Below, one piece after another: positions 1 to 64,000 of a DNA stretch of 64,000 nucleotides; within the stretch, counting starts at the first letter, position 1; the number at the start of each line of letters is the position of its first letter. The position numbers were made by a program, and so were the translations under genes. This DNA is from Chloroflexia bacterium (lineage in GTDB: Bacteria; Chloroflexota; Chloroflexia; QHBQ01; JADMIH01), in NCBI GenBank assembly GCA_038203825.1, contig JBBRDO010000007.1, positions 5,356 to 69,355 of the forward strand, given 5' to 3'. The notes beneath the pieces are model-generated. The model worked only from the letters and a program-made list of their open reading frames with translations, had not been told where the DNA came from and did not search any database.

Positions 1-18
1 GCGGGCAGTAGAGCAAGA

Positions 19-780
19 CTAGCGAATCCGCTGCGGCTTCCAGATTAATGCCGTCACCTTATGTGCATAGTGCTGCGTCGGTTCTACTGGCTCAGTACGC
101 AGGCCGAGTCTCTCGGCCAACGTGTTCCGCGCAATACTTGCATGAGCGCGCTGCAAGGGCCATGGCGAGTGAAAGATCTGGCACCTGTACGTGTGATCTT
201 TCGAGGCTCCGTAGTAGCAGTAGCGTTCCGTGAGCCAATGGTCGAGCGTACCGCGGCACGACGTGTAGACAGGACCTTGTGGGCGATAGACGGCCCTGAA
301 TTGCGCGCCCGTTCCACGGCCGGAAGTGCGCTCGCCGGTGAAGGAAATGCCGCCGGACGTGCGGTCGAACGTAATGTTGGCGGGCGTGTACGGCAGTCGA
401 AACAAGGGGCGCGCCAGTGCAATAGCGAGCAGATTGTCGGCGTCCATGCTCAGAAATAACACGCCCGAAATGCCCCGATGAGTAACATAGGTCCGTAGGT
501 TGATCTCGTTGAAATGCGAGACAAGCCCGACCTCTGGAAAGCCACGCAGGCGTATCTCGCTCAGGCGAAAGGCCACCACCCCGAGCCAGGCCTGCCCTTC
601 GAACGTGTCGAGCTCCACGGCGGGCGGCAAGAACGGGCGTAAACTTTCAGGCTCTACAGGCGCATGTAGGAAAAGTAGATTGTGCCAGGTTTGTGTCATA
701 ATCCAGAGGCCCGCTGGCATGCGATTCTGCACACAGATATTGCCCGGGTTGGGGGGACGTTTCATGTCAGCACCCGACAA
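19..780 (-). CDS. DUF2071/YqjF-like conserved hypothetical protein
   Basis: Intact 253-aa ORF with a compositional pattern reminiscent of COG3361/DUF2071 proteins. No catalytic motif recognised. Upstream region runs off the window. Confidence 0.4.
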   Translation of the reverse strand: MSGADMKRPPNPGNICVQNRMPAGLWIMTQTWHNLLFLHAPVEPESLRPFLPPAVELDTFEGQAWLGVVAFRLSEIRLRGFPEVGLVSHFNEINLRTYVTHRGISGVLFLSMDADNLLAIALARPLFRLPYTPANITFDRTSGGISFTGERTSGRGTGAQFRAVYRPQGPVYTSCRGTLDHWLTERYCYYGASKDHTYRCQIFHSPWPLQRAHASIARNTLAERLGLRTEPVEPTQHYAHKVTALIWKPQRIR

Positions 781-996
781 ACTTATTTTTAGAACTTTGC
801 AGCGCTAGATGATCAAACCGGTCAGAGCTTTTTGTGATTTCTTGCACAATCCCTATATCATTCTATCGTTAATCTTGCGCTAACGCAATCCCCATCTTGC
901 ACGAATTTTTGGGCGTGATGGGGATTGAAAGTCACAGGTTCCTATGGTACGATACACAACAGAGTCAACTTCCACTTTACTAAGAGAAGAACCGCC

Positions 997-1815
997 ATGC
1001 CCACATCTATAGCGTATCCAGAGCCGAATCCTGACCTATATCCGCTCGTTGATTCGCACGCCCATCTCGACTCCGATGACTACGACGCTGATATAGGGGC
1101 CATCGCCGAGCGTGCCCAACAGTTTGGCCTGAAGGCGATTGTCACCATTGGCATAGAACCTGCTGACTGGCCGAATACCCTCGCATTGGCCGCACGATAC
1201 CCCGAAGTTTATCCCGCATTGGGTATTCACCCAAACAGCGCAGACCAGGCCAATGACGATACCTTCCAGCAACTGGCAGCACTTTGCAAAGCTCATAACG
1301 TGGTCGGGCTGGGCGAGACGGGCCTGGATTACTATCGAGAGTACGTGCCGCACGAACAACAGAAGGACTCCTTGAGGAAGCATCTGGCTCTGTCTCGCGA
1401 GCTGCACTTACCGGTGATCATACACACTCGCGACGCTTACGACGACGTGCTTGAAATACTCCAAAGAGATGGTGACGGCACGCGTGGAGTGATGCACTCC
1501 TTCTCCGGAGATACAGCGGGGGCCTTGAAGTGTATCGAGATGGGATATATGATCTCCATAGCGGGGCCCGTGACTTTCCGCAAGGCGACAGACAAGCACT
1601 CGCTGGCCCGCGAAGTACCTCTCGACTGGCTCATGGTTGAAACTGACTGTCCTTACCTCACGCCCGAACCATACCGCGGGCGACGCAACGAACCAGCATA
1701 CGTTGCATATACCGCCAAAGCCATAGCCGAACTCCGTGGGATATCTCTTGAAGAAGTAGCGCAGGCAACGACCCGGAACACAGCGCGACTCTTTGGATTA
1801 CACCTCGACCTGTAG
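997..1815 (+). CDS. tatD: TatD family metal-dependent hydrolase (DNase)
   Basis: HAHLD and GETGLDY motifs. Start moved to internal ATG at 997 (MPTSIAYP...) matching TatD N-termini. TAG stop. Confidence 0.85.
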   Translation: MPTSIAYPEPNPDLYPLVDSHAHLDSDDYDADIGAIAERAQQFGLKAIVTIGIEPADWPNTLALAARYPEVYPALGIHPNSADQANDDTFQQLAALCKAHNVVGLGETGLDYYREYVPHEQQKDSLRKHLALSRELHLPVIIHTRDAYDDVLEILQRDGDGTRGVMHSFSGDTAGALKCIEMGYMISIAGPVTFRKATDKHSLAREVPLDWLMVETDCPYLTPEPYRGRRNEPAYVAYTAKAIAELRGISLEEVAQATTRNTARLFGLHLDL

Positions 1816-1905
1816 GAGGCTATTGAGTAAATTCGATGGGGGATAAGCGGTATCGTGGACAGTCGATTTGCAGGCGGGTTGTCCAACTTCGAAGGGAGCG
1901 GGATA

Positions 1906-3015
1906 GTGATTAATCTTTGGCAGTTGCAAGTATTTCTTGTGGTTTATGAGACCGGCAGTTTCTCGGCAGCAGCAACCCGTCTTCATCTGACCCAGCCCGG
2001 CGTAAGCCAGCAGATCCGCGCCCTCGAGAATTACCTCAATACCAAGCTATTTGTGCGCCGGGGCCACGGTGTGGAACTAACGGCAGCAGGCGAAAGCTTA
2101 ATCGACCCGGCCCGCAGATTGATAACTCTTTCGGAGACCACTGAGCGCACATTAATCGCCAAGCGAGGCGAGGTGAGCGGACGTATCAGGCTCGGTTGCG
2201 CGCTGCCCTCGGGCAGCTACATCTTCACTCCGTGGATACAAGATTTCCGCACGATGTACCCGGATATAACGGTGCAGATCGAGCAGGTAGAGCCGGGACC
2301 GTTGCTCGGCGCGCTACGTTCACAAGAGCTGGATGGCGGCGTAGTCATGGGGCGAATGCGGGGGCGCGGCCTCGTACACCACAAGCTGCTCGAAGATCCC
2401 ATCACATTGATCGTGCCTATCAACCATGCGTGGGCCTTTCCGGGACAATTACACAAGGCCGCGACCGAGGCCGCGCACAACTCGCACGCGACGGGACAGG
2501 ATGGACCTACGGCGAGGCACGATGAAGACACCTGGGTGCCTGCGGTTAAGCTGGGTATGCTGAAAGACCAGGCACTGGTGCTAGAACATGGCATCGGTGA
2601 GAGCCACAGCGACGCGAGGCGCGCACTGAACGACGGACTTGAGGAGCGAGGTTTTAATACGCGAGATATGCGCGTTGTGCTGGAATTGCCGAATCCGATG
2701 GCTGTGGCCTGTGCAGTCGCCAACGGTGCTGGAGTGGGGCTCGTGCCGCAGTCAATCGCCAGGCGCCTGACGGGACAGGTCGCTCCAGTGCGAATCGAGG
2801 GCTTTAACCTGAGCCAGCACATCTACCTGATTCACGACCGCAAGGCTCTGCACGCCCCGGCAGTTGGCGCGTGGTGGAACTATATACAGTCCAAGTTGGG
2901 CCAACACAAGCCCACGAGTGAGCAGGAAGAGGAAATGGAGCCCGCAGAAGCCGTGAAACCAAGGGGGAAGGACACAAGCGCGAAGGTGCACGCCGCCAGC
3001 GTGCTGACCGGTTAG
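1906..3015 (+). CDS. LysR family transcriptional regulator
   Basis: N-terminal LysR HTH (LWQLQVFLVVYETGSFSAAATRLHLTQPGVSQQIRALE). GTG start at 1906 with AGGGAG RBS. Unusual ~60-aa acidic C-terminal extension. Confidence 0.75.
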   Translation: MINLWQLQVFLVVYETGSFSAAATRLHLTQPGVSQQIRALENYLNTKLFVRRGHGVELTAAGESLIDPARRLITLSETTERTLIAKRGEVSGRIRLGCALPSGSYIFTPWIQDFRTMYPDITVQIEQVEPGPLLGALRSQELDGGVVMGRMRGRGLVHHKLLEDPITLIVPINHAWAFPGQLHKAATEAAHNSHATGQDGPTARHDEDTWVPAVKLGMLKDQALVLEHGIGESHSDARRALNDGLEERGFNTRDMRVVLELPNPMAVACAVANGAGVGLVPQSIARRLTGQVAPVRIEGFNLSQHIYLIHDRKALHAPAVGAWWNYIQSKLGQHKPTSEQEEEMEPAEAVKPRGKDTSAKVHAASVLTG

Positions 3016-3746
3016 GCGTCGCCGCTCTCGGGCAGTCTGAACCCGAATATTTCGGCAAAGTGGCGAGCGAAAGTGTCTTTCGCTTCAAACATGGAGGGCG
3101 CTTCAGGCAGTAATCGGGCCATGGATGTAACACCCTTGTCGGCGATGCCGCAGGGGATGATATACTCGAAGAAACGCAAGTCAGTCTTTACATTAAGCGC
3201 AATGCCATGCGTGGTGATACCGCGACCATCCACGCGGACCCCAATGGCTGCGATCTTTTCGTCGCCACCGAGACCCGTTACCCATGCCCCACTGTAGTCT
3301 TGCAGAGTGTGCGCGTGTAAGCCCATTTCGTTGAGCGCAGCGATCAGCACCCGTTCAAGAGTACGCACGTAACCGGGGTAATCGATCACGCCTCCGTAGT
3401 TGTGCAGGTTAATTATCGGGTAGGCGACGAGCTGCCCTGGCCCATGATAGGTGACGTCGCCGCCCCTGTCGACGTCCAGCACTACGATCCCGTCGTCTTT
3501 TAGCTGTTGGTCGGTGGCCAGTATATGGTCGCGCCCACCACGCCGGCCGCACGTGTAGGTGTGGGGGTGTTCCAGCAAGAGCAGGGTTTCAGACACGTGG
3601 CCTGAGGCGACCTCCTGAGCAATCATGTTCTGGAGATCCCAGGCCTCCGAGTATGTGGTCAGCCCTAGGTCGATCACGCGTAGAGAACCGGCGGGAGCAT
3701 TCGCGCCGCTACGCGTGGGGTTCGACCCGATCGTGTTTGTAGCCAT
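3012..3746 (-). CDS. lipB: lipoyl(octanoyl) transferase LipB
   Basis: Octanoyltransferase family similarity (HTYTCGRRG...HGPGQLVAYP...GIADKGVTSM). Last gene of the lipoate/2-oxoacid dehydrogenase operon. Overlaps the LysR 3' end by 4 nt (convergent). Confidence 0.85.
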   Translation of the reverse strand: MATNTIGSNPTRSGANAPAGSLRVIDLGLTTYSEAWDLQNMIAQEVASGHVSETLLLLEHPHTYTCGRRGGRDHILATDQQLKDDGIVVLDVDRGGDVTYHGPGQLVAYPIINLHNYGGVIDYPGYVRTLERVLIAALNEMGLHAHTLQDYSGAWVTGLGGDEKIAAIGVRVDGRGITTHGIALNVKTDLRFFEYIIPCGIADKGVTSMARLLPEAPSMFEAKDTFARHFAEIFGFRLPESGDA

Positions 3747-3818
3747 AAGAGTTTACCAGTCAATAAAGCAGACGACGGGCGACACGTGTCCGTCGTCTGC
3801 AGTCAGTGCTATTCCAGG

Positions 3819-4790
3819 TTATGCAGTCGCGTATTGCACCTGCTCATGCGCATGATAGGAGGAGCGCACGAGGGGACCGCTTTCGATATGCTTAAATCCC
3901 ATGCCCATGCCGATGGCCTTCAGTTCCTTAAATTCGGCAGGCGTGTAATAGCGCATGACGGGCAGGTGGCGGAAGGACGGACGAAGATACTGGCCGATGG
4001 TCACGATATCGACGCTGTGGTCGCGGAGGTCGCGGAGCACCTGAACGACCTCGTCCCATTCCTCGCCGAGGCCCATCATCAAGCCCGACTTAGTGAGGAT
4101 GTTGCCGGAGGGGTTCATATCGCGAGCCTTTTGAAGTAGCTCGAGCGAGCGCTCATACTTGGCCTGCGGGCGCACGATGTGATAGAGCCTGGGCACCGAC
4201 TCGATATTGTGGTTGAGGATGGTTGGCCCAGCGTCCATGACTATTTGGAGTGCCCACCATACACCCTTGAAGTCAGGGATCAACACTTCAATGCCGCAAT
4301 CAGGCACGTACTCACGTGTCTTGCGAATTAGCTCAGCGAAGATTTCCGCACCGCCATCTGCAAGCTCGTCGCGATTGACAGACGTAATGACCGCGTGCTG
4401 GAGTTGAAGGCTCTCTATGACACGTGCCACTTTTTCAGGCTCCTGGCGGTCCAACATGGAAGGCCGGCCAGTCTTGATGGCGCAAAAGCCACAGGAGCGG
4501 GTGCAAGTATCGCCCAGAATCAGGAATGTGGCGGTGCGATGTTCCCAGCACTCTGAGATGTTGGGGCAGCGGGCCTCTTCGCACACCGTGTGGAGGCCCA
4601 GGCCGCGCATCAGGCTCTTGAGGTCACGATAGTTCTCTCCCTGCTGCCACTTGACCGTGAGCCAGTCGGGCTTGCGTTCCAGGGGCACGGGACCTTCACT
4701 GACTGGGCGCGCAGGACCGCCGGGTCTGCTATAAGGCTTCAACTCGAGGGGGGAATAAGAGGTGTCAGTTGTCGGCATCTGTTCGGACAT
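3819..4790 (-). CDS. lipA: lipoyl synthase LipA (radical SAM)
   Basis: [13 protein letters not shown] and [15 protein letters not shown] cysteine motifs, diagnostic of LipA. Confidence 0.9.
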
Positions 4791-5049
4791 AATGTGTTCC
4801 GCCTTCCGTGTTTCGCGAATTCTAATATGAACCCATATATTCAGTATAACTCGTTCTATGCTGCAATTATCCCAAATGACCCAAGATCGCGCAAGCAGAC
4901 CGGATCATCAACTCAACGGAAAAGTCCTGCGCAAGCAACGCAAAACGAGCACAAACTCGTTTCCACGATGCACACGCAGGACTAAATTCATGGAGCAATC
5001 GAACCCGGTTTGGGGCGACTATGCACACGCAAGCCGCCCCACGACTATT

Positions 5050-6552
5050 CTAGAGGCCTGAATTGCCCCCGCTGAAGCTCTCAATCGACTGCTTGACGGC
5101 GCGCAAGAAGCGTGCGCCTACAGCGCCATCGAGGATTCTATGGTCAAGGGCAATTGTCGAAAACATCATGCTTCTGATGGCGATCGCATCGTCAATCACT
5201 ACAGGGCGCTTGACGATAGCTTCCATGGTCACCAGACAGGCCTGAGGCTGGTTGATGATAGAGTGTGTCATCACCACGCCTAGCGAGCCGGTGTTATTGA
5301 CTGTGATAGTGCCGCCTTCTATTTCCGCGAGCGTGAGCTTGCCTGCACGGGCCTTCTCAGCAAGCTCTGACAGCTTGCGAGCGATACCTGTCACGCTGAG
5401 GTTGTCAGCGCCGTGTATCACTGGAGCGATCAGGCCCTGATCTCCAAGCTCGATGGGGATGCTGACGTTTATATCGCGTCGCAAGATGATGCCCTGCTCG
5501 TCGCTCCAGATGGCGTTTGTCTGAGGAACTTGCCTTACGGCCTCTACTACAGCCTTGATGAAGAATGCATAGTAGGTCACAGGGACGCCTTCGCGCTTCT
5601 CGAACTCGGCCTTTATGCTGTCGCGATACTTGACCATGTTGGTCATGTCGATCTCTATCGTGGTCCAGGCATGAGGCGAGGTGTGGACGCTTTCCACCAT
5701 GTGGCGAGCAATCGCACGGCGCATGGGTGTCAGACCCATAGGTGTATCGCCCATCAGAGAGGGGGGCGGGGCTGCGGGTGCTGCGGAAGGAGCGGGCATT
5801 GGAGCCGCCGATGGTACGGGAGCGGCTGTGGGCTGTGCAGGTGCAGGGGCAGGGCTAGCGGGCACCGGAGCCGCGCCGCGCTGGGCGACGTACTGAAGGA
5901 TGTCTTCCTTCGTTACTCGACCACCGAGGCCTGTACCTTGCACCGCGCTCAGGTTGACAGCATGCTCTTCGGCGAGACGGCGCACAGCAGGGGTTGACCG
6001 TCGCCTCAGTAGCTCTTCTTCGGTCTCAGTGGCGCCTGCGGTTGGAGCAACGTTGCTGCCTGTGTACATTTCTGCAGGGCCCTGAGGCATAGCTCCGGCC
6101 ACGGACGCGGTCATGTCGCCTGGAAGAGAAGGCTGCGGCTGATACTGCGGTTGTGAGCGGCCATTCTCTCCGCCGGCGGGAGCCGCAGGGGGAGGAGCCG
6201 CGGCGGGAGCCGGAGTAGGTGCAGGCGCTTCTGCTACAGCAATGGGAGCAGGCGTGGGGGCCGGGGCTTCCGTTGCAGTTGGCTGGGGCGCGGGTGCCGA
6301 GGCAGCGTCGCCGCCTTCGTCAATACTTAAGATCTCTGTGCCAACGGGCACGGTTGCGCCCTCTGCTACTTTCAGTTCCTTAATGACACCGCTCACGGGC
6401 GACGGTATTTCGGCGTTTACCTTGTCGGTAATCACCTCGGCCAGCGATTCGTATTTTTCGACTGTATCGCCTGGCTGCTTGAGCCACTTACCTATTGTGC
6501 CTTCTGTAACGCTCTCGCCCAACTGGGGCATTGTTACCGGGGTTATTGGCAT
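5050..6552 (-). CDS. 2-oxoacid dehydrogenase E2 component (dihydrolipoamide acyltransferase)
   Basis: N-terminal lipoyl domain (SLAEVITDKVNAEIPSP), Pro/Ala-rich linkers, peripheral-subunit-binding domain, C-terminal catalytic domain with DHRILDGA. Confidence 0.85.
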   Translation of the reverse strand: MPITPVTMPQLGESVTEGTIGKWLKQPGDTVEKYESLAEVITDKVNAEIPSPVSGVIKELKVAEGATVPVGTEILSIDEGGDAASAPAPQPTATEAPAPTPAPIAVAEAPAPTPAPAAAPPPAAPAGGENGRSQPQYQPQPSLPGDMTASVAGAMPQGPAEMYTGSNVAPTAGATETEEELLRRRSTPAVRRLAEEHAVNLSAVQGTGLGGRVTKEDILQYVAQRGAAPVPASPAPAPAQPTAAPVPSAAPMPAPSAAPAAPPPSLMGDTPMGLTPMRRAIARHMVESVHTSPHAWTTIEIDMTNMVKYRDSIKAEFEKREGVPVTYYAFFIKAVVEAVRQVPQTNAIWSDEQGIILRRDINVSIPIELGDQGLIAPVIHGADNLSVTGIARKLSELAEKARAGKLTLAEIEGGTITVNNTGSLGVVMTHSIINQPQACLVTMEAIVKRPVVIDDAIAIRSMMFSTIALDHRILDGAVGARFLRAVKQSIESFSGGNSGL

Positions 6553-6570
6553 TCTATGAACCTCCTATAA

Positions 6571-7554
6571 TTAATATGCAGCTAATTCTTTCATAGCCTT
6601 CAGGATCTTTTCCGGGTTGGGCATGAAGTAGGCTTCCTGGTTATGGTTGTATGGCATTGCAGGTACGTCGGGCCCAGCCACTCGCACGATCGGGCCGTCC
6701 AGGTATGCGAAGGCCTCTTCCGCTATCGAGGCGCTGATCTCCGCGCCCCAGCCGCCACTGTATGTATCTTCGTAGACCACTATGGCTTTGCCTGTTTTCT
6801 TGACTGAGTTCACTATGGTCTCGCGGTCCAAGGGGCTGATGGTCCTGACGTCTACGACTTCTACCTCAACGCCGTCGGCTGCCATGGCTTCGGCTGCTTT
6901 GAGGCAATGATGGAGCATCATTCCATAGGCGATGGCGGTCATGTCTTTGCCTTCACGGGCTATGGCTGCCTTGCCTAAGGGCACGGTGTAATCCTCGTCG
7001 GGTACTTCGCCCTTGATGAGACGATAGGCACCTTTGTGCTCCAGGAAGATTACGGGATCAGGGTCGCGTATGGCTGCCTTGAGGAGTCCTTTGGCATCAT
7101 ACGGGTTTGAGGGTATAACTACAATCAAGCCGGGGATGTGGCCATAAAGAGCTTCCACGCTCTGTGAGTGGTAGAGAGCACCATGTATGCCGCCACCATA
7201 GGGCATTCTGATCACCAGCGGCGCATGGAACGTGTTGTTGGAACGATAGCGGATTTTAGCCGCTTCGTTCATGATCTGGTCCATGGCCGGGTGGCTGAAG
7301 TCTGCGAACTGCATCTCGGCGACGGGTCGCATGCCGTTGACAGACGCGCCAATGGCGGCACCGGCGATTACTGCCTCGGAAAGAGGCGTATCGAGAACAC
7401 GGTCAGGACCGAATTGCTTTGAAAAGCCATCAGTTACACCAAACACACCACCGCGAGGGCCAACGTCCTCGCCCATAATGAAAACGCGCTCGTCGCGCTC
7501 CATCTCTTCGCGCAACCCGTCTCGGATTGCCTCGATAAGCGTCTTTACAGCCAT
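6571..7554 (-). CDS. 2-oxoacid (pyruvate/branched-chain) dehydrogenase E1 component beta subunit
   Basis: Transketolase-like pyrimidine-binding and C-terminal domains typical of E1beta. Confidence 0.85.
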   Translation of the reverse strand: MAVKTLIEAIRDGLREEMERDERVFIMGEDVGPRGGVFGVTDGFSKQFGPDRVLDTPLSEAVIAGAAIGASVNGMRPVAEMQFADFSHPAMDQIMNEAAKIRYRSNNTFHAPLVIRMPYGGGIHGALYHSQSVEALYGHIPGLIVVIPSNPYDAKGLLKAAIRDPDPVIFLEHKGAYRLIKGEVPDEDYTVPLGKAAIAREGKDMTAIAYGMMLHHCLKAAEAMAADGVEVEVVDVRTISPLDRETIVNSVKKTGKAIVVYEDTYSGGWGAEISASIAEEAFAYLDGPIVRVAGPDVPAMPYNHNQEAYFMPNPEKILKAMKELAAY

Positions 7555-7566
7555 TTCGCCCCTCCA

Positions 7567-7663
7567 GTGTGAGTCGTAGATCGTAAGTCCAAGATCGTAA
7601 GGTGTGTGATATAGCTCGCCAGTGATAGCTGGCCTCTGAACTGCGATTTACGATTTGAGATCC
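7567..7663. repeat. REP-like palindromic element (copy 1, degenerate) between the E1alpha and E1beta genes
   Basis: GAGTCGTAGATCGTAAGTCCAAGATCGTAAGG ... degenerate right arm CGATTTACGATTTGAGATC. Confidence 0.7.
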
Positions 7664-8737
7664 TTATCGCCATGCAGCACGCTCTTCGTCGGTTGCATAG
7701 ACGTGAAGAGGAGTGTCGTCCGCAATCGGGTCGGGCTGCTGCTCGGCCCAGTCGGTCGCATCGTTCACTTCGCGGTCAATACGCTTCTTGATCTCAGCCA
7801 ACTCCTCTTCAGTCGCTACGCCGCTATCGAGGAGGTATTGGCGATACTTGGGCATTGGCTCTTTGGCGCGCCACTCCTCCACTTCGTCCCGCGTGCGATA
7901 TGTGCGGTCATTGTCGTCTGATGAGTGCGCTGTCAACCTGTATGTTATGGCCTCTATCAGCGACGGGCCTTCACCCCGACGTGCGCGCTCTGCTGCTTCT
8001 TTCATGGCCTCGTAAACAGCCAGTACGTCGGTGCCGTCAACTTCTACGCCGGGCATACCGTAGCCGACGCCCCTGGCGGCGACACTACCGCCTGCAACTT
8101 GCAGGGGCACGGGGACGGATATGGCGTACTGGTTATTCTGGCAAAGGAAGATAACGGGTAGATCATGTACACCTGCGAAGTTGAGGGATTCGTGCCAATC
8201 GCCCTCGCTCGTGCCGCCTTCGCCAACCGAGACGACTGTTACCTCGCCTGTCTTGCGCATCTTGGACGCTAGAGCCACGCCGACTGCATGGCAGTTCTGG
8301 GTGGCGACGGGAGAGGAGCCTGTGACGACGCGATGCTTGGCATATCCGTAATGGCCGGGCATCTGGCGACCGCCGCTGCTGGGATCTTCGCGCTTGGCGA
8401 AGTGCTGAAGCATAACTTCACGCGGGGTCACACCCAACGTGACGATCATGCCCAGGTCACGATAGTATGGGAGGAACCAGTCTTTATCTCTCTGGAGTGC
8501 AAAGACTGTGCCGATCTGTATGGCTTCGTGGCCCTGGCATGAAATAACGAAGGGCGCCTTGCCCTGGCGATTCAGTAGCCACATCCGCTCATCCAGAGAG
8601 CGTGCCAGCAGCATATAGTAATACATGTCGAGCAGAACTTCTTTGCTCAGTCCAAGCGCCTCATGCTTAGGTATGGACTTACTTTCAGATACACGCTTGC
8701 GGCTTCCCGATGCTGTCTTCGAGCTTGTGGATGCCAT
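7664..8737 (-). CDS. 2-oxoacid (pyruvate/branched-chain) dehydrogenase E1 component alpha subunit (TPP-dependent)
   Basis: TPP-binding E1alpha family similarity. First gene of the E1alpha-E1beta-E2-lipA-lipB cluster. Confidence 0.85.
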   Translation of the reverse strand: MASTSSKTASGSRKRVSESKSIPKHEALGLSKEVLLDMYYYMLLARSLDERMWLLNRQGKAPFVISCQGHEAIQIGTVFALQRDKDWFLPYYRDLGMIVTLGVTPREVMLQHFAKREDPSSGGRQMPGHYGYAKHRVVTGSSPVATQNCHAVGVALASKMRKTGEVTVVSVGEGGTSEGDWHESLNFAGVHDLPVIFLCQNNQYAISVPVPLQVAGGSVAARGVGYGMPGVEVDGTDVLAVYEAMKEAAERARRGEGPSLIEAITYRLTAHSSDDNDRTYRTRDEVEEWRAKEPMPKYRQYLLDSGVATEEELAEIKKRIDREVNDATDWAEQQPDPIADDTPLHVYATDEERAAWR

Positions 8738-8915
8738 TTATGTTACCTCCTCGTAACTCGGTTGCGGAGCAAAGGTCCGGGTTCACTCGATAATGAACGA
8801 TATGAGCGCACAAGAGTTTGGTTTAATCGGTCAATCATATGGCGCAAAAGATGTCTTTTTACTGCTCCGATTTTATGGCGTAATTCGGCCAGCCTATTGG
8901 CCAAAGCCGTTTACC

Positions 8916-8944
8916 ATCTTATCATAAGGGGGTGCCCTTGTCAA
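8916..8944 (-). promoter_or_regulatory. sigma70-like promoter (TTGACA-N17-TAAGAT) for the dehydrogenase/lipoate operon
   Basis: On the minus strand, TTGACA (8939-8944) and TAAGAT (8916-8921) are separated by a 17-nt spacer, ~180 nt upstream of the E1alpha start. Confidence 0.45.
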
Positions 8945-9055
8945 AGACGGACGACAGACGAAGCAGGGCTGATGCAAAGTCGAAAAGGGAGCAAATAGCA
9001 CCTTCATGAGCTAAGATGCGAGTTACCAACAACCATCAAAGCTAAGAGAGGTGCT

Positions 9056-10407
9056 ATGTCCTTGAAATGTACCATGCTGCCCCTTGATGTTCAACTTCCG
9101 CAAGAGCCTTTTGCTTTCAGCCTGCAAGCTCTGGTGGAGAGACTGCATAGCGTGCCTGACCTGCGCCATGCAAGAGGAGTGCGCTACCCACTGCCGGTGG
9201 TACTCACTGTGGCCGTGCTTGCCAAACTCGCTGGGCACGGCAAACTCCGTGATGTGGCTGATTGGGCAGGATTACGTGCCGAGCAACTCTGCCCCTTACT
9301 CGGCTTTGCTCGTAACACCTTACCTCACCCCACCACCTGGAGCCGTATCTTCGGCAAGGCACTTGACCCTGATACCCTCGATCAGGTTGTGGGACACTTC
9401 TTCTCAGAATTGTCTGCTTCCGCAATCCGTAAGAAGCGCAAACGCAGAGGGGGGTTAGCGGTGGCCATTGATGGCAAGACGTTGAGAGGCACAATACCTT
9501 TGGGCAACACACGAGGAGTGCATCTGGTGGCAGCCTATCTGCCCGATGCAGGTGTGGTGCTGGCGCAGTTGGAAGTTCAAGAGAAGGCTAACGAGCTAAC
9601 AGTAACGCCGACGTTGTTGGCTCAACTCGATTTGAGCGGTGTGGTAGTAACAGGAGACGCAATGTTCGCCCAGCGCAATCTGTCAGTGCAAATCCGCAAG
9701 GGAGGTGGTGATTACGTGTGGAATACGTGTGGAAGGTGAAAGAGAACCAGTCAGGATTGCTGGAGGAGATAAAGACGTTGTTTGAACCGCCCACTCTCAC
9801 CAAGAGTGAAGCCAAAGGGTTCGATATGCCCGCAGACTTGGAGTGGGCACATACTGTAGACAAAGGGCATGGACGAATAGAAGAGAGGGAGCTAATGGTG
9901 AGCAGTGAGCTCAAAGGGTACTCAGATTGGCCTTACTTGGCGCAGGTATTCAGATTGAAGTGCCGAGTCACTGATGGAGTGGGCAAAATCAGAGAAGCTG
10001 TGCATTATGGAGTAACCAGCCTGCCACGTGCAGAGGCCTCCCCACAAAGGCTATTGGCTATAGTTAGGGGGCACTGGGGCATAGAGAATGGGCTACATCA
10101 TCGCAAAGACGTGAGCTTGGAGGAAGACCGTTCCCAAGTACGTATGGGTTCGGCTCCACGCGTGTTGGCTACATTGAACAATGTGGTGGTAGGGTTGGTA
10201 GCGCACCATGGGGAAGCCAATCTGCCAGCTGCTCAACGTGCCTTCGATTACCGTTTGCAACGTGCCATGTGGCTCAACTGGGCTGAACAACACCCCTTCA
10301 ACTATATCAAGTATATCAAGTATATCAAGTATATCAAGCATGCCATGTCCACTATGCACAACAATTCTGATAACCCCTATCCCTTTACTCATCTTTGTGC
10401 AGCTTGA
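9056..10407 (+). pseudogene. ISAs1 family transposase, disrupted by an 11-bp tandem duplication
   Basis: N-terminal ISAs1 domain (AIDGKTLRG) in frame 2 and C-terminal DDE part (HWGIENGLHHRKDVSLEEDRSQVR) in frame 1. The frames are offset by the tandem duplication TACGTGTGGAA x2 at 9713-9734. Removing one copy restores a continuous ORF (...GGGDYVWKVKENQ...). Confidence 0.8.
10303..10338 (+). repeat. 9-bp tandem repeat (TATATCAAG x4) at the transposase 3' end
   Basis: Four perfect tandem copies, giving the YIKYIKYIKYIK peptide near the C-terminus of the ISAs1 transposase. Confidence 0.9.
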
Positions 10408-10497
10408 TGACTTTGCATCAGCCCTGACAGACGAAGGACGACCGACGACGAGGAGATTAGCGGCCCGTCGTCGGCCATCCTTCGTCTGTCGTCCGCC

Positions 10498-11649
10498 CTA
10501 AGCGACTTCTCTGCGGACGGTCGCGGCCGCCAGCACGGCCATAGCTGCAGCGAAACCGACAAGGTAGAGCAACGGCAGCCAATTCGAGGCAAGGCTCATG
10601 CCTCTGATCATTATGTCCGTGAGAGCGTCTATGGCATACGTGAGAGGCATTACGTGCGCTATCGCCTGCAGCCACCCGGGCATGTCCTGCACGGGCCAGA
10701 GCAGGCCAGACAACACCACCTGTGGCAGAATGACGATGGGGATGAACTGCACAGCCTGAAGTTCGTTCTTGGCGTAGGCCGAGAGGAAGATGCCCAGGTT
10801 TACCGCGCCCATCACGAGCGCAAATATGACCACAAAGATCGCGAGCAGGCTTCCTGAGTATTTAACTTGCAGAGCATAAATCGTGAAGAGGAGCAGCACA
10901 ATGGCCTGCAAGACTGAGAAGAAGCCGAACCCAAGCATGTATCCCAGCACAAGCTCAAGTCGCGTTACGGGCGAAGCCGCCAGGCGTTCCATAGTGCCCT
11001 GCGTTCTCTCGCGCAAGAAGGAAACGCTGGTCAGCAGAAAGATCAGGAAGAAGCCTATGTAAGCGATGAACATGGGCGCAAAGAAGTCGAGCATCTTCAG
11101 GTCGGCGCTGCCGTAAAGCCGAGTGGTCGTTATTTCGAGAGGCAGCGTGGAAGGTGCAGCCGCACCGAGGGGAGCAGGGAGCGCAGCTTTCAGCAACAAG
11201 GGTGCGCTGCCAAGCACAGCCTGTCCCATGAGGCTAAGCGCACTCCCAGCCGCACCGGGATTGCTGCCTTCCACCACGATTTCAAGCGAGCCCTTGTGGT
11301 CGGTGGCAAAGCGCTGGGTGAAATCGGGGCCGAAGATAAGGGCCACCTTTTGGTTTCCATCGCGCACCGCCTTGTTAGCATCGTCGCGGCTCATCGGCGT
11401 CAGAAGCAATCTGCTATTTGACTTGAGGCTGTCCACCACCGCAGCCGATAAGCTTGCTTGTCCGGCGGGAGGAGTATCCTCGTTTACGAGCGCAACCTTG
11501 ACCGTGTCATCTTCCTGTGACCGAAAGACGTAGCCGAAACTGGTCATGATAATGATGGGCGCTATGAAGAGGAGAGCGAGTGTGCGGTGGTCGCGCCGGA
11601 ACTGAGCAATGATGCGTTGCGTAATCGCCATTATGCGTGGAAAACTCAA
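10498..11649 (-). CDS. ABC-2 type transporter permease
   Basis: Six-TM ABC-2 permease architecture with a large extracytoplasmic loop after TM1. Overlaps the ATPase gene by 4 nt. Confidence 0.8.
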   Translation of the reverse strand: MSFPRIMAITQRIIAQFRRDHRTLALLFIAPIIIMTSFGYVFRSQEDDTVKVALVNEDTPPAGQASLSAAVVDSLKSNSRLLLTPMSRDDANKAVRDGNQKVALIFGPDFTQRFATDHKGSLEIVVEGSNPGAAGSALSLMGQAVLGSAPLLLKAALPAPLGAAAPSTLPLEITTTRLYGSADLKMLDFFAPMFIAYIGFFLIFLLTSVSFLRERTQGTMERLAASPVTRLELVLGYMLGFGFFSVLQAIVLLLFTIYALQVKYSGSLLAIFVVIFALVMGAVNLGIFLSAYAKNELQAVQFIPIVILPQVVLSGLLWPVQDMPGWLQAIAHVMPLTYAIDALTDIMIRGMSLASNWLPLLYLVGFAAAMAVLAAATVRREVA

Positions 11650-12431
11650 CTTAGTGCCTCCTCAGGAACCTGCTCTGACCGTGAGAGCGTCAGGAACGCT
11701 TCTTCCAGGTTGTCGCTGGCACCCTGCGCTCGGATTTCAGCTGGCGTGCCAACTGCCAGCACTTTGCCGGTGCGCATCAGTCCAAGCCGGTCACAGCGGT
11801 CGGCCTCGTCCATAACGTGGCTGGATACGACAATTGTCACTCCGCGCTCATTCAGCGTGCGGAAGTAACCCCAGAAACTTTGCCTGAGTTCCGGGTCCAC
11901 TCCGACCGTCGGCTCGTCAAGGAGCAGAAGTTCAGGGTTGTGTACTAGAGCGCAGGCCAACGAAAGCCTCTGCTTAAGCCCACCACTAAGGTTACCCGTG
12001 AGTGAACCTTTGCGCTCCTTGAGTTCCACAAGATCTAATACTTCGTCGCAGCGTAAGTCGCGAGCCTTCTTGTCGTCAAGGCCAAAGATGCGGGCGAAGA
12101 ACTGGATATTCTCCCATACGGAAAGATCGCCATATAGGGCCTGCTGCTGCGTCATGTAGCCGAGCCTGTATCTGACCTTGTCGGCCTGGGCGGGAACGGG
12201 GTGGCCCAAAACGGTCAAGTTGCCGGACGTGGGCCGCACGAGCCCGGCCACCATCCTGATAAACGTGGTCTTGCCCGAACCGTTCGGCCCCAGCAGCCCA
12301 AACGACTCGCCCTTCCTGATAGTCAGGTCCAGCCCGTCCAGCGCCCGAACGTCACCAAATTGCTTGACGAGGGAGCTCGCCTCGATTACCGTTTGGGCCG
12401 GCGAAGTTGTCGTCCGCGAAGTATCAGCCAT
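11646..12431 (-). CDS. ABC transporter ATP-binding protein (ABC-2/DrrA-like)
   Basis: Walker A GPNGSGKTT, signature LSGGLKQRLSLA, Walker B LLLLDEPT. Confidence 0.85.
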   Translation of the reverse strand: MADTSRTTTSPAQTVIEASSLVKQFGDVRALDGLDLTIRKGESFGLLGPNGSGKTTFIRMVAGLVRPTSGNLTVLGHPVPAQADKVRYRLGYMTQQQALYGDLSVWENIQFFARIFGLDDKKARDLRCDEVLDLVELKERKGSLTGNLSGGLKQRLSLACALVHNPELLLLDEPTVGVDPELRQSFWGYFRTLNERGVTIVVSSHVMDEADRCDRLGLMRTGKVLAVGTPAEIRAQGASDNLEEAFLTLSRSEQVPEEALS

Positions 12432-12473
12432 GTCCAGCTCCTAATATCGGTTCTAAGTTTGCGAGTTTCAATA

Positions 12474-12493
12474 TTGACTGAACGGTCAATCAA
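12474..12493. promoter_or_regulatory. putative TetR operator palindrome upstream of the ABC exporter
   Basis: ATTGACTG-AA-CGGTCAATCAA inverted repeat. Shares the TTGAC...GTCAATCAA arms with the palindrome upstream of the TetR gene. Confidence 0.5.
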
Positions 12494-12550
12494 AGTCCCA
12501 GGAGAAAAGACTTAGTCAGGCGCCAGTGTTGTTTAGTGGAAAGACTCTGC

Positions 12551-13186
12551 TCAAGCTGAGCCGCTGTCCTGCTTAACGGCCATACCATCCAGAAACACGT
12601 CCACAGTGGCCTGAACCATGGTTTTCGAGGTAAGAGTGGCGGCGTCTGCCTGCACGAACACTTCGCGCGTCAGAACAAAAGCGATCAAAGGACCTATGAG
12701 ACAGCGCGCGGCCGCGCCGGCGTCCATACGGCGCAAAGTGCCGATGTCCATCTGGTGTTCCAGGTAACGCGTGAGAAAAGTGACGCCGCGAACGGGAGCT
12801 ATATGGTTGAACATGGCTGCGACCGCCGGCTTGCGGATCGATTCGCCAAGCAACATCTTAAACATGGCAACCGAAGCGCGATTATCCAGCATGGCTACGA
12901 AAGTCAGTGCAAATTCCGTGAGGACCTCTCGCGGCGGCAGATCGATCATCTCATCGGCGCGCAATATGAACTGAAGAGCAGGCGCACGCTCCTCGATTAC
13001 TTGTTGGAAGAGGTCGGTCTTGTCCTTGAAATAGTGGTATATGAGGCCAGGCGACTTTACGCGTGCGGCGCGCGCTATATCTTTGTTGGTGGCTTTCTCG
13101 AAACCCTCCCTGGAGAAAACCTGCAAGGCGGCATCTATGATTTGCTGCCTGCGTGCTTCGTAATCATGTTCGTCTCTTGGTGGCAT
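12551..13186 (-). CDS. TetR/AcrR family transcriptional regulator
   Basis: TetR HTH (FSREGFEKATNKDIARAARVKSPGLIYHYF). Start placed at internal ATG 13186. The annotated upstream start would overlap the operator palindrome. Confidence 0.75.
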   Translation of the reverse strand: MPPRDEHDYEARRQQIIDAALQVFSREGFEKATNKDIARAARVKSPGLIYHYFKDKTDLFQQVIEERAPALQFILRADEMIDLPPREVLTEFALTFVAMLDNRASVAMFKMLLGESIRKPAVAAMFNHIAPVRGVTFLTRYLEHQMDIGTLRRMDAGAAARCLIGPLIAFVLTREVFVQADAATLTSKTMVQATVDVFLDGMAVKQDSGSA

Positions 13187-13206
13187 ACCTTGTACCTGCC
13201 TGATAG

Positions 13207-13226
13207 TTGATTGACCAGTCAATCAA
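13207..13226. promoter_or_regulatory. putative TetR autoregulatory operator (TTGATTGAC-CA-GTCAATCAA)
   Basis: Near-perfect 9-bp-arm inverted repeat ~20 bp upstream of the TetR start. Confidence 0.5.
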
Positions 13227-13284
13227 GATTGTATATCTGTTTTGGGTCTTTGTCAAGTGCTCTGACGGGGGTTCCGCCGATTGG

Positions 13285-14883
13285 TTAGGTTGGCACGGTG
13301 CCACCGGTCATTAGCAGGCCTAACTTATCTCGCGTGGCTTCGGCACGTGGCATGACGGCGACCAGCTTGCCTTTGTAGATGACGCCAATTGTGTCCGAAA
13401 GAGCGAGCACTTCGTCTAGCTCTGCCGACACAAGGAGTACAGCCACTCCCTCGTCTCGTTCGGCAACGATTTGTTTATGGACAAACTCTATGGAGCCTAC
13501 GTCCAAGCCGCGAGTAGGCTGTGCGGCCACAAGCAGGCGAATATCACGTGAGAGCTCGCGGGCGAGGATAACCTTTTGCTGATTTCCTCCGGACAAGTTG
13601 CGCGCCTGGACCTCTACCCGTGTGGGGCGCACATCAAACCGGGCCACGACTTTCCGCGCAAAGTCGAGGATCGACTTGTCGTTCCTTATGATGCCCCTGG
13701 CAAAAGGCGCCTCGTCATAGGTGTTGAGAACGGTGTTGTCTGATACGGCATAGGTCAGAACGAGTCCGTACTTGTGACGGTCTTCCGGCACGTGGGCCAA
13801 CCCATTGTCAATCAGATTGTTCGTCGTGGCATGGGTAACATCTTTGCCATCCAGCTTTATAGTGCCGCTGCTCGCCTTGCGCAGCCCTGTAAGCACCTCC
13901 ACTAGCTCGGCCTGACCGTTCCCATCGATGCCCGCAATCCCGAAAATCTCGCCGGCTCTCACTTCGAGGGAAAGGCCATCTACGGCGGTGTGCTTCCGGT
14001 TGTCCAGCACGACAAGGTTGTCCACCTGTAAAGTGACCTTGCCGGGCGTCGCCGGCTTCTTATCTACCTGAAGGAGAACAGTCCTACCGACCATCAGGGA
14101 CGCAAGCTCGGCCTCGGTGGCCGTCTTCGGGTCGGCCGTACCGGCCACTTTACCAAGCCTCAGCACCGTAATGCGGTCGGCGACCGCCAGTACTTCTTTT
14201 AACTTGTGCGTGATGAACACGATCGCTTTGCCGCCGGCCGCGAGCTTGCGCATAATCACGAACAGATCTTTCGCCTCCTGCGGCGTCAGGACGGCGGTCG
14301 GCTCATCCAGGATCAGGATATCGGCCTTGCGGTAGAAAGCTTTAAGTATCTCGACGCGCTGCTGTGATCCTACGGCCAGATCCTGTACCTTTGCTGTTGG
14401 GTCAACTTCAAGGCCGTATTCGTCAGAAAGCTGGCGGATGTGCCGCGCTGCTGCTTCGCGATCGAGGATGCCGCCCAGTACTGTGGGTTCACCGCCGAGC
14501 ATGATGTTCTCAGTTACAGTCAGGGGCGGGATGAGCATAAAATGCTGGTGCACCATGCCGATACCTGAGGCGATCGCGTCGTTCGGTCCGTTGAAGGTTA
14601 CAGGCTTGCCAGCGATATAGATCTGCCCTTCGGTGGGCTTATACAGGCCGTACAAGAGGTTCATCAAGGTGGACTTGCCGGCGCCGTTCTCGCCCAGCAG
14701 AGCATGGACTTCGCCCGGCTTCAAATCGAGGTCAATATGATCGTTGGCCAGGATGCCGGGGAAACGCTTGGTCATGCCGCGCGCCTGCAGAGCATAAGCG
14801 GGATCGGGAGCGGGCACGCTGTCCGGTCTAAAACCGCTTACGTCAATGTGTGACTCGTGAGTTGTTCCAGGTCTGGTTTCCAT
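13285..14883 (-). CDS. ABC transporter ATP-binding protein with duplicated NBDs (BMP/nucleoside-sugar type)
   Basis: Two Walker A motifs (GENGAGKST, GIDGNGQAE) and two signature/Walker B sets. Last gene of the BMP-family importer operon. Confidence 0.85.
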   Translation of the reverse strand: METRPGTTHESHIDVSGFRPDSVPAPDPAYALQARGMTKRFPGILANDHIDLDLKPGEVHALLGENGAGKSTLMNLLYGLYKPTEGQIYIAGKPVTFNGPNDAIASGIGMVHQHFMLIPPLTVTENIMLGGEPTVLGGILDREAAARHIRQLSDEYGLEVDPTAKVQDLAVGSQQRVEILKAFYRKADILILDEPTAVLTPQEAKDLFVIMRKLAAGGKAIVFITHKLKEVLAVADRITVLRLGKVAGTADPKTATEAELASLMVGRTVLLQVDKKPATPGKVTLQVDNLVVLDNRKHTAVDGLSLEVRAGEIFGIAGIDGNGQAELVEVLTGLRKASSGTIKLDGKDVTHATTNNLIDNGLAHVPEDRHKYGLVLTYAVSDNTVLNTYDEAPFARGIIRNDKSILDFARKVVARFDVRPTRVEVQARNLSGGNQQKVILARELSRDIRLLVAAQPTRGLDVGSIEFVHKQIVAERDEGVAVLLVSAELDEVLALSDTIGVIYKGKLVAVMPRAEATRDKLGLLMTGGTVPT

Positions 14884-14895
14884 AGGCGTTAAGTG

Positions 14896-15822
14896 CTATT
14901 TCTCGTAAGGTACCCCAACGGCAGCCGGAGGTGTGGACCGCCCTACTGCGCCGGCCAAGACGATAATAGTTACGACATAAGGGAGCGTACCGATAATCTG
15001 GGCCGGGAAGTCAACGCCGCATTGCTGGATATTGATCTGCAAGGCCTGAGTAAAGCCGAAGAGCAGGGCCGCCCCCCACGCACCGAGCGGCGTCCATTTG
15101 CCGAAGATGAGGGCTGCGAGGGCTATGAAGCCGCGCCCGATTGTCATGCCCGGGCTGAAGGTAGATACTTCAACGATCAGGTATGCTCCGCCGAGCCCCG
15201 CAAGCGCACCACCGATTATGACGTTCATGTAACGCACGCGGAATACGTTAATGCCAACCGTGTCAGCCGCACGAGGATGCTCGCCGACCGCTCGAGTGCG
15301 CAGGCCCCACCGCGTGAAAAAGAGCATGAAGTGGGTCACCGCGACCAGGAGCAGGGCAATCCATACGACAGGCTGCTGCTGGAAAAGTCTGCCGAACACG
15401 GGGATGTCTTGCAGTAAGGGGATACTGATAATTGGTACGCTGCCGCTGGTAGGAGCGTGTTGGGAGAAGTACTGATCGTAGAAGAAGCCGGTAAGACCAA
15501 AGGCCAGTATGTTGACGACAGTGCCGCTTATGATCTGGTCAACCCTGAAAGTGATCGATAAGACCGCGTGAAGGGCAGACATTAGACCTGCAAACACGAG
15601 AGCAAACAGAAGGCCGATCCAGATTGAGCCGCTCCATGTGCCGCCGACATACGCTGCGAAGGCACCGGTGATCATCAGACCTTCGATGGCTATGTTGACC
15701 ACGCCCGACCGCTCGCAAAACAATCCTCCGATTGCCCCGAGGGTGAGGGGCGTCGCGACACGCAGAGTTGTAGCCAGCAACGTAGCGATCAACACCTCGA
15801 TGGGGACGCCGCACAGTGTCAT
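14896..15822 (-). CDS. ABC transporter permease (BMP-family system)
   Basis: Polytopic branched-chain/ribose-type ABC permease. 4-nt overlap with the upstream permease gene. Confidence 0.8.
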   Translation of the reverse strand: MTLCGVPIEVLIATLLATTLRVATPLTLGAIGGLFCERSGVVNIAIEGLMITGAFAAYVGGTWSGSIWIGLLFALVFAGLMSALHAVLSITFRVDQIISGTVVNILAFGLTGFFYDQYFSQHAPTSGSVPIISIPLLQDIPVFGRLFQQQPVVWIALLLVAVTHFMLFFTRWGLRTRAVGEHPRAADTVGINVFRVRYMNVIIGGALAGLGGAYLIVEVSTFSPGMTIGRGFIALAALIFGKWTPLGAWGAALLFGFTQALQINIQQCGVDFPAQIIGTLPYVVTIIVLAGAVGRSTPPAAVGVPYEK

Positions 15823-17102
15823 CGCTGCGACCCCCTACCGGACGTCCCACCATTCTTGCGAGTTGCTTTCGGCGCCGGCCCTTCGGGCATGACGTCTGAT
15901 AAGGCAGCTTGCTCTGCCAGTTGCGCTGCCGGGGCAAGCGTGAGAGAAGTATCATCCGTCTTCACTCGCACACGGTAGAGCCAGCGAATGATAACGTCGG
16001 CTGCAACGAAGAGAAGCACCAGCCCTTGCACAACGGAGATGATCGAGGCTGAGATCTGCGTGTTGAACTGCATCTGGGTGGCGCCGGCTTTAAGTCCGCC
16101 AAACAGCAGAGCAGCGGCGACCACTCCAAAGGGGTTGGTTTTGCCCAACAGTGCAATTGCGATGGCGTCGAATCCGTAGCCCGAGCCGAAGCCAAGTTCG
16201 TGCCTGTGTGTCACGCCCAGCACTTCGACAGCACCCCCAGCACCGGCCAGTAAGCCGCTGAGGGCCATCGCGAGCACGAGATTCTTGGCGACACTCATGC
16301 CTGCGTAGCGCGCGGCGTTGGGGTTGGCGCCCACGGTCCTGATCTCAAAACCCCATGTGGTACGCGCCAGAAATAGCCATACAAGCACTGCCGCGGCAAG
16401 GGCCAGAAGAACCCCATAGTGCATGTCCCAGGGAGTGCCTGCGAACAGGCTAGGGATCTCGGCACCGGGCGCGATCAGGGGGGTACGGGCGGAAACATTG
16501 CCGGGACTATGATCTTTTAGCGGGCCGCCGAGCAAATACTGTACTATGGCAAGGGCTATGTAGTTCAGCATGATTGTGATGATCACTTCATGCGCCCCTG
16601 TGTACGCCTTGAGAATGCCCGGGATTGAACCCCAAAGTAGGCCGCCAAGCAGGCCTGCGGCCAGAGCCAGCAACATGTGGAACGGAAACGGAAGATCGGG
16701 GAGGACATAGCCAACAAATGCCGCGCTCACCGCGCCCACCGCAAGCTGCCCTTCAGCACCGATGTTGAAGAGGCCGCACTTGAACGCGAGCGCAACGCCC
16801 AGGCCAGCGAAGATGTAGGGTGTTGAGGTTATTAGAGTGGCCGCGATGTTTTGCGGTGAGCCGAGAGCGCCCTGCCACAAACCTACGAACGCGCCGTCCG
16901 GGCCGATGACCTTCAGGATGTCGCCCGTGGTAACCCAGATCACCAGGCCGCTGATAACGAATGCGGTGAAAACCGCCAATATGGGCACAAGAAGTGCATT
17001 GGCGATTCCACGCAAAAAGCCGCCTGCGCGGGCGGCTGGTTTGGATTGAGTTGGTGGGCCTGACGCGCCGGGCAGGGCAGGCTCAGTTCTTACCGCACTC
17101 AA
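15819..17102 (-). CDS. ABC transporter permease (BMP-family system)
   Basis: Polytopic inner-membrane translocator family with an N-terminal Ala/Pro-rich region. Confidence 0.8.
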   Translation of the reverse strand: MSAVRTEPALPGASGPPTQSKPAARAGGFLRGIANALLVPILAVFTAFVISGLVIWVTTGDILKVIGPDGAFVGLWQGALGSPQNIAATLITSTPYIFAGLGVALAFKCGLFNIGAEGQLAVGAVSAAFVGYVLPDLPFPFHMLLALAAGLLGGLLWGSIPGILKAYTGAHEVIITIMLNYIALAIVQYLLGGPLKDHSPGNVSARTPLIAPGAEIPSLFAGTPWDMHYGVLLALAAAVLVWLFLARTTWGFEIRTVGANPNAARYAGMSVAKNLVLAMALSGLLAGAGGAVEVLGVTHRHELGFGSGYGFDAIAIALLGKTNPFGVVAAALLFGGLKAGATQMQFNTQISASIISVVQGLVLLFVAADVIIRWLYRVRVKTDDTSLTLAPAAQLAEQAALSDVMPEGPAPKATRKNGGTSGRGSQR

Positions 17103-17118
17103 TAATTACCCCAATCCC

Positions 17119-17196
17119 AGGGAGTCGTAGATCGTAAGTCGTAGATCGTAAGTCTTACTTGACTTATGACTTTCGACTTACGATCTACGACTCCGT
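17119..17196. repeat. REP-like palindromic intergenic element (copy 2)
   Basis: GGAGTCGTAGATCGTAAGTC-GTAGATCGTAAGTC ... GACTTACGATCTACGACTCC. A perfect 20-bp inverted repeat with an internally duplicated left arm, lying between the SBP and permease genes. Confidence 0.85.
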
Positions 17197-17205
17197 AGTC
17201 TGAGT

Positions 17206-18405
17206 TTACGGGCAGCCGGTAGGAGCGGGTCCGCCCTTGGAGGCCGCAACACAAGTCTTGATAGAGCCGTCAAGTATGCCCTTGGTGGCTGCGTCTACCT
17301 TCGCCTGAGCGTCGGTAGTAACTGAGGCTGCCTGGTCGTGGTATGGTGCCACGCCCACTGTGCCCAAGTTGTTACCACCTTTGAACGTGCCATTGTGTAC
17401 GTCCTGGATGATCCCGAATACGCCAGGTGTCAGCAGCTTCATGGCACTTGAGACCAAAGAGCCTTTGTACTCGTCGCCAATCGTGAAGTACTGGTCAGCG
17501 TCCACGCCTATCGAGAGTACTTTGCGCTCCGTTGCTGCATAGATGGCGCCGTTACCTGTTTGCCCACCGGCACCAAACACGATGTCTGCACCCTTGTCTA
17601 TCATGGAGAGAGCGGTTGTCTTGCCCCATTCAGGGTCGACAAAGGTCTTCGTGATGTCGACGTCGCTGTGGTAGGTTACCTGCACGGTGATGTTCGGGTT
17701 GACTGATTTCGCGCCGTTCTTGTAGCCTTCGCAGTACCTGTACACGGGTGGCACATCATCTGTGCCGCAAACTGCACCAATGTTAGCGGTCTTTGAGACG
17801 GAAGCCGCCAATACTCCGACCAGGTAACCCGCTTGGTCTTCGTTGAAGACAAGGCCGGCGAGGTTGGGGATTGCAGGATCAGCCTGGAACTGGTCAACAC
17901 CGATGAACTTGACATTGGGGTTGGCCTTGGCTGCCTTGACAGTGGCCTCACCCATGTTGAAGCCGACTGTGACGATTACATCGTAGTTGTCGGCAATGAA
18001 CTGCTGGATGTTCTTGTCGTAGTCCTTGGTGTCGGTCGTTTCGATAGACTTGATCTCATCGCCCAGGTCAGACCCAGCCTTCTGGACACCTTCCCACGAT
18101 GTCTGGTTGAACGACTTGTCGTTCAGTCGGCCAACGTCAGTTACCAATCCGATTTTCAGCTTCTTGCCTGTGCCGGAGCCGGTGGTAGCAGTAGCTGCTG
18201 TCGTTGCCTTGGTTGCAGTTGCCACTGCGGCTGTTGTCGCGGTGGGCGCCGCGGTAGTGGCCGTAGCTGCCACAGCGACGGTAGCGGTAGGCTTGACCAC
18301 GGTGGCAGTGGGGCTTTCGCCGCAGGCTGTCAACACAGACAGTGTCACCATCGACATTACCGTGAATAACCCGGCACGCTGAAACAAGCGCCTCTCTTTA
18401 GACAT
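17206..18405 (-). CDS. BMP family ABC transporter substrate-binding lipoprotein
   Basis: Lipoprotein signal (LTAC), Thr/Ala-rich linker, BMP/PnrA-like binding domain. Start set at ATG 18405 with an AGGAGG RBS. Confidence 0.8.
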   Translation of the reverse strand: MSKERRLFQRAGLFTVMSMVTLSVLTACGESPTATVVKPTATVAVAATATTAAPTATTAAVATATKATTAATATTGSGTGKKLKIGLVTDVGRLNDKSFNQTSWEGVQKAGSDLGDEIKSIETTDTKDYDKNIQQFIADNYDVIVTVGFNMGEATVKAAKANPNVKFIGVDQFQADPAIPNLAGLVFNEDQAGYLVGVLAASVSKTANIGAVCGTDDVPPVYRYCEGYKNGAKSVNPNITVQVTYHSDVDITKTFVDPEWGKTTALSMIDKGADIVFGAGGQTGNGAIYAATERKVLSIGVDADQYFTIGDEYKGSLVSSAMKLLTPGVFGIIQDVHNGTFKGGNNLGTVGVAPYHDQAASVTTDAQAKVDAATKGILDGSIKTCVAASKGGPAPTGCP

Positions 18406-18626
18406 AGTCTTTCCTCCTGAGTATTGTTCCATGAAGCACGCCCAACACAAGTGCCATCGCATTTCGCATGGACGGCAACATTATAGCACGCGCAATGGGT
18501 GAGAAGTCAAGGCAGGCACGGTTGTATTTTGCGAGAAGGTCACCTTAACTAAGGCATCTGCGTATGGGTTGGACACCATGCCGTCCAATAGCCGATAATA
18601 ATTCGGCTTGCTCACTTTGGGTAGGG

Positions 18627-19442
18627 ATGGGAGACGCTGTGAACGACAACATCAAAGGCAAGTTTTCGGGGTTAATACTGGACATGGACGGCGTGCTCTA
18701 TCGCGGCAACGACGCGCTCAACGGAGCCCGCGAGCTTTTCCCCGCTTTACGTGCCAACAATCTATCCTTTATACTACTGACCAACAACGCGACCCTTACG
18801 GCCCAGGACTTCACCAACAAGCTTGCACGCATGGATATTGATGTTGCGCCCGAATACATCCTCACTTCGGCAGGAGGAACAGCAACCTATCTACAGAAAA
18901 ACTACCCCGAGGGTGGCGGAGTATATGTGCTTGGAGAGGCGGGACTGGTGGCTTACGTCACCGAGATGCCGGGCTTCACTCTGGACGAGCAAAGGCCCGA
19001 GTTCGTTGTGGCGGGCCTCGACTTCGATTTCAACTATGAGACAATGAAGAAAGCCTGCCAGGCGATCCGTCGAGGCTCCCACTTTATCGCGACGAATGCC
19101 GACGCCACCCTCCCAGTGGAAGGTGGCGAAGTATGGCCGGGAGCAGGCAGCATCGTGGCCTCGCTGGAGACGTGTTCGGGGGTTGCGCCCACCGTCATAG
19201 GCAAACCGAACAGCTATATGGCGACGATCGCGCTCGATAAGCTGGGTCTGACGGCGTCGCAAGTGCTGTGTGTCGGTGACCGGCTGGAAACCGACATACT
19301 CTTTGGTGCACGCGCAGGAATACCGACCGCGCTTGTCCTGACCGGCGTTTCGAGCGTGCAGGATATTGAGACGGCGGAGGCCGCGCCTACATACGTGTTC
19401 GACGATTTGCCGCACCTGATGCAAGGGCTGGGTATCGCTTAG
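18627..19442 (+). CDS. HAD-IIA family hydrolase (NagD-like)
   Basis: DMDGVLY motif I and HAD-IIA cap region. Start at internal ATG 18627. Confidence 0.75.
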   Translation: MGDAVNDNIKGKFSGLILDMDGVLYRGNDALNGARELFPALRANNLSFILLTNNATLTAQDFTNKLARMDIDVAPEYILTSAGGTATYLQKNYPEGGGVYVLGEAGLVAYVTEMPGFTLDEQRPEFVVAGLDFDFNYETMKKACQAIRRGSHFIATNADATLPVEGGEVWPGAGSIVASLETCSGVAPTVIGKPNSYMATIALDKLGLTASQVLCVGDRLETDILFGARAGIPTALVLTGVSSVQDIETAEAAPTYVFDDLPHLMQGLGIA

Positions 19443-19488
19443 CCCGAGCCAGAGAGCGTATGGAGTACGAGGAGGAAGGAGAAGCAAC

Positions 19489-19872
19489 ATGAAAACCCGC
19501 ATACAGACCGACCATGCACCCGCCGCGTTGGGTCCATACTCGCAGGCCATTGTTACAGGCAATATGGTTTATACGGCAGGACAAACACCCATAGACCCTG
19601 CCACAGGTAAGTTGATCGACGGCACGATCGAGGAGCAGACCCACCGCGTTCTCCAGAACATCAAGAGCGTGCTGGAGGCAGCGGGCAGCTCTCTTGCAAA
19701 GGTAGTAAAGACGACAGTGTTCCTTACGTCGATGAGCGATTTCGCGGCTATGAACGGGATTTACTCCCAGTATTTCAACACAGACGCCCCGCCTGCACGC
19801 AGCACGATACAGGTGGCAGGCTTGCCTCTTGGCGCTATGATCGAAATAGAGACTGTCGCCATCCTCGACTAG
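19489..19872 (+). CDS. ridA: RidA family protein (YjgF/L-PSP)
   Basis: 127-aa RidA-like sequence (GPYSQAI...TTVFL). Confidence 0.85.
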   Translation: MKTRIQTDHAPAALGPYSQAIVTGNMVYTAGQTPIDPATGKLIDGTIEEQTHRVLQNIKSVLEAAGSSLAKVVKTTVFLTSMSDFAAMNGIYSQYFNTDAPPARSTIQVAGLPLGAMIEIETVAILD

Positions 19873-19911
19873 GATGACGCCGCTTTCCAACAAGGAAGGA
19901 CCGGAGAATAG

Positions 19912-20787
19912 ATGACGGCCGTGCAGAACAAAGAACCGAACACGGGCAACGAGCCCTTCAAGTTTGACTATGAAGATAAGAAGACGGTCGAAGGGCGCGG
20001 CGCCCTCAGAACAGACTCGCACGACCTCGCAGCGCTGAGGTTGAGCCGCTGCCTTGAGGCACTCGAGGGCCACAGGGGCAGACTGCTCGAGATCGGCTGT
20101 GGGGCAGGGCGATACCTGCGCGCCTTCCAACATTACCGCCCCGACCTGGAATTGCACGGTTGCGACATTTCGCACATTGCGCTGGAAGAGGCCGAGAAAG
20201 CCAACCCGAACGGCAGCATTGACTACAAGCTGGGCGACGCGCTTAGCCTGCCCTATGAGGACATCAGCTTCGACATAGTGCTGCTGTTCGATGTGTTCGA
20301 GCATGTGACGGACGTGGGCAAAGCGGCAGACGAGGTTGCGCGAGTGCTAAAGCCGGGGGGAGTGTTTCATTGTTTCGTGCCGTGCGAGGGCAACCGCAAG
20401 ACGATATTCGCAGTGTTGCGGAACAGCAAGCTGATCCCGATTCACAGGTGGAAGCGCGACCACATAGGCCATATTCAGATACTTACTACGAGACAGATGC
20501 AGTCTATCCTGGAGCGGCGGGGCCTGCATGTGACCGGCACGACCTTCTCGTTCCACGTGCTCGGCCAGATACACGACGTGTTCGACTATTGGCAGCGCGA
20601 AGTGCTCTCCCGCGACTGGGTTGCCGGCTGGCAAAAGCTGGGCGTGAAAGTAATCAGCAAGGCGGTGTTTATCCCAACCTGGCGGCTTGCGTATTACGAG
20701 GACACTATTCTAAAGGACAACCGCGCGGCCATCGGGGTCCACCTCACTTGCATCAAGCGCGAAGAGCTCGCCGCGACGCAGCAGTAG
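19912..20787 (+). CDS. class I SAM-dependent methyltransferase
   Basis: Motif I LLEIGCGAGRYL and post-I VLKPGGVF. Confidence 0.8.
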   Translation: MTAVQNKEPNTGNEPFKFDYEDKKTVEGRGALRTDSHDLAALRLSRCLEALEGHRGRLLEIGCGAGRYLRAFQHYRPDLELHGCDISHIALEEAEKANPNGSIDYKLGDALSLPYEDISFDIVLLFDVFEHVTDVGKAADEVARVLKPGGVFHCFVPCEGNRKTIFAVLRNSKLIPIHRWKRDHIGHIQILTTRQMQSILERRGLHVTGTTFSFHVLGQIHDVFDYWQREVLSRDWVAGWQKLGVKVISKAVFIPTWRLAYYEDTILKDNRAAIGVHLTCIKREELAATQQ

Positions 20788-20807
20788 AAAGCGGAAAGTA
20801 AGACGCG

Positions 20808-21689
20808 ATGAAAGCAGCAATGCGCAACCCTCGAAACGCCATGGCACTGTCGCTGCTGGCTGCGCTCGTTGTGCTGCTCGTAGCCTGGTTGGCACCGCTG
20901 CCTCGTTTAGTGTTGGGGGAGGAAGAAGCAGCGGCCACCAGGATGCCACAGACACGGTCAGATGTCGCACGGGCTAAGAGTAACTTTGAGCAGGTCGAGA
21001 CTAACTACAAGAATTATGTTGCCACGCATGATGTGGGCGCGGCACTGACCACTCTGGAAAGCTTAGTACGCGCCCTGCAGGTAGATCCCACAAGTGCAGG
21101 CCAGCTCACCGGGCTCCAATCTGCCGCCCGACCTGTACAGGAATATGGCGCGCAATTGAAGGCATACGCGACAGCGGGAGAGGCGTATTTCGCGCAGGCC
21201 AAACACTATGACGATGAGCTCATGGCGTGGACGCGATCGCTTGGCGCGGACAGCGAGAGCCTTCGCCCCGACACCTGGCCTATCGTGGAATACCTTAAGC
21301 TGTACCCACCGCCCACAGGTGAAAAAGCCGATTACGCTAACGTATCAGCGGCAGATGTCGACAGACTGGAAGTCGCTCTGGGTGGGGCAGCGGTGACACC
21401 AGCGGACAAGAGCACCCTTGTTCAGTTTCAAGCGACGATCGCGGACCTCAAGTCGGCAGGCCGATCGATCGAATACGTCGAAAGCCTGCACTCGCAGTAC
21501 TTCACGCTTCTGCAGAACTATGACACGAAGCTGCAGGCAGTGGCCTCAGGCTCGGGAGCGAGCAATCTGTCGGGTAGCCGCACGATCATCGCTACCGCGA
21601 CCAATTTGCTGGTTGGGGCGGCACTGGTGGTGGGCCTTGTCGCCATCTTACTGCCACGCGGGCGCAAGGAAAACGAGGCAGCGGTTTGA
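20808..21689 (+). CDS. hypothetical bitopic envelope protein (Wzz/PCP-like topology)
   Basis: N-terminal TM plus C-terminal TM flanking a ~230-aa extracytoplasmic region. 4-nt overlap with the downstream O-antigen-ligase-like gene. Confidence 0.4.
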   Translation: MKAAMRNPRNAMALSLLAALVVLLVAWLAPLPRLVLGEEEAAATRMPQTRSDVARAKSNFEQVETNYKNYVATHDVGAALTTLESLVRALQVDPTSAGQLTGLQSAARPVQEYGAQLKAYATAGEAYFAQAKHYDDELMAWTRSLGADSESLRPDTWPIVEYLKLYPPPTGEKADYANVSAADVDRLEVALGGAAVTPADKSTLVQFQATIADLKSAGRSIEYVESLHSQYFTLLQNYDTKLQAVASGSGASNLSGSRTIIATATNLLVGAALVVGLVAILLPRGRKENEAAV

Positions 21690-23182
21690 CCTCAGCTGAA
21701 GGGAACGCGGGGGTCGAACCGTCGATCCGATCCGCGAGCCTGCTGGAGTCGTTTCGGGACTCGGACACCGCGGTATTCACTGCAATGCTGTTGGCGCTAG
21801 GCTTGTATTACTTGGTGCCGGGGCTTGTTTCTGCTGCCGTAGGAGGCGCCGTCTTCTTCGTCCTGACGTTGATGCGGCCTAATCTGAGTCTCGCGACCGT
21901 GCCGCTGGCCGCTCCGCTATTCTACAGGCAGCGCGCCTTCGTCATCTCGGCCGACCACACGCTGTACTTTTCGCTTGCCGAGTTCATCATCCTAACCGGT
22001 GTCGCAGCCTGGGTATTGCGCGACGGTTGGACTTTCCTGCGCTCGAACAGGAGTGGCGGACGTGCCGACCCGGTGCAATCGATGAGGCGGCTTGTGGGCG
22101 ACCCGCAATCGGCATTCCGCAATCCCTCTGTTTTTGCTGCCATCTTCCTGGTGATCGGCGTGCTGTGGCTTTTCGTTCCGCCGGGTATTATTCGAAACGT
22201 GGCCCTGCGCGAGTTCCGCGTAACTGTGTTCGAACCTGTACTTTACTTCGCGCTTATTTTGCGCTGGGCGCGCACCTCGGCTGACGTATGGCGCATCGCA
22301 GGCGCGTGGCTCGTGGCCGGGGCGCTGGTGGGGCGTGAAGCGGTGGCACAGTATGTGTTGGGGCAGGCGGCGTTAATGGAGGGCGTGGGCCGGGCTACGT
22401 CTGTCTTCCCGAGTGCTACGGCCCTCGGCATTTACCTGGGCAAAGCGCTCCCACTTTCGGTGACGTTGTTCGCGCTGCTTCCCAACACTCGCTCCTGGCG
22501 GCTGTGGCGCATTGCCTGCGGCCTCTTTTCATTGGTGATCGGGCTGGGGGTCTTGGCCAGCTTTGCACGCGGCGCGTGGATCGGCGTATTTGTGGCGCTG
22601 GCCGCGGCAGCGATCATCGCCCGGCACAAATGGATGCTGGCAGCACTGGGAGCCGTCGTCCTCGCGGGACTGGCCGCATTGCCCTTTATCAACATTACTC
22701 GCATAACCTCGGCTTTCGACTTCAGCACCGAGGATAACACCGGGGTGGCACGGGCAAAAATATGGGCGGCCGCGTTACGGATCATCAAGGACCACCCGAT
22801 AACGGGCATAGGCCAGGACCAATTCCTCTATGCCGACCCAAGCTACGGCGTGCCACAACTTCGCTTTTTCACCGTCTCGCACCCGCACAACTGGATACTC
22901 GACTTCTGGCTCAGGCTCGGCCTGCCCGGACTGCTCTGGCTTGTTGCGCTGTTGGTCTTCTTCTTCAGGCACGCGTACTTACTGTGGGCTCGGCTGCGTG
23001 GTAGCGCCGCCGGTGCCCTTGTCCTGGGGTTGATCGCATCGATGATCGATTTCGTCGTGCACGGACTGCTGGACATGGCGTACTTCACGATGGACTCGGC
23101 GCTCACGTTTTGGACGATTGTAGGTCTGGTAACAATCCTGGATCGACTCAGCCCAGTAGTGGGAGAGGCGGTCCGGTCCTGA
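21686..23182 (+). CDS. O-antigen ligase (Wzy_C) family membrane protein
   Basis: Polytopic with a large loop containing the HPHNWILDFWLRLGLPGLLW signature of WaaL/Wzy_C proteins. Confidence 0.7.
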   Translation: MTSAEGNAGVEPSIRSASLLESFRDSDTAVFTAMLLALGLYYLVPGLVSAAVGGAVFFVLTLMRPNLSLATVPLAAPLFYRQRAFVISADHTLYFSLAEFIILTGVAAWVLRDGWTFLRSNRSGGRADPVQSMRRLVGDPQSAFRNPSVFAAIFLVIGVLWLFVPPGIIRNVALREFRVTVFEPVLYFALILRWARTSADVWRIAGAWLVAGALVGREAVAQYVLGQAALMEGVGRATSVFPSATALGIYLGKALPLSVTLFALLPNTRSWRLWRIACGLFSLVIGLGVLASFARGAWIGVFVALAAAAIIARHKWMLAALGAVVLAGLAALPFINITRITSAFDFSTEDNTGVARAKIWAAALRIIKDHPITGIGQDQFLYADPSYGVPQLRFFTVSHPHNWILDFWLRLGLPGLLWLVALLVFFFRHAYLLWARLRGSAAGALVLGLIASMIDFVVHGLLDMAYFTMDSALTFWTIVGLVTILDRLSPVVGEAVRS

Positions 23183-23188
23183 GTGTTA

Positions 23189-23989
23189 TCAGGCTCGGCG
23201 GCTCTTGACGGCCCAGGCCCGGGCAATCAATTTGATTGATCCATCTTGCTCAATGGGTAATCGCTTATGGAGAGACTCGCGCAAAGCTGTCCTTTTTTCC
23301 TCTGTCAGCGACATGGCATAAGCCGGGGCGGGACCTTGTCCGCCAAGGAACGGGGTCCAGTAATCGTCGAAGTTCTTAAAGACGGTGGATATGTCAAGCG
23401 CCTGAACCTCGACGTCGACGAGACCGCAAACCTCAAATAGCTCCTTGAGCGGCCCCGGTTGGCATACGGGGAAGCGCCCTTCGTCCAGCTTGCCGGCCTC
23501 GGGGTCTAAGTCGGACGCGCTGTCCCAGAAGTAGCGCAGCAACTCCATCTTACCGGCATAGTCCCAAACGTACAGGGCGCAAACGCCGTCTGAGCAAGTA
23601 ACGCGCGACATCTCGCTCACCATCTTTTCGGGGTGCGGCACGAAGTTCAGCACCAGGCCGGAAACGGCTACATCAAAAACCGCGCTTTTAAACGGCAGCA
23701 ACTGCCCATCGCTCGCTGCTAACAGCGGCTGTTCCTCTCGCGTCCCCTGTCCTGCATGTCGCAAGAAATTCTCGGAACGATCAACGCCCGCTACGAGGGT
23801 CGGGTCGCGGGTAGCGAAGATAGTCTGCAGTAGCGCGCCTGTGCCGCACCCGACGTCCACCCACCTTTTGCTGTCAGCAACGCCGAGCCAATCGAGGAAA
23901 CGGGCGGCAACAAGCCTACTCCAACGACCGATGTATGGTTCGTACTTGTCGCCGGCGGCCCATACCGGCCTGTTATCTGAGCCACTCAT
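23189..23989 (-). CDS. class I SAM-dependent methyltransferase
   Basis: Motif I VDVGCGTGAL. Convergent with the O-antigen-ligase-like gene. Confidence 0.75.
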   Translation of the reverse strand: MSGSDNRPVWAAGDKYEPYIGRWSRLVAARFLDWLGVADSKRWVDVGCGTGALLQTIFATRDPTLVAGVDRSENFLRHAGQGTREEQPLLAASDGQLLPFKSAVFDVAVSGLVLNFVPHPEKMVSEMSRVTCSDGVCALYVWDYAGKMELLRYFWDSASDLDPEAGKLDEGRFPVCQPGPLKELFEVCGLVDVEVQALDISTVFKNFDDYWTPFLGGQGPAPAYAMSLTEEKRTALRESLHKRLPIEQDGSIKLIARAWAVKSRRA

Positions 23990-24063
23990 GCAGGCCTCCT
24001 TTACCCGAGAAAGAAGTAGCGCCCGGCGGGATTGTCCCGGGCGCTACTCTGCATGCTTACCGG

Positions 24064-26157
24064 TTAGGCGTTCGCTTCTTCTCTATGCTTGCGCGCGGTC
24101 TCGATCACTTTGTCGGCCACGTGCGCAGGCACCTGGTCATAGTGGTCGAATTCCATGGAAAAGACGCCGCGCCCCTGAGTTACTGACCTCAAGTCACTCA
24201 CGTAGCGCTGCACTTCGGCGAGCGGGGCCTGGGCCTCGACGACAGTGAAGCCGTTGCCCTGTGGGTTCATACCCAGCACGCGGCCACGGCGGCTGTTCAG
24301 GTCGGACATGATATCTCCGGTGTAGTGGTCGGGGACTGTTATGTGCAGATTCATTATGGGCTCGAGGAGGACCGGCTTGCCCATTTGCATACCTTCTCGG
24401 AACGCCTGCGAGGAGGCCAACTTGAACGCCATTTCCGAACTGTCGACAGGGTGGAAGCTCCCATCGTATAACGTGGCTTTCACGCTGACGACGGGATAGC
24501 CCGCAAGCACGCCCTCGTGCAGCGTTTCACGGATGCCCTTTTCAACCGCAGGGATGAAGTTCCTGGGGACGACGCCTCCGACCACGCGCTCGCCAAACTC
24601 GAACTCTCCTTCATTCAGCGGTTCCAGTTCCAGCACGACATCAGCGAACTGGCCGTGACCACCGGTCTGCTTTTTGTGCCTGTAGTGGGCGCGGTCGACA
24701 CGCGAGGTGATGGTTTCCTTATAGGGCACGACCGGTAGACCAACTATCACGTCCACGCCAAACTTGCGCTTCATGCGTTCGGCTGCTATCTGCACGTGGC
24801 TCTCACCCATGGCGGAAAGGATGGTTTGTCCTGAGGAGGGGTCCTTGCCGGCTTGCATGGTGGCGTCTTCCTCCAGGATATTTTGGAGGGCAGCGCCCAT
24901 CTTGTCCATGTCGGCCTTGGTCTTTGGCGCGATGGAGGCCGAGAAGAGTGGCTGCGGGAACTTTATCGGGTCGAGCAAGATAGGGTGGCCCGGCTCGCAT
25001 AACGTGTCGCCAGTTTTGGTTTCGGCCAGTTTTACGACCACACCTATATCGCCCGGTACAAGCTGTTGAACAGGCACCTGCTCTTTCCCATGGGGAACGT
25101 AGACCTGGCCGATGCGCTCTTCCATGTTGTGGGTCGAATTGAGCACATGGCTGTCCGAGTGGAACGTACCTGAGTAGACTCGCAGGTAGCTTTGCTTGCC
25201 AAACTGATCGCGAATCGTTTTGAATACCAGAGCCGCGAGTGGGGAAGCATCAGTTGGCTCTAAAGTAATCTTCTTGCCATCTGCGATACTTGTTGCCTCG
25301 ACGGCACCCGTGTCGAGTGGCGAGGGCGCATACTTACTCAGGAAATCGAGCAACTGCGTCACGCCGATGTTCAACAAGCCCGAAGAACAGAGCACCGGCG
25401 CGATCTGCCCGGAGAGGACGGCCCGGCAGAGGGCGTTATCCAGGGCCTCGACGGGAACCTCTTCGCCTTCGAGAAATAGCATGGTGAGGTCGTCATCCGT
25501 CTCGCAGATACGCTCGACGAGCCAATCACGACCTTCCTTTGCGTCCTGTACCCATTCATCGGGTATAGGGCCCTCGGTGAACTTGCCCGACGTGCCGCTT
25601 TCGTAGATGTATGCTTTCTGGTGCAGCAGGTCTATGACTCCGCGGAAGGTGGTCTGGGAACCTATCGACAACTGTAGCGGTGCGCACTTCTTGCCAAGCA
25701 CATCCTGTATGGAATGGAATGCGTTCTTGTAATCGGCATTTTCGCGATCAAGCTTGTTGATCACGACCACGCGCGGCAGATTCCGCGCATCGGCCATGCG
25801 CCATGCCTGTTCGGTGCCGACCTCTACGCCCGCAGAGGCGTCTACCAGCAGCAAGGCAGTGTCCACAACGCGCATACCTGCTACCTCTTCGCCGGAAAAC
25901 TCGGCATAGCCCGGCGTGTCCAGCATGTTGATCTTTTCGTCTCCCCACTCTACGGGCGCAATCGTGAGCTGGATAGAAATGTGGCGCTTGATCTCGTCGG
26001 GATCGTGGTCTGAAATCGTGTTACCTTCATCGACGCGCCCAAGGCGGGTGATTGCTTTAGAGGTGAAAAGCATGGCTTCGAGCAAGGATGTCTTGCCTGC
26101 GCCTCCATGAGAGAAAAGACCAACGTTGCGGATCTGAGCGGTGTTGTACTGTTTCAT
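24064..26157 (-). CDS. elongation factor G family protein (EF-G paralog)
   Basis: All five EF-G domains. Divergent P-loop SHGGAGKTS instead of AHIDAGKTT. Confidence 0.8.
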   Translation of the reverse strand: MKQYNTAQIRNVGLFSHGGAGKTSLLEAMLFTSKAITRLGRVDEGNTISDHDPDEIKRHISIQLTIAPVEWGDEKINMLDTPGYAEFSGEEVAGMRVVDTALLLVDASAGVEVGTEQAWRMADARNLPRVVVINKLDRENADYKNAFHSIQDVLGKKCAPLQLSIGSQTTFRGVIDLLHQKAYIYESGTSGKFTEGPIPDEWVQDAKEGRDWLVERICETDDDLTMLFLEGEEVPVEALDNALCRAVLSGQIAPVLCSSGLLNIGVTQLLDFLSKYAPSPLDTGAVEATSIADGKKITLEPTDASPLAALVFKTIRDQFGKQSYLRVYSGTFHSDSHVLNSTHNMEERIGQVYVPHGKEQVPVQQLVPGDIGVVVKLAETKTGDTLCEPGHPILLDPIKFPQPLFSASIAPKTKADMDKMGAALQNILEEDATMQAGKDPSSGQTILSAMGESHVQIAAERMKRKFGVDVIVGLPVVPYKETITSRVDRAHYRHKKQTGGHGQFADVVLELEPLNEGEFEFGERVVGGVVPRNFIPAVEKGIRETLHEGVLAGYPVVSVKATLYDGSFHPVDSSEMAFKLASSQAFREGMQMGKPVLLEPIMNLHITVPDHYTGDIMSDLNSRRGRVLGMNPQGNGFTVVEAQAPLAEVQRYVSDLRSVTQGRGVFSMEFDHYDQVPAHVADKVIETARKHREEANA

Positions 26158-26414
26158 AACTAGAGGTAGCCTCCTGAAGATATAACTTACTGCTTACTCC
26201 ATTGGAAAAGATCGCCATCGACCATAAGGCAGTCTAGATTGCGGGTTGCACTAGACTCAGGTGATACCAATTATACGCAAAGGAGAAGCGCATGCAAGGA
26301 AGAGCCTAGCAAGCAAGTGGGCCTTGCGACCCATGCGGAGCAATGAGGGACGCTATATAATAGGGGAAATGGACGGTAGAGCCGTTCAAAGACGCACAAA
26401 CTAGGAGCAGACAA

Positions 26415-26939
26415 ATGGGAAACGAAGCGGACTTCCGAATCCGTACGGCAACTGAAGCGGATCGGGCCGCCATTCAGGAGATTAGCATTGCTGCCTATAT
26501 CCAATATGCTGAGATTGTGCCGAAGTATGTCTGGGACGCATATAAAGAGGATATCCTGGAGACTACCGCCAACGTCGGTGGCCCCGCCGAACAGATCGTC
26601 GCGGAGATGAATGGGGCTATCGTCGGCAGCGTACTGATATTCCCCGAAGGCTCAGTGATGGGGGAAGAGGATAACGAAGTGTTCAAACGTAAATGGCCGG
26701 AAATCCGCCTTCTAGCGGTTGCGCCTGCGGCCCGCGGTAAGGGCATTGGGACAGCACTTACACAAGAGTGCATCCGGCGCGCTCGCGAATCGGGTGTTTC
26801 AACCATAACCCTGCACACATTGGATATGATGCCTGTTGCAATGAGGATGTATGAGAAACTCGGCTTTGTGCGGCTGCCCGAACTGGACTTCCACCCAGAA
26901 CCTGCGGTGGTGGTAAAGGGCTACCGCTACGATTTGTAG
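26415..26939 (+). CDS. GNAT family N-acetyltransferase
   Basis: Acetyl-CoA binding motif RGKGIGTAL. Divergent from the EF-G paralog. Confidence 0.8.
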   Translation: MGNEADFRIRTATEADRAAIQEISIAAYIQYAEIVPKYVWDAYKEDILETTANVGGPAEQIVAEMNGAIVGSVLIFPEGSVMGEEDNEVFKRKWPEIRLLAVAPAARGKGIGTALTQECIRRARESGVSTITLHTLDMMPVAMRMYEKLGFVRLPELDFHPEPAVVVKGYRYDL

Positions 26940-27008
26940 GCGTAGTTGGGTCGGGAGCAACGCGCACGGAACGTTCCAGTCTTTGGTTCGACCAGCCTAC
27001 TGCGGCGC

Positions 27009-27037
27009 TTGACGTCTGTTCTCGCAGACCGTATAGT
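27009..27037 (+). promoter_or_regulatory. sigma70-like promoter TTGACG-N17-TATAGT upstream of prfA
   Basis: -35 at 27009-27014 and -10 at 27032-27037. Confidence 0.45.
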
Positions 27038-27153
27038 ATTGTGTTAGGGTCGAGAATTCCCAACGTATGAAACAGAAGCAGATAACTGCGCCTCGGCTCC
27101 GAAACTCAGCAGTTGGAACAGGCAAATTACGACGATATTGAGACAACAGGAAG

Positions 27154-28242
27154 ATGCTAGAAGACAAGTTAGACACAATCGAACAACGATATTCGTACCT
27201 GGAGGAGGCGATGTCCCAGCCGGACGTTGCCAGCGACTTGCAGCGACTAATAGAACTGGGCAAGGAGCGTTCCGACCTGGAAGACCTTGTAACACTTTAT
27301 CGCGGCTACAAGGAAACCAACCGCGAACTGGCCGAAACCGAGTCGTTGATAGGGCAGGAAGACTCGGACCCCGAAATGGCCGAGATGGCCCGGGCCGAGA
27401 TCGAAACTCTGAAGGCCAAGCAGAATGAACAAATGGAAGCTATCAAGCAGCTTCTGCTTCCTAAAGACCCCAATGACGACAAGAATGTTATTATCGAGAT
27501 CCGTGCGGGGGCGGGGGGCGATGAAGCAGCCCTGTTTGCGAACCTGCTTTTCGGCATGTACGAGAAATACGCCGAGAAACGTCGGTGGAAGACCGAAGTG
27601 CTGTCGAGCAACGTGAACGACATCGGCGGCCTGAAAGAGATCATCTTCGAGGTCAAGGGCACAGGCGCATACAGCCAGTTCAAGTACGAAAGCGGCGTAC
27701 ATCGCGTGCAGCGCGTGCCGGTGACGGAGTCGCAGGGGCGCATACATACCTCGACCGCAACAGTAGCTGTGATGCCCGAGGCTGAGGAAGTTGACGTTGC
27801 CATACGCGACGACGACCTGAAGATAGATGTTTACCGCTCGGGTGGGCATGGCGGGCAGAGCGTGAACACGACAGACTCGGCCGTGCGAATTACGCACTTG
27901 CCGACGGGCATCGTTGTTACGTGCCAGGACGAGCGCAGCCAGCTCAAGAACAGGATCAAGGCGATGACGGTATTGCGCACCCGCCTATACGAACTGGAAC
28001 TTGAGCGCCGCCAGAAAGAAATGGGCGACGAGCGACGCTCGCAGGTGGGCACAGGCGACCGCTCGGAGAAGATTCGAACTTACAATTTCCCCGATGACCG
28101 TGTCACCGACCACCGCATCAAGCTCACCGTTTCGAGCGTGCCGCGCGTTCTCGAAGGCGACCTGGACAACATCATCCAGACCCTCCGCCTGACCGACCAG
28201 GCCGAACGCCTCAAGCAAGAGGGCATAGACGCGCGCGATTAG
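27154..28242 (+). CDS. prfA: peptide chain release factor 1
   Basis: GGQ motif (GGQSVNTT) and the RF1-specific PVT tripeptide. Confidence 0.9.
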
Positions 28243-28298
28243 ACGTGCGGTGAGTTTGCCGACGTCGGAGGATAATAACGGGGTGAACGAGAAGGCAG

Positions 28299-29168
28299 AT
28301 GCATAATTCTAACGCCGAAACTCGAACCCCGCAATCTGTAGACGAGGCTCTGCGCCGTGGCAAAGATATCCTGGCGCGATGCTCGTCCAGCCCGCGCCTT
28401 GACGCTGAGGTAATTCTTGCCCACGTCCTCGGAATGGGTCGCGCGGCCCTGCTGGCTCGCCCTGAGCAAAGGCTTGACGTAGAAGCTGAGGGCATGTACA
28501 GCGGCCTTTTAGAGCGCCGCAAACGCGGAGAGCCGATTGCCTACCTCACGGGCCACAAAGAGTTCTACGATCTCGATCTGGTCATTACCAGAGACGTTCT
28601 GGTGCCACGGCCCGAAACTGAAAGCGTGGTAGAAGCATGCCTCGCAGACTTGCCCGAAAATGAAGAGGTCACGTTTGCCGACATAGGGACAGGCTCCGGC
28701 GCGATCCTGGTCGCTGTCGCGACGCAGCGGCCACGTTTACACGCGTATGGCACGGATATCTCCCCAGAGGCGATTGCCGTCGCCGCGCAGAACTGCGAGC
28801 GGTACAACATCAGTGGACGGGTGCGCCTGTTTGTTGGCGACCTGTGTGAGCCGCTGCCCAAACCCGTAAATGTCATCGCGGCTAACTTGCCCTATGTGCC
28901 GCCCGATGAGGCCTCGCCTGAGGTTGCCACCTGGGAACCGAACGTCGCGGTTTTTGGAGGTGGGGCTGATGGAAGCGCGCTTATCCGGCAGTTCCTGGGG
29001 CAGGCCCCGCGCTATCTGCTGCCCGGCGGAACGATCGTTATGGAAACAGCACACTCGCAGGGGGTAATAGTTTCCAAACTGGCGCAGGCTGCATTTCCTT
29101 CGGCGAAGATTGAGGTGCACAAAGACCTAGCGCGTTACGACAGAATAGTGACCATACGGCATTCCTGA
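28299..29168 (+). CDS. prmC: release factor glutamine N5-methyltransferase PrmC/HemK
   Basis: NLPY(V)PP substrate-binding motif and motif I DIGTGSGAI. Conserved prfA-prmC synteny. Confidence 0.85.
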   Translation: MHNSNAETRTPQSVDEALRRGKDILARCSSSPRLDAEVILAHVLGMGRAALLARPEQRLDVEAEGMYSGLLERRKRGEPIAYLTGHKEFYDLDLVITRDVLVPRPETESVVEACLADLPENEEVTFADIGTGSGAILVAVATQRPRLHAYGTDISPEAIAVAAQNCERYNISGRVRLFVGDLCEPLPKPVNVIAANLPYVPPDEASPEVATWEPNVAVFGGGADGSALIRQFLGQAPRYLLPGGTIVMETAHSQGVIVSKLAQAAFPSAKIEVHKDLARYDRIVTIRHS

Positions 29169-29217
29169 CCAAGAATGTAAGGCTACAAGAAAGAATTGAA
29201 AGTAAGGACCTAACGAT

Positions 29218-30033
29218 ATGACTATAAAACTACTGGCATTAGACCTGGATGGGACACTTTTCGGTGATGACCTCTTCATCTCGCCGCGCACGCGCAATGC
29301 CATTGCTGACGCCCAAGCTGCAGGCGTAATTGTCACGATCGCAACGGGACGCATGTTTCGCTCGGCACGGCAGGTGGCAGGCGATCTCAAGATTGCGGGG
29401 CCGCTGATCTGCTACCAGGGTGCGCTGATTGAGAACAGCCTAACTGAAGAGATCCTCTTGCACAAGACGATACCCATAGGTATCGCCCATGAGATCGTCC
29501 GCACCTGCGCCGAGGCTCGGCTGCACGTGAATGTATATTCTGATGACAACCTGTATGTATCGGAGATCACACCGGGAGCAAGATTTTACTCGAAGATTAA
29601 CCTGGATCTGCCAATGCATGTGGTTGGCGACCTGAACGAGTGGCTTGACGCGGAAGGTCGCCATGAGCCGACCAAGCTGGTGATCATAACGGAACCTGAG
29701 CAGACGGATAGCACCCTCGCGATGTTCACAAAGATTTACGGCGACCGTACTCAAGTGACCAAATCGCACCCACGCTTCACGGAGCTCACGAACCAGGATG
29801 CTTCGAAAGGACGAGCGCTGGCGATTTTGGCCGAGCGATACGGCATTCCGCGAGAAGAGGTCATGGCGATCGGCGACGGTTACAACGACATGGACATGAT
29901 CGAATGGGCCGGCTGGGGAGTCGCAATGGCGAGCGCGCCCCAGTCAGTACGCGATCTGGCTCGTATAATATCGCCGCCTCTAAGCGAAGACGGGAGCGCC
30001 GACGCAATCGAGCGCTATGTTCTGCAAGCCTAA
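29218..30033 (+). CDS. Cof-type HAD-IIB family hydrolase
   Basis: LDLDGTL motif I and the GDGYNDMDM motif. Confidence 0.8.
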   Translation: MTIKLLALDLDGTLFGDDLFISPRTRNAIADAQAAGVIVTIATGRMFRSARQVAGDLKIAGPLICYQGALIENSLTEEILLHKTIPIGIAHEIVRTCAEARLHVNVYSDDNLYVSEITPGARFYSKINLDLPMHVVGDLNEWLDAEGRHEPTKLVIITEPEQTDSTLAMFTKIYGDRTQVTKSHPRFTELTNQDASKGRALAILAERYGIPREEVMAIGDGYNDMDMIEWAGWGVAMASAPQSVRDLARIISPPLSEDGSADAIERYVLQA

Positions 30034-30090
30034 ACTGAAGACGTAGGAAAAGTTACGGATCAAGATGGGCGGATAAGTTATAATAGCCGC

Positions 30091-31803
30091 ATGAAAACCG
30101 ACGCAGGCAAGTTAGACGCCGGGAACGATCCACCCACCATAGACGAGCACAATACGGGCCGCAGCGAGAATGCGCCGGACAGTGCTATTGCGAGTACTCT
30201 TGCCCAGTCTATTCCTGCCTCCAGCGTAGCACCTGCCGAAGCCAATCCCAAAGGATCAAACGTCGTAAACACCATCCTGAGCAGTCTCAGCCTGGACGAG
30301 TTGCTTGGGAGGATTCTGCTGTCGGTCGTGCTGGCGGTCTTGCTATGGTTTTACGTAACCAGCCTCGAGAATCCTGCCCAGATTACCACCTTTCGTGCCC
30401 TGACCCTCGACGTGAGAGGAATAGCGTCCAACCTTAAGGTGATAAGTGCGCCGTCTACAGTGGATATATCATTCCAGGCCCCGCAGAATGTGCTTGGCAC
30501 GCTGAGCCGCACGAATATCCACCCGTATATCGACCTCAATGGCCTTGGCGCCGGGGTGCATGACTTGCCGGTACAGCTGGATCTGGCGGGCAGTGTTGGC
30601 CAGAACCTGATCAGCTTCAAGATTGACCCGGCCCAGGTGCAGGTGCAGCTTGAAACCCAGGCCACCAACACTTACACGATCACGATAAACGTAACGGGGA
30701 CGCCGGCATTCGGCTATGGTGCGGAACAAGCCCAAGCGGACCCGCAAAAGGTATCGGTCACCGGCTCGGAAAGCGCCATCAACCGCATAGCAAGCGTGGC
30801 AGTATCCGTCGATGTTAGCGATAAGGCAACGACGCAGCGCGGATTCATCGCCCCAACCGCTTTCGATAACGCGGGCACGGAGATTACGGGCCTGACCTTT
30901 ACGCCTGCGACGGTGCAGGTGACAGTCCCAATCAAGCTGCTTCTCAGCAACCGCCTGGTACCGGTGCGCGTGCCAATAGAGGGCAACCCAGCACCCGGTT
31001 ATAGCGTTGATGACATTAAGATCGAACCCACAAACGTGACGATTTGTTGCGCTCCCGGCAACATCCTGGAGAGCATCGAGTCGATCAGCACCCAACCGAT
31101 ATCAATTTCCGGCACGACGTCGACCGTAATATCTCGGACCGCGCTGATCCTGCCGGCAGGCGTCGAACTGTACCCCGGCCAGAGCAGCACGATAACAGTG
31201 ACAATCGGCGTGCGCACGTTTGACACCACATGGCAGTTGTCGGTCACACCCTCTGCGCAGGGCCCACCTCCGGGATACAGTGTGGTGCTCTCGCCCAATA
31301 CGCTGGCGCTCACCCTGGAGGGTACGTTCGCGCAATTCCAGGCTCTCAAGCCCGCAGATGTGACAGCTGTCGTTCCCGTCAGCAACCTGGGGGCGGGAAC
31401 TTACGAGCTAGCGCCCCAGGTAAGCGTTCCTAACGACATCAAGCTCGTGTCTGTTAGCCCTGTTACGGTGACTGTAAGCCTGATCGCGCCTACGCCGGTT
31501 CCACCGACCCCGACTAATACCCCCACAGCAACGCCGATCCGGCCGCCCACGGCAACTTCCACAACTGTTGTCGAGGTGCTACCATCGCCCCAACCAACCA
31601 ATACGGCAAGCCCAACGGCAACAGTCAGCCCGCCACTACCAACTGACACCGAGGTTGTCCCGCAGTTCACGTCAACGCCGGCAGACACGGCCACGCCGAC
31701 GGTACAGCCTACCGACACACCAACGGCTTTACCCACGGGCACACCCGCAGCACAGGGCTCCCCAACTACGGCGCCGCAAGCGATTCCCGCGCCTTCGCGG
31801 TAA
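30091..31803 (+). CDS. YbbR/CdaR-like domain protein with Pro/Thr-rich C-terminal tail
   Basis: N-terminal TM followed by repeated YbbR-like beta modules (ISFQAPQNV, VSVTGSESA...), then a ~110-aa PT-rich low-complexity tail. Confidence 0.6.
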   Translation: MKTDAGKLDAGNDPPTIDEHNTGRSENAPDSAIASTLAQSIPASSVAPAEANPKGSNVVNTILSSLSLDELLGRILLSVVLAVLLWFYVTSLENPAQITTFRALTLDVRGIASNLKVISAPSTVDISFQAPQNVLGTLSRTNIHPYIDLNGLGAGVHDLPVQLDLAGSVGQNLISFKIDPAQVQVQLETQATNTYTITINVTGTPAFGYGAEQAQADPQKVSVTGSESAINRIASVAVSVDVSDKATTQRGFIAPTAFDNAGTEITGLTFTPATVQVTVPIKLLLSNRLVPVRVPIEGNPAPGYSVDDIKIEPTNVTICCAPGNILESIESISTQPISISGTTSTVISRTALILPAGVELYPGQSSTITVTIGVRTFDTTWQLSVTPSAQGPPPGYSVVLSPNTLALTLEGTFAQFQALKPADVTAVVPVSNLGAGTYELAPQVSVPNDIKLVSVSPVTVTVSLIAPTPVPPTPTNTPTATPIRPPTATSTTVVEVLPSPQPTNTASPTATVSPPLPTDTEVVPQFTSTPADTATPTVQPTDTPTALPTGTPAAQGSPTTAPQAIPAPSR

Positions 31804-31908
31804 CGCCAGCCACGCTTAGTGCCAGGTGCATCCCCCGCACTTCGTGTATCTCCAGCTCTCCTTGATAAAGGAGTGGAGCGCGTTCTGGGCGTTTCTACTG
31901 CCTCAGCA

Positions 31909-31917
31909 TGGTATAAT
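31909..31917 (+). promoter_or_regulatory. extended -10 promoter element (TGGTATAAT) upstream of glmS
   Basis: TGnTATAAT ~45 nt upstream of the glmS ATG. GGAGA RBS. Confidence 0.4.
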
Positions 31918-31962
31918 TCATAGAGCAACTGAGAAGGACAATACAAACGGAGATAATACAAA

Positions 31963-33807
31963 ATGTGTGGGATTGTGGGATATGTCGGCCCTCGCGACGC
32001 TACGGAGATCATCGTCGAGGGGCTACACAAACTTGAATACAGGGGCTACGATTCGGCAGGCATAGCAGTACAGGAAAACGGTACCATCCACCTGCGCCGT
32101 GCGGCAGGCAAACTGTCTAATCTTCAGCGCCTGTTGATAAAAGAACCGTTAGAGGGGCAGCGCGGGATCGGGCATACACGCTGGGCCACCCACGGCGGCG
32201 TTAATGAGATAAACGCGCACCCGCACCGCGACTCGTCGGGCGATATTGTGGTGATTCAAAATGGCATCGTGGAGAATTACCTGAGGCTCAAAGAGATGTT
32301 GAAGAAAGCGGGCCACGTGTTCCGCTCGGAGACGGATACTGAAGTGATCCCGCATCTTATCGAGTACCATCTGGCGTCCGGTGCGCCCAACCTGGAAGAA
32401 GCGATGCGTCTGACGCTGGGCGAGATCAAGGGGTCGCACGCGATAGTTGCGATGCGTGCCCAGGAGCCGGAAACCCTGGTAGCTGCGCGGCTGGGCAACG
32501 CAGGTGGCGTAGTAATCGGCTATGGCGAAGGCGAGATGTTTGTGGCGTCCGACCAGCCGGCGATTATCGAGCACACTCGGAAGATGGCATTCCTGGAGCC
32601 GGGTGAAATGGCGATCCTGAACAAAGACAGCGTGTCCTACGAGAAGATAGATGGCACGCCGGTCGAGAAGACTCCGGTAACGGTTGCATGGGACAGCAAT
32701 AGTGCAGCCAAGGATGGCTACAAGCACTACATGCTCAAGGAGATAATGGAGCAGTCGGTCTCTCTGGCCGATACGCTCATTGGGCGCCTGAACCTCGAAA
32801 CGAATAACGTGAACCTGGAAGGAATTCCTTATACGAGGGACGAACTACGCGACTTCAAGAAGGTGCTGATTCTGGCCTGCGGAACAGCGTACCACGCAGC
32901 GCTTGCGGGCAAGTATATATTCGAGCAAGTGGCACGCATCCCGGTCGAAGTAGAATATGGCTCAGAATACCGTTACCGCGACCCCGTTGTCGAACCGGGT
33001 ACACTGGCTATCGCGATTAGCCAGTCGGGCGAAACGGTTGACACGTTAGAAGCTGTTGCCGAGGCGCGTGAAAAGGGAGCGCGGATCACGGTCATAACGA
33101 ATGTGATCGGCAGCCAAGCCGACCGAATTGCCGAAGGGCGCATTCATGTGCAGGCAGGCCCCGAAATCGCTGTGGCCAGCACGAAAGTATACACCGGCAT
33201 GATAGTTGACCAGGTGATGCTTGCTATTGCTCTGGGACGGGCTCGCGGGACGCTGACCGACGAGCGCGCAAGTGAGCTGTTGGATGGCCTGACTAAGCTG
33301 CCGACCCAAGTTGGTGACCTGCTGGCTAAGGAGGATGTTTACGACGATATCGCGTCACGCATTTACAATGCGAAGGACATGCTGTATTTGGGCCGGGGCG
33401 TGAATTTCCCAACAGCCCTGGAAGGCGCGCTGAAGCTGAAGGAAATCAGCTATATACATGCCGAGGGGTGCGCGGCGGGCGAAATGAAGCACGGCATAAA
33501 CGCGCTGATAGACGAGAATGTGCCGGTGGTATGCATCGTCCCCAAAGACCAACTCTACAGCAAGATGCTGAGCAACCTGGAACAGGTGAAGGCCCGCAAC
33601 GGTATGGTGATCGCTATCGCCACCGAAGGTGACGAGGACATCCGCCGCAAAGCCGATGAGGTGATCTATATCCCCGCAGTAGACTACTTGCTGTCGCCCG
33701 TTCTGGCGATAATTCCTCTTCAACTGCTCGCCTATAAGGTGGCAGTTCGTCGGGGTACGGATGTCGATCAGCCGCGTAATCTGGCCAAGTCGGTGACGGT
33801 GGAGTAG
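31963..33807 (+). CDS. glmS: glutamine--fructose-6-phosphate aminotransferase
   Basis: MCGIVGY N-terminal nucleophile and two SIS domains. 614 aa. Confidence 0.9.
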   Translation: MCGIVGYVGPRDATEIIVEGLHKLEYRGYDSAGIAVQENGTIHLRRAAGKLSNLQRLLIKEPLEGQRGIGHTRWATHGGVNEINAHPHRDSSGDIVVIQNGIVENYLRLKEMLKKAGHVFRSETDTEVIPHLIEYHLASGAPNLEEAMRLTLGEIKGSHAIVAMRAQEPETLVAARLGNAGGVVIGYGEGEMFVASDQPAIIEHTRKMAFLEPGEMAILNKDSVSYEKIDGTPVEKTPVTVAWDSNSAAKDGYKHYMLKEIMEQSVSLADTLIGRLNLETNNVNLEGIPYTRDELRDFKKVLILACGTAYHAALAGKYIFEQVARIPVEVEYGSEYRYRDPVVEPGTLAIAISQSGETVDTLEAVAEAREKGARITVITNVIGSQADRIAEGRIHVQAGPEIAVASTKVYTGMIVDQVMLAIALGRARGTLTDERASELLDGLTKLPTQVGDLLAKEDVYDDIASRIYNAKDMLYLGRGVNFPTALEGALKLKEISYIHAEGCAAGEMKHGINALIDENVPVVCIVPKDQLYSKMLSNLEQVKARNGMVIAIATEGDEDIRRKADEVIYIPAVDYLLSPVLAIIPLQLLAYKVAVRRGTDVDQPRNLAKSVTVE

Positions 33808-33923
33808 GCAGTAAGGTTCAGGCTTGCCACTTCTCAGAAGGAGATCTAGTTCACTAATGAGTTGTGAAAATTGAGAAACCCAAACTAGTTTAGCATCGCA
33901 GATACGGGAATTGGAGAAGCCAT

Positions 33924-34466
33924 ATGGCTGACGGAACTAAAGATCTGGGAACATTTGAGGCACGAGTTGGCGAATTGGACGCTCGACGCTGGGCTTGGAA
34001 ATGGTCCCCGCAGAATCCGCTTCCGCAATTGGAAGCTGAAATTCTCCAAGTCTTGGAAGAATTGATCAATATGTACCCTAATGTAACTGAAGAGCAGCGC
34101 AGTTACATCCGTAGGATGATACAAAAACTTCCGGGCGTGGGGATGTATCTACAGGCAGTAGCAGCGGGGGACATAAGGAAATTCAAATCGGATATTGCCC
34201 CTGAACGTCTGTACCCAGCGCTAATTGCCGTGTCGATGGCGAATAGCATCTTTGGAGATTATCGTGACTTTATTGTCCTATTAGGCAGTCTTTGGCTGTG
34301 CGCTGCCCAGGCTCGGATAGATCCTACACCCTATTTTAAATCAGCTGCTGCTCTATCGGATTCTAATGAGATTCTTCTGGATGGACTCTCAATGAAAGCC
34401 TTATTAGCAACCTTCCACAATTCTGCCTACTTCAAGGAAGATGTGCAGCCTTTCTTACCCAAATAA
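33924..34466 (+). CDS. hypothetical protein (low-GC cassette gene 1)
   Basis: 180-aa soluble ORF in a ~47% GC segment. No recognisable family. Confidence 0.45.
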   Translation: MADGTKDLGTFEARVGELDARRWAWKWSPQNPLPQLEAEILQVLEELINMYPNVTEEQRSYIRRMIQKLPGVGMYLQAVAAGDIRKFKSDIAPERLYPALIAVSMANSIFGDYRDFIVLLGSLWLCAAQARIDPTPYFKSAAALSDSNEILLDGLSMKALLATFHNSAYFKEDVQPFLPK

Positions 34467-34536
34467 CGCTCAGGATGCCCGATCGTGTGAAGCTAGGACG
34501 GTGACAGGGGAGTAAGAATCAGCCAAACGTTGGTTT

Positions 34537-34887
34537 GTGATGCATACTGATACCATCGAGAATTTCAGGAAGAATCGTCGACGAACAATGCTTATCTTCC
34601 TCTTGTACACACCATTCTGGATCTTCCTACTGCTATTGACCTTTGCCATTTTCGCCCTGGCTTATGAATTTAGTCGCTCACTTGTGGGCAAGATTTTCAA
34701 TGGGCTGCCTATGGTTATCGGCCTGCTAACCGTTTGGTACACAGGACACAGAACTATGCAGTATGAAAATGAAAATTGGGACCTGAAACGGCTCGCGCTA
34801 CACACCGTACTTAATATAGCAGTTCTGGTGTTGGTGACACTGGCTTTGGTAGGTTGGAGCTACCTTGTTTTTCCTGCGACTTCTTAA
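34537..34887 (+). CDS. hypothetical small membrane protein (low-GC cassette gene 2)
   Basis: 116 aa with a basic N-terminus (RKNRRR) and three predicted TM helices. Confidence 0.4.
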   Translation: MMHTDTIENFRKNRRRTMLIFLLYTPFWIFLLLLTFAIFALAYEFSRSLVGKIFNGLPMVIGLLTVWYTGHRTMQYENENWDLKRLALHTVLNIAVLVLVTLALVGWSYLVFPATS

Positions 34888-34918
34888 TCAAGTGCAATGG
34901 TAGCCATCCTCTCCAGCG

Positions 34919-35758
34919 TTAGTTCTTTTGCCCGCATACCATCAGGCTGACAAAGAGAGCATATTTGTCGGGTGAGGCCTGAAATGCCTGGTGCGCTTCG
35001 TGCAGGATTTCGACGTCGGCCTTGGTTATGGCGCCGAGATCCAGCGCGGGCTTAAATGCGCCGGGATCCCATTCGTCCGGGAAGATTGCCTCGATGCCCA
35101 TACTGTCAGTGTGTACGGGAACCACTTCAAGGTCCATATTTGCGTAACCTGTTGCGGCCATGAGGCGCCAGAGTTGCCTGCCGATTCGAGGGTTGCCACC
35201 ACGCTCGCTTCGAGACTCGTGGAGGCGCGCCTCGATGGCCTCGGCGTCCGGGTTGTTTGGTTCGACGATCTCGCCCAGGCCAATGTCGATGTCGTTGATG
35301 ACAAGCTTGCCCCCAGGCTTCAGGACGCGGCAAATCTCAGCCAGGGCGGCACGAGGATCACGAAGGTGCTGGAAGACAAAGCGAGCGACGGCGAAGTCAA
35401 AGGTGTCATCAGGTATGTCCATCTTCGCGAGGTCACCCTGTATGATGGTATAGCGACTTTCGAGGCCTTTGCTTTGCAGATATTGCTCCGCAGGGCGGAT
35501 GAGGTCCGGGTCGATCTCCACACAGGTTATGTGGCTGTTGGGGCAAAGGACGATAAGTTGCTCTGTGACAAAACCTGGGCCACTCCCCAGTTCAAGTATG
35601 GACATCCCATCGACCAGACCGAACCACGACAGATTGCGTGACTCTTTATCCCAGCCCCAGAGGGCCTGGCCGCGCAGCCGCTCGATCTCTTTCTCGATGT
35701 TGTCGTTCATATCGCTCGCTCTGTAAGGAATTGTTGGTTCGGTACCAATGTTCGCCAT
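34919..35758 (-). CDS. class I SAM-dependent methyltransferase
   Basis: Motif I ILELGSGPGFVT and VLKPGGKLVINDID. Start at ATG 35758 with a GGGGGT RBS. Confidence 0.75.
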   Translation of the reverse strand: MANIGTEPTIPYRASDMNDNIEKEIERLRGQALWGWDKESRNLSWFGLVDGMSILELGSGPGFVTEQLIVLCPNSHITCVEIDPDLIRPAEQYLQSKGLESRYTIIQGDLAKMDIPDDTFDFAVARFVFQHLRDPRAALAEICRVLKPGGKLVINDIDIGLGEIVEPNNPDAEAIEARLHESRSERGGNPRIGRQLWRLMAATGYANMDLEVVPVHTDSMGIEAIFPDEWDPGAFKPALDLGAITKADVEILHEAHQAFQASPDKYALFVSLMVCGQKN

Positions 35759-36032
35759 CGTTATTACCCCCGATGTTGCAGGAATGGCCATTCCCGATCT
35801 GTTGCTCAGATAAGACCTAATGTTCCTTCGCAGTATATCTTTGGGCGATGGCAACTTGATCGGCCACAAAGCCGATCTTCCGGCGCCAAATATGTGGTAT
35901 AATTAAATCCAGAGGCGTGGACCCGTAATTGGATCCACGCCTTGTTCTTTCCCCTATTGCCAATCGTTGGGTCTATGCGGTAGATGATGCAACTGGTCGA
36001 TTAGCTTGCGAGTGGCACGTGCTGCTCGGCTC

Positions 36033-37025
36033 TTACTTTCGGCCCTTGCTGAGCCGAGCCGCGACCCGCACGGGCAGCGCGCCCAGCGTCTTTTCCTGTT
36101 TGCTGATGCGTCGTTCTAGCGTGGCGATGTGACGATTCTTCTCCTCAAGTATCCGTTCCATTTGCGCGATGTACTCATTTTTGGCGACGACATTCTCGCT
36201 GAGGCCCAACCAGTCTGCGTAGGGCAGGACAGCAGCACCTCGTACCTCCGCCACGCCCTTATGGGAGGCCATGTCAGATGCCTGCTGTTGCTTCCAGGCG
36301 GCCAATCTCTCCAGGACCGCAGGATTTAACGCAGTTGCCGGACGGTCGTAGCCCTCGTGTTCGCGCTTTTTGCCGAGCGCTACTACCAATGCCGGATTTT
36401 CATCGCCCAGGTGTATATCATCGAAGCCGGCACCTTCCATAAACTTGCGCATCTCTGGAACAGAACTAAACTGGCTCACGTGCTCAGGTCGGTTCCCTAA
36501 CGGAAAAGCCTCGATGAGCACCATGAAGTCGTGCCAGGCCTCAGGTGCAGCGATGTTCTAAGTATCGAAGTAGGCTCTGCCGCCGGGCGCCAGCACGCGA
36601 TAAGTCTCGCGCATGTAGTTGAACATTTCCGCTTTGTCCAGGTGCATGAACACAATGGTTGAATAGACGCAATCAAAGTATCCGTCGTTGAAGATGCTGA
36701 GGTTGGGTTCCGGAAGCTCGTGCAGGTATATGTTCGGAATGTCCTCTGTTCGGGCACGGGCGAACTTGATCATGTTGCCTGATATATCTGACCCGTGCCA
36801 CTCAGCGCAGAAGGGCGCAAGTTCGTGCCCAATGCGCGCTACACCGCAGCCAATCTCAAGAACGCGATCGGTAGACTCAATCTACAGCACAGAGCGCAGG
36901 AAATCAGCTGTATGCTGCCCATTGCTCCGTATTGCTTCTTCATCCTCGTCGCGGTAACCAACCACAAACAGTGCATCCGCAAAAGTACCGCTCAGATTGT
37001 TCCAGACTGCCTTGTAGTCTTTCAT
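36033..37025 (-). pseudogene. class I SAM-dependent methyltransferase gene with two in-frame TAG codons
   Basis: Continuous 331-codon frame from ATG 37025 (AAGGAG RBS) to TAA 36033. Motif I VLEIGCGV and VLAPGGRAYFDT. TAG at 36884..36882 and 36560..36558. No frameshifts. Confidence 0.6.
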
Positions 37026-37035
37026 CTATATCTCC

Positions 37036-39648
37036 TTAGGGGGTAAGCGTCAGGACGCCTGCCGGGTCAACAGCGATCTGCTCTTTGGTCCAGCGTAAGG
37101 GGAAGTACTGGTAATTCAACCAGGGTAGGTACATATTGTCGCGGTACTTGCTGCCCGGCTGGCCCGACTCGCCCGTCGCAAAAATCGCTTCCGACTTCGT
37201 CCAGTCCGAGAGATCGAGGATCGTACGGTAGGACTGGTGGCCTGAGATCGCGAAGGCCTGCAAGGGGAAGGCGGCCACCGGAAGATCGTAGGAACCGATC
37301 GATACCGTGGTGTTGTCGCCACCTATTGGCTGGGCAGTGAGAGTAAATAAGCCACCAATCAAAGGTTGTTGACTGAACTCATGCGAAGGCTCGATAAGAT
37401 GCAGTTTGCCCCACTGCCACTGGCTCATGTCACTACCCATGACGGTCGCAAGGTCACCCAGCGCCGCGCTCAGCGATGTAAGCAGGATATCGTCCCGTGT
37501 CTCCACCTTCGAGGTTGACTTGTCGTCCCAGAGTGGATCGTTCGGCTTGTCCAGCAGGTTCGCGACCGACAGTAGTGCTTCGCCTCTGAAGCTGTCGAGG
37601 TACTGGGCAAAGAGGTTGCTTGTATCTGCGTTAAAGGTGCGGCCTAGCTCGTCGCTAAAGGTGCGCGTCAACACCTGGTGGTAGGTTATCTCGTAGATGG
37701 CGGCTGCCGCGCTGTCAGAAGTCACATTGCCGTCCCACGCCTTCAGCAGGGCTACGGCCTGAGTGCCCTGGTCATCGGCGGGCTTTAACGCAGTGAGCAT
37801 GGGCAACACCTGTTTCGCGAGCAGGGACGTGGTATCACGCTGCATCGCTTCCATGTCGCTGATGCTGAGCTTGTCCTTGCTCTTGAGCATTTCGAGGATG
37901 CGGTCTATCCGCCAGGGTTTCGCATAGTAGCCCGGGACGATGTACTTGTAACTGCTGGAAAAGGGGGTGTTGTTGGCGGTAGCTATATAGTGCTCGGGAG
38001 GATTATAGACGCTGGGCAACTCGTCGAACGGTATGTAGCCCGTCCAATCGTACTCGCCGGTCCAGGCAGGGACGGGTACCGAGCCGTCGCCCTTCTTGCG
38101 TATTGGCAATTTGCCTGTTGCCTGGTAGCCGATATTGCCCTGTGTGTCGGCGTATACAAAGTTCTGGCCCGGCACGTCCCATTCAGAGAGGGCTTTTTTG
38201 AAGTCGGTCCAGTTCTGCGCGGTTTGCAGGTCGAACACCGACTCGAAGAGATGCGTTGGCTGCAAGACCGTCCACTGCACGGAGAAGGTGCCCGTGATGG
38301 CCGAACTGAGGGTGGGAGTCACGGGGAATGCATCGCTCACAATCGGGCCGTGATCGGTGATGCGGATCGTCTGCGTGACAGAGTCGGCTCCATGCACCTT
38401 GATGGTTTCGGTGATTATTTGCAGGGGCTTCCAACCGGCGGCCGTCTCGAACTGGCCCGGGTGGGCGGGGTCGTCAGCGTGTTCGAGATAGATGTCTTCA
38501 ACGTCGGCTTCACCGTTGGTCACGCCCCAGGCTATTGACTGGTTGTGCCCGGTGATGATGCCCGGCACGCCTGCAAACCCGAAGCCGTCATCATCATACT
38601 TGCCGTCGGTGGTGGTCAGGTGTATCTGGTACCAGATAGAAGGATTGCGCACTCCAAGATGGGGATCATTGGCGAGCAAAGGCTTGCCCGTGGTGGTTTT
38701 GGTGCCGTCTACGACCCAGTTATTTGAGCCGATCCCATCGTCCCAACCCGCGAGAAGCGGAGCGATAAAGTCATTGTACTGAGAGATGATGTTCTTGTAA
38801 GAACCGCTTCCGGTCCCCGGCACAATGACAGGACCATCGGCAGGGTAGCCTGGCAACAGGGTTGCCGCCACGTCTGCCCCAACAGCCTTCACGATGTCGG
38901 CCTTGACCAGTTCATTCAACCAGGTATCGGTCAGGTCGCGGCCTTCCATCTTGCCGAAAGTGAGGGTGTCTACGGGCTTCCAATCCTCGAAACCGATCCC
39001 CAGCAACGTGAATTCGAGCGGCAGGCTATCGGCGTGCGAGTGGACGAAGGCGTTTACTCCGTCAGCGTACCATTGCAACGCCTGCTGCACGTCCGGCCGC
39101 AACTGGTCATATTCGGCCTGGGCAGAGCGGGCAAACCCGAGGGTGCGCAGATAGCGGTCGCTGTCCACAAGGCCGGGACTGAAGAGCTCTGACAGGCGCC
39201 CCTGCCCGGCAGTTCTGAAGAAGAACATCTGGTACAGTCTGTCCTGGGCATGGACGTAACCCTGCGCCATATAGAGGTCTTGAAGCTCGTTCGCGACTAT
39301 ATGGGGCACGCCATTGGCATCACGAGTTACGGTGACGTTGGCGGTCAAGCCGGGCAACTTTGCCGACCCGTTTATAGTAGGCAGCGGCCTATTAATCTGG
39401 ATCCAAACGTACAGGGCAATTCCGCCGGCCACGAGCAGGATGAACACGCCGAGGCCGATCAAGATGTTTCGGCGCCGCTTGCTGCGCGGCCTGGACACCA
39501 TGCCCGTGGTAGGAGCGGAAGCACCGTCGCCGGAGCCTCCTGAGCTCACGGTTACCGCGCCTGCGTTGGACGACGAGCGGGTGACACGGCTTGCACCCGT
39601 ACTCGCCTTGCGGGCGCCACTACCCGACCCCGGACGCTGCTTTGCCAT
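37036..39648 (-). CDS. penicillin acylase family protein (Ntn-hydrolase; penicillin/AHL amidase-like)
   Basis: ~870 aa. Ser/Gly-rich N-terminus plus TM, then a penicillin amidase-like domain. Start at ATG 39648 with a GGAGG RBS. Confidence 0.8.
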   Translation of the reverse strand: MAKQRPGSGSGARKASTGASRVTRSSSNAGAVTVSSGGSGDGASAPTTGMVSRPRSKRRRNILIGLGVFILLVAGGIALYVWIQINRPLPTINGSAKLPGLTANVTVTRDANGVPHIVANELQDLYMAQGYVHAQDRLYQMFFFRTAGQGRLSELFSPGLVDSDRYLRTLGFARSAQAEYDQLRPDVQQALQWYADGVNAFVHSHADSLPLEFTLLGIGFEDWKPVDTLTFGKMEGRDLTDTWLNELVKADIVKAVGADVAATLLPGYPADGPVIVPGTGSGSYKNIISQYNDFIAPLLAGWDDGIGSNNWVVDGTKTTTGKPLLANDPHLGVRNPSIWYQIHLTTTDGKYDDDGFGFAGVPGIITGHNQSIAWGVTNGEADVEDIYLEHADDPAHPGQFETAAGWKPLQIITETIKVHGADSVTQTIRITDHGPIVSDAFPVTPTLSSAITGTFSVQWTVLQPTHLFESVFDLQTAQNWTDFKKALSEWDVPGQNFVYADTQGNIGYQATGKLPIRKKGDGSVPVPAWTGEYDWTGYIPFDELPSVYNPPEHYIATANNTPFSSSYKYIVPGYYAKPWRIDRILEMLKSKDKLSISDMEAMQRDTTSLLAKQVLPMLTALKPADDQGTQAVALLKAWDGNVTSDSAAAAIYEITYHQVLTRTFSDELGRTFNADTSNLFAQYLDSFRGEALLSVANLLDKPNDPLWDDKSTSKVETRDDILLTSLSAALGDLATVMGSDMSQWQWGKLHLIEPSHEFSQQPLIGGLFTLTAQPIGGDNTTVSIGSYDLPVAAFPLQAFAISGHQSYRTILDLSDWTKSEAIFATGESGQPGSKYRDNMYLPWLNYQYFPLRWTKEQIAVDPAGVLTLTP

Positions 39649-39747
39649 AATTAGCCTCCACACAAAACCAGATAAACGAACAAAAAAAGAGGCCTGAGTA
39701 AAGCCTGCGGCGAACTACTCGACCTCACATACAGTAGGGCATTGGAG

Positions 39748-39819
39748 AGCCGACGGGGGGATTCGAACCCTCGACCCGTCGCTTACGAAGCGACTGCTCT
39801 ACCACTGAGCTACGTCGGC
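39748..39819 (-). tRNA. tRNA-Thr (anticodon CGT)
   Basis: Cloverleaf GCCGACG/CGTCGGC acceptor, GCTCAGTGGTAGAGC D-arm, anticodon loop TTCGTAA, TTCGAAT T-loop. CCA not encoded. A hairpin and T7 run follow on the minus strand. Confidence 0.85.
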
Positions 39820-39911
39820 GAACGGACGTATTATAACGGTTTCGGCTGAAAATCGCAACCGGAATAGGACGCAGGGAGTGACGAATACGATAGCTGCTGG
39901 TAGAATAGGGT

Positions 39912-40286
39912 ATGAACAAGAACGAAACAACAAAGGTGATGTGCCCATACTGCCAAGGCACCGGCCACATTACTCAAGCTGGGTGGAACAAGACAGGTAG
40001 CAAACGTGCCAGATGTGAAGATTGCCAACGGTACTTCACATCACACAAGAAGCCAATGGGCTACTCTGCCGAGTTGAGGACACAAGCTATACAGATGCAC
40101 CTGGAAGGGATGAGCTTTCGAGGGGTAGGTAGAGCTTTGGGGGTCAACTTCCAGTCGGTTATCAACTGGTTCAATCAGGCGCATGATGCTCTACCTCACC
40201 ATGTGGAGGACCAAACTCCCGCACAGACCGTGGAGATTGACGAGCTATTCACGTACGTAGGTAAAAAAAGAAACAAGCCTTTGTAG
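39912..40286 (+). CDS. insA: IS1 family transposase orfA (InsA-like zinc-finger/HTH)
   Basis: CPYCQ...CEDCQ zinc finger and HTH. Ends ...DELFTYVGKKRNKPL with the A7 run at 40263-40269. Confidence 0.8.
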   Translation: MNKNETTKVMCPYCQGTGHITQAGWNKTGSKRARCEDCQRYFTSHKKPMGYSAELRTQAIQMHLEGMSFRGVGRALGVNFQSVINWFNQAHDALPHHVEDQTPAQTVEIDELFTYVGKKRNKPL

Positions 40287-40675
40287 TGATGGCTGTCTCG
40301 CGTGAAACACGTCTGATAGTTGGGTGCTGTGTCATGAAAGAGCGTAGCTGGAGAGCCATGCAGGAGTTCGTGGATCGCCTCCCTTTGGCCCAACGCTACT
40401 GCTCAGACCGAGTAGCCGTGTATCAGGAACTTATGTGGCCACCGGGCAGCGTGCATGTGCTATCGGAACGTAAAGAGGAGACCTATACCATAGAAAGTCT
40501 AAATGCCGACCTGAGGACCTACCTTGGTCGTCTGAAGCGACGCTCCCGCTGCTTCTCGCGTTGCTGGCAAGCCTTAGCTCGTGCTATTCGCATGTTCACC
40601 TGGCACTACAACCGGCGCCGTCGCATCATTTTGCAGCACCCCAAGTACCGCAATGGCCTCCCTCTATGCTCTTAG
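40286..40675 (+). CDS. insB: IS1 family transposase orfB (InsB-like; expressed as InsAB by -1 frameshift)
   Basis: In the -1 frame relative to orfA. Aligns with IS1 InsB (YVG-K...). Stop lies inside IRR. Confidence 0.75.
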   Translation: MMAVSRETRLIVGCCVMKERSWRAMQEFVDRLPLAQRYCSDRVAVYQELMWPPGSVHVLSERKEETYTIESLNADLRTYLGRLKRRSRCFSRCWQALARAIRMFTWHYNRRRRIILQHPKYRNGLPLCS

Positions 40676-40947
40676 TCACTCCCAGGACGCAGGGTGACAG
40701 GTTGACTCGCAGAGGCCATGGCAAGGCCTCTCATGCAGAAGGAAGAGAAAAGGATGCCGTCGATGTCACAAATGGGGCCCAGGAGTAGGACCTGCCACCG
40801 GCGCGGGCGCCCGATTGCACGGGCAACATAGTACGTGGATGGTACTAATGGGTTATCCACAATCGCGCGGAACTCTGATAGAATAGTTACGAGAGATAAA
40901 GTAAGAGCCGCGTACCTCGTGTACCTCAATTGCTCCTACTAAGCAAA

Positions 40948-40975
40948 AGGAGAAACCTTGCGGGAGGTTTCTCCT
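40948..40975. terminator. bidirectional rho-independent terminator hairpin
   Basis: AGGAGAAACCT-tgcggg-AGGTTTCTCCT, a perfect 11-bp stem flanked by T-rich runs on both strands. Confidence 0.6.
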
Positions 40976-41063
40976 TCTGTGTTTAACCTGAGAAGCGGTC
41001 CGGCCTGATACGCGAGCGCCGAGATGCCCGTTACCGCGTAAGCAGCTGGAGCGTTACTTCCCA

Positions 41064-41366
41064 TTAGGATTCAGCAGCGGCCGCATTGGTGTCCATTTCG
41101 ATGTACAGGATGCTGTGCCACGGTATCACAAAGTCGTAGGTGCGGGCACGATCGCCGGTCTCGTCCCCGTGTGCTACGGCGCGTACGTACTGCTCTTCGA
41201 AAACGAGATCGCCTTGTATCCAGGAAATACGCTCTTCATAACCGGGGCCGGTGCCGGACTCGCTGCGAGGTCGGCGGGCTGCTCTATAGTAGACTTTTCC
41301 TGACTTCTCTGCGGGCATTTCGGGCCTCCTTATTGTTTGTGTGATTGAGACGTCCGTTTGCGCCAT
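41064..41366 (-). CDS. hypothetical protein
   Basis: 100-aa ORF with no recognised domain. Start uncertain. Confidence 0.3.
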   Translation of the reverse strand: MAQTDVSITQTIRRPEMPAEKSGKVYYRAARRPRSESGTGPGYEERISWIQGDLVFEEQYVRAVAHGDETGDRARTYDFVIPWHSILYIEMDTNAAAAES

Positions 41367-41439
41367 TTTCCGGCACCGGGCGGAACGTAGTCGGGCGGTT
41401 GCTAGTGGTGTAGGGAACCGTGAGCCTTATGTCAAGTAC

Positions 41440-42021
41440 CTACAAACCTAGTTCCTCTGATATTGATTGCAAGGAACGTACCACAAAATCGATATGTTCC
41501 TCTAAAGGCCTACCCAATTCTGCAGCTCCTTGCACTACATCGTCGCGATTGACGTTGCGAGCAAACCCCTTGTCCTTCATTTTCTTCATTACGGAGCGTG
41601 CATCTACCTCGGCGAGACTGCGGTTCGGCTTGACGAGAGCGGTGGCCACGACCAATCCGCAAAGCTCGTCGCAGGCGAAGAGTGCGCGTTCTTCGGGCAA
41701 GTCCCGCGGTACATTAGTATACGTGGCGTGTGACAGTATGGATCTGACGAATCCCTCCGGCCATCCCTGCTCAAGGAGCATTCGGGCACCTTCGGAAGGG
41801 TGTGTTTCCATATCGGGGTGGATCTCCCAATCCCAATCGTGTATCAATCCAAGAGTGCCCCAGTAAGCCGGGTCGCCATGGTATAGGTGGGCGTAGGCCC
41901 GCATCGCGGCCTCGACACACAGCATGTGCTTGCGCAGGCCCTCGTTCTGGACATTTGCCTGTACCAGTTGCCATGCATCTTCCCGCGTCTTTCCGTTCAG
42001 TTCTCTCGTATGTTCAGCCAA
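41440..42021 (-). CDS. HD domain-containing phosphohydrolase (COG2316-like)
   Basis: HD motif (LGLIHDWD) and a second His/Asp cluster. 193 aa. Confidence 0.7.
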   Translation of the reverse strand: MAEHTRELNGKTREDAWQLVQANVQNEGLRKHMLCVEAAMRAYAHLYHGDPAYWGTLGLIHDWDWEIHPDMETHPSEGARMLLEQGWPEGFVRSILSHATYTNVPRDLPEERALFACDELCGLVVATALVKPNRSLAEVDARSVMKKMKDKGFARNVNRDDVVQGAAELGRPLEEHIDFVVRSLQSISEELGL

Positions 42022-42317
42022 AACAGTCTCTCCTCAAGTGTATATTGTCCTCTATTATAACTGTGCGGCGTGCCGCCTGCTATTATCTGTCGTGGTCGCG
42101 CAGTGGGATAGGCGCTTATTGAAGGCCAGAGATGGACAGGGAGCGGAGGGGTACATGGGACGGCTGGATGATAGAGGTGGTCGTCGTGTCGTAGGCAAGG
42201 GAGCGCTTGACCGGACTCTATTGCTTGTTCATGTGTTGGCTCACGCCAGCGTTCGCGTCATAATTGAGTATATAATAAACTCCCAGGCACAACACTTAGC
42301 TCATATGGAGGCTTACT

Positions 42318-42713
42318 ATGACTATTCCCTATGGTCCTATCGAAAGCGATTCAATGCCGCCACAACTTGGCCCTTATTCTAATGCGGTACGAGCGGGCAA
42401 CCTGATATTCACAGCCGGACAAGCAGGTCTTGATCCCGCGACCAATGCGCCCAAAGGGGAGGCGTTTGACGCTCAAGCGAGGCAAGCGTTTGAAAACCTG
42501 TCAACTGTCCTTCAGGCCGCAGGGAGTGGTCTGCAGTACGTGGTTAAGACGACGATCTTTATGGCCGATGCGTCCAACTTTGCCACGCTAAACCAACTCT
42601 TCAAGGAATACTTCCCGACAAAGCCACCTGCGCGGTCGGTGCCAATCGTGCAACTGCCTCGCGGGCTGCTGATTTCCATTGAAGCCGTTGCGATACTGCC
42701 CGACGCCGAGTAG
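42318..42713 (+). CDS. RidA family protein (second paralog)
   Basis: 131-aa RidA/YjgF-like, ~45% identical to the 19489 gene by eye. Confidence 0.8.
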   Translation: MTIPYGPIESDSMPPQLGPYSNAVRAGNLIFTAGQAGLDPATNAPKGEAFDAQARQAFENLSTVLQAAGSGLQYVVKTTIFMADASNFATLNQLFKEYFPTKPPARSVPIVQLPRGLLISIEAVAILPDAE

Positions 42714-42819
42714 GTTGCCGCGCCACCGGTCCCCGTTCTCAGGCATTGAAATTTCAGTCGGTCCATAAACGGAAAAGCTCGCCTGGAAGCATTGTCCAAA
42801 CGAGCCTTTGATCGTGATT

Positions 42820-42896
<77 letters not shown>

Positions 42897-43106
42897 TTGA
42901 CCGAAAGTTATTATAACAGATTGCCCGCGACCGCGCAAACCGCCGAATGGCCACAAAAGCCCAGTGACTGAGCTGCATCGGCCCATGGACGCTCTAATCC
43001 GGCACATTTGTTAGTCAACATAGCTCCTGCGGCTGCGAGGTTGGAAGCCGCCGGAAGTCAGTATCCGTGCGGCTTTTCTCAGTATCCACGTACATAAAGA
43101 TCCGTA

Positions 43107-43134
43107 TTGTATTTCCCGAAGGACGTAGTATAAT
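43107..43134 (+). promoter_or_regulatory. candidate promoter TTGTAT-N16-TATAAT preceding a ~240-nt leader of the MFS gene
   Basis: Consensus -10 element at 43129-43134. No ORF between it and the MFS start. Confidence 0.35.
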
Positions 43135-43383
43135 CTAGACACTCACCAATACAGGCGGTAGGTTTGCTGCACATTCCTCCCGCGCCGGCGATGCCACGAA
43201 TAACCTACACGCAACTACGTGCAGTCGTGAGATACCATCGAACCATTGCTGCATGCCTGTACTCAAAGCATAAAGTCTCTTGCCCGAAGGCGCCGCTGAA
43301 CCGAGAGGTAAAGTCCGGAAGCGGTAAATAACGACTCCTGAGAAGCAGCCTCGCCCTAACTCGGCAGGCGGAGGAGAAACGGC

Positions 43384-44697
43384 ATGGAAACTTCTGCGAT
43401 TCCCGCGGAACCGATCGGAGAGCCTTTCGTTACGGGGGATGTGCTTGCGGAGCTGGAACAGCCTGCTGAAGGTCCCTTCCCTTACAAGAAGGCCATAAAC
43501 TACAGCGTCGCGAACCTGGGAGCGGCTCTATTTTACGGTCTGTTCAATTTCGGCATGCCGCTCTACCTGCGGAGCTATGGACTTCCTGCCTGGCTAATCG
43601 GGCTGCTGGCAAATGAGCGTTCCTTCGTGGGCGCCCTTTTTCAACCCATGGTGGGACGCATGAGCGATCGGCTCCGAACGCCATTGGGCAGGAGGCGTCC
43701 GTTCTTCCTGGTGGGGATCCCACTTGTGTGCCTTGGCATATTCGCCCTGGCTTATCACCCGGAACTGTGGATCATGATCGGGATCATGGCTGTGCTGGCG
43801 TTCTTCCTGGTGGTGGCATGGGACCCTTATCTGGCAATGATGGCCGACCTCTTCACTGAGAAGCAGCGCGGCAGGGTCGGTGGTATCCTCGGGCTTGGCG
43901 TGGGGCTTGGCAACATCGCCTTCGCTATCATAGCTCTGACTCTGTGGGGAGACCACGAGTTCTCAGTATTCATGATCATAATTGTGGTAATGATCACCGC
44001 CTGGGCCTACACCTTCTTCGCAGTCAAGGAACCGCCGGCCAGCTTCCTCCACGAGAAACCTAGCGACAAAGTAGGATCGCCCAACCCGATCGAGTATGTG
44101 CGAAGTCTGAGGCGTTATCCGGAAGCCGCGAAATACACGCTTGCGATCACATTCTTCTGGCTTGGCACAGGTGGAGTGATCCCTTTTATCACTCCCTTCG
44201 CGGTGAGCGCGCTTGGAGTCACTGAAAGCGAATCGTTCATCCTCGTACTCGCGGCTACCGGCGTGAATGCTCTCCTGGCGGTGCCTTTCGGACTGCTAGC
44301 GGATCGCTTCTCGAAGAAGCGCGTGATGACGCTGGGTCTGTTCGCCTTCGGCACCATAGCTATTGTTGGCTCACAGGCGCAGACCTTGCTGCAAGCCACG
44401 ATTGCGATGGCGCTGGCGGGCGGAGCCAACGCAGCCATGGCTATGGTCAACCCGATGCTAATTGACCTAGTCCCCAAGAAGCGCACCGCAGAGTTCGTCG
44501 GCCTGGGCTCCTCGGTATTCTCGTTTGCCCAGCCACTGGGTTCTGTGCTTGCCGGCCTTGTCGCAGGCCTGGCGGCTATATTTGTCGGTGGGCCGCAATC
44601 CTACCGCTGGACCTTTATCACAGCTGGAATAATGCTGATTATCGGTGGTATACTGCTAAGAAACGTCCACCCCGAGAGGGTTGTGGACGAAGAATGA
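43384..44697 (+). CDS. MFS transporter
   Basis: 12 predicted TM helices. MFS motif region GRMSDRLRTPLGRRRPF between TM2 and TM3. Confidence 0.8.
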   Translation: METSAIPAEPIGEPFVTGDVLAELEQPAEGPFPYKKAINYSVANLGAALFYGLFNFGMPLYLRSYGLPAWLIGLLANERSFVGALFQPMVGRMSDRLRTPLGRRRPFFLVGIPLVCLGIFALAYHPELWIMIGIMAVLAFFLVVAWDPYLAMMADLFTEKQRGRVGGILGLGVGLGNIAFAIIALTLWGDHEFSVFMIIIVVMITAWAYTFFAVKEPPASFLHEKPSDKVGSPNPIEYVRSLRRYPEAAKYTLAITFFWLGTGGVIPFITPFAVSALGVTESESFILVLAATGVNALLAVPFGLLADRFSKKRVMTLGLFAFGTIAIVGSQAQTLLQATIAMALAGGANAAMAMVNPMLIDLVPKKRTAEFVGLGSSVFSFAQPLGSVLAGLVAGLAAIFVGGPQSYRWTFITAGIMLIIGGILLRNVHPERVVDEE

Positions 44698-44727
44698 TGC
44701 AGCGGGCTATCCAACCGGGAGGCTTGC

Positions 44728-45459
44728 ATGGTCTCTGATCCTGAGCGCAGGGAGAGCGCGCCAACATCGGAGCGAGAGCAGCAGATCCAGCAGGGTAATG
44801 CCGCGAAGTCGAACTTGTACGTCAAGGCGTTCCGGATTGTCGTGCGCGCCATCTTCCGCGTGTTGTTTCGGGTGCGGGTGGTGGGCCTGAAGAACGTACC
44901 CAGCACGCACACTATAGTTTGCATTAACCACCTGGGCTGGACGGACGTCTTCCTGGTGCTGCTCTTTTTCCCGGTTGAGCCGCGGATCTACGTTATGGGA
45001 GAGGCAGAGGTGAAAGACATCTCCGCGTTCAGAAGATGGGTGATCAACTCTCTGCAGGTTTTTGTGATGCTTGATCGCAGTAAGCCGGTGCTGGCACTGC
45101 GGACAATGGAGGACGTGCTCAGGCGAGATGGCTCTATACTGATCTGCCCCGAGGGACGGTTGGGCACGCAAGAGGGACAGCTACAGCCGTTGCAGCAGGG
45201 CGCTGCGCACACCGGCGTTATCACGGGCGTTCCACTGCTGCCAGTGGGATTGACAGGTCCGAGCCAGTTGTGGCTGCGGCGCACTCTGGTCGTGCGGATC
45301 GGCAAGCCTATAGCGCCGGATGAGTTCCAGGGTAGCTCACGGGAACGCACACACGCTATGACCGACAAACTGGCGACGGAGATGCAGAGGCTACTGCCGG
45401 GTGACAGAGAGAAGCCGCGAATAAAGCTGCTGCAACGCTGGCTTACCAAGCTCCTGTAA
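44728..45459 (+). CDS. 1-acyl-sn-glycerol-3-phosphate (lysophospholipid) acyltransferase, PlsC family
   Basis: H(X)4D motif NHLGWTD and the PEGRLG motif. Confidence 0.8.
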   Translation: MVSDPERRESAPTSEREQQIQQGNAAKSNLYVKAFRIVVRAIFRVLFRVRVVGLKNVPSTHTIVCINHLGWTDVFLVLLFFPVEPRIYVMGEAEVKDISAFRRWVINSLQVFVMLDRSKPVLALRTMEDVLRRDGSILICPEGRLGTQEGQLQPLQQGAAHTGVITGVPLLPVGLTGPSQLWLRRTLVVRIGKPIAPDEFQGSSRERTHAMTDKLATEMQRLLPGDREKPRIKLLQRWLTKLL

Positions 45460-45494
45460 GGCCACTCCGGCCACTTGCCGTTGGCAGTCGAGCG

Positions 45495-46067
45495 CTACTG
45501 TTGTGCGTTGCTGATGTACTTCGCCGCTTCGGTCGCCCAGGTTGAGTCCGGGGCCAGGGTCACGACGGAGCGCCACTCGGCAATCGCATCCTGAGTCCGG
45601 GGTGGGTCTAGCTGTGAAAGAGAGAGCCCCAGCAAGAGGTGGATCTCAGGACTGTCCGGCTGCAGCACGACCGCCTGCTGTAAGGTAGCGACCGCCTTGT
45701 CGAAAGCCTGCTGGTAGATGTAAGTACCGGCTAAGCGGAGCATAAGGCTAGCGTCGTGGGGCGACAATTGGGAAGCGCGCTCGTAGTTCACTTGCGCTTG
45801 CGGGTACTGGCCAAGAGAATAATAGAGGTCCGCCAGGCCAGAAGTGCACTGCAGGTTGTTCGGGTCGTTGGCCACGCAAGTTTGCAGATCAGCCAGCTTG
45901 GTCATGTCCGCATCAGCCTGCACCGTGGGGATAGCCGTCGGCGCGGCGACTACCCTGCTGACAGGCGAGTTCCGGCCTGAGACGTTGTCATACACCTGTA
46001 TGATCACCATCACGAGCAACACCCAACCGAACAGCAAAACCAGTATTCTCTTACCGAGTGGACCCAT
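45495..46067 (-). CDS. tetratricopeptide repeat protein (membrane-anchored)
   Basis: N-terminal TM plus TPR-like repeats. Confidence 0.65.
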   Translation of the reverse strand: MGPLGKRILVLLFGWVLLVMVIIQVYDNVSGRNSPVSRVVAAPTAIPTVQADADMTKLADLQTCVANDPNNLQCTSGLADLYYSLGQYPQAQVNYERASQLSPHDASLMLRLAGTYIYQQAFDKAVATLQQAVVLQPDSPEIHLLLGLSLSQLDPPRTQDAIAEWRSVVTLAPDSTWATEAAKYISNAQQ

Positions 46068-46089
46068 TTAACCAGCCCTGGATTCTAGA

Positions 46090-46536
46090 TTAACGCTTAT
46101 GCTCAAGCAGATGTTTCAAGCGTAACATATCCTGCCCCAATAAACCACCTAAGACCGCGTTCAAAATGAGGGTTGGTATGCCGGTCGCGTCGAGCGAGAG
46201 AGCGACATGTGTGCTTTGGGACGTTGAATCAGGGGCAAGCCGCAATTGCACGACGGCCTGGGGGTCGCCATCCAGAGCGAAGCGCACCAGTTTGTTCGGT
46301 ACCAGCTCAGCAACCCGCAGGTTGAGCAACTTGTCCTGTCCCAGGAAATTGGCCTCGGCACGCCATACCTGCCCGGCGGCGGGCGCGCCTTCCGGCCCGG
46401 ACATCACTTTCTTAATCGAGCTAATATACTTCGGCGCGTTACGTGCGTCCGATACGAATGCGTAGACCGACTTCACGGGCGCGTCGACGATAATTTGCTT
46501 GTGGATCTCACCCAACTTACACTCTCCATGAGGCAA
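46090..46536 (-). CDS. SRPBCC family protein (polyketide cyclase/dehydrase-like)
   Basis: 148 aa with Bet v1-like fold signatures. Confidence 0.55.
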   Translation of the reverse strand: MPHGECKLGEIHKQIIVDAPVKSVYAFVSDARNAPKYISSIKKVMSGPEGAPAAGQVWRAEANFLGQDKLLNLRVAELVPNKLVRFALDGDPQAVVQLRLAPDSTSQSTHVALSLDATGIPTLILNAVLGGLLGQDMLRLKHLLEHKR

Positions 46537-46542
46537 ACAGCC

Positions 46543-47244
46543 TTATCGGTTCTTGCTATAAGCCAGCCGCCTGCGCGCCCAGGACTTCAGGCCCGCGGCC
46601 AATTCCGGTATTTCCAGGAATTCAGGCGCACGGTTGCGTTCCGTGTCGTAGATATCGACCACGTCGCGCAGTGTCATTCCGTGGGCGGGACGATGCACTA
46701 TGCGAACCTCGTCGCCGGCGCCGACTACGCCTTCACGAATAATCCGCAGGTAGGCGCCGGGCCTGCGGGCCGCACGGAATAGGTCGGGAAAATGTGGATC
46801 GTTCATCCTCGCGCCCAACTTCCAGCAGGGGAATCGCGGCTGAGCTACTTCGAAGAGCGCATCGCCGATCTCCCAACGCTCGCCAATCAGGGAGCACGAC
46901 ACGTCTATACTCTCCAGGGTCAGATTCTCACCAAACGCAGCAGGCCCAAGTGAGCGTCCAAGTTGGCCTTCCCACCAGGTGGTGTCCTCGCTCGCATAGG
47001 CATAGACGGCTTTGTCTGAGCCGCCGTGCACCTCGCGGTCTGCCTGGTCGTCGCCGTCCAAGTTCACCCCACGCACCATGACTCGTCCCTCGACAGGCGA
47101 CTTCCAGATAGAGGTCGTCTCGGTCCGGCCAAGCCACTCAATAATACGCGGGCGGCCCACATTCACCGAGAGCACGCGCCCCGATTGACTTTCACTCATC
47201 TTCGCTGACATCCTGCACGATCTTGCGTTTGCCCCTGGTATCAC
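46543..47244 (-). CDS. MOSC domain-containing protein
   Basis: MOSC beta-barrel motifs. Start ambiguous between GTG 47244 and ATG 47211/47199. Overlaps the ligase 3' end. Confidence 0.7.
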   Translation of the reverse strand: MIPGANARSCRMSAKMSESQSGRVLSVNVGRPRIIEWLGRTETTSIWKSPVEGRVMVRGVNLDGDDQADREVHGGSDKAVYAYASEDTTWWEGQLGRSLGPAAFGENLTLESIDVSCSLIGERWEIGDALFEVAQPRFPCWKLGARMNDPHFPDLFRAARRPGAYLRIIREGVVGAGDEVRIVHRPAHGMTLRDVVDIYDTERNRAPEFLEIPELAAGLKSWARRRLAYSKNR

Positions 47245-49003
47245 CCTTGCCCTGCATGTTGTACAGTTCGATTATCTCGTCAACACTGGTAGCGTCCTCG
47301 GGGCCGCGCTCGGGGCGCTCCTTAACTATACGCGGGAAGCGCAAGGCGTAGCCGGCTCCATCGGCCGTCTTCCCTGCAGGGTGCATCTGGGAGCGGGTGA
47401 GCTCGTCGGCCTGTAATTCCAGAACGTAACGCGGCACGACCCAAAAGTCGGGCGTAAGCACACTCACAACCCTGGGGTCCTTATGATCGATCTTGTCGGC
47501 AAGTAGCCTTCTGCCCAACTCCTGAAATGCCTCTTCTGAGAGGCCGCTTGCTACTTTAGTGACTGTAGGAAAGGTATCGTTGGCCTTGTCGTATACGGAG
47601 ACCAGCATCGTGCCGATTCCCCACGATGCCCGTCGCCCCTTGCCATAAGAGTAGCCTACGATGACGCAATCGACTGTATCGCTCATCTGCATGTTATAGG
47701 AGCGCTTCATCTTTATCCAGTTGTAGCCGCGCTTGCCTGCATCATAGACGCCACTCAATCGCTTGGCGACAATCCCCTCGTAGCCTTCCACCAGGCTGTC
47801 CTCGTAGAACAACACGATCTGCTCGGGGTCTTCAGTAATGAGCGCGGGCGATGGGTGCAGGCCGCCCAGGCCTTCACGAGGCGCAATTGCCTTGTAAAGC
47901 TCTTCGCGCCGCTCTATATAAGGACTGCGCGTGAGGTCGCGCCCGTCAATGAACAACAGGTCAAAGGCCATCAGGCTTATGGGCAGGGTTTCGCTCATTT
48001 CGGCTATGTTGTGAACACGTCGCCGCTGCGAGGTTACCTGGAAAGGCTGAATTGCGCCTGTTGAGGGGTCGTAGGCCAGGGCTTCGCCTTCGAGGATTAC
48101 CTGGGCTGAACTTATTTGCCTGTGAATGGCTTCGACCAGATCAGGAAACATACCGCTCATGTCCTCGAGGCCACGCGAGAACATACTGACCTTCTCGCCG
48201 TCCTTATGCACCTGTATCCTGAACCCGTCGTACTTGGGCTCAATTGCGCATTCTCCCAGGCGAGCCACGATCTCGTCGGCGCTGTCAGCACGTTCTGCAA
48301 GTGCCATGCGGACGGGATTGCCTACCTTCACGTGTATGTCGTCCAGGCCCTCAGGCCCCATGGTGTAGAGAGTATGCGCCACCAGGCCCAGGTCGCTCGA
48401 CAGATTGTAGGCGCGCTGGAGCGCCACTCTGAGGGACTTGTCCCCCGCCTTGGCCAGCGACAACGCATCCAGCAGAGTGGGGTCGCCCACTCCAACGCGC
48501 AACCGGCCAACGACTATGCGGGCGACATGCTTGGCCTCCAGCGGGGAGAGGCGCCTGAAGAGGACTGCGAGTTGAGTTACCTTGCCTTCCTGGCTGCCTG
48601 ACCCGATGGTTTCGGTGATCTTCATGAGCTGGCTGTAGACGTCCTGCAATGTAATCGGCTCAATATTGGCCGGGGCCATGGGGTTATCGGCCTCCCATTT
48701 CGCGGCGTATTCCTGGGCCACCAGTCCGGCGTCACCCAACTGCTTCGACCGCGCCAACACATCATCGTATGTCGCGCCGTAGGCCTGCGTAACCGACCTG
48801 TAAATCAGGCGCTCGTTCATGCCGAACTCTTTCTGTATGAAGTCGGGCAAGAGCCGGCCCTGGCTCAAATAAAGCAGTTCCGCGATGTCGTCCGGCTCGG
48901 CCTGCCTGAGCATTTCGGCAAGCATGGAGATCATTTGTGTGCGCCCGGATATCGGTTCAAGGGCTTCTAGGGTTTCAGCCAGGGTGCTGAAAGGCATGGG
49001 CAT
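47192..49003 (-). CDS. ATP-dependent DNA ligase (Lig I/archaeal-type: DBD + adenylation + OB)
   Basis: KYDGFR adenylation motif I and full three-domain architecture. Start at ATG 49003 with a TGGAG RBS. Confidence 0.8.
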   Translation of the reverse strand: MPMPFSTLAETLEALEPISGRTQMISMLAEMLRQAEPDDIAELLYLSQGRLLPDFIQKEFGMNERLIYRSVTQAYGATYDDVLARSKQLGDAGLVAQEYAAKWEADNPMAPANIEPITLQDVYSQLMKITETIGSGSQEGKVTQLAVLFRRLSPLEAKHVARIVVGRLRVGVGDPTLLDALSLAKAGDKSLRVALQRAYNLSSDLGLVAHTLYTMGPEGLDDIHVKVGNPVRMALAERADSADEIVARLGECAIEPKYDGFRIQVHKDGEKVSMFSRGLEDMSGMFPDLVEAIHRQISSAQVILEGEALAYDPSTGAIQPFQVTSQRRRVHNIAEMSETLPISLMAFDLLFIDGRDLTRSPYIERREELYKAIAPREGLGGLHPSPALITEDPEQIVLFYEDSLVEGYEGIVAKRLSGVYDAGKRGYNWIKMKRSYNMQMSDTVDCVIVGYSYGKGRRASWGIGTMLVSVYDKANDTFPTVTKVASGLSEEAFQELGRRLLADKIDHKDPRVVSVLTPDFWVVPRYVLELQADELTRSQMHPAGKTADGAGYALRFPRIVKERPERGPEDATSVDEIIELYNMQGKGDTRGKRKIVQDVSEDE

Positions 49004-49336
49004 CGCTGTACTCCAATCTGTATTCTGCGTTTCAAATTGACGCCATGAAATTATAGCATAGCAGGTAGAGGCGTGGGGAAGCACAGGGGAGGACCCCTGC
49101 ACCTCCTCTTTGAGTGGGGAGGCCAGGAGGAAAGGGGCCAGGGGACACTCCTGGGATCCCGCTAGGGCGGGCCGCTGTACCTGCTCGTTAGTTGGTGGCG
49201 GCTTTGATGTTGCGGCTTGTTCATACCACGCTTATAATCGTAGCGCAGCGTTACGCGGCTAAGTTTCATGTGATGCTCCCAACCCTCCGCGAACGTTGGG
49301 CTTCCGGATCAATTCTCCAGACTGGACTTTGCTACT

Positions 49337-51229
49337 ATGTACGTCCTCGGAACCGCCGGGCATGTTGACCACGGCAAATCGACTCTCGTCAGGGCTATTA
49401 CGGGAATTGATCCCGACCGCCTTCAGGAAGAGAAGGCGCGCGAGATGACCATTGATCTTGGCTTTGCGTGGCTCACTCTTCCCTCCGGCAAAGAGGTGTC
49501 CATTGTAGACGTGCCCGGACACGAGCGATTTATCAAGAACATGCTTGCCGGGGCGGGCGGGCTCGATGCCGCGCTGCTCGTTATCGCGGCCGATGAAGGG
49601 CCCATGCCCCAGACCGAGGAGCATCTCGACATCCTGCACCTGCTGGGGGTGGATCGCGGAATCGTGGTGCTGACGAAGACGGATATGGTGGACGAGGACT
49701 GGCTCGAACTGGTAGAGGAAGAGATCCGTGACCGGCTGAAGAATACAACGCTGCAAAACGCTCCGATTGTGCCTGTCTCGGCTCGCACGGGGCAGAACCT
49801 GCCAGGATTACTTGCTGCTATCGACCGCTTGCTGGACGGAACGCAGCCGCGTGCCGATCGCGGTGCGCCTCGCCTCCCTATTGACCGCGCGTTCACGATT
49901 GCCGGGTTCGGTACGGTGGTAACAGGCACCCTGATTGACGGCAGCCTGCACGTTGGCCAGGAGGTTGAGATCGTGCCCGGCGGCCTGAAAACTCGTATCA
50001 GGGGCATCCAGAGCCACAAGCACAAGGTAGAGATTATCCAGCCCGGCAACCGCGTGGCGGTCAATCTGGTGGGACTGGACGTGGACCAGATCCGGCGCGG
50101 CATGGTGCTCGCGCTGCCTGGCAAGCTACAGCCTACCAACCGAGTAGACGTCCACTTACACCTCCTGTCTGATGCTCCGGCGCCCCTTGACCAGAACGAC
50201 TCGCTGGATATCTTCACGGGGTCAGCGGAAAGCCCGGCACGGATCACCTTGCTCGACACCGACAGATTGCAGCCCGGCGACAGCGCCTGGGCGCAATTAC
50301 GCCTGCGCGACGAGGTTGCCCTTTTGAAGGGTGACAGATACATCGTGCGACGCCCGTCGCCCAGCCTGACGGTGGGAGGAGGGCAGGTCATTGATCCGCA
50401 CCCCAGGCGGCACAAGCGCTTCAACGAGGAGACGGTCAGCACGCTGGAAACTTTGCAAAAAGGAACGCCGGAGGAACTGATCCTGCAGGCCCTTGGTATG
50501 GCGGCATTAGACGCCAAGGCGGTCATCGATAAGTCAGCACTGGAGAAGGTGGATGCCGAGCGAGCGATACAAGCGCTGCTCGATGATAAGAAGCTGTTGC
50601 TCCTGATGGGAGATGCCCAGACAATCATGCGTAACCCGCAGTCAGTGATACTGATGGCGGAGGACGCGTTTCAAGATACGATGCGCCGAGTGCACAATCT
50701 GCTAGCTATTTTCCACAAGCAACAACCATTGCGGCGCGGCATGAGCAAGGAAGAACTGCGCAGCAGGATGTCGTCGACCATATCGGCAAGAGCGTTTCCT
50801 CATGTCATGGCTCGGGCGGTTGAAAGAGGGGCAATCGCAGAGGGAGCTACGATTTATCGCACGCCTGAGCACGAGCCGAGGTACAGCCCCGCGCAAGAGA
50901 GGCAAGTAGCTGCTTTGCGCAGCGCCTACGCTAAGAGTCCATACTCACCGCCGTCGCCCACCGAGCTAGGGGTAGAGCCGGACGTGCTGGCAGCTCTCGT
51001 AGAAAGCGGAGATCTGATGAAGCTAGACGAGAGCATCTACTACACACGCGCCACGCTTGACGAAATACGCGAACGCATACTGGGCACAATTGACGAGCAC
51101 GGTGACATTAACGTGGCGCTCATGCGCGACGTCTTCGGCACAACGCGCAAATACGCCATACCGTTGCTGGAGTATTTCGATAACCAAAAGATCACACGCC
51201 GGGTCGGCGACGTGCGGGTACGCTGGTAA
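49337..51229 (+). CDS. selB: selenocysteine-specific translation elongation factor SelB
   Basis: GTAGHVDHGKSTL, DVPGHERFIKNMLAG and NKTD-like TKTD motifs. 630 aa with C-terminal winged-helix domains (IPLLEYFDNQKITRRVGDVR), as in E. coli SelB. Confidence 0.85.
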   Translation: MYVLGTAGHVDHGKSTLVRAITGIDPDRLQEEKAREMTIDLGFAWLTLPSGKEVSIVDVPGHERFIKNMLAGAGGLDAALLVIAADEGPMPQTEEHLDILHLLGVDRGIVVLTKTDMVDEDWLELVEEEIRDRLKNTTLQNAPIVPVSARTGQNLPGLLAAIDRLLDGTQPRADRGAPRLPIDRAFTIAGFGTVVTGTLIDGSLHVGQEVEIVPGGLKTRIRGIQSHKHKVEIIQPGNRVAVNLVGLDVDQIRRGMVLALPGKLQPTNRVDVHLHLLSDAPAPLDQNDSLDIFTGSAESPARITLLDTDRLQPGDSAWAQLRLRDEVALLKGDRYIVRRPSPSLTVGGGQVIDPHPRRHKRFNEETVSTLETLQKGTPEELILQALGMAALDAKAVIDKSALEKVDAERAIQALLDDKKLLLLMGDAQTIMRNPQSVILMAEDAFQDTMRRVHNLLAIFHKQQPLRRGMSKEELRSRMSSTISARAFPHVMARAVERGAIAEGATIYRTPEHEPRYSPAQERQVAALRSAYAKSPYSPPSPTELGVEPDVLAALVESGDLMKLDESIYYTRATLDEIRERILGTIDEHGDINVALMRDVFGTTRKYAIPLLEYFDNQKITRRVGDVRVRW

Positions 51230-51277
51230 CACTGTGATATAATTACCGCCACAACCTCACCAACAGGAGAGACTACT

Positions 51278-52111
51278 ATGAGCGATAACACAGAGGGCAA
51301 GACAGCGAGCAACGAACCTAAATCGCTTGAATGGGCGTTGATACTCGGCTCGTCGTCCGGCTTCGGGGCAGCCACGTCCATCGCGCTGGCCGAGCAGGCC
51401 GGCCTGAACATTTGCGGAGTGCACCTGCGCCGCCCAACAGACCCGGACATGTTCGACGAAGTAAAGACGCGGGTCGAGAAAGCAGGGCGGCAGTATCTAC
51501 CCTTCAACATGAACGCCGCTAACCCGGACCGCCGAAAGGACGCCATCGACAAGATGGTGGCGACTATGGACGGCTCAGGCTTCCGGGTCTTGATGCATTC
51601 TCTCGCGTTCGGCACGCTCAAGCCATTTGTCACAGACCTGGTTGAAGATTCGATCCAGCAACCCAACATGGATATGACGCTGGATGTCATGGCGCACTCC
51701 CTTGTTTACTGGGTGCAGGACAGTCTGAGGCGCGGATTGCTGGGGCGCGGCAGCCGCATTTTCACGATGACTTCGGCGGGGTCGCACCGCATAGTCCCCA
51801 ACTATGGCGCGGTATCAGCTGCCAAAGCGGCTCTCGAATCGCACATACGCCAGCTGGCAGTAGAGTTGGCCCCGCGAGGGATCACAGCTAACTCTATCCT
51901 TGCAGGTGTGACTGACACGCCGGCGCTGCGCCGCATTCCTGGCAACGAAAAGTTGATTGAGGTCGCGCTATCACGCAACCCTTCAGGCAGATTAACCCTG
52001 CCCACCGACATTGCGAACTTCATCGCTCTACTTGCCAAGCCCGGGAATGGAGCCGACTGGGTAACCGGCAATGTGATTAACGTAGACGGTGGGGAAGACA
52101 TCATGGGGTAG
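51278..52111 (+). CDS. SDR family oxidoreductase
   Basis: Gly-rich NAD(P)-binding N-terminus (GSSSGFGAA) and YGAVSAAK catalytic Tyr/Lys. Confidence 0.75.
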   Translation: MSDNTEGKTASNEPKSLEWALILGSSSGFGAATSIALAEQAGLNICGVHLRRPTDPDMFDEVKTRVEKAGRQYLPFNMNAANPDRRKDAIDKMVATMDGSGFRVLMHSLAFGTLKPFVTDLVEDSIQQPNMDMTLDVMAHSLVYWVQDSLRRGLLGRGSRIFTMTSAGSHRIVPNYGAVSAAKAALESHIRQLAVELAPRGITANSILAGVTDTPALRRIPGNEKLIEVALSRNPSGRLTLPTDIANFIALLAKPGNGADWVTGNVINVDGGEDIMG

Positions 52112-52115
52112 GACA

Positions 52116-52192
52116 GGGACGAGTCGTAGATCGTAAGTCGCTGATCGTAAGTCATACGGTGCTCTTTCCGACTTACGATCTACGACTCGTGG
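52116..52192. repeat. REP-like palindromic element (copy 3), terminator-like
   Basis: ACGAGTCGTAGATCGTAAGTC-GCTGATCGTAAGTC ... GACTTACGATCTACGACTCGT, immediately after the SDR stop codon. Confidence 0.85.
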
Positions 52193-52293
52193 CTCGTCCG
52201 CTGTTGACACTACAGGCACAATCCGCTACACTAGAAGTAGCAGTCGCCCTTACCGTTAGATGATCATGCCTCCAGAAAGAGGTACTTATAACT

Positions 52294-53139
52294 ATGAGTG
52301 ATACGACCATTTCCACGTCCAAGACACCCAATCAACCTGTCGACGACTATGATGATGTCGAGGAGCCGGTGTACACGCCGGCGGCTCCTGTTCAGGCTCG
52401 CCCGAGCAGAGTGCAGAGCCGATACGAGGACGACGAGGTTGATGAGTTAGACGAAGACGTCCCGGGCTACAGCCGAGGATTCCGCAGTGACGCAGGCGAA
52501 TACGACGAGGATGGAGAAGAAGTTGCGGTTTTATCGGTAAACCGGAGTCGTGCTCTCATTTTGACTTTCTCGGTCGTTATGCTGGTGGCAATCTTCGGGC
52601 TGGCGTTCTGGTTATTCTTGAACCGAGCAGGCGATGCACCTCCGACCGGTCCCGTCGCGGGCGTGCCTGTAATTACCGGCTTTGACGCTGATACCCAGAA
52701 GGAAGATCAGAAGCCGCAAACGGGCGCATACGCACCCGACTTTACCTGGCAGGAGAACGGCCAAGCCGTCTCTCTCTCCTCTTTCCGAGGGAAAAAGCCA
52801 GTTTTCGTGAACTTCTGGGGAACGTGGTGTCCACCTTGCCGGGGTGAAATGCCGGAAATGGAGACGGCGTATACCAAGCACTTCGGGAAGATCGAGGTCA
52901 TAGGAGTGTCAATGGCCCCGAAGGACACGGCAAGCATGGTGCTAAATTTTGTCAACCAGTATAAGTACAATTGGAAGTTTATCCATGACGGCGACTTCCG
53001 AGTGGCCGACCGCTATCAGGTGGCTGCTGTTCCCAGCTCCTACTTTATTGGCACAGACGGCATTATCAAGGCCGTACAGGTAGGAGCCATGAACGGAACG
53101 ATTATGGAGAACTATATCAACCAGGTCATCACACCCTAA
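52294..53139 (+). CDS. TlpA/ResA-like thiol:disulfide oxidoreductase (membrane-anchored)
   Basis: Acidic disordered N-terminus, one TM, thioredoxin fold with WCPPC (CxxC). Confidence 0.75.
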   Translation: MSDTTISTSKTPNQPVDDYDDVEEPVYTPAAPVQARPSRVQSRYEDDEVDELDEDVPGYSRGFRSDAGEYDEDGEEVAVLSVNRSRALILTFSVVMLVAIFGLAFWLFLNRAGDAPPTGPVAGVPVITGFDADTQKEDQKPQTGAYAPDFTWQENGQAVSLSSFRGKKPVFVNFWGTWCPPCRGEMPEMETAYTKHFGKIEVIGVSMAPKDTASMVLNFVNQYKYNWKFIHDGDFRVADRYQVAAVPSSYFIGTDGIIKAVQVGAMNGTIMENYINQVITP

Positions 53140-53156
53140 GAGGTAATCAAGTCCTT

Positions 53157-53855
53157 ATGAGCCAACCCCCACAACGTCCATCTGCTAACAGGCCGCCGGC
53201 TCGTTCTAGCGGCCCCCCGCCCCCACGCAGAGGCACCTACAACGAGAGACCACGAGCAGTACAAACCCAGCGCGATCCGTTCCCCTATATCATGGGCGGT
53301 ATCATCGGGGCCATGATCATTGGCCTCGGCGCGGTGCTTTTCCTTATTCTGTCGAACAACAACGGTCCCACGCCCGCTAACACTAACACCGTCTCACCTA
53401 CGGCAGATGCAAACACCCCACCTCGCATGGCGATCGGCGAGTTCAAGGCGTTGTACGACGACCCGGCCAAACGCCCGCTCATTGTTGATGTAAGGCCCGT
53501 TGCCAGCTACGCCGAAGGCCATATCGGAGGGTCGGTGTCGATGCCCGAGACCGATATTGATAAACTGGTAGCCGACAAGCAGGTGCCGAAAGACAAGCTG
53601 ATCGTGGCGTACTGCCAATGACCGGCCGAAAACGAAAGCGCCCGTGTGGCGCAGAAGCTGCATGATACATATGGCTACAGTTACGATAATTTGAAGGTCC
53701 TTCAAGGCGGTTGGAATACCTGGAAACAGATGAACGGGACAGATCCCAAAGGATACCCTATCGAGACAGGGAACAACGGAACTCCCGTTATTGATAACGC
53801 AAAGAGCGATACAGGCTCCCAACCTACGGCTACAAAAGCGGTAGCCACACCTTAA
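53157..53855 (+). CDS. membrane-anchored rhodanese-domain sulfurtransferase with in-frame TGA (candidate selenoprotein or pseudogene)
   Basis: Pro/Arg-rich N-terminus, TM, rhodanese domain. ...LIVAYCQ-TGA(53619-53621)-PAENESARVAQKL...LQGGWNTW continues in frame to TAA 53855. Hairpin GCGCC-cgtgt-GGCGC 16 nt downstream of the TGA. Confidence 0.55.
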
Positions 53856-53886
53856 GGCAAAGCCTGGAATAGTGATTAGTTAGCAA

Positions 53887-53919
53887 AATCAGGGCGGGAT
53901 CCGGAAACCCGCCCTGATT
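53887..53919 (+). terminator. rho-independent terminator after the rhodanese gene
   Basis: AATCAGGGCGGG-atccggaaa-CCCGCCCTGATT, a perfect 12-bp stem followed by TTCTAT. Confidence 0.6.
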
Positions 53920-53937
53920 TCTATGGGGCGGTAACAG

Positions 53938-54390
53938 ATGAGCGATCAACGGGGCGGAACGAGACGTGTCAGGCGGGTGCTGCCGCCGCAAGAGGGTGCA
54001 AATCCACCCCAACCGCGCGCAGGCCAGGGCATGGCCCGCATGCCGATACGCGACGATCGTTCAGTGCCCATCCGCAGGGCGGAAGTCGGGCAAGCGACAG
54101 CGCCGCCGCGCAACGATCTGTACCAGTACATCATAGGTGCGGTGGTATCGGCTACGGTGCTGGGGCTGATCCTCATAATTTGGCTGGTCGCAACGTCCGG
54201 AAAAGGCGTTGCGAATCCTGCCCCGGGTACGAACACGGTTTCCGGCGATGTGCCGACCATACAGGCTCCCCTCTCATCAGGTACGCTGGTACCGGGCGAA
54301 GTACCAACAAGCAACCTGGTGGTGCCACCTGCCCAACCGAGCCGGGGACCGTCCGGGGAGAATTGGAACCTTCTGCTTGATACGCGCTGA
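53938..54390 (+). CDS. hypothetical membrane-anchored protein (paralog of the rhodanese anchor module)
   Basis: Arg/Pro-rich N-terminus, TM, then a short Pro-rich ectodomain. Its N-terminal ~100 aa align with the rhodanese anchor (R.D...YI.G.....LGL...TNTVS). Confidence 0.5.
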   Translation: MSDQRGGTRRVRRVLPPQEGANPPQPRAGQGMARMPIRDDRSVPIRRAEVGQATAPPRNDLYQYIIGAVVSATVLGLILIIWLVATSGKGVANPAPGTNTVSGDVPTIQAPLSSGTLVPGEVPTSNLVVPPAQPSRGPSGENWNLLLDTR

Positions 54391-54425
54391 TATGGCGGCG
54401 GACCTGCGACGGCAGTAACCGGGGC

Positions 54426-55262
54426 TCATCCCAGCGAATAGACCGGAGGCAACCGCCACACTCGCTCGGCATACTCCCCTTCGCGTGCTCCAGTTGACAC
54501 GGCAACTGATTGAAAGTAGGCGCGTACCGCAGCGGGCATCTCAGCGTCGCTGCCGAAAAGCACTCCTAGCTGCGACTTGTAGCGTGCAATGGATGCTATT
54601 TTGACCCCGACCAGGTCTGAGACCGGCGTGACGAGGGGCTGCGCAGGCAAGCCGATTTCCGCGAGGCGCGACTCAAGTGCACCCTGCCTGCTTGCATAAG
54701 GATAATCCTCGTAAAATAGCGTTGCGAAGCGCGGTCCAAGCCTGCGCGCTGCCCAGAATGTGAGTTGATGGTCTACGTGGTGACCCACGCCGAGCGGCGC
54801 GAAGACTCGAACAGGGCCGCGTGCGCCCGCGGCGGCCACCACCGCCCGGACCTTGTCTGCAATTTGAGGCACAAGAAGTCTGCGCTCCTCGGGTGCGACG
54901 GTCCCGAATAGCTCAGCATCCGACGCATAGAGGAAATGCCCGTCTGACGCCGTCCTGTAGGGTGCGTCGGCGAAATCGAGCCAGACAAGCTCCAGGCTGA
55001 GAAGCCGGGCAGCAGACTGCTCTTCACCTCTCCTGATCTCATTGATAGCCTGCAGGCTTGCGCCGGCGTCGCGCTCCCATTGTGCGTGCATGCCCAGGGC
55101 GAACGGCGAGAGATCGACCCCGTCTGCGGCCGGAGCCGCGAATACAACAATGCTAATGCAGCTCGAACCCATGCGCGAGAGGCGGGCGGCTATGGCCCCG
55201 CAAGACAGGGCTATATCGTCGAAGTGGGGCGACAGGAATATGGTTAGCGGAGCCTGTTCCAT
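54426..55262 (-). CDS. PIG-L/LmbE family deacetylase
   Basis: SPHFDDIALSCGA zinc-binding motif. Start at ATG 55262. Confidence 0.75.
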   Translation of the reverse strand: MEQAPLTIFLSPHFDDIALSCGAIAARLSRMGSSCISIVVFAAPAADGVDLSPFALGMHAQWERDAGASLQAINEIRRGEEQSAARLLSLELVWLDFADAPYRTASDGHFLYASDAELFGTVAPEERRLLVPQIADKVRAVVAAAGARGPVRVFAPLGVGHHVDHQLTFWAARRLGPRFATLFYEDYPYASRQGALESRLAEIGLPAQPLVTPVSDLVGVKIASIARYKSQLGVLFGSDAEMPAAVRAYFQSVAVSTGAREGEYAERVWRLPPVYSLG

Positions 55263-55356
55263 ATGTGGGTGACTACTCCTAAATGGCACACAACGTGCTA
55301 CCCTGTGACCAGCCTGGTGTACATCCCTTGTGGTAGTGAGTTATTATATCAAAGGC

Positions 55357-56634
55357 ATGCCATATCTATCTCAATTAATCGGAAAACCGATCAGGAACCG
55401 GGCGGGAAACAGTGTTGCACGTCTGCGCGATGTCGTGATAGACCTCGCTCAGGTCGAGGCGGAAGATGGCCCCGCTATAAAGGGGCTTGTTGCGCGCACA
55501 GCCCGTAGAAAGGCTCCTTTCTACTTGCCTGTTGAACAGGTAGATACGCTCACGGACGAGGGAGCTATGCTGAACTCGGCCAAGTTCGACCTTGAGCCAT
55601 TTGAACGGCGCGAGGGCGAGATGGTAGTCACGAAAGACCTTTGGGACAGGCAAATCATTGATGTGAGACAAAGGCGCGTACTCAGGGTCAACGATGTACT
55701 GATTGAGCAAACGCCCGGCAACAAGACGCGAGAGTGGCGCATCGCAGGTGTGGATGTGAGCCTGGCGGGGCTGGCCCGACGCCTCAAGCTCGGCAAACTG
55801 GCTGGTATGATCAGGCCGGGTGCTTCGCAGCCACCGGTTGTGAATTGGAGAGACCTGGACATTTTCGGAACGAGCATGGCAGGAGGCGTAGGGCTGAAGC
55901 ATGACAAGCTGGCACGAATGCACCCTGTCGAGATTGCCCGCATTACCGACGCAGTAAGCTATCACCAGGGAGCGGAGATCATTTCTGCGCTGGATGACAC
56001 CCTGGCTGCGGATACTCTCGAAGAAATTGACGCTGACCGCCAGATCGATATCGTAATGCAAATGCCTGATGAGCGGGCAGCGGATATTATCGAAGAAATG
56101 GCGCCGGACGAAGCCACCGATCTTATGTCGGAGTTGTCGGACGAGAAGGCGGGCGCGTTACTGGAAGAGATGGACGACGAAGAGGCGGAGGATGTGCGTC
56201 AACTTCTGCGCTACCCTGAGCACACGGCAGGCCGCGCGATGACGACGGACTTTGTGTCGGTCCGTCCGAGCATGACTGTTGCGGAAGTGATAGATCAGAA
56301 TAAGCAGCACTTTCTAACAGCGGACTTGATCTACTACATGTACGTCACCGACTCGGAAGAGAGCAATCAGTTGCTTGGAGTGATCACGGTCCGCGATCTT
56401 CTGTTGAACGAGCGCGATGTCAAGGTTGCGGACTTCATGGTTACAGAGTTCCTGAGTGTGCGGCCTGGAGAGCACGAGCGCGAGGTTGCACGCAAGATGG
56501 CCGAATACAACTTACTCGCGCTGCCCGTGGTAACCCGCAATAACGAGATGCTGGGAGTAATTACAGTAGATGACGCGCTAGATTCGCTCTTACCGGAAGG
56601 CTGGAAGAAACGCATTCCAAGAATCTTTAGCTGA
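55357..56634 (+). CDS. PRC-barrel/MgtE-N/CBS-pair protein without transmembrane domain
   Basis: Acidic MgtE-N-like helical region followed by tandem CBS domains. No TM helices. Confidence 0.65.
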   Translation: MPYLSQLIGKPIRNRAGNSVARLRDVVIDLAQVEAEDGPAIKGLVARTARRKAPFYLPVEQVDTLTDEGAMLNSAKFDLEPFERREGEMVVTKDLWDRQIIDVRQRRVLRVNDVLIEQTPGNKTREWRIAGVDVSLAGLARRLKLGKLAGMIRPGASQPPVVNWRDLDIFGTSMAGGVGLKHDKLARMHPVEIARITDAVSYHQGAEIISALDDTLAADTLEEIDADRQIDIVMQMPDERAADIIEEMAPDEATDLMSELSDEKAGALLEEMDDEEAEDVRQLLRYPEHTAGRAMTTDFVSVRPSMTVAEVIDQNKQHFLTADLIYYMYVTDSEESNQLLGVITVRDLLLNERDVKVADFMVTEFLSVRPGEHEREVARKMAEYNLLALPVVTRNNEMLGVITVDDALDSLLPEGWKKRIPRIFS

Positions 56635-56688
56635 GTGATAGCCCGCACAGCAATACCAACCAACAGTCACCTCTAGGTTACACGCACA

Positions 56689-58032
56689 ATGGAACCGAAA
56701 CACCGACACAGCCCAAGTGCAGAGGCTATTGCCGAAGAAGAACAAGCGAGTGGAGCCGGGCCGATTGCTCGCTTGCTGGGGCGCATGTTCAGACCCCTTC
56801 ACAGGCTGAAACGCTTGCCTTTCTGGGCTTACCTGGTCGTGCTTGGGCCTGGAGTGGTCTCGGCGGCGGCGGGCAACGACGCAGGCGGCATCGCCACATA
56901 TGCCCAATCAGGGGCGACCTACGGCTACGGGCTGCTCTGGGCGATGGTTGTGGTGACCATTTGTCTGGTGCTGGTGCAGGAGATGTGCGCCCGTATGGGA
57001 GCAGTTACCGGCAAGGGCCTGTCCGATTTAATCAGGGAGCAATTCGGGGCAAGCTGGGCAATGCTGGCGGTGCTAGTGCTACTCATTGCCAACGCGGGCG
57101 TGACCATCTCCGAATTCGTGGGCATCGCTGCGGCGGCTGATCTGTTCGGGATACCGGGGTGGCTGGCAGTGCCGCCTATAGCTCTAGTGGTCTGGTGGCT
57201 GGTTACGAGCGGTTCCTATCGAACGGTGGAGAAGGTGTTTATGCTGATGTCGCTTGTCTTCTTCACCTACATAATCGCTGCATTCCTGGCGAAGCCCGAC
57301 TGGGGGCAGGTGGGTACGGCGATCGTACAGCCCAAGATCGACCTTGCACCGGTGGCCCTGCAAGCCCTCGTGGCGCTGATTGGTACGACCATCACGCCGT
57401 ATATGCAGCTATTTGTGCAGTCGACCGTCGTAGAGAAGGGCGTGACGCTTAGCGACTACAAGTACACACGCTTCGACACGGTCTTTGGCGTTATAATTGC
57501 CAACATCGTCTCGGCGTTCATCATCATAGCCACGGCCGCCACCCTTTTCGTGCACGGCAGCACCAATGTGAACAGCGCAGCAGACGCGGCAAAGGCTCTG
57601 GAACCGGTAGCGGGGCAGGGAGCTACGATACTCTTCGGCCTTGGCCTATTCGGCGCTTCGATGCTGGCGGCGGGCGTGCTGCCACTGGCTACGGCCTTCT
57701 CGGTCACGGAAGCACTGGGCTTCGAGAAAGGGGTGAACCTGTCGTTTCGCGAAGCGCCTGTATTCATGGGACTGTTTACCGTATTGCTTGTGCTGGGTGC
57801 GCTGGTGGCAATGATACCTGGTCTGCCCCTGTTCGCAGTGTTGATAGGGGTACAAATCCTCAATGGAGCTCTCCTGCCGATCCTGCTCATATTCATTGTG
57901 AGATTGGCAAGCAACCGCGACATTATGGGCCAATACGCGATTGGACCGGTATACAGGGTGTTGGCGTGGGGAGCGGTCGTGCTGATCACAATCGCGGTAC
58001 TGCTGATGTTCGGCACGTCGCTGTTCCATTGA
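56689..58032 (+). CDS. mntH: NRAMP family divalent metal (Mn2+/Fe2+) transporter
   Basis: 11-12 TM helices. GPGVVSAAAGNDAGGIATY corresponds to the NRAMP DPGN-type motif. Confidence 0.85.
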   Translation: MEPKHRHSPSAEAIAEEEQASGAGPIARLLGRMFRPLHRLKRLPFWAYLVVLGPGVVSAAAGNDAGGIATYAQSGATYGYGLLWAMVVVTICLVLVQEMCARMGAVTGKGLSDLIREQFGASWAMLAVLVLLIANAGVTISEFVGIAAAADLFGIPGWLAVPPIALVVWWLVTSGSYRTVEKVFMLMSLVFFTYIIAAFLAKPDWGQVGTAIVQPKIDLAPVALQALVALIGTTITPYMQLFVQSTVVEKGVTLSDYKYTRFDTVFGVIIANIVSAFIIIATAATLFVHGSTNVNSAADAAKALEPVAGQGATILFGLGLFGASMLAAGVLPLATAFSVTEALGFEKGVNLSFREAPVFMGLFTVLLVLGALVAMIPGLPLFAVLIGVQILNGALLPILLIFIVRLASNRDIMGQYAIGPVYRVLAWGAVVLITIAVLLMFGTSLFH

Positions 58033-58099
58033 ACTGGGAGAACATGAGAGCGCAAACCACAGTTGCCCAATGGGGCAATCGTCAAGATATGGAGGTCAA

Positions 58100-58489
58100 A
58101 TGAGCGAAAAACAGACCGGTGCGGGGGACGGCACAGGAGACAGGCTTGAAGCGTTCCGACAGTATCGTTTGCGTATGAACGAGAGAATTGCAAACGCAAA
58201 CCACCTGGGCATCAATCGTTTTTTCAACCTGGACACGACGGCCTATTACGACGGCGCGCTGCCGGGCCGCACTAAAGAATTGCTTGGGTTGGTGGCCTCC
58301 GCAGTACTGCGCTGCGATGACTGCGTGGACTATCACCTCATACAGTGTGTCGAAGCAGGATACACCAACGAGGAGATAACGGACGCGCTCAACGTGGCGC
58401 TGGTAGTAGGCGGAAGCATATTGATCCCGCACCTCCGCCACGCTATGGAAACGATAGATCTGTTGAGGGCGGAAGAAGAAGGTCAGTAG
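58100..58489 (+). CDS. carboxymuconolactone decarboxylase (AhpD-like) family protein
   Basis: AhpD-like CDDCVDYH (CxxC...H) motif. GGAGG RBS before ATG 58100. Confidence 0.75.
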   Translation: MSEKQTGAGDGTGDRLEAFRQYRLRMNERIANANHLGINRFFNLDTTAYYDGALPGRTKELLGLVASAVLRCDDCVDYHLIQCVEAGYTNEEITDALNVALVVGGSILIPHLRHAMETIDLLRAEEEGQ

Positions 58490-58534
58490 CAGACAGGGTA
58501 GATCGATTGTGCCCGTCTTCGGTGGTGAGGGCCG

Positions 58535-59992
58535 TCAGGGATTGTGAAGCAAGTCGAGGAAAAGCGAGGCGGTCCATGTCATATGCTTCGCTCCGAGAGG
58601 GGCACCTGTGAGTGGATGGTAATACTCCCAGAATCCAGGTTTGAGCGCGTTGGGCTCAAGGCGAGCCGGCTTCTCGGCGATGTAAGGCCAACTGATGGCC
58701 GCAATGGCGCTGTCCCACACCCAGGCGTGGCGATACTGGCTTGTTGATGGCGTTGTGTATTCTTCACCGTCGCGTCCCGCGCTATTAGCTTCCATGACTT
58801 GCATTGCCAGCTTCGTCGCGTCATCCAGAGGAACACCCTCGGCTATGACCTGCACCGTGCTACGTCTTAGCTGCTCAGCAGCAGGTAATCTACGTTCGCG
58901 CAGACCGTCCAATACGAGCCAATTGGTGACAGGCCACACAGGTCCCGACCAGTAGCGGACAGGGTCAAAGAGAGGATGCCGGGGCGGCATGGAAGGAACG
59001 GACACCGGCGCGCCGAATCCTTCAGCAGCAAACAGGTGGGAAGTAAGACGCAGTGCCTGTTCCGGCGATGCGATCCCGACCAGCAGGGGCACAAACGAGG
59101 CGACCGTGGGTGTATCTAATAGCCGGTTGCCCTTCAAATCGAAACTGTAGAAATAGCCGGTCGAGACGTCCCAAAGCTTGGCCCGGATGGCTACTGCTAC
59201 CTGATCGGCGCGGACATGGTTACCGGCCGCCAACTTGCGCAGATCTTCGTCCGTTTCTCCGTCTTTGCTGTTCTGCGCAAGTGCGTCCTGCAATGACGCA
59301 AGCGCACGAAGCGAGGCACAGAGTATGCTATTGAATAAAGCATCCTGCAAGAGAAATGGAGTTGTGCCAAGTACCGTATCGCAGTTATACTGGTGAAAGC
59401 GGAACAAACTCAGCAGCCCGAGATAGGCGAGGTAGTCACGGTCCGTCGGGCGATGTTTCGCATTGACATGAGTGGTATCGGCACGCCGGAAATCGAGTGA
59501 AGGCAATGACGATCCGGCTGCATCCAGATAGCTGTGCACTCTCTCCAACAATGGGGCAAAGGCAGGCGAGTTATCCATGCCCGTTTCCCAGGGATGGATG
59601 CAAACAACGAGGTTTTCATGGTGTGGGTCGCGCTCGCGGAAGAGCCAGTCATGGTATCGTTGGAGCGCGAGGGCCATCTTGTAGAACTGATCGTGGTAAT
59701 ATAGTTGGGCAGCAGAATCGAGCCTGTGAAACACTTGCCAAACGCACCAACCCACGATTGGTGGCTGCGTAATCCCGGACGTCGGCATTGACGTTTCGCC
59801 CGAGACGACAGGTGAGACGCCCCAGTCCTCTGCATCAGGACGGTAAGGACGACCCGAGGAGGGGAGTGGAGAAAATCGTACATGGGGCAGCATGCCGTTG
59901 CTCCACTGGCACGAGAAGATGGAATTGAGCTCGTTTAGAGATCGCTTGACGCCGTAATGACCGAAGGTCATACGCAGGCTCCCCACACACAA
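58535..59992 (-). CDS. six-hairpin glycoside hydrolase (GH63-like, mannosyl/glucosylglycerate hydrolase-like)
   Basis: (alpha/alpha)6-barrel glycosidase-like composition and length. Family assignment tentative. Confidence 0.45.
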   Translation of the reverse strand: MCVGSLRMTFGHYGVKRSLNELNSIFSCQWSNGMLPHVRFSPLPSSGRPYRPDAEDWGVSPVVSGETSMPTSGITQPPIVGWCVWQVFHRLDSAAQLYYHDQFYKMALALQRYHDWLFRERDPHHENLVVCIHPWETGMDNSPAFAPLLERVHSYLDAAGSSLPSLDFRRADTTHVNAKHRPTDRDYLAYLGLLSLFRFHQYNCDTVLGTTPFLLQDALFNSILCASLRALASLQDALAQNSKDGETDEDLRKLAAGNHVRADQVAVAIRAKLWDVSTGYFYSFDLKGNRLLDTPTVASFVPLLVGIASPEQALRLTSHLFAAEGFGAPVSVPSMPPRHPLFDPVRYWSGPVWPVTNWLVLDGLRERRLPAAEQLRRSTVQVIAEGVPLDDATKLAMQVMEANSAGRDGEEYTTPSTSQYRHAWVWDSAIAAISWPYIAEKPARLEPNALKPGFWEYYHPLTGAPLGAKHMTWTASLFLDLLHNP

Positions 59993-60023
59993 ACGCGTTA
60001 ATCAGTATGAGGCCACAGGTTAC

Positions 60024-62255
60024 ATGAACAGCACCGAAAAAGCTATATCTAAGATCGAAGTTACGAGCCTGGATTCCTTCGTAAGTATATCACGCAGGGT
60101 CGCCAACGGCCTGGACGAACAGTCTGTTCTCAAGGGCATCGCTGACGAGGCCCGCCAGATGCTCCAGGTAGACAGGGCGCTCATAGTTCTGCCAGCAGAA
60201 AACGCAGAGTACGGGCGGGTAGTAGCGCAGTCAGGCTTCAGAGCGGAACAGATTGATGCATTGATCGGCAGGATCGCTCCGCTGCACGACCTTCCAGCCG
60301 TTGAACGTTTATTTCAAGCAGGGGAACGCATGGAGGTGGCGGATAGTTCCCTGAACATAGAAACGCCAGGGTTGGACATGGTCCGCGAGTTTGACATGAG
60401 GGCCGTTTGCGCTGTGCCTCTAAGTCATAAAGGCAAGATCATAGGCGTGCTTGCAGTCATATTTACCGGCGAGCCCCATGATTGGAGTCGGGCGGAGGTA
60501 GAGTCGCTCGAGGCGATCGCCGACCAGGGCGCACTGGCTGTGGTACTGTGCCGCAAAATAGCCGAACAAAGACATAGCCTGGTAATACGGGATGCGCTCC
60601 ATACAGCAGGGCAACGTCTGCAATCGGCATCCAATGTTGATATGGTGATCACGGCTACGTTAGAAGGCGTTGCGCGCGTGGTGCCGTGCATCGGAGCATC
60701 CATCCATTTGCTGAGCGAGGATGGCAAGGCGGCAACCGTCGCAGGCCTGTGGGGTTATGGCAAGGATGGTTGGCAAGCAGCACTGGGCTTTTCCTACCAC
60801 GTCGAGGACAGCGCGCTAAATGTCCGCACCTTCATAAACCACGAAGCCTTCTTCCTGGACGATTTCCAAGAGGAAGAGGAGAAGTGGGACAACTCAGAGT
60901 ATCCGACGCTGAGGGCATGGATGAGTGTGCCCCTCCTGTCGAATGATGTATGCCTGGGCAAGATAACGGTAGACCACGATCTGCCGGGGGTGTATAACGC
61001 TGAAGAATTGGCAATTGTGCAGACCTTTGCGGCTCACGCAGCAGTCGCCATCGAGCGTGCGCGGCTCTACACGAAGGCTACAGACCGAGCAACGCAGCTG
61101 GCATTGCTCGCGAAAAGCGCACGTACGTTGGTGAGCAACATGGAGTTGCCTGCGGTGTTGCAGTCTGTCGTCGATAATGCCAGCGTGCTCACCGGTGGCG
61201 AAGCGTGCCTGAGGCTATATGACGAACGCGGCAACAAGCTGAGCAAGCTGGCCTATTCTTGGTCGGAACCGTGGTATGAGGGAGCCGAAGAGAGCGAGGA
61301 CCTGCCAGCCGACTACGGACTAAGCGGTGCGGCCCTCAATCAACAAACGGCGATAGTTACACAGGACCTGCTGCAAGATCCCCGCACTCTGTACAAAGGC
61401 ACATTGCAGGTGCGCTCAGCGGTGATGCTGCCACTGAGTATAGGTACCGAGCGGCTGGGGGTTCTGGAGATCGCCTGGCGTGAGCCGAATGCGGTAACGC
61501 AGGAGAGATTTGCAATCAGCATGGCATTTGCCGACCACGCGAGCCTGGCGATTCACAATGCTCACCACCATAGCGAGTTGCTCAAGCGCGATGGTGAGCG
61601 CACAAAGCTACTGAATCAGCTTCTGACGGCCCAGGAAGACGAGCGCAAGCTGGTAGCACTGGAACTGCATGATGGACCTTTACAGTCGCTAAGCGTAGGT
61701 TTGATCAACGCCGACACGCTCAGAAAGAAGGCTCAGGCGGGCAAAGCCATAACACCTGAAGATATAGAGAATGTTCGCCTGGATTTTGCGAATGTCGTGG
61801 GCGAGATTCGTGGGTTGATGGCTGACCTGCGCCCGGAGGTGCTGGACTCTTACGGGCTGCTGGCGGGATTGGAGGCCTATATCCGGAGGTTCAAGGAAAC
61901 CACTGAATTGGAGATAGGCATACTTTACGACCTACGGGAGCGGCTGCCGAACTACCTGGAGGTGCTTACTTACAGGCTGGTGCAAGAGGCGTTGAACAAT
62001 ATCCGCAAACACGCACAGGCAACGCACGCGAGCATCAAGATACACCTTGATAGGCTAAGTAACACACTAACCGTCCAAATACGCGACGATGGCGTGGGAT
62101 TCGACCCGCAGGGGCTGTCCAAGATAGGGGAGGGGTTCGGGCTGGGCTTTAAGAGCATGAACGAGCGAGTGAGAAGCGCGGGCGGCACGATGCACATTGA
62201 GAGCACGCCGTCCAAGGGTACCACCGTTGCGTTCTATATACCGCTGCCAATGTAG
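60024..62255 (+). CDS. multi-GAF sensor histidine kinase (HisKA_3/NarL-type)
   Basis: Three or four GAF domains followed by an H-box LHDGPLQSL and an HATPase_c domain. Confidence 0.8.
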   Translation: MNSTEKAISKIEVTSLDSFVSISRRVANGLDEQSVLKGIADEARQMLQVDRALIVLPAENAEYGRVVAQSGFRAEQIDALIGRIAPLHDLPAVERLFQAGERMEVADSSLNIETPGLDMVREFDMRAVCAVPLSHKGKIIGVLAVIFTGEPHDWSRAEVESLEAIADQGALAVVLCRKIAEQRHSLVIRDALHTAGQRLQSASNVDMVITATLEGVARVVPCIGASIHLLSEDGKAATVAGLWGYGKDGWQAALGFSYHVEDSALNVRTFINHEAFFLDDFQEEEEKWDNSEYPTLRAWMSVPLLSNDVCLGKITVDHDLPGVYNAEELAIVQTFAAHAAVAIERARLYTKATDRATQLALLAKSARTLVSNMELPAVLQSVVDNASVLTGGEACLRLYDERGNKLSKLAYSWSEPWYEGAEESEDLPADYGLSGAALNQQTAIVTQDLLQDPRTLYKGTLQVRSAVMLPLSIGTERLGVLEIAWREPNAVTQERFAISMAFADHASLAIHNAHHHSELLKRDGERTKLLNQLLTAQEDERKLVALELHDGPLQSLSVGLINADTLRKKAQAGKAITPEDIENVRLDFANVVGEIRGLMADLRPEVLDSYGLLAGLEAYIRRFKETTELEIGILYDLRERLPNYLEVLTYRLVQEALNNIRKHAQATHASIKIHLDRLSNTLTVQIRDDGVGFDPQGLSKIGEGFGLGFKSMNERVRSAGGTMHIESTPSKGTTVAFYIPLPM

Positions 62256-62265
62256 ATGGACGACA

Positions 62266-62298
62266 GAGACGCGCACCCATTGCGTGGGTGCGCGTCTC
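62266..62298. terminator. bidirectional terminator between the convergent histidine kinase and phoU genes
   Basis: GAGACGCGCACCCA-ttgcg-TGGGTGCGCGTCTC, a perfect 14-bp stem. Confidence 0.6.
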
Positions 62299-62490
62299 AA
62301 TTGATTTGCTTATCGAAAGGAGAAGATCCTGTCCTTTGTCGCACCCGCCCAGGCTAACAAAGAGCAGCACCACTTTCGATACACTTATCATACAGACGGC
62401 AAGTTAGCGGGCGGTTAAGGAATTGTTAAGGGCCGTTAACAAACCAAGCCGTTTTGCACGTGAGGCGGGCGGCGTAGTTGCACGCGGGCG

Positions 62491-63156
62491 CTAATACTTC
62501 GACACATTGATCTCGTCCATTCTACCTGTCACAAGGAAGATCACGCGCTCACAGATATTGGTGACGCGGTCTGCGATTCTTTCGAGGTTGTGGGCGACCC
62601 AGAGTAAATGAGTGGCACGGTTGATGGTGCCGGGATCGGCCATCATGAAAGTGAGCAGCTCTCGGTAAATTTGCTCGTAGAGGTTGTCAATTGTGTCATC
62701 TTCTGCCCCTATTGCTTTAGCCGCCTCGGCATCGCGAGCCACGAAAGCATCCATGCTGCGCCTGAGCATGGAGCGCGACAACTCTTCCATGCGTGGCACG
62801 TCCACCAGCGGCTTGAGCGGGGGCTCATCGCCTATAATGATAGCGATCTTGGCTATTCCTTCGGCATGGTCTCCCATGCGTTCGAGGTCGGTGATGATGT
62901 TGAGGACGGCGGCGATAATTCGTAGGTCGGAGGCCACGGGTTGCTGCGTGGTTATTATCAGAAGGCATTGTTCCTCAATGCCGAATCGCTGCTGGTTGAT
63001 CTTGAAGTCGTCGTCGACGACCTCTTGAGCCAGATTCATGTCACGCGTCTTGAGCGCGTTGACCGAACGCTGGATGGCCTTCTCAACCATGCTGGCCATA
63101 ACCAACATGCTGCTTTGCACTGCCTGTAGCTCGCGGATGAATTGTTCCCTTGCCAT
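62491..63156 (-). CDS. phoU: phosphate signaling complex protein PhoU
   Basis: Two PhoU repeats. 221 aa. Confidence 0.85.
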   Translation of the reverse strand: MAREQFIRELQAVQSSMLVMASMVEKAIQRSVNALKTRDMNLAQEVVDDDFKINQQRFGIEEQCLLIITTQQPVASDLRIIAAVLNIITDLERMGDHAEGIAKIAIIIGDEPPLKPLVDVPRMEELSRSMLRRSMDAFVARDAEAAKAIGAEDDTIDNLYEQIYRELLTFMMADPGTINRATHLLWVAHNLERIADRVTNICERVIFLVTGRMDEINVSKY

Positions 63157-63205
63157 GTTGTAACTCCTGAGATTGGGCCTTTCGGCGGCGATGAAGGAAC
63201 CAGGT

Positions 63206-64000
63206 CTAGCCTATTCTGCCGGTTATGTATGCCTCAGTGCGCGGATCCTTGGGAGTGGTAAAGACCTGTTCGGCAGAACCGACTTCGACCAACTCGCCCG
63301 ACTTGTCGGCACGCATCATCATTACGCCCACCCGATCCGAAACGCGTGTGGCCTGCTGCATATTGTGGGTCACTATTACGATGGTTATGCTTTCCTTCAA
63401 CTCGTAGATCAGATCCTCTATCTTGAGGGTCGAGATGGGATCAAGGGCAGACGCAGGTTCATCCATGAGCAGCACCTCGGGCTCTACAGCCAGGGCGCGT
63501 GCGATGCAGAGCCGTTGCTGCTGGCCACCGCTGAGCGACGTGCCTGCTTGCTCAAGTTTATCCTTAACCTCGTCCCATAGGGCTGCACGTTTGAGGGCGC
63601 TTTCTACGTGGTCGCGCAGCTCCGTCCTATTCCGCAGGCCTGTGATCGTGAGCCCGATGGCGACGTTGTCGAAGATACTCTTGGAAACCAGCGGGTTGGG
63701 CCTCTGGAAGACCATGCCCACTGCCCGCCGTACCTCGGTCGCGCCTGCGTTTGCGTAGATGTTGACACCATCAAGCTTGATGCTTCCCGTTACACGGGCC
63801 TTGGGGACGGTCTCGTGTATGCGATTGATGGTGCGCAGGAGGGTGGATTTGCCCGACCCCGAAGGGCCTATCAGCCCCGTCACCTTGTTGCGTTCCAGGT
63901 CTATATTGACGTCGCTCACAGCGAGGAACTTGCCGTAATAGGCGTTCAGACCTCGAATCTCTATTGCAATGTCTTTGGACTCTGCGCGTTCATCAACTGC
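63206..64000 (-). CDS. pstB: phosphate ABC transporter ATP-binding protein PstB (5' end beyond window)
   Basis: Walker A GPSGSGKST, signature LSGGQQQRLCIARA. The upstream in-frame sequence (IEIRGLNAYYGKFLAV) continues past position 64000. Confidence 0.85.
   Translation of the reverse strand, partial: AVDERAESKDIAIEIRGLNAYYGKFLAVSDVNIDLERNKVTGLIGPSGSGKSTLLRTINRIHETVPKARVTGSIKLDGVNIYANAGATEVRRAVGMVFQRPNPLVSKSIFDNVAIGLTITGLRNRTELRDHVESALKRAALWDEVKDKLEQAGTSLSGGQQQRLCIARALAVEPEVLLMDEPASALDPISTLKIEDLIYELKESITIVIVTHNMQQATRVSDRVGVMMMRADKSGELVEVGSAEQVFTTPKDPRTEAYITGRIG

What the first reader, a model, noticed from the sequence alone, without database searches (positions are those of the whole stretch)
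52294..54390. Cluster of three N-terminally anchored exported proteins: TlpA-like CxxC oxidoreductase, TGA-rhodanese, and a duplicated anchor-only paralog
All three begin with a disordered Pro/Arg/acidic cytoplasmic tail and a single TM. The 150-aa third protein is homologous to the first ~100 aa of the rhodanese (shared R.D..YI.G..LGL...TNTVS anchor), i.e. a tandem duplication that lost or never had the catalytic domain. A TlpA-type thioredoxin next to a sulfurtransferase, possibly a selenoprotein, suggests an extracytoplasmic sulfur/selenium relay or reductive repair module that I do not recognise as a described system.
Basis: inference. Interest (0 to 1): 0.6.

Follow-up and report, generated by a model that had tools for sequence, protein, structure and literature searches.

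The report
Membrane-anchored selenocysteine rhodanese with thioredoxin partner
A soil Chloroflexia bacterium encodes, next to its selenocysteine elongation factor, a membrane-tethered thioredoxin-like reductase and a rhodanese whose in-frame TGA almost certainly encodes selenocysteine; the two form a conserved, sometimes fused, outward-facing redox pair that public annotation currently truncates.

Summary
The three + strand genes are real. They are a TlpA/ResA-like WCPPC thioredoxin (52294-53139), a rhodanese (53157-53855) and a 150-aa anchor-only protein (53938-54390).

The rhodanese TGA (53619-53621) almost certainly encodes selenocysteine:
- All 47 copies in 27 Chloroflexia MAGs plus the window keep TGA, with strong in-frame conservation after it.
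- Three Cys forms (CxC) exist.
- A hairpin meeting the published bSECIS criteria lies 16 nt downstream, over frozen synonymous sites.
- selB lies 2 kb upstream.

Sec sits two residues after the canonical rhodanese Cys, giving a C-Q-U motif.

The thioredoxin-rhodanese link is strong. The thioredoxin gene is directly upstream in 25 of 41 testable copies. Six independent protein clusters fuse both domains behind one TM helix. Two of these carry an N-terminal anti-sigma domain, and one follows an ECF sigma gene.

ORF3 is the anchor plus linker of a second tandem Sec-rhodanese that lost its catalytic domain. It is still under purifying selection.

CxU rhodanese selenoproteins are already catalogued (NF041203), but this clade scores below that model's cut-off.

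The best reading is an extracytoplasmic thioredoxin-to-selenenylsulfide reductive relay. Its substrate is unknown.

The parts
49337..51229 (+). selB, the selenocysteine-specific elongation factor (630 aa). It is not part of the operon, but it is the decoding factor the rhodanese TGA needs.
   Evidence: Pfam GTP_EFTU, SelB-wing_2, SelB-wing_3 and Beta-barrel_SelB. The order SelB-(SDR)-TlpA-rhodanese is conserved in L003, L004, L005, L006, L008, L012, L020 and L027.
52119..52190 (.). Perfect 22-bp inverted repeat with a 28-nt spacer, between the SDR gene and the operon promoter. It could be a terminator of the SDR gene or an operator; this is untested.
52204..52232 (+). Sigma-70-like promoter candidate, TTGACA-17-TACACT (10 of 12), 62 nt upstream of the thioredoxin start codon.
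   Evidence: This is a consensus match only.
52294..53139 (+). TlpA/ResA-like thiol-disulfide oxidoreductase (281 aa). It has an acidic N-terminal tail, a TM helix at residues 87-105 (52552-52608), and a thioredoxin-fold domain with W-C179-P-P-C182 (52828-52839).
   Evidence: Pfam AhpC-TSA 1.2e-23 and Redoxin 7e-22. The best NCBIfam hit is ResA at 111 bits, below its cut-off of 170. TM. The WCPPC motif is kept in 26 of 33 homologues in the related loci.
53157..53855 (+). Membrane-anchored rhodanese selenoprotein candidate (232 aa). It has an Arg/Pro-rich tail, a TM helix at residues 47-65 (53295-53351), an Asn/Thr/Pro linker, and a rhodanese domain at residues 95-191 (53439-53729). The active-site motif is C153-Q154-U155.
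   Evidence: It starts 17 nt after the thioredoxin stop codon.
53619..53621 (+). In-frame TGA read as selenocysteine (U155), two residues after the canonical rhodanese Cys153 (53613-53615).
   Evidence: TGA is present in all 47 copies found, followed by the conserved PAENESARVAQKLH...LKVLLGGW. Cys forms exist: CHC, CAC and CQC. Alignment to BH2092 (PDB 3o3w) puts the catalytic Cys at C153.
53638..53652 (+). bSECIS-like hairpin GCGCC-CGUGU-GGCGC.
   Evidence: It has a 5-bp stem and a 5-nt loop with G at position 2. There are 21 nt from the UGA to the loop, and the energy is -9.1 kcal/mol. This meets the four criteria quoted in PMC13188914. The five codons over it use a single codon in 34-41 of 41 copies, against entropies of 1.5-2.2 bits at comparable codons. 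There is no covariation because the stem is invariant.
53886..53920 (+). Perfect 13-bp hairpin with a 9-nt loop between the rhodanese and ORF3. It is terminator-like but has a weak T tail.
   Evidence: The terminator scan did not call it.
53938..54390 (+). Anchor-only paralogue (150 aa). It has an Arg-rich tail, a TM helix at residues 65-83 (54130-54186), and a conserved Pro-rich extracytoplasmic tail, DVPTIQxPLSSGTLVPGEVPTSNLVVPPAQPSRGP (54247-54351). It is the remnant of a second tandem Sec-rhodanese.
   Evidence: 13 homologues were found, and the C-terminal motif is nearly invariant. dN/dS against L003 is 0.19. Homology to rhodanese anchors is supported by hhalign and by the HMM. In L004, L015, L017 and L024 the slot is filled by a full Sec-rhodanese.

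Best explanation
The TlpA-like gene and the rhodanese gene form a two-gene operon. It encodes an outward-facing, membrane-tethered redox couple.

The rhodanese is a selenoprotein. SelB, encoded 2 kb upstream, reads UGA 53619-53621 as selenocysteine with the help of the hairpin 16 nt downstream. This gives a C153-Q-U155 active-site loop.

Inferred mechanism:
- The selenolate attacks an oxidised sulfur species at the outer face of the membrane, such as a persulfide, polysulfide, disulfide or sulfenate.
- Cys153 resolves the adduct into an intramolecular selenenylsulfide.
- The WCPPC thioredoxin domain reduces that bond.
- The thioredoxin is itself re-reduced by a CcdA/DsbD-type electron conduit encoded elsewhere in the genome.

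Shown:
- The genes, the conserved TGA and the SECIS-like element.
- The pairing and the fusion of the two domains.
- The same-side topology in the fusions.

Inferred:
- Actual Sec insertion.
- The direction of electron flow.
- The selenenylsulfide intermediate.
- The substrate.

ORF3 is a retained anchor-plus-linker fragment of a lost second Sec-rhodanese. Its role is unknown.
For: Selenocysteine:
- TGA is invariant in 47 copies from 27 species-level MAGs plus the window. In-frame conservation continues after it.
- About 90 database homologues all end at ...AYCQ, and three source gene calls read the codon as W.
- Cys forms P0106, P0115 and P0131 align C with U.
- The hairpin meets the bSECIS model criteria, and synonymous sites over it are frozen.
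- selB is adjacent here and in 8 related loci.
- The segment after the U forms a helix, a strand and a helix of the rhodanese fold at pLDDT 75-95. The Pfam match also spans the TGA.

Coupling:
- A TlpA-like gene lies directly upstream in 25 of 41 copies with enough upstream DNA, and directly downstream in 3 more.
- Only 17 nt separate the two genes in the window.
- L009:1340-2788 is a single ORF of TM, AhpC-TSA/Redoxin domain, Pro-rich linker and Sec-rhodanese.
- Five further fusion clusters at 43-65% identity come from other metagenomes.

Topology:
- The rhodanese and ORF3 have K/R-rich N-terminal tails.
- Family members P0106, P0140 and L037 have lipoprotein-type signals ending L-[SA]-A-C.
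- In P0143, P0145 and L045 an anti-sigma zf-HC2 domain, which would have to bind a cytoplasmic sigma factor, precedes the single TM. That places both catalytic domains outside.

Chemistry by analogy:
- The nearest structures are single-domain rhodaneses and the rhodanese domains of persulfide reductase, CoADR-RHD and persulfide dioxygenase fusions.
- From my own knowledge, not checked here: thioredoxin is a known acceptor for rhodanese persulfides, as with E. coli GlpE and human TSTD1.
Against: - There is no experimental evidence of Sec insertion, topology, co-transcription or interaction.
- No tRNA-Sec, selA or selD was found in the window or in 18 related loci scanned for tRNAs, and no CcdA/DsbD was found in the part of the window scanned with Pfam (26-64 kb).
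- The SECIS hairpin shows no covariation because its stem is invariant. In the window sequence alone a different local fold is the minimum-energy structure, and its z-score is unremarkable.
- The positive-inside rule is ambiguous for the thioredoxin, whose tail is acidic.
- The loop after the Cys, QUPAENES, is acidic. That is unlike the loops of thiosulfate-binding rhodaneses, so the classical sulfurtransferase substrate is doubtful.
- 13 of the 41 testable rhodanese copies have no adjacent thioredoxin gene.
- The structural neighbours are generic for the fold.
Confidence: 0.65

Rival explanations
1. The module is primarily a sensor, not a metabolic or repair enzyme. The redox or persulfidation state of the thioredoxin/Sec-rhodanese pair reports envelope oxidative or sulfur stress and is transduced to gene expression.
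For: In P0143, P0145 and L045 the fused thioredoxin plus Sec-rhodanese is the extracytoplasmic part of a zf-HC2 (HxxxCxxC) anti-sigma factor. In L045 its gene overlaps by 4 nt an upstream ECF sigma gene with Sigma70_r2 and r4_2 domains. Paralogous Sec-rhodanese copies lie near BlaI/BlaR1-like pairs and cell-wall genes (VanW, PG_binding_4, SLH).
Against: The window proteins have low-complexity tails with no zf-HC2 or other signalling domain. No sigma factor gene was found among the ORFs scanned from 26 to 64 kb of the window. Anti-sigma fusions are a minority: 2 of 6 fusion clusters, and none of the 42 genome loci.
Confidence: 0.15
2. The pair serves selenium or chalcogen handling. It would capture or reduce extracellular selenite (or tellurite) on the Cys/Sec loop and so feed selenoprotein synthesis. 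This would explain the adjacency to selB.
For: selB lies within 7 kb of the rhodanese in the window and 8 related loci. One Cys form gives a weak hit (25 bits) to the selenite/tellurite-reduction rhodanese ExtH model NF040901. From my own knowledge, rhodaneses can carry a perselenide.
Against: The ExtH hit is far below its cut-off of 200 and reflects the shared fold. No transporter, selD or selA is nearby. That selenoprotein genes often lie near sel genes is my own knowledge and was not checked here. Many copies are not near selB.
Confidence: 0.08
3. The adjacency is incidental. The thioredoxin would be a ResA/CcmG/TlpA-type reductase for cytochrome c or copper-centre maturation, and the rhodanese would work independently.
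For: The best NCBIfam hits are ResA, StoA, DsbE and TlpA. 13 of the 41 testable rhodanese copies lack an adjacent thioredoxin gene.
Against: All those hits are well below the curated cut-offs. There are six independent domain fusions. Synteny is conserved down to about 40% identity. No cytochrome c maturation genes lie nearby.
Confidence: 0.05
4. The TGA is a genuine stop or a pseudogene lesion. The product would be a 154-aa truncated protein, with the downstream conserved part either translated separately or not at all.
For: Public annotations call it that way. Gene callers also list short ORFs that start at the internal GTG.
Against: The TGA is invariant with the frame preserved in 47 copies at 40-80% identity. 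dN/dS over the whole reading frame is 0.045. Truncation would remove the active-site loop and three secondary-structure elements. Continuous Cys forms exist. A SECIS-like element and selB are present.
Confidence: 0.03

Closest known systems
Rhodanese-like selenoprotein 'form 3' (CxU motif), NCBIfam NF041203 rhodanese_LYCAU. It is a computationally predicted family listed in the reviews PMC9312934 and PMC13188914.
   Same: Both are single rhodanese domains with Sec two residues after the canonical Cys (C-x-U). NF041203 is the best NCBIfam hit for every member tested, over nearly the whole 126-position profile.
   Different: Scores are 60-77 bits against a cut-off of 115. The motif is AYC[QASD]U-PAENES rather than LYCAU. 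This clade has an N-terminal TM anchor or a lipoprotein signal, a conserved thioredoxin partner or fusion, and selB adjacency. None of these is mentioned in the passages I read. Function is unknown for both.
CcdA-Etrx1/2-MsrAB2 extracellular reducing system of Streptococcus pneumoniae (PMC3914529)
   Same: Both have a surface-exposed TlpA-like thioredoxin-fold protein encoded beside a membrane-anchored reductase that it is thought to recycle on the outside of a cell (abstract seen; the rest is my own knowledge).
   Different: The acceptor here is a Sec-rhodanese, not a methionine sulfoxide reductase. No ccdA lies in the cluster. Nothing is known of the substrate.
Thioredoxin-dependent rhodaneses (E. 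coli GlpE, human TSTD1) and persulfide reductases with a rhodanese domain (Npsr 3nt6, CoADR-RHD 3icr)
   Same: Both have a rhodanese Cys loop whose sulfane-sulfur adduct is discharged by a dithiol or flavoprotein partner. These structures are among the nearest folds. The biochemistry is from my own knowledge.
   Different: Those enzymes are cytoplasmic, contain only Cys, and have basic active-site loops. Here the loop is acidic, contains Sec, and the proteins are membrane-anchored and face outward.
TsoB, the rhodanese/DsbD fusion-like selenoprotein (NF045694)
   Same: It is a selenoprotein that combines, by name, a rhodanese domain with a DsbD-type electron conduit. The window rhodanese and the window thioredoxin hit different parts of its profile (E 9e-6 and 1.8e-4).
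   Different: The scores are 24 and 20 bits against a cut-off of 805. TsoB has a UxxxxU motif and two Sec residues. There is no homology beyond the shared domain types.
BH2092 (PDB 3o3w and 3nhv) and Alr3790 single-domain rhodaneses
   Same: They are the closest solved sequences and structures. The loop C-W-G-P-A-C-N-G aligns with C-Q-U-P-A-E-N-E.
   Different: They are structural-genomics proteins of unknown function, soluble, and lack Sec. Identity is about 28-34%.

Membership tests
Bacterial selenoprotein gene (Sec-decoded UGA) | In-frame UGA conserved among homologues, with coding conservation continuing downstream | tested here: met
   47 of 47 copies keep TGA, followed by the conserved PAENESARVAQKLH...LKVLLGGW. 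dN/dS across the full frame is 0.045.
Bacterial selenoprotein gene (Sec-decoded UGA) | Cys-containing homologues aligning Cys with the UGA (a Cys/Sec pair) | tested here: met
   P0106 has TYCHCP, P0115 has AYCACS and P0131 has LYCQCP.
Bacterial selenoprotein gene (Sec-decoded UGA) | bSECIS stem-loop: 3-9 nt loop, 4-16 bp stem, G in the first two loop positions, 16-37 nt from the UGA, MFE at or below -7.5 kcal/mol (PMC13188914) | tested here: met
   The hairpin at 53638-53652 has 5 bp, loop CGUGU, 21 nt to the loop and -9.1 kcal/mol. Synonymous sites over it are frozen. There is no covariation to confirm the pairing.
Bacterial selenoprotein gene (Sec-decoded UGA) | Sec machinery in the genome (selB, selA, selD, tRNA-Sec) | tested here: inconclusive
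   selB is present at 49337-51229. tRNA-Sec, selA and selD were not found in the window or the fetched loci. The rest of the genome is not available.
Bacterial selenoprotein gene (Sec-decoded UGA) | Selenium actually incorporated in the protein | not testable with these tools
   This needs 75Se labelling or mass spectrometry.
NF041203 rhodanese_LYCAU (CxU rhodanese (seleno)protein) | Score at or above the curated cut-off of 115 bits | tested here: not met
   67.8 bits with U replaced by C, and 60.1 bits with X. Five relatives score 60-77 bits.
NF041203 rhodanese_LYCAU (CxU rhodanese (seleno)protein) | C-x-U motif in the rhodanese active-site loop | tested here: met
   C153-Q-U155, with variants CAU, CSU and CDU in relatives.
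Rhodanese homology domain (PF00581) | Domain match above the gathering score, with a Cys at the canonical catalytic position | tested here: met
   56.6 bits against a gathering score of 22.2. C153 aligns with the loop Cys of BH2092. The AF2 model has the rhodanese fold.
Thiosulfate sulfurtransferase-type rhodanese (GlpE or PspE) | Equivalog score. A basic six-residue active-site loop is also typical, from my own knowledge. | tested here: not met
   GlpE scores 24.9 bits against a cut-off of 102. The loop QUPAENES is acidic, as the sequence shows directly.
TlpA/ResA/CcmG membrane-anchored thiol-disulfide reductases | Thioredoxin fold with a CxxC motif behind an N-terminal membrane anchor | tested here: met
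   AhpC-TSA, Redoxin and Thioredoxin_8 matches, a WCPPC motif, and a single TM at residues 87-105.
TlpA/ResA/CcmG membrane-anchored thiol-disulfide reductases | Membership of a characterised orthologue group (ResA, StoA, DsbE or TlpA) | tested here: not met
   ResA 111 against 170, StoA 72 against 210, DsbE 53 against 123, and TlpA 44 against 230 bits.
TlpA/ResA/CcmG membrane-anchored thiol-disulfide reductases | CcdA/DsbD electron donor | tested here: inconclusive
   None was found among the window ORFs scanned (26-64 kb) or among the conserved neighbours. It could lie elsewhere in the genome.
ECF sigma / ZAS anti-sigma pair | A zf-HC2 anti-sigma domain on the protein and an adjacent ECF sigma gene | tested here: not met
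   Neither is present in the window proteins or their neighbours. Both are present in the relatives L045, P0143 and P0145.

The most novel reading that the evidence does not exclude
The thioredoxin/Sec-rhodanese couple is a selenocysteine-based extracytoplasmic redox or sulfane-sulfur surveillance module of soil Chloroflexia. The selenenylsulfide/selenol switch would both detoxify reactive sulfur or oxidants at the cell surface and act as a sensor. In some lineages it is wired directly, as the outer domain of a ZAS-type anti-sigma factor, to an ECF sigma response. That would be the first selenoprotein sensor domain in sigma/anti-sigma signalling.
Probability: 0.2. Interest if true: 0.7.

Novelty: new variant of a known kind. 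Interest (0 to 1): 0.5.

Why it matters
- It corrects a systematic annotation error. Dozens of Chloroflexia 'rhodanese-like' and 'redoxin domain' proteins in public databases are truncated at the Sec codon, and their tails are called as separate small ORFs.
- It gives a function-unknown predicted selenoprotein type (CxU rhodanese) its first strong partner. A dedicated thioredoxin-fold reductase is linked to it by synteny and by six independent gene fusions. This makes a concrete biochemical assay possible.
- It points to selenocysteine use at the outer face of the membrane in presumably aerobic soil Chloroflexia, with the selenoprotein gene kept beside selB.
- It reveals anti-sigma factors whose sensory domain contains selenocysteine.

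Tried and rejected
- Rfam at gathering thresholds found only two tRNAs and no SECIS or other RNA family.
- Folding the window's 70 nt after the TGA alone gave an unremarkable z-score of -0.93.
- RNAalifold and pair counting gave no covariation, because the stem is invariant. I relied instead on synonymous-site conservation.
- Pairwise BLASTP of ORF3 against the rhodanese was not significant. Profiles were needed to see the relationship.
- ARAGORN found no tRNA-Sec in the window or in 18 loci.
- Pfam scans of 30 neighbouring window ORFs found no CcdA/DsbD, selA, selD or sigma factor.
- Single-linkage clustering of neighbour ORFs merged the three anchored proteins and produced an antisense-ORF artefact. 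Beyond the thioredoxin, only SDR, selB and PIG-L recur.
- The apparent SelB hit in L033 (31% identity, beside a tRNA cluster) is probably EF-Tu, so I excluded it.
- Literature searches for rhodanese with TlpA, for selenoprotein with Chloroflexi and rhodanese, and for anti-sigma with rhodanese and selenocysteine found no description of this system. The primary Tso paper is not in the library.
- The nearest PDB structures are generic rhodaneses and do not discriminate between substrates.
- I considered and rejected ORF3 as a decaying pseudogene (dN/dS 0.19 and a conserved C-terminal motif).
- I also rejected the idea that TGA is a sense codon in this organism. ORF3 itself ends in TGA, and selB is present.
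Full report
**What is there.** Three + strand ORFs lie between an SDR gene (51278-52111) and a convergent PIG-L-family gene (54426-55289, - strand).

ORF1 (52294-53139) is a thioredoxin-fold protein. Pfam gives AhpC-TSA at E 1.2e-23 and Redoxin at E 7e-22. Its active site is W-C179-P-P-C182. The best NCBIfam hits are ResA, StoA, DsbE and TlpA, all far below their curated cut-offs.

ORF2 starts 17 nt after ORF1's stop and runs into an in-frame TGA at 53619-53621. Reading through gives 232 aa ending at 53855. The Pfam Rhodanese match (E 3.8e-15) covers residues 95-191, so it spans the TGA.

ORF3 (53938-54390) matches no family.

Each protein has a charged, Pro-rich N-terminal tail and exactly one strongly hydrophobic segment. 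A promoter-like site (52204-52232) precedes ORF1. A perfect 13-bp hairpin (53886-53920) separates ORF2 from ORF3. The gene 2 kb upstream (49337-51229) is selB, with all diagnostic SelB domains.

**The TGA is a selenocysteine codon, as far as sequence can tell.** A search of 5.8 billion proteins returned 92 homologues. Of the 34 sequences I read, 32 end at ...AYCQ. The other two, both JGI gene calls, read the codon as W and continue with PAENESARVA.

A scan of one genome per species found 42 loci in 27 Chloroflexia MAGs. In these loci plus the window there are 47 copies of the motif [AV]YC[QASD]. Every one is followed by TGA and then by the conserved PAENESARVAQKLH..Y.FSYDNLKVLLGGW in the same frame.

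I then searched 1.84 billion representative proteins with only the 54 residues after the U. This recovered three continuous Cys forms: TYCHCP, AYCACS and LYCQCP.

Sixteen nucleotides after the UGA lies the hairpin GCGCC-CGUGU-GGCGC (53638-53652). It has a 5-bp stem and a 5-nt loop with G in second position. There are 21 nt from the UGA to the loop, and the energy is -9.1 kcal/mol. This satisfies the four criteria of the consensus bSECIS model as quoted in PMC13188914.

The stem is invariant, so there is no covariation. However, the five codons that form it (S-A-R-V-A) use one codon each in 34-41 of 41 copies. Comparable four- and six-fold degenerate codons elsewhere in the same alignment have entropies of 1.5-2.2 bits.

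An AlphaFold model shows that the part after the U forms a helix, a strand and a helix of the rhodanese fold at high confidence. A product truncated at the TGA would therefore lack the active-site loop and part of the core.

Missing evidence: tRNA-Sec, selA and selD are not in the window or the fetched loci. Nothing here shows selenium in the protein.

**Where the Sec sits.** Alignment with the closest solved protein, BH2092 (PDB 3o3w), puts the canonical rhodanese cysteine at C153. BH2092's loop C-W-G-P-A-C-N-G aligns with C-Q-U-P-A-E-N-E. Sec therefore does not replace the catalytic Cys. It sits at +2, giving a C-x-U pair that could close into a selenenylsulfide; this is inference. The loop is acidic, unlike the loops of thiosulfate-binding rhodaneses.

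**Relation to what is known.** Two reviews list a predicted 'rhodanese-like form 3' selenoprotein with a CxU motif, NCBIfam NF041203 rhodanese_LYCAU. NF041203 is indeed the best hit for the window protein, over nearly the whole profile. The score is 67.8 bits against a cut-off of 115. Five relatives, Sec and Cys forms alike, score 60-77 bits. The Chloroflexia clade is thus related to that family but falls below its curated cut-off, and NCBI records name several of these proteins in truncated form. I found no paper describing a thioredoxin partner, a membrane anchor or an anti-sigma fusion for such proteins.

**The thioredoxin and the rhodanese belong together.** tblastn of the window proteins against the 42 loci shows a TlpA-like gene directly upstream of the Sec-rhodanese in 25 of the 41 copies with enough upstream DNA. 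It lies directly downstream in 3 more. The motif is WCPPC in 26 of 33 of these genes. The order selB-SDR-thioredoxin-rhodanese recurs in L003, L004, L006, L008, L012, L020 and L027, and L005 has it without the SDR.

More telling, L009:1340-2788 is a single ORF. It encodes a tail, one TM helix, an AhpC-TSA/Redoxin domain, a Pro-rich linker and a Sec-rhodanese with the same TGA. Five further fusion clusters at 43-65% identity come from other metagenomes, and all end at AYCQ.

Two of them (P0143, P0145) begin with a zf-HC2 anti-sigma domain carrying the HxxxCxxC motif. In locus L045 that gene overlaps by 4 nt an upstream ECF sigma gene and continues past its TGA with PAENESARVAQKL.

These fusions show that both catalytic domains lie on the same side of the membrane. 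An anti-sigma domain would have to sit in the cytoplasm to bind its sigma factor, so that side is most likely the outside. Lipoprotein-type signals in other family members (P0106, P0140, L037) and the K/R-rich tails agree with this.

**ORF3.** Thirteen homologues at 58-93% identity exist. The most conserved part is the extracytoplasmic tail DVPTIQxPLSSGTLVPGEVPTSNLVVPPAQPSRGP. dN/dS against L003 is 0.19, compared with 0.04-0.07 for the neighbouring genes. ORF3 is therefore a real gene evolving under relaxed constraint.

Pairwise BLASTP to the window rhodanese is not significant. Three other results support the relationship:
- hhalign of the two families gives probability 97.6%, E 3.4e-12, over the RD.FPY..GG juxtamembrane motif and the TM.
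- In L004, L015, L017 and L024 the slot after the first rhodanese holds a second full Sec-rhodanese.
- The ORF3 HMM's best hit (E 1e-15) is the L004 second copy. The alignment runs through the tail, the TM and the Pro-rich linker, up to where the rhodanese domain begins.

ORF3 is therefore the anchor and linker of a tandem Sec-rhodanese that lost its catalytic domain. What the retained fragment does is unknown.

**Mechanism.** I commit to an extracytoplasmic reductive relay. An unidentified CcdA/DsbD-type conduit would reduce the WCPPC thioredoxin. The thioredoxin would reduce the C153-U155 selenenylsulfide of the rhodanese. The rhodanese selenolate would attack an oxidised sulfur species at the cell surface.

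The nearest folds include rhodanese domains of persulfide reductases and persulfide dioxygenase fusions. From my own knowledge, thioredoxin is a known acceptor of rhodanese persulfides. A persulfide or polysulfide is therefore my first guess at the substrate, held with low confidence.

The rivals are a sensory role, selenium acquisition, coincidental adjacency and a true stop codon. They are weighed in their own sections.

**Verdict.** The selenoprotein type is catalogued, so this is not categorically new. New here are the divergent anchored clade, its dedicated thioredoxin partner (including fusions and anti-sigma variants), its retention beside selB and the anchor-only derivative. All of these are testable.

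Noticed in passing
L045:69-1975 (JGI metagenome 3300061202); also proteins P0143 and P0145: An ECF sigma gene (Sigma70_r2 and r4_2) overlaps by 4 nt a gene for a zf-HC2 anti-sigma domain, a TM helix, a TlpA-like thioredoxin and a Sec-rhodanese (AYCQ-TGA-PAENESARVAQKL). This is an anti-sigma factor whose extracytoplasmic part contains selenocysteine.
   Followed up: partly
L009:1340-2788 and proteins P0141, P0142, P0144 and P0146: These are natural single-polypeptide fusions of the thioredoxin and the Sec-rhodanese behind one TM helix. NCBI names P0141 'redoxin domain-containing protein' and ends it at the Sec codon.
   Followed up: yes
window 49337-52111 and loci L003, L004, L006, L008, L012, L020, L027: selB and a FabL-like SDR gene are kept immediately upstream of the thioredoxin/Sec-rhodanese pair across relatives down to about 60% SelB identity. 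The role of the SDR gene in this conserved block is unexplained.
   Followed up: partly
window 52119-52190: A perfect 22-bp inverted repeat (ACGAGTCGTAGATCGTAAGTCG / CGACTTACGATCTACGACTCGT) with a 28-nt spacer, with an overlapping 18-nt alternative arm. It lies between the SDR stop codon and the promoter-like site of the operon.
   Followed up: no
window 53616-53618 and the alignment of 41 copies: The codon before the UGA is CAA (Gln) in 40 of 41 copies. Lys at position -8 is AAG in 35 of 35. This suggests nucleotide-level constraint upstream of the Sec codon as well as over the hairpin.
   Followed up: no
Protein P0130 (152 aa): One called ORF holds the post-Sec tail of one rhodanese domain, then a linker and a second rhodanese domain ending ...VVLYCQ. 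This implies a two-domain protein with two Sec codons.
   Followed up: no
L003:8545-9977: The closest genome relative has two tandem TlpA-like genes (90% and 83% identical to the window's domain) upstream of its Sec-rhodanese, where the window has one.
   Followed up: no
Loci L010, L028, L036, L022 and others: Paralogous Sec-rhodanese copies that lack the thioredoxin lie next to envelope-related genes. These include VanW/PG_binding_4, BlaI-like repressor with BlaR1/M56 peptidase pairs, DUF3105 and an SLH-domain protein.
   Followed up: partly
L037:8486-10489 and protein P0106: These are Sec (L037) and Cys (P0106) rhodaneses fused to an N-terminal extracytoplasmic region of about 500 aa with no Pfam match, behind a lipoprotein-type signal (LSAC).
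   Followed up: no
window 58100-58489: A small CMD/AhpD-like protein with a C-D-D-C motif lies directly after the Nramp gene. It looks like an ordinary Cys form with no in-frame TGA.
   Followed up: partly
Proteins P0107-P0138: Public protein collections contain about thirty clusters of 40-100 aa 'proteins' that start at the internal GTG or ATG just after the Sec codon (MAQKLH...). These are gene-calling artefacts of the unrecognised selenoprotein.
   Followed up: yes

Follow-up and report, generated by a model that had tools for sequence, protein, structure and literature searches.

An in-frame UGA predicted to encode selenocysteine in a CxU rhodanese gene downstream of selB in an uncultured Chloroflexia bacterium

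We found a complete candidate selenoprotein gene on the forward strand of a Chloroflexia bacterium contig, at positions 53157-53855 of the window (the whole stretch of 64,000 nucleotides that was analysed). The gene has 232 codons followed by a TAA stop codon (53853-53855), and codon 155 is an in-frame TGA (53619-53621). Judged by its conservation among homologues, this UGA is not a stop codon and is recoded to selenocysteine (Sec), as the original prediction had proposed from the resulting C-Q-U motif; what that prediction stated about the sequence is borne out throughout. The encoded protein is a rhodanese selenoprotein of the CxU class, which has already been catalogued; the finding is correct, and its kind is not new. 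It overturns no current knowledge and is a well-supported addition to a known selenoprotein class, showing the use of selenocysteine by an uncultured soil lineage of Chloroflexia.

The TGA is the sole interruption of a rhodanese-domain reading frame that starts at the ATG at 53157, and it lies two codons past the catalytic cysteine. The protein sequence 5′ of the TGA ends in ...KLIVAYCQ and continues 3′ of it in the same frame as PAENESARVAQKL...LKVLQGGWNTW, giving the local motif AYC-Q-U-PAENESARVA. Translation thus bears out the earlier claim that both flanks, through to the GG..W segment, form one rhodanese domain, and the Pfam match (PF00581, E 3.8e-15) covers residues 95-191 (53439-53729), spanning residue 155. 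Cys153 (codon TGC, 53613-53615) stands where rhodaneses canonically have their catalytic residue, closing the central strand (..IVAYC), is invariant in 67/67 sequences, and aligns with the active-site cysteine of BH2092. Homologues also keep the MSQxPR N-terminus of the selenoprotein. A probable intrinsic terminator, read from the sequence, lies at 53890-53922 (CAGGGCGGG, a 9-nt loop, and CCCGCCCTG, then ATTTCT); a pattern scan, hindered by a loop of more than 8 nt and a short T-run, did not pick it up.

The aligned codon in related genes supports recoding. It is TGA in all 66 related CxU-group loci of the genome collection, 45 of 45 from Chloroflexia and 21 from Acidobacteriota, Dehalococcoidia, Ktedonobacterales, Nitrolancea and Methylomirabilia, and so in 67/67 sequences when the window is included. 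The TGA is therefore kept over at least five phylum- or class-level lineages. In the 66 loci the frame past the TGA is open and conserved up to a conserved C-terminus, and the codons on its two sides are under the same purifying selection (pN/pS of 0.373 in codons +11 to +42 and 0.377 in the 45 codons 5′ of the TGA, from 46 sequences). Where a homologue has a true sense codon at this position, it is cysteine: four proteins (P0097, P0119, P0148 and P0207) have CxC with a Cys aligned to the Sec position, and a fifth homologue, L060, has TGC at the aligned codon. These five cysteines, together with the universal TGA, are what the Sec reading predicted of orthologs, and by our sequence comparison chance falls far short of explaining such conservation. 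The gene is consistently broken in public gene calls: of 92 database homologues, about 88 end exactly at ...AYC[QAS], and a few calls (P0004, P0005, P0106 and P0193) carry W at the Sec position.

The original prediction had also pointed to a 5-bp GC hairpin beginning 16 nt past the TGA as a possible SECIS element. This hairpin (53638-53652; stem GCGCC/GGCGC, apical loop CGUGU) is the RNAalifold consensus of 67 sequences and occurs as a motif once in the window. The published model of bacterial SECIS elements has an upper stem of 4-16 bp, an apical loop of 3-9 nt with a G within loop positions 1-2, a distance of 16-37 nt from UGA to loop, and a minimum free energy of -7.5 kcal/mol or lower (PMC13188914, Fig. 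2). With a UGA-to-loop spacing of 21 nt, a G at loop position 2 and -9.1 kcal/mol in context, the hairpin falls within all of these constraints. It covers the codons for Ser-Ala-Arg-Val-Ala, whose usage is almost fixed (AGC 96%, GCC 100%, CGT 98%, GTG 100% and GCG 100%), unlike that of the invariant Ala at -4, for which three codons are in use. Synonymous diversity (pS) is 0.010 in these five codons, compared with 0.70-0.76 in the flanks. All one-sided changes in the stem retain pairing, and L060, the sole Cys homologue read at the DNA level, is without the hairpin. The fall in pS from about 0.7 to 0.01 within five codons makes this a clean case of RNA structure freezing synonymous sites in coding DNA, and the frozen codons in turn dictate Ser-Ala-Arg-Val-Ala as the peptide with which the helix following the active-site loop begins.

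The hairpin is unremarkable on the window sequence alone, and its significance therefore rests on the comparative data. The folding z-score of the region in the single sequence is -0.04, the ensemble probability of the hairpin is only 0.17, and the minimum free energy fold contains instead a competing, non-conserved helix (53643-53664). The stem varies so little that covariation gives only weak statistics: one double change is the only compensatory substitution. We rejected an extension of the helix to 9 bp (alignment columns 17-19/35-37 and 25/29), since its paired cells amount to 60.7% against 60.5% in shuffles; the extension does form in some Acidobacteriota sequences and is not a general feature. 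Rfam, which holds no fitting general bacterial SECIS model, returned no SECIS or tRNA-Sec family across the whole window at the gathering threshold or within 53560-53720 at E<=10, an outcome of little weight.

The machinery for Sec insertion is represented in the window by an intact selB gene (49337-51229, forward strand), encoding a 630-aa Sec-specific elongation factor that scores 361.6 bits against TIGR00475 (cut-off 242.25) and has the Pfam domains GTP_EFTU, Beta-barrel_SelB, SelB-wing_2 and SelB-wing_3. It ends 2.39 kb before the TGA, in agreement with the 2.4 kb first proposed, and the gene order selB-SDR-tlpA-rhodanese is kept in eight Chloroflexia loci. No selA or selD was found among the 30 ORFs scanned in the 64-kb window or in the flanks of related loci; tRNA-Sec was likewise absent from those flanks, and ARAGORN found none in the window or in 46 related loci. 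TGA is the terminator of 16 of the 50 long ORFs in the window, including those for DNA ligase, MgtE and Nramp, and therefore the code is not reassigned; the tRNA-Trp anticodon in related contigs is CCA. Other in-frame TGAs beside Cys, Ser or Gly motifs in the window were only shadow-frame or gene-junction artefacts, leaving the one at 53619. We also considered a CMD/AhpD-like gene (58100-58489) as a second selenoprotein candidate and rejected it, as it has an ordinary CxxC motif.

The protein has an Arg-rich N-terminal tail followed by a single predicted transmembrane anchor (residues 47-65, 53295-53351; GGIIGAMIIGLGAVLFLIL) with a Kyte-Doolittle 19-residue mean of 2.54, and in its Chloroflexia clade a low-complexity linker is present. 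Across 77 homologues, the 15 residues flanking the transmembrane segment contain a mean of 2.56 Lys and Arg before it and 0.52 after it, a bias that suggests an N-in, C-out orientation and probably places the rhodanese domain outside the cytoplasm. We examined the fold in an AF2 model of P0004, a homologue 62% identical to the window protein with Trp at the Sec position. The model has pLDDT of about 90 across the rhodanese domain and a helix at the position of the transmembrane anchor; its central strand stops at the catalytic Cys, and the helix after the loop begins at a Glu five residues past that Cys. BH2092 is both the top fold match in the PDB (3o3w, target-normalised TM 0.72-0.74) and the best sequence match there (E 1.5e-8); we found no solved structure of a CxC or CxU rhodanese in the PDB.

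Directly upstream, ending 17 nt before the rhodanese start codon, lies a gene for a 281-aa TlpA/ResA-like thiol:disulfide oxidoreductase (52294-53139, forward strand; Pfam AhpC-TSA, Redoxin and Thioredoxin_8). Its product has an acidic N-terminal tail, one transmembrane helix (residues 87-105) and a WCPPC active site, and scores 111 bits against the NCBIfam ResA model, below the cut-off of 170. A promoter-like site (TTGACA-17-TACACT, 52204-52232, forward strand) precedes it, with 10/12 matches in a consensus scan, which is weak evidence. A TlpA-like gene is directly 5′ on the same strand in 22 of the 37 Chloroflexia loci with enough flank, recurring in otherwise unrelated gene contexts, and is absent from that place in the other 15 copies and in all 21 non-Chloroflexia loci. 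Since many copies have no adjacent TlpA-like gene, the partner is not obligatory for the rhodanese domain. The neighbours of two paralogues without it (L085 and L086) are housekeeping genes that give no functional hint, and no CcdA or DsbD was found in the 64-kb window. The original prediction mentioned neither this upstream gene nor an extracytoplasmic domain nor the earlier cataloguing of the CxU class.

Taken as a whole, we regard the following explanation as highly probable. On the comparative sequence evidence, UGA 53619-53621 is recoded to Sec with the aid of the SECIS hairpin at 53638-53652, to which SelB, encoded 2.4 kb upstream, would bind, and translation runs on to the TAA at 53853 and yields a 232-residue selenoprotein. 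The product is a rhodanese of one domain whose active-site loop opens with the motif Cys153-Gln-Sec155. The Arg-rich tail and the one transmembrane helix would anchor it with its rhodanese domain on the outer face of the cytoplasmic membrane. In that compartment, Cys153 and Sec155 may form a pair for redox chemistry or sulfur transfer, by way of either a selenenylsulfide or a Cys persulfide resolved by Sec. The putative redox partner is the TlpA/ResA-like CxxC protein, likewise membrane-anchored and presumably co-transcribed, which would re-reduce the pair. The substrate may be sulfane sulfur or thiosulfate, or else an oxyanion, with selenite and arsenate as candidates.

Two readings would deny that residue 155 is Sec. 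The TGA might be a single nonsense mutation that has freshly killed an ordinary rhodanese gene and left its 3′ part untranslated; an in-frame TGA is formally a stop, and gene callers cut the ORF short at 53621. This alternative, raised in the original prediction, would require the same mutation to occupy 66 other loci over several phyla in frames that stay open as far as the conserved C-terminus, and would leave the equal pN/pS on the two sides (0.37 after the TGA, 0.38 before) to be explained; the comparative sequence data refute and exclude it, and we assign it a negligible probability. Hardly any probability attaches either to a reassigned code in which every TGA means Trp or Gly (code 4 or 25), the reading that the W in four public gene calls would favour. 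The ORFs for DNA ligase, MgtE and Nramp would then be among 16 of 50 long window ORFs ending in a sense codon, the tRNA-Trp anticodon CCA in related contigs does not fit, true sense-codon homologues align Cys at the position and not Trp or Gly, and neither the presence of SelB nor a frozen downstream hairpin, needless under such a code, would be accounted for.

The remaining alternatives accept the insertion of Sec and differ in what it is for. UGA could serve mostly to terminate, making a 154-residue anchored fragment the main functional product, with minor read-through when selenium is available. Sec insertion in bacteria is generally inefficient, and the UGA is followed by C in 61/67 sequences, a leaky termination context; but the fragment would end mid-fold, right past the central strand and without two helices and one strand, and purifying selection acts just as strongly on the C-terminal part, which makes regulated termination very unlikely. 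Less remote, though still rather unlikely, is a conventional sulfurtransferase in which Cys153 carries the persulfide, Sec155 only tunes its reactivity, the TlpA-like protein has no part in its function and the domain is perhaps cytoplasmic. The canonical position of Cys153 is consistent with this, as are the lack of a TlpA-like neighbour in many paralogues and all non-Chloroflexia members and the fusion of some members to antiporter-like proteins, which makes the side of the membrane ambiguous. Against it, the loop has no CX5R signature rich in Arg and Gly such as active thiosulfate sulfurtransferases carry, the TlpA-like gene adjoins in 22/37 loci that include unrelated contexts, the charge bias predicts an outside location, and members in other phyla have signal-peptide-like or lipoprotein-like N-termini.

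Beyond the preferred explanation of an anchored Cys/Sec rhodanese recycled by a TlpA-like protein, we tentatively suggest a broader interpretation in two parts, which as a whole is less likely than not and is the more doubtful claim. The CxU rhodanese and its TlpA-like neighbour might constitute a previously undescribed two-gene extracytoplasmic Cys/Sec redox module. Genomes of this uncultured lineage of soil Chloroflexia have up to five Sec paralogues each, and the module would be the main client of their Sec machinery, with selB linked genetically to the client gene and not to selA. Lying within the domain and nearly unchanged in nucleotide sequence across phyla, the UGA and SECIS might have spread with the domain as a portable “Sec cassette” into different architectures: transmembrane-anchored, lipoprotein-like, or fused to antiporter-like or protease-like proteins.

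Among known selenoproteins, the closest are the rhodanese-like proteins listed as “form 3” with the motif CxU (PMC13188914), a form first reported with bSECISearch (Zhang & Gladyshev 2005, as listed in PMC13188914). The best NCBIfam match of the window protein, and of relatives from five other lineages, is NF041203 (rhodanese_LYCAU, “rhodanese-related (seleno)protein”), in an alignment that takes in the entire domain (positions 12-120 of the 126 in the profile). Scored with a Cys in place of U, the window protein reaches 67.8 bits and misses the equivalog cut-off of 115, so on profile score it is assigned to a related clade and not to the equivalog family itself; relatives from other phyla score 78-90 bits. 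The rhodanese fold and a Sec two residues past a retained catalytic Cys (C-x-U) are shared with form 3, whereas the motif here is AYCQU-PAENESA instead of LYCAU, and the window clade has an Arg-rich tail, a transmembrane anchor, a low-complexity linker, a conserved TlpA-like partner gene and, in eight loci, a nearby selB. For two decades, CxU rhodaneses have appeared in selenoprotein lists without a function being known, and this clade offers new testable leads in its likely extracytoplasmic site, its conserved TlpA/ResA-type partner and its linkage to selB.

TsoB (NF045694, “form 5”, UxxxxU), a rhodanese/DsbD fusion-like selenoprotein, similarly combines a Sec rhodanese domain with thiol:disulfide electron-transfer modules, and the rhodanese and its TlpA-like neighbour weakly match different parts of it (residues 15-169 and 455-493), at 24 and 20 bits, far under the cut-off of 805. 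Unlike TsoB, the window system consists of two separate genes with no DsbD membrane domain, and its rhodanese is a single domain with one transmembrane helix and one Sec in another motif. Rhodanese forms 1, 2 and 4 (UxxS/UxxG), including the “rhodanese-related sulfurtransferase” of the Sargasso Sea and Olavius symbiont surveys, are also single-domain and Sec-containing with a SECIS directly 3′ (PMC1088965, PMC1976440). There the Sec takes the place of the catalytic Cys itself, whereas here the Cys is retained and Sec is extra, at +2; the nearest in motif is the UxU variant reported in the Olavius symbionts.

GlpE, PspE and BH2092 (PDB 3o3w/3nhv), which have no Sec, share the alpha/beta rhodanese fold with a catalytic Cys ending the central strand. 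As in GlpE/PspE-type enzymes, a Cys opens the active-site loop that follows the central beta-strand, but their six-residue loop CX5[R/S/T] (C-W-G-P-A-C in BH2092), whose basic or small residues form a cradle for the persulfide, is replaced here by C-Q-U-P-A-E-N-E-S, an acidic loop without Arg or Gly that was rightly described at the outset as atypical. PspE is extracytoplasmic as well. CxU members in other phyla have signal-peptide-like or lipoprotein-like N-termini, and some form the C-terminal part of fusions with cation/proton antiporter-like proteins. The neighbouring gene product, for its part, resembles the TlpA/ResA/CcmG reductases in being a membrane-anchored thioredoxin fold with WCxxC, and ResA is its best NCBIfam match; it differs from them in its long acidic N-terminal tail, in its score under the ResA cut-off, and in being paired with a rhodanese selenoprotein and not with cytochrome c maturation genes.

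The rhodanese ORF runs on the forward strand from ATG 53157 to TAA 53853-53855, its frame continuing past the in-frame TGA at 53619-53621 (KDKLIVAYC-Q-TGA-PAENESARVAQKLHDTYGYSYDNLKVLQGGWNTW). Readthrough would yield a 232-residue product with a single Pfam Rhodanese domain (PF00581, residues 95-191, E 3.8e-15), which spans the TGA at residue 155. The original prediction of one rhodanese domain with a C-Q-U motif, a hairpin 16 nt past the TGA (GCGCC-CGUGU-GGCGC, 53638-53652) and a selB gene 5' of the ORF was borne out on each point. An 11-kb Logan contig from SRR19962010 also matches the window.

Among 5.8 billion proteins searched, 92 homologues were found; about 88 of them terminate exactly at AYCQ (in a few cases AYCA or AYCS), indicating that gene callers halted at the same codon everywhere. 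Public calls (homologues P0001-P0092, related loci L081-L087) systematically split the gene into an N-terminal 'Rhodanese' ending in AYCQ and a separate leftover ORF of 45-70 aa. Two full-length JGI calls carry Trp at the TGA position, followed by PAENESARVAQKLH, which is the signature of code-4 translation of TGA; this Trp-for-TGA translation occurs in some JGI calls (homologues P0004, P0005, P0106 and P0193).

We read the codon directly in 79 loci fetched from one-genome-per-species contigs. The aligned codon is TGA in 45/45 Chloroflexia loci and in 21 further loci from Pyrinomonadaceae, Blastocatellia, Vicinamibacteria, Thermoanaerobaculia, Dehalococcoidia, Ktedonobacterales, Nitrolancea and Methylomirabilia, and beyond it the frame is open and conserved in all of them. 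One Anaerolineae homologue has TGC (AYCECPHAE). Among 1.8 billion cluster representatives, a further search found four Cys forms (P0097, 58% identical, with the sequence YCHCPNEEESARVAQ; P0119; P0148; P0207), plus a single Arg form and a single Ser form. The bases flanking the UGA (window 53616-53622, compared with 66 aligned loci) are constrained too: the Gln just before it is encoded by CAA in 41/42 cases, and C follows it in 61/67.

Nei-Gojobori counts over 46 Chloroflexia sequences gave pS 0.695 and pN 0.262 in the 45 codons upstream of the TGA; downstream, codons +11 to +42 gave pS 0.758 and pN 0.283. These matching values indicate that the downstream part is translated and selected like the upstream part, which excludes the fresh pseudogene that the original prediction had offered as its alternative. 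Reassignment of TGA to a sense codon throughout the genome is likewise excluded, because TGA is the ordinary stop of 16 of the 50 long ORFs in the window, the tRNA-Trp of related contigs has the anticodon CCA, and the sense residue aligned with TGA is Cys, neither Trp nor Gly. It is also unlikely that a shortened product ending at the UGA is the functional form, since termination there would sever the fold just past the central strand. TGA in 66 related loci, Cys in homologues and selection on the downstream frame support, at the level of sequence comparison, recoding of this TGA as selenocysteine.

RNAalifold on 67 sequences (UGA to +57) found a sole consensus helix, columns 20-24/30-34, corresponding to window positions 53638-53642 paired with 53648-53652. 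Its pairs are retained in nearly every sequence: each of the 15 one-sided stem changes still allows wobble pairing, a G-C pair has become C-G in one sequence, and the outermost pair alone is broken, in 7 sequences. Because the stem hardly varies, classical covariation is weak, and codon usage is the stronger argument for the hairpin. The hairpin codons for Ser-Ala-Arg-Val-Ala are AGC (96%), GCC (100%), CGT (98%), GTG (100%) and GCG (100%), whereas three codons are used for the invariant Ala at position -4 relative to the UGA and five or six at conserved Leu positions; pS across the five hairpin codons is 0.010, against about 0.7 on either side. The hairpin 15-mer occurs once in the window, and the hairpin is absent from the DNA of the one Cys homologue read. 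When the window sequence is folded alone, the conserved hairpin loses out to a more stable, non-conserved competing helix and has an ensemble probability of only 0.17. The hairpin falls within every constraint of the bacterial SECIS model published in PMC13188914 (legend to Fig. [quoted passage not shown] Loop-closing positions, where changed, become A-U or G-C, compatible with the model's N1/N2 pair. The proposed SECIS role holds up on both structure and frozen synonymous sites, and the comparative TGA, selection and hairpin data agree that the original observation and its preferred selenocysteine interpretation were correct.

The selB gene (49337-51229, forward strand; TIGR00475, 361.6 bits, cut-off 242) encodes the SelB beta-barrel and two winged-helix domains. 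No selA, selD or tRNA-Sec (selC) was found within the 64-kb window or in the flanks of related loci; an intact, conserved selB is not known to serve any purpose beyond Sec insertion. Its divergent neighbour is an ATP-dependent DNA ligase (47192-49102, reverse strand), and the window also holds EF-G (24064-26157, reverse strand) and RF1 (prfA, 27154-28242, forward strand) followed by prmC.

The protein begins with eight Arg within 46 residues; one hydrophobic helix spans residues 47-65, and an Asn/Thr/Pro linker connects it to the rhodanese domain. In 77 homologues, K+R averages 2.56 in the 15 residues preceding the helix and 0.52 after it, a bias that predicts an N-in, C-out topology with the domain on the external side of the membrane. 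Members from other phyla begin with signal-peptide-like or lipoprotein-like sequences, and in some the rhodanese forms the C-terminal part of proteins resembling cation/proton antiporters or proteases. The antiporter-like hosts are membrane proteins of ~530 aa with the same UGA and hairpin; C-terminal fusions or long forms occur at loci L055, L062 and L073 (Dehalococcoidia, Chloroflexota, Nitrolancea) and L079 (Methylomirabilia), with proteins P0127, P0134, P0144, P0146, P0149 and P0200 in the same set, and the CxU domain is also found at the end of other proteins, 500-1100 aa long, whose sequence stops at AYCQ. An AlphaFold2 model of homologue P0004 (domain pLDDT ~90) has a strand ending at the Cys, a short Q-U-P-A loop and a helix from ENESARVAQ. 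The top PDB entries, whether ranked by sequence or by fold, are ordinary single-domain rhodaneses with BH2092 (3o3w) first, and none of these best matches has a CxC or CxU motif.

Separated from the rhodanese gene by a 17-nt gap, the upstream gene (52294-53139, forward strand) encodes a 281-residue TlpA/ResA-like thioredoxin-fold protein that carries a TM helix of its own and the active-site motif WCPPC. Of the 37 Chloroflexia loci with sufficient flank, 22 have a TlpA-like gene immediately upstream on the same strand, among them loci whose remaining neighbours differ; the order selB, SDR, tlpA-like, rhodanese is found in eight loci. A promoter-like site before the tlpA-like gene (TTGACA-17-TACACT, 52204-52232, forward strand) and a strong 9-bp GC-rich hairpin followed by ATTTCT after the rhodanese gene (53890-53922, forward strand) suggest a probable two-gene operon. 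Sec paralogues number two to five in several Chloroflexia MAGs, with five in JBBQIC01 (loci L013, L020, L030, L032 and L044) and three each in JALYYZ01 and JBBSAN01. In multi-copy MAGs the TlpA-like neighbour stands beside only some copies, and paralogues without it are located among unrelated housekeeping genes. Directly 3' of the rhodanese gene, a 150-aa ORF (53938-54390, forward strand, stop TGA) has the same anchor style, with an Arg-rich N-tail, 'DLYQYIIGAV...', a TM helix and a Pro-rich tail; it has no Pfam or NCBIfam match and is conserved only in two related loci (L001 and L006). Sec forms exist in some CMD/AhpD-type families; the CMD/AhpD-like gene in the window (58100-58489, forward strand, 129 aa) has an ordinary CxxC and is a Cys form.

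By analogy with the established bacterial mechanism, a SelB-GTP-Sec-tRNA complex would bind the hairpin. Cys153 occupies the canonical persulfide-carrying position, and Sec155, two residues on, may either pair with it as a selenenylsulfide or resolve its persulfide. We infer that the co-encoded extracytoplasmic CxxC protein, the TlpA-like one, would reduce the Cys153/Sec155 pair. The active-site loop is acidic and lacks Arg and Gly, a composition that argues against a classical thiosulfate sulfurtransferase site. The rhodanese and the TlpA-like protein weakly match different parts of TsoB, a rhodanese/DsbD fusion selenoprotein, lending modest Rosetta-stone support to the coupling of a Sec rhodanese to a thiol:disulfide relay.

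Rhodanese selenoproteins have been on record since 2005 (PMC1088965), and a UxU variant has been reported from Olavius symbionts (PMC1976440). A 2026 review gives five forms and credits 'form 3, NF041203, motif CxU' to the bSECISearch paper (PMC13188914). The CxU rhodanese selenoprotein is therefore a known class in which a specialist would find no surprise; the value of this analysis lies in better annotation of systematically broken gene calls and in leads on function. The best NCBIfam match is NF041203, both for the window protein, at 67.8 bits, and for relatives in five further lineages, at 78-90 bits; none of these scores reaches the equivalog cut-off of 115. This indicates that the protein is clearly related to form 3 and would work like it, yet is not an equivalog member. 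It stands for a Chloroflexia clade that is anchored by a TM helix and has a TlpA-like partner.
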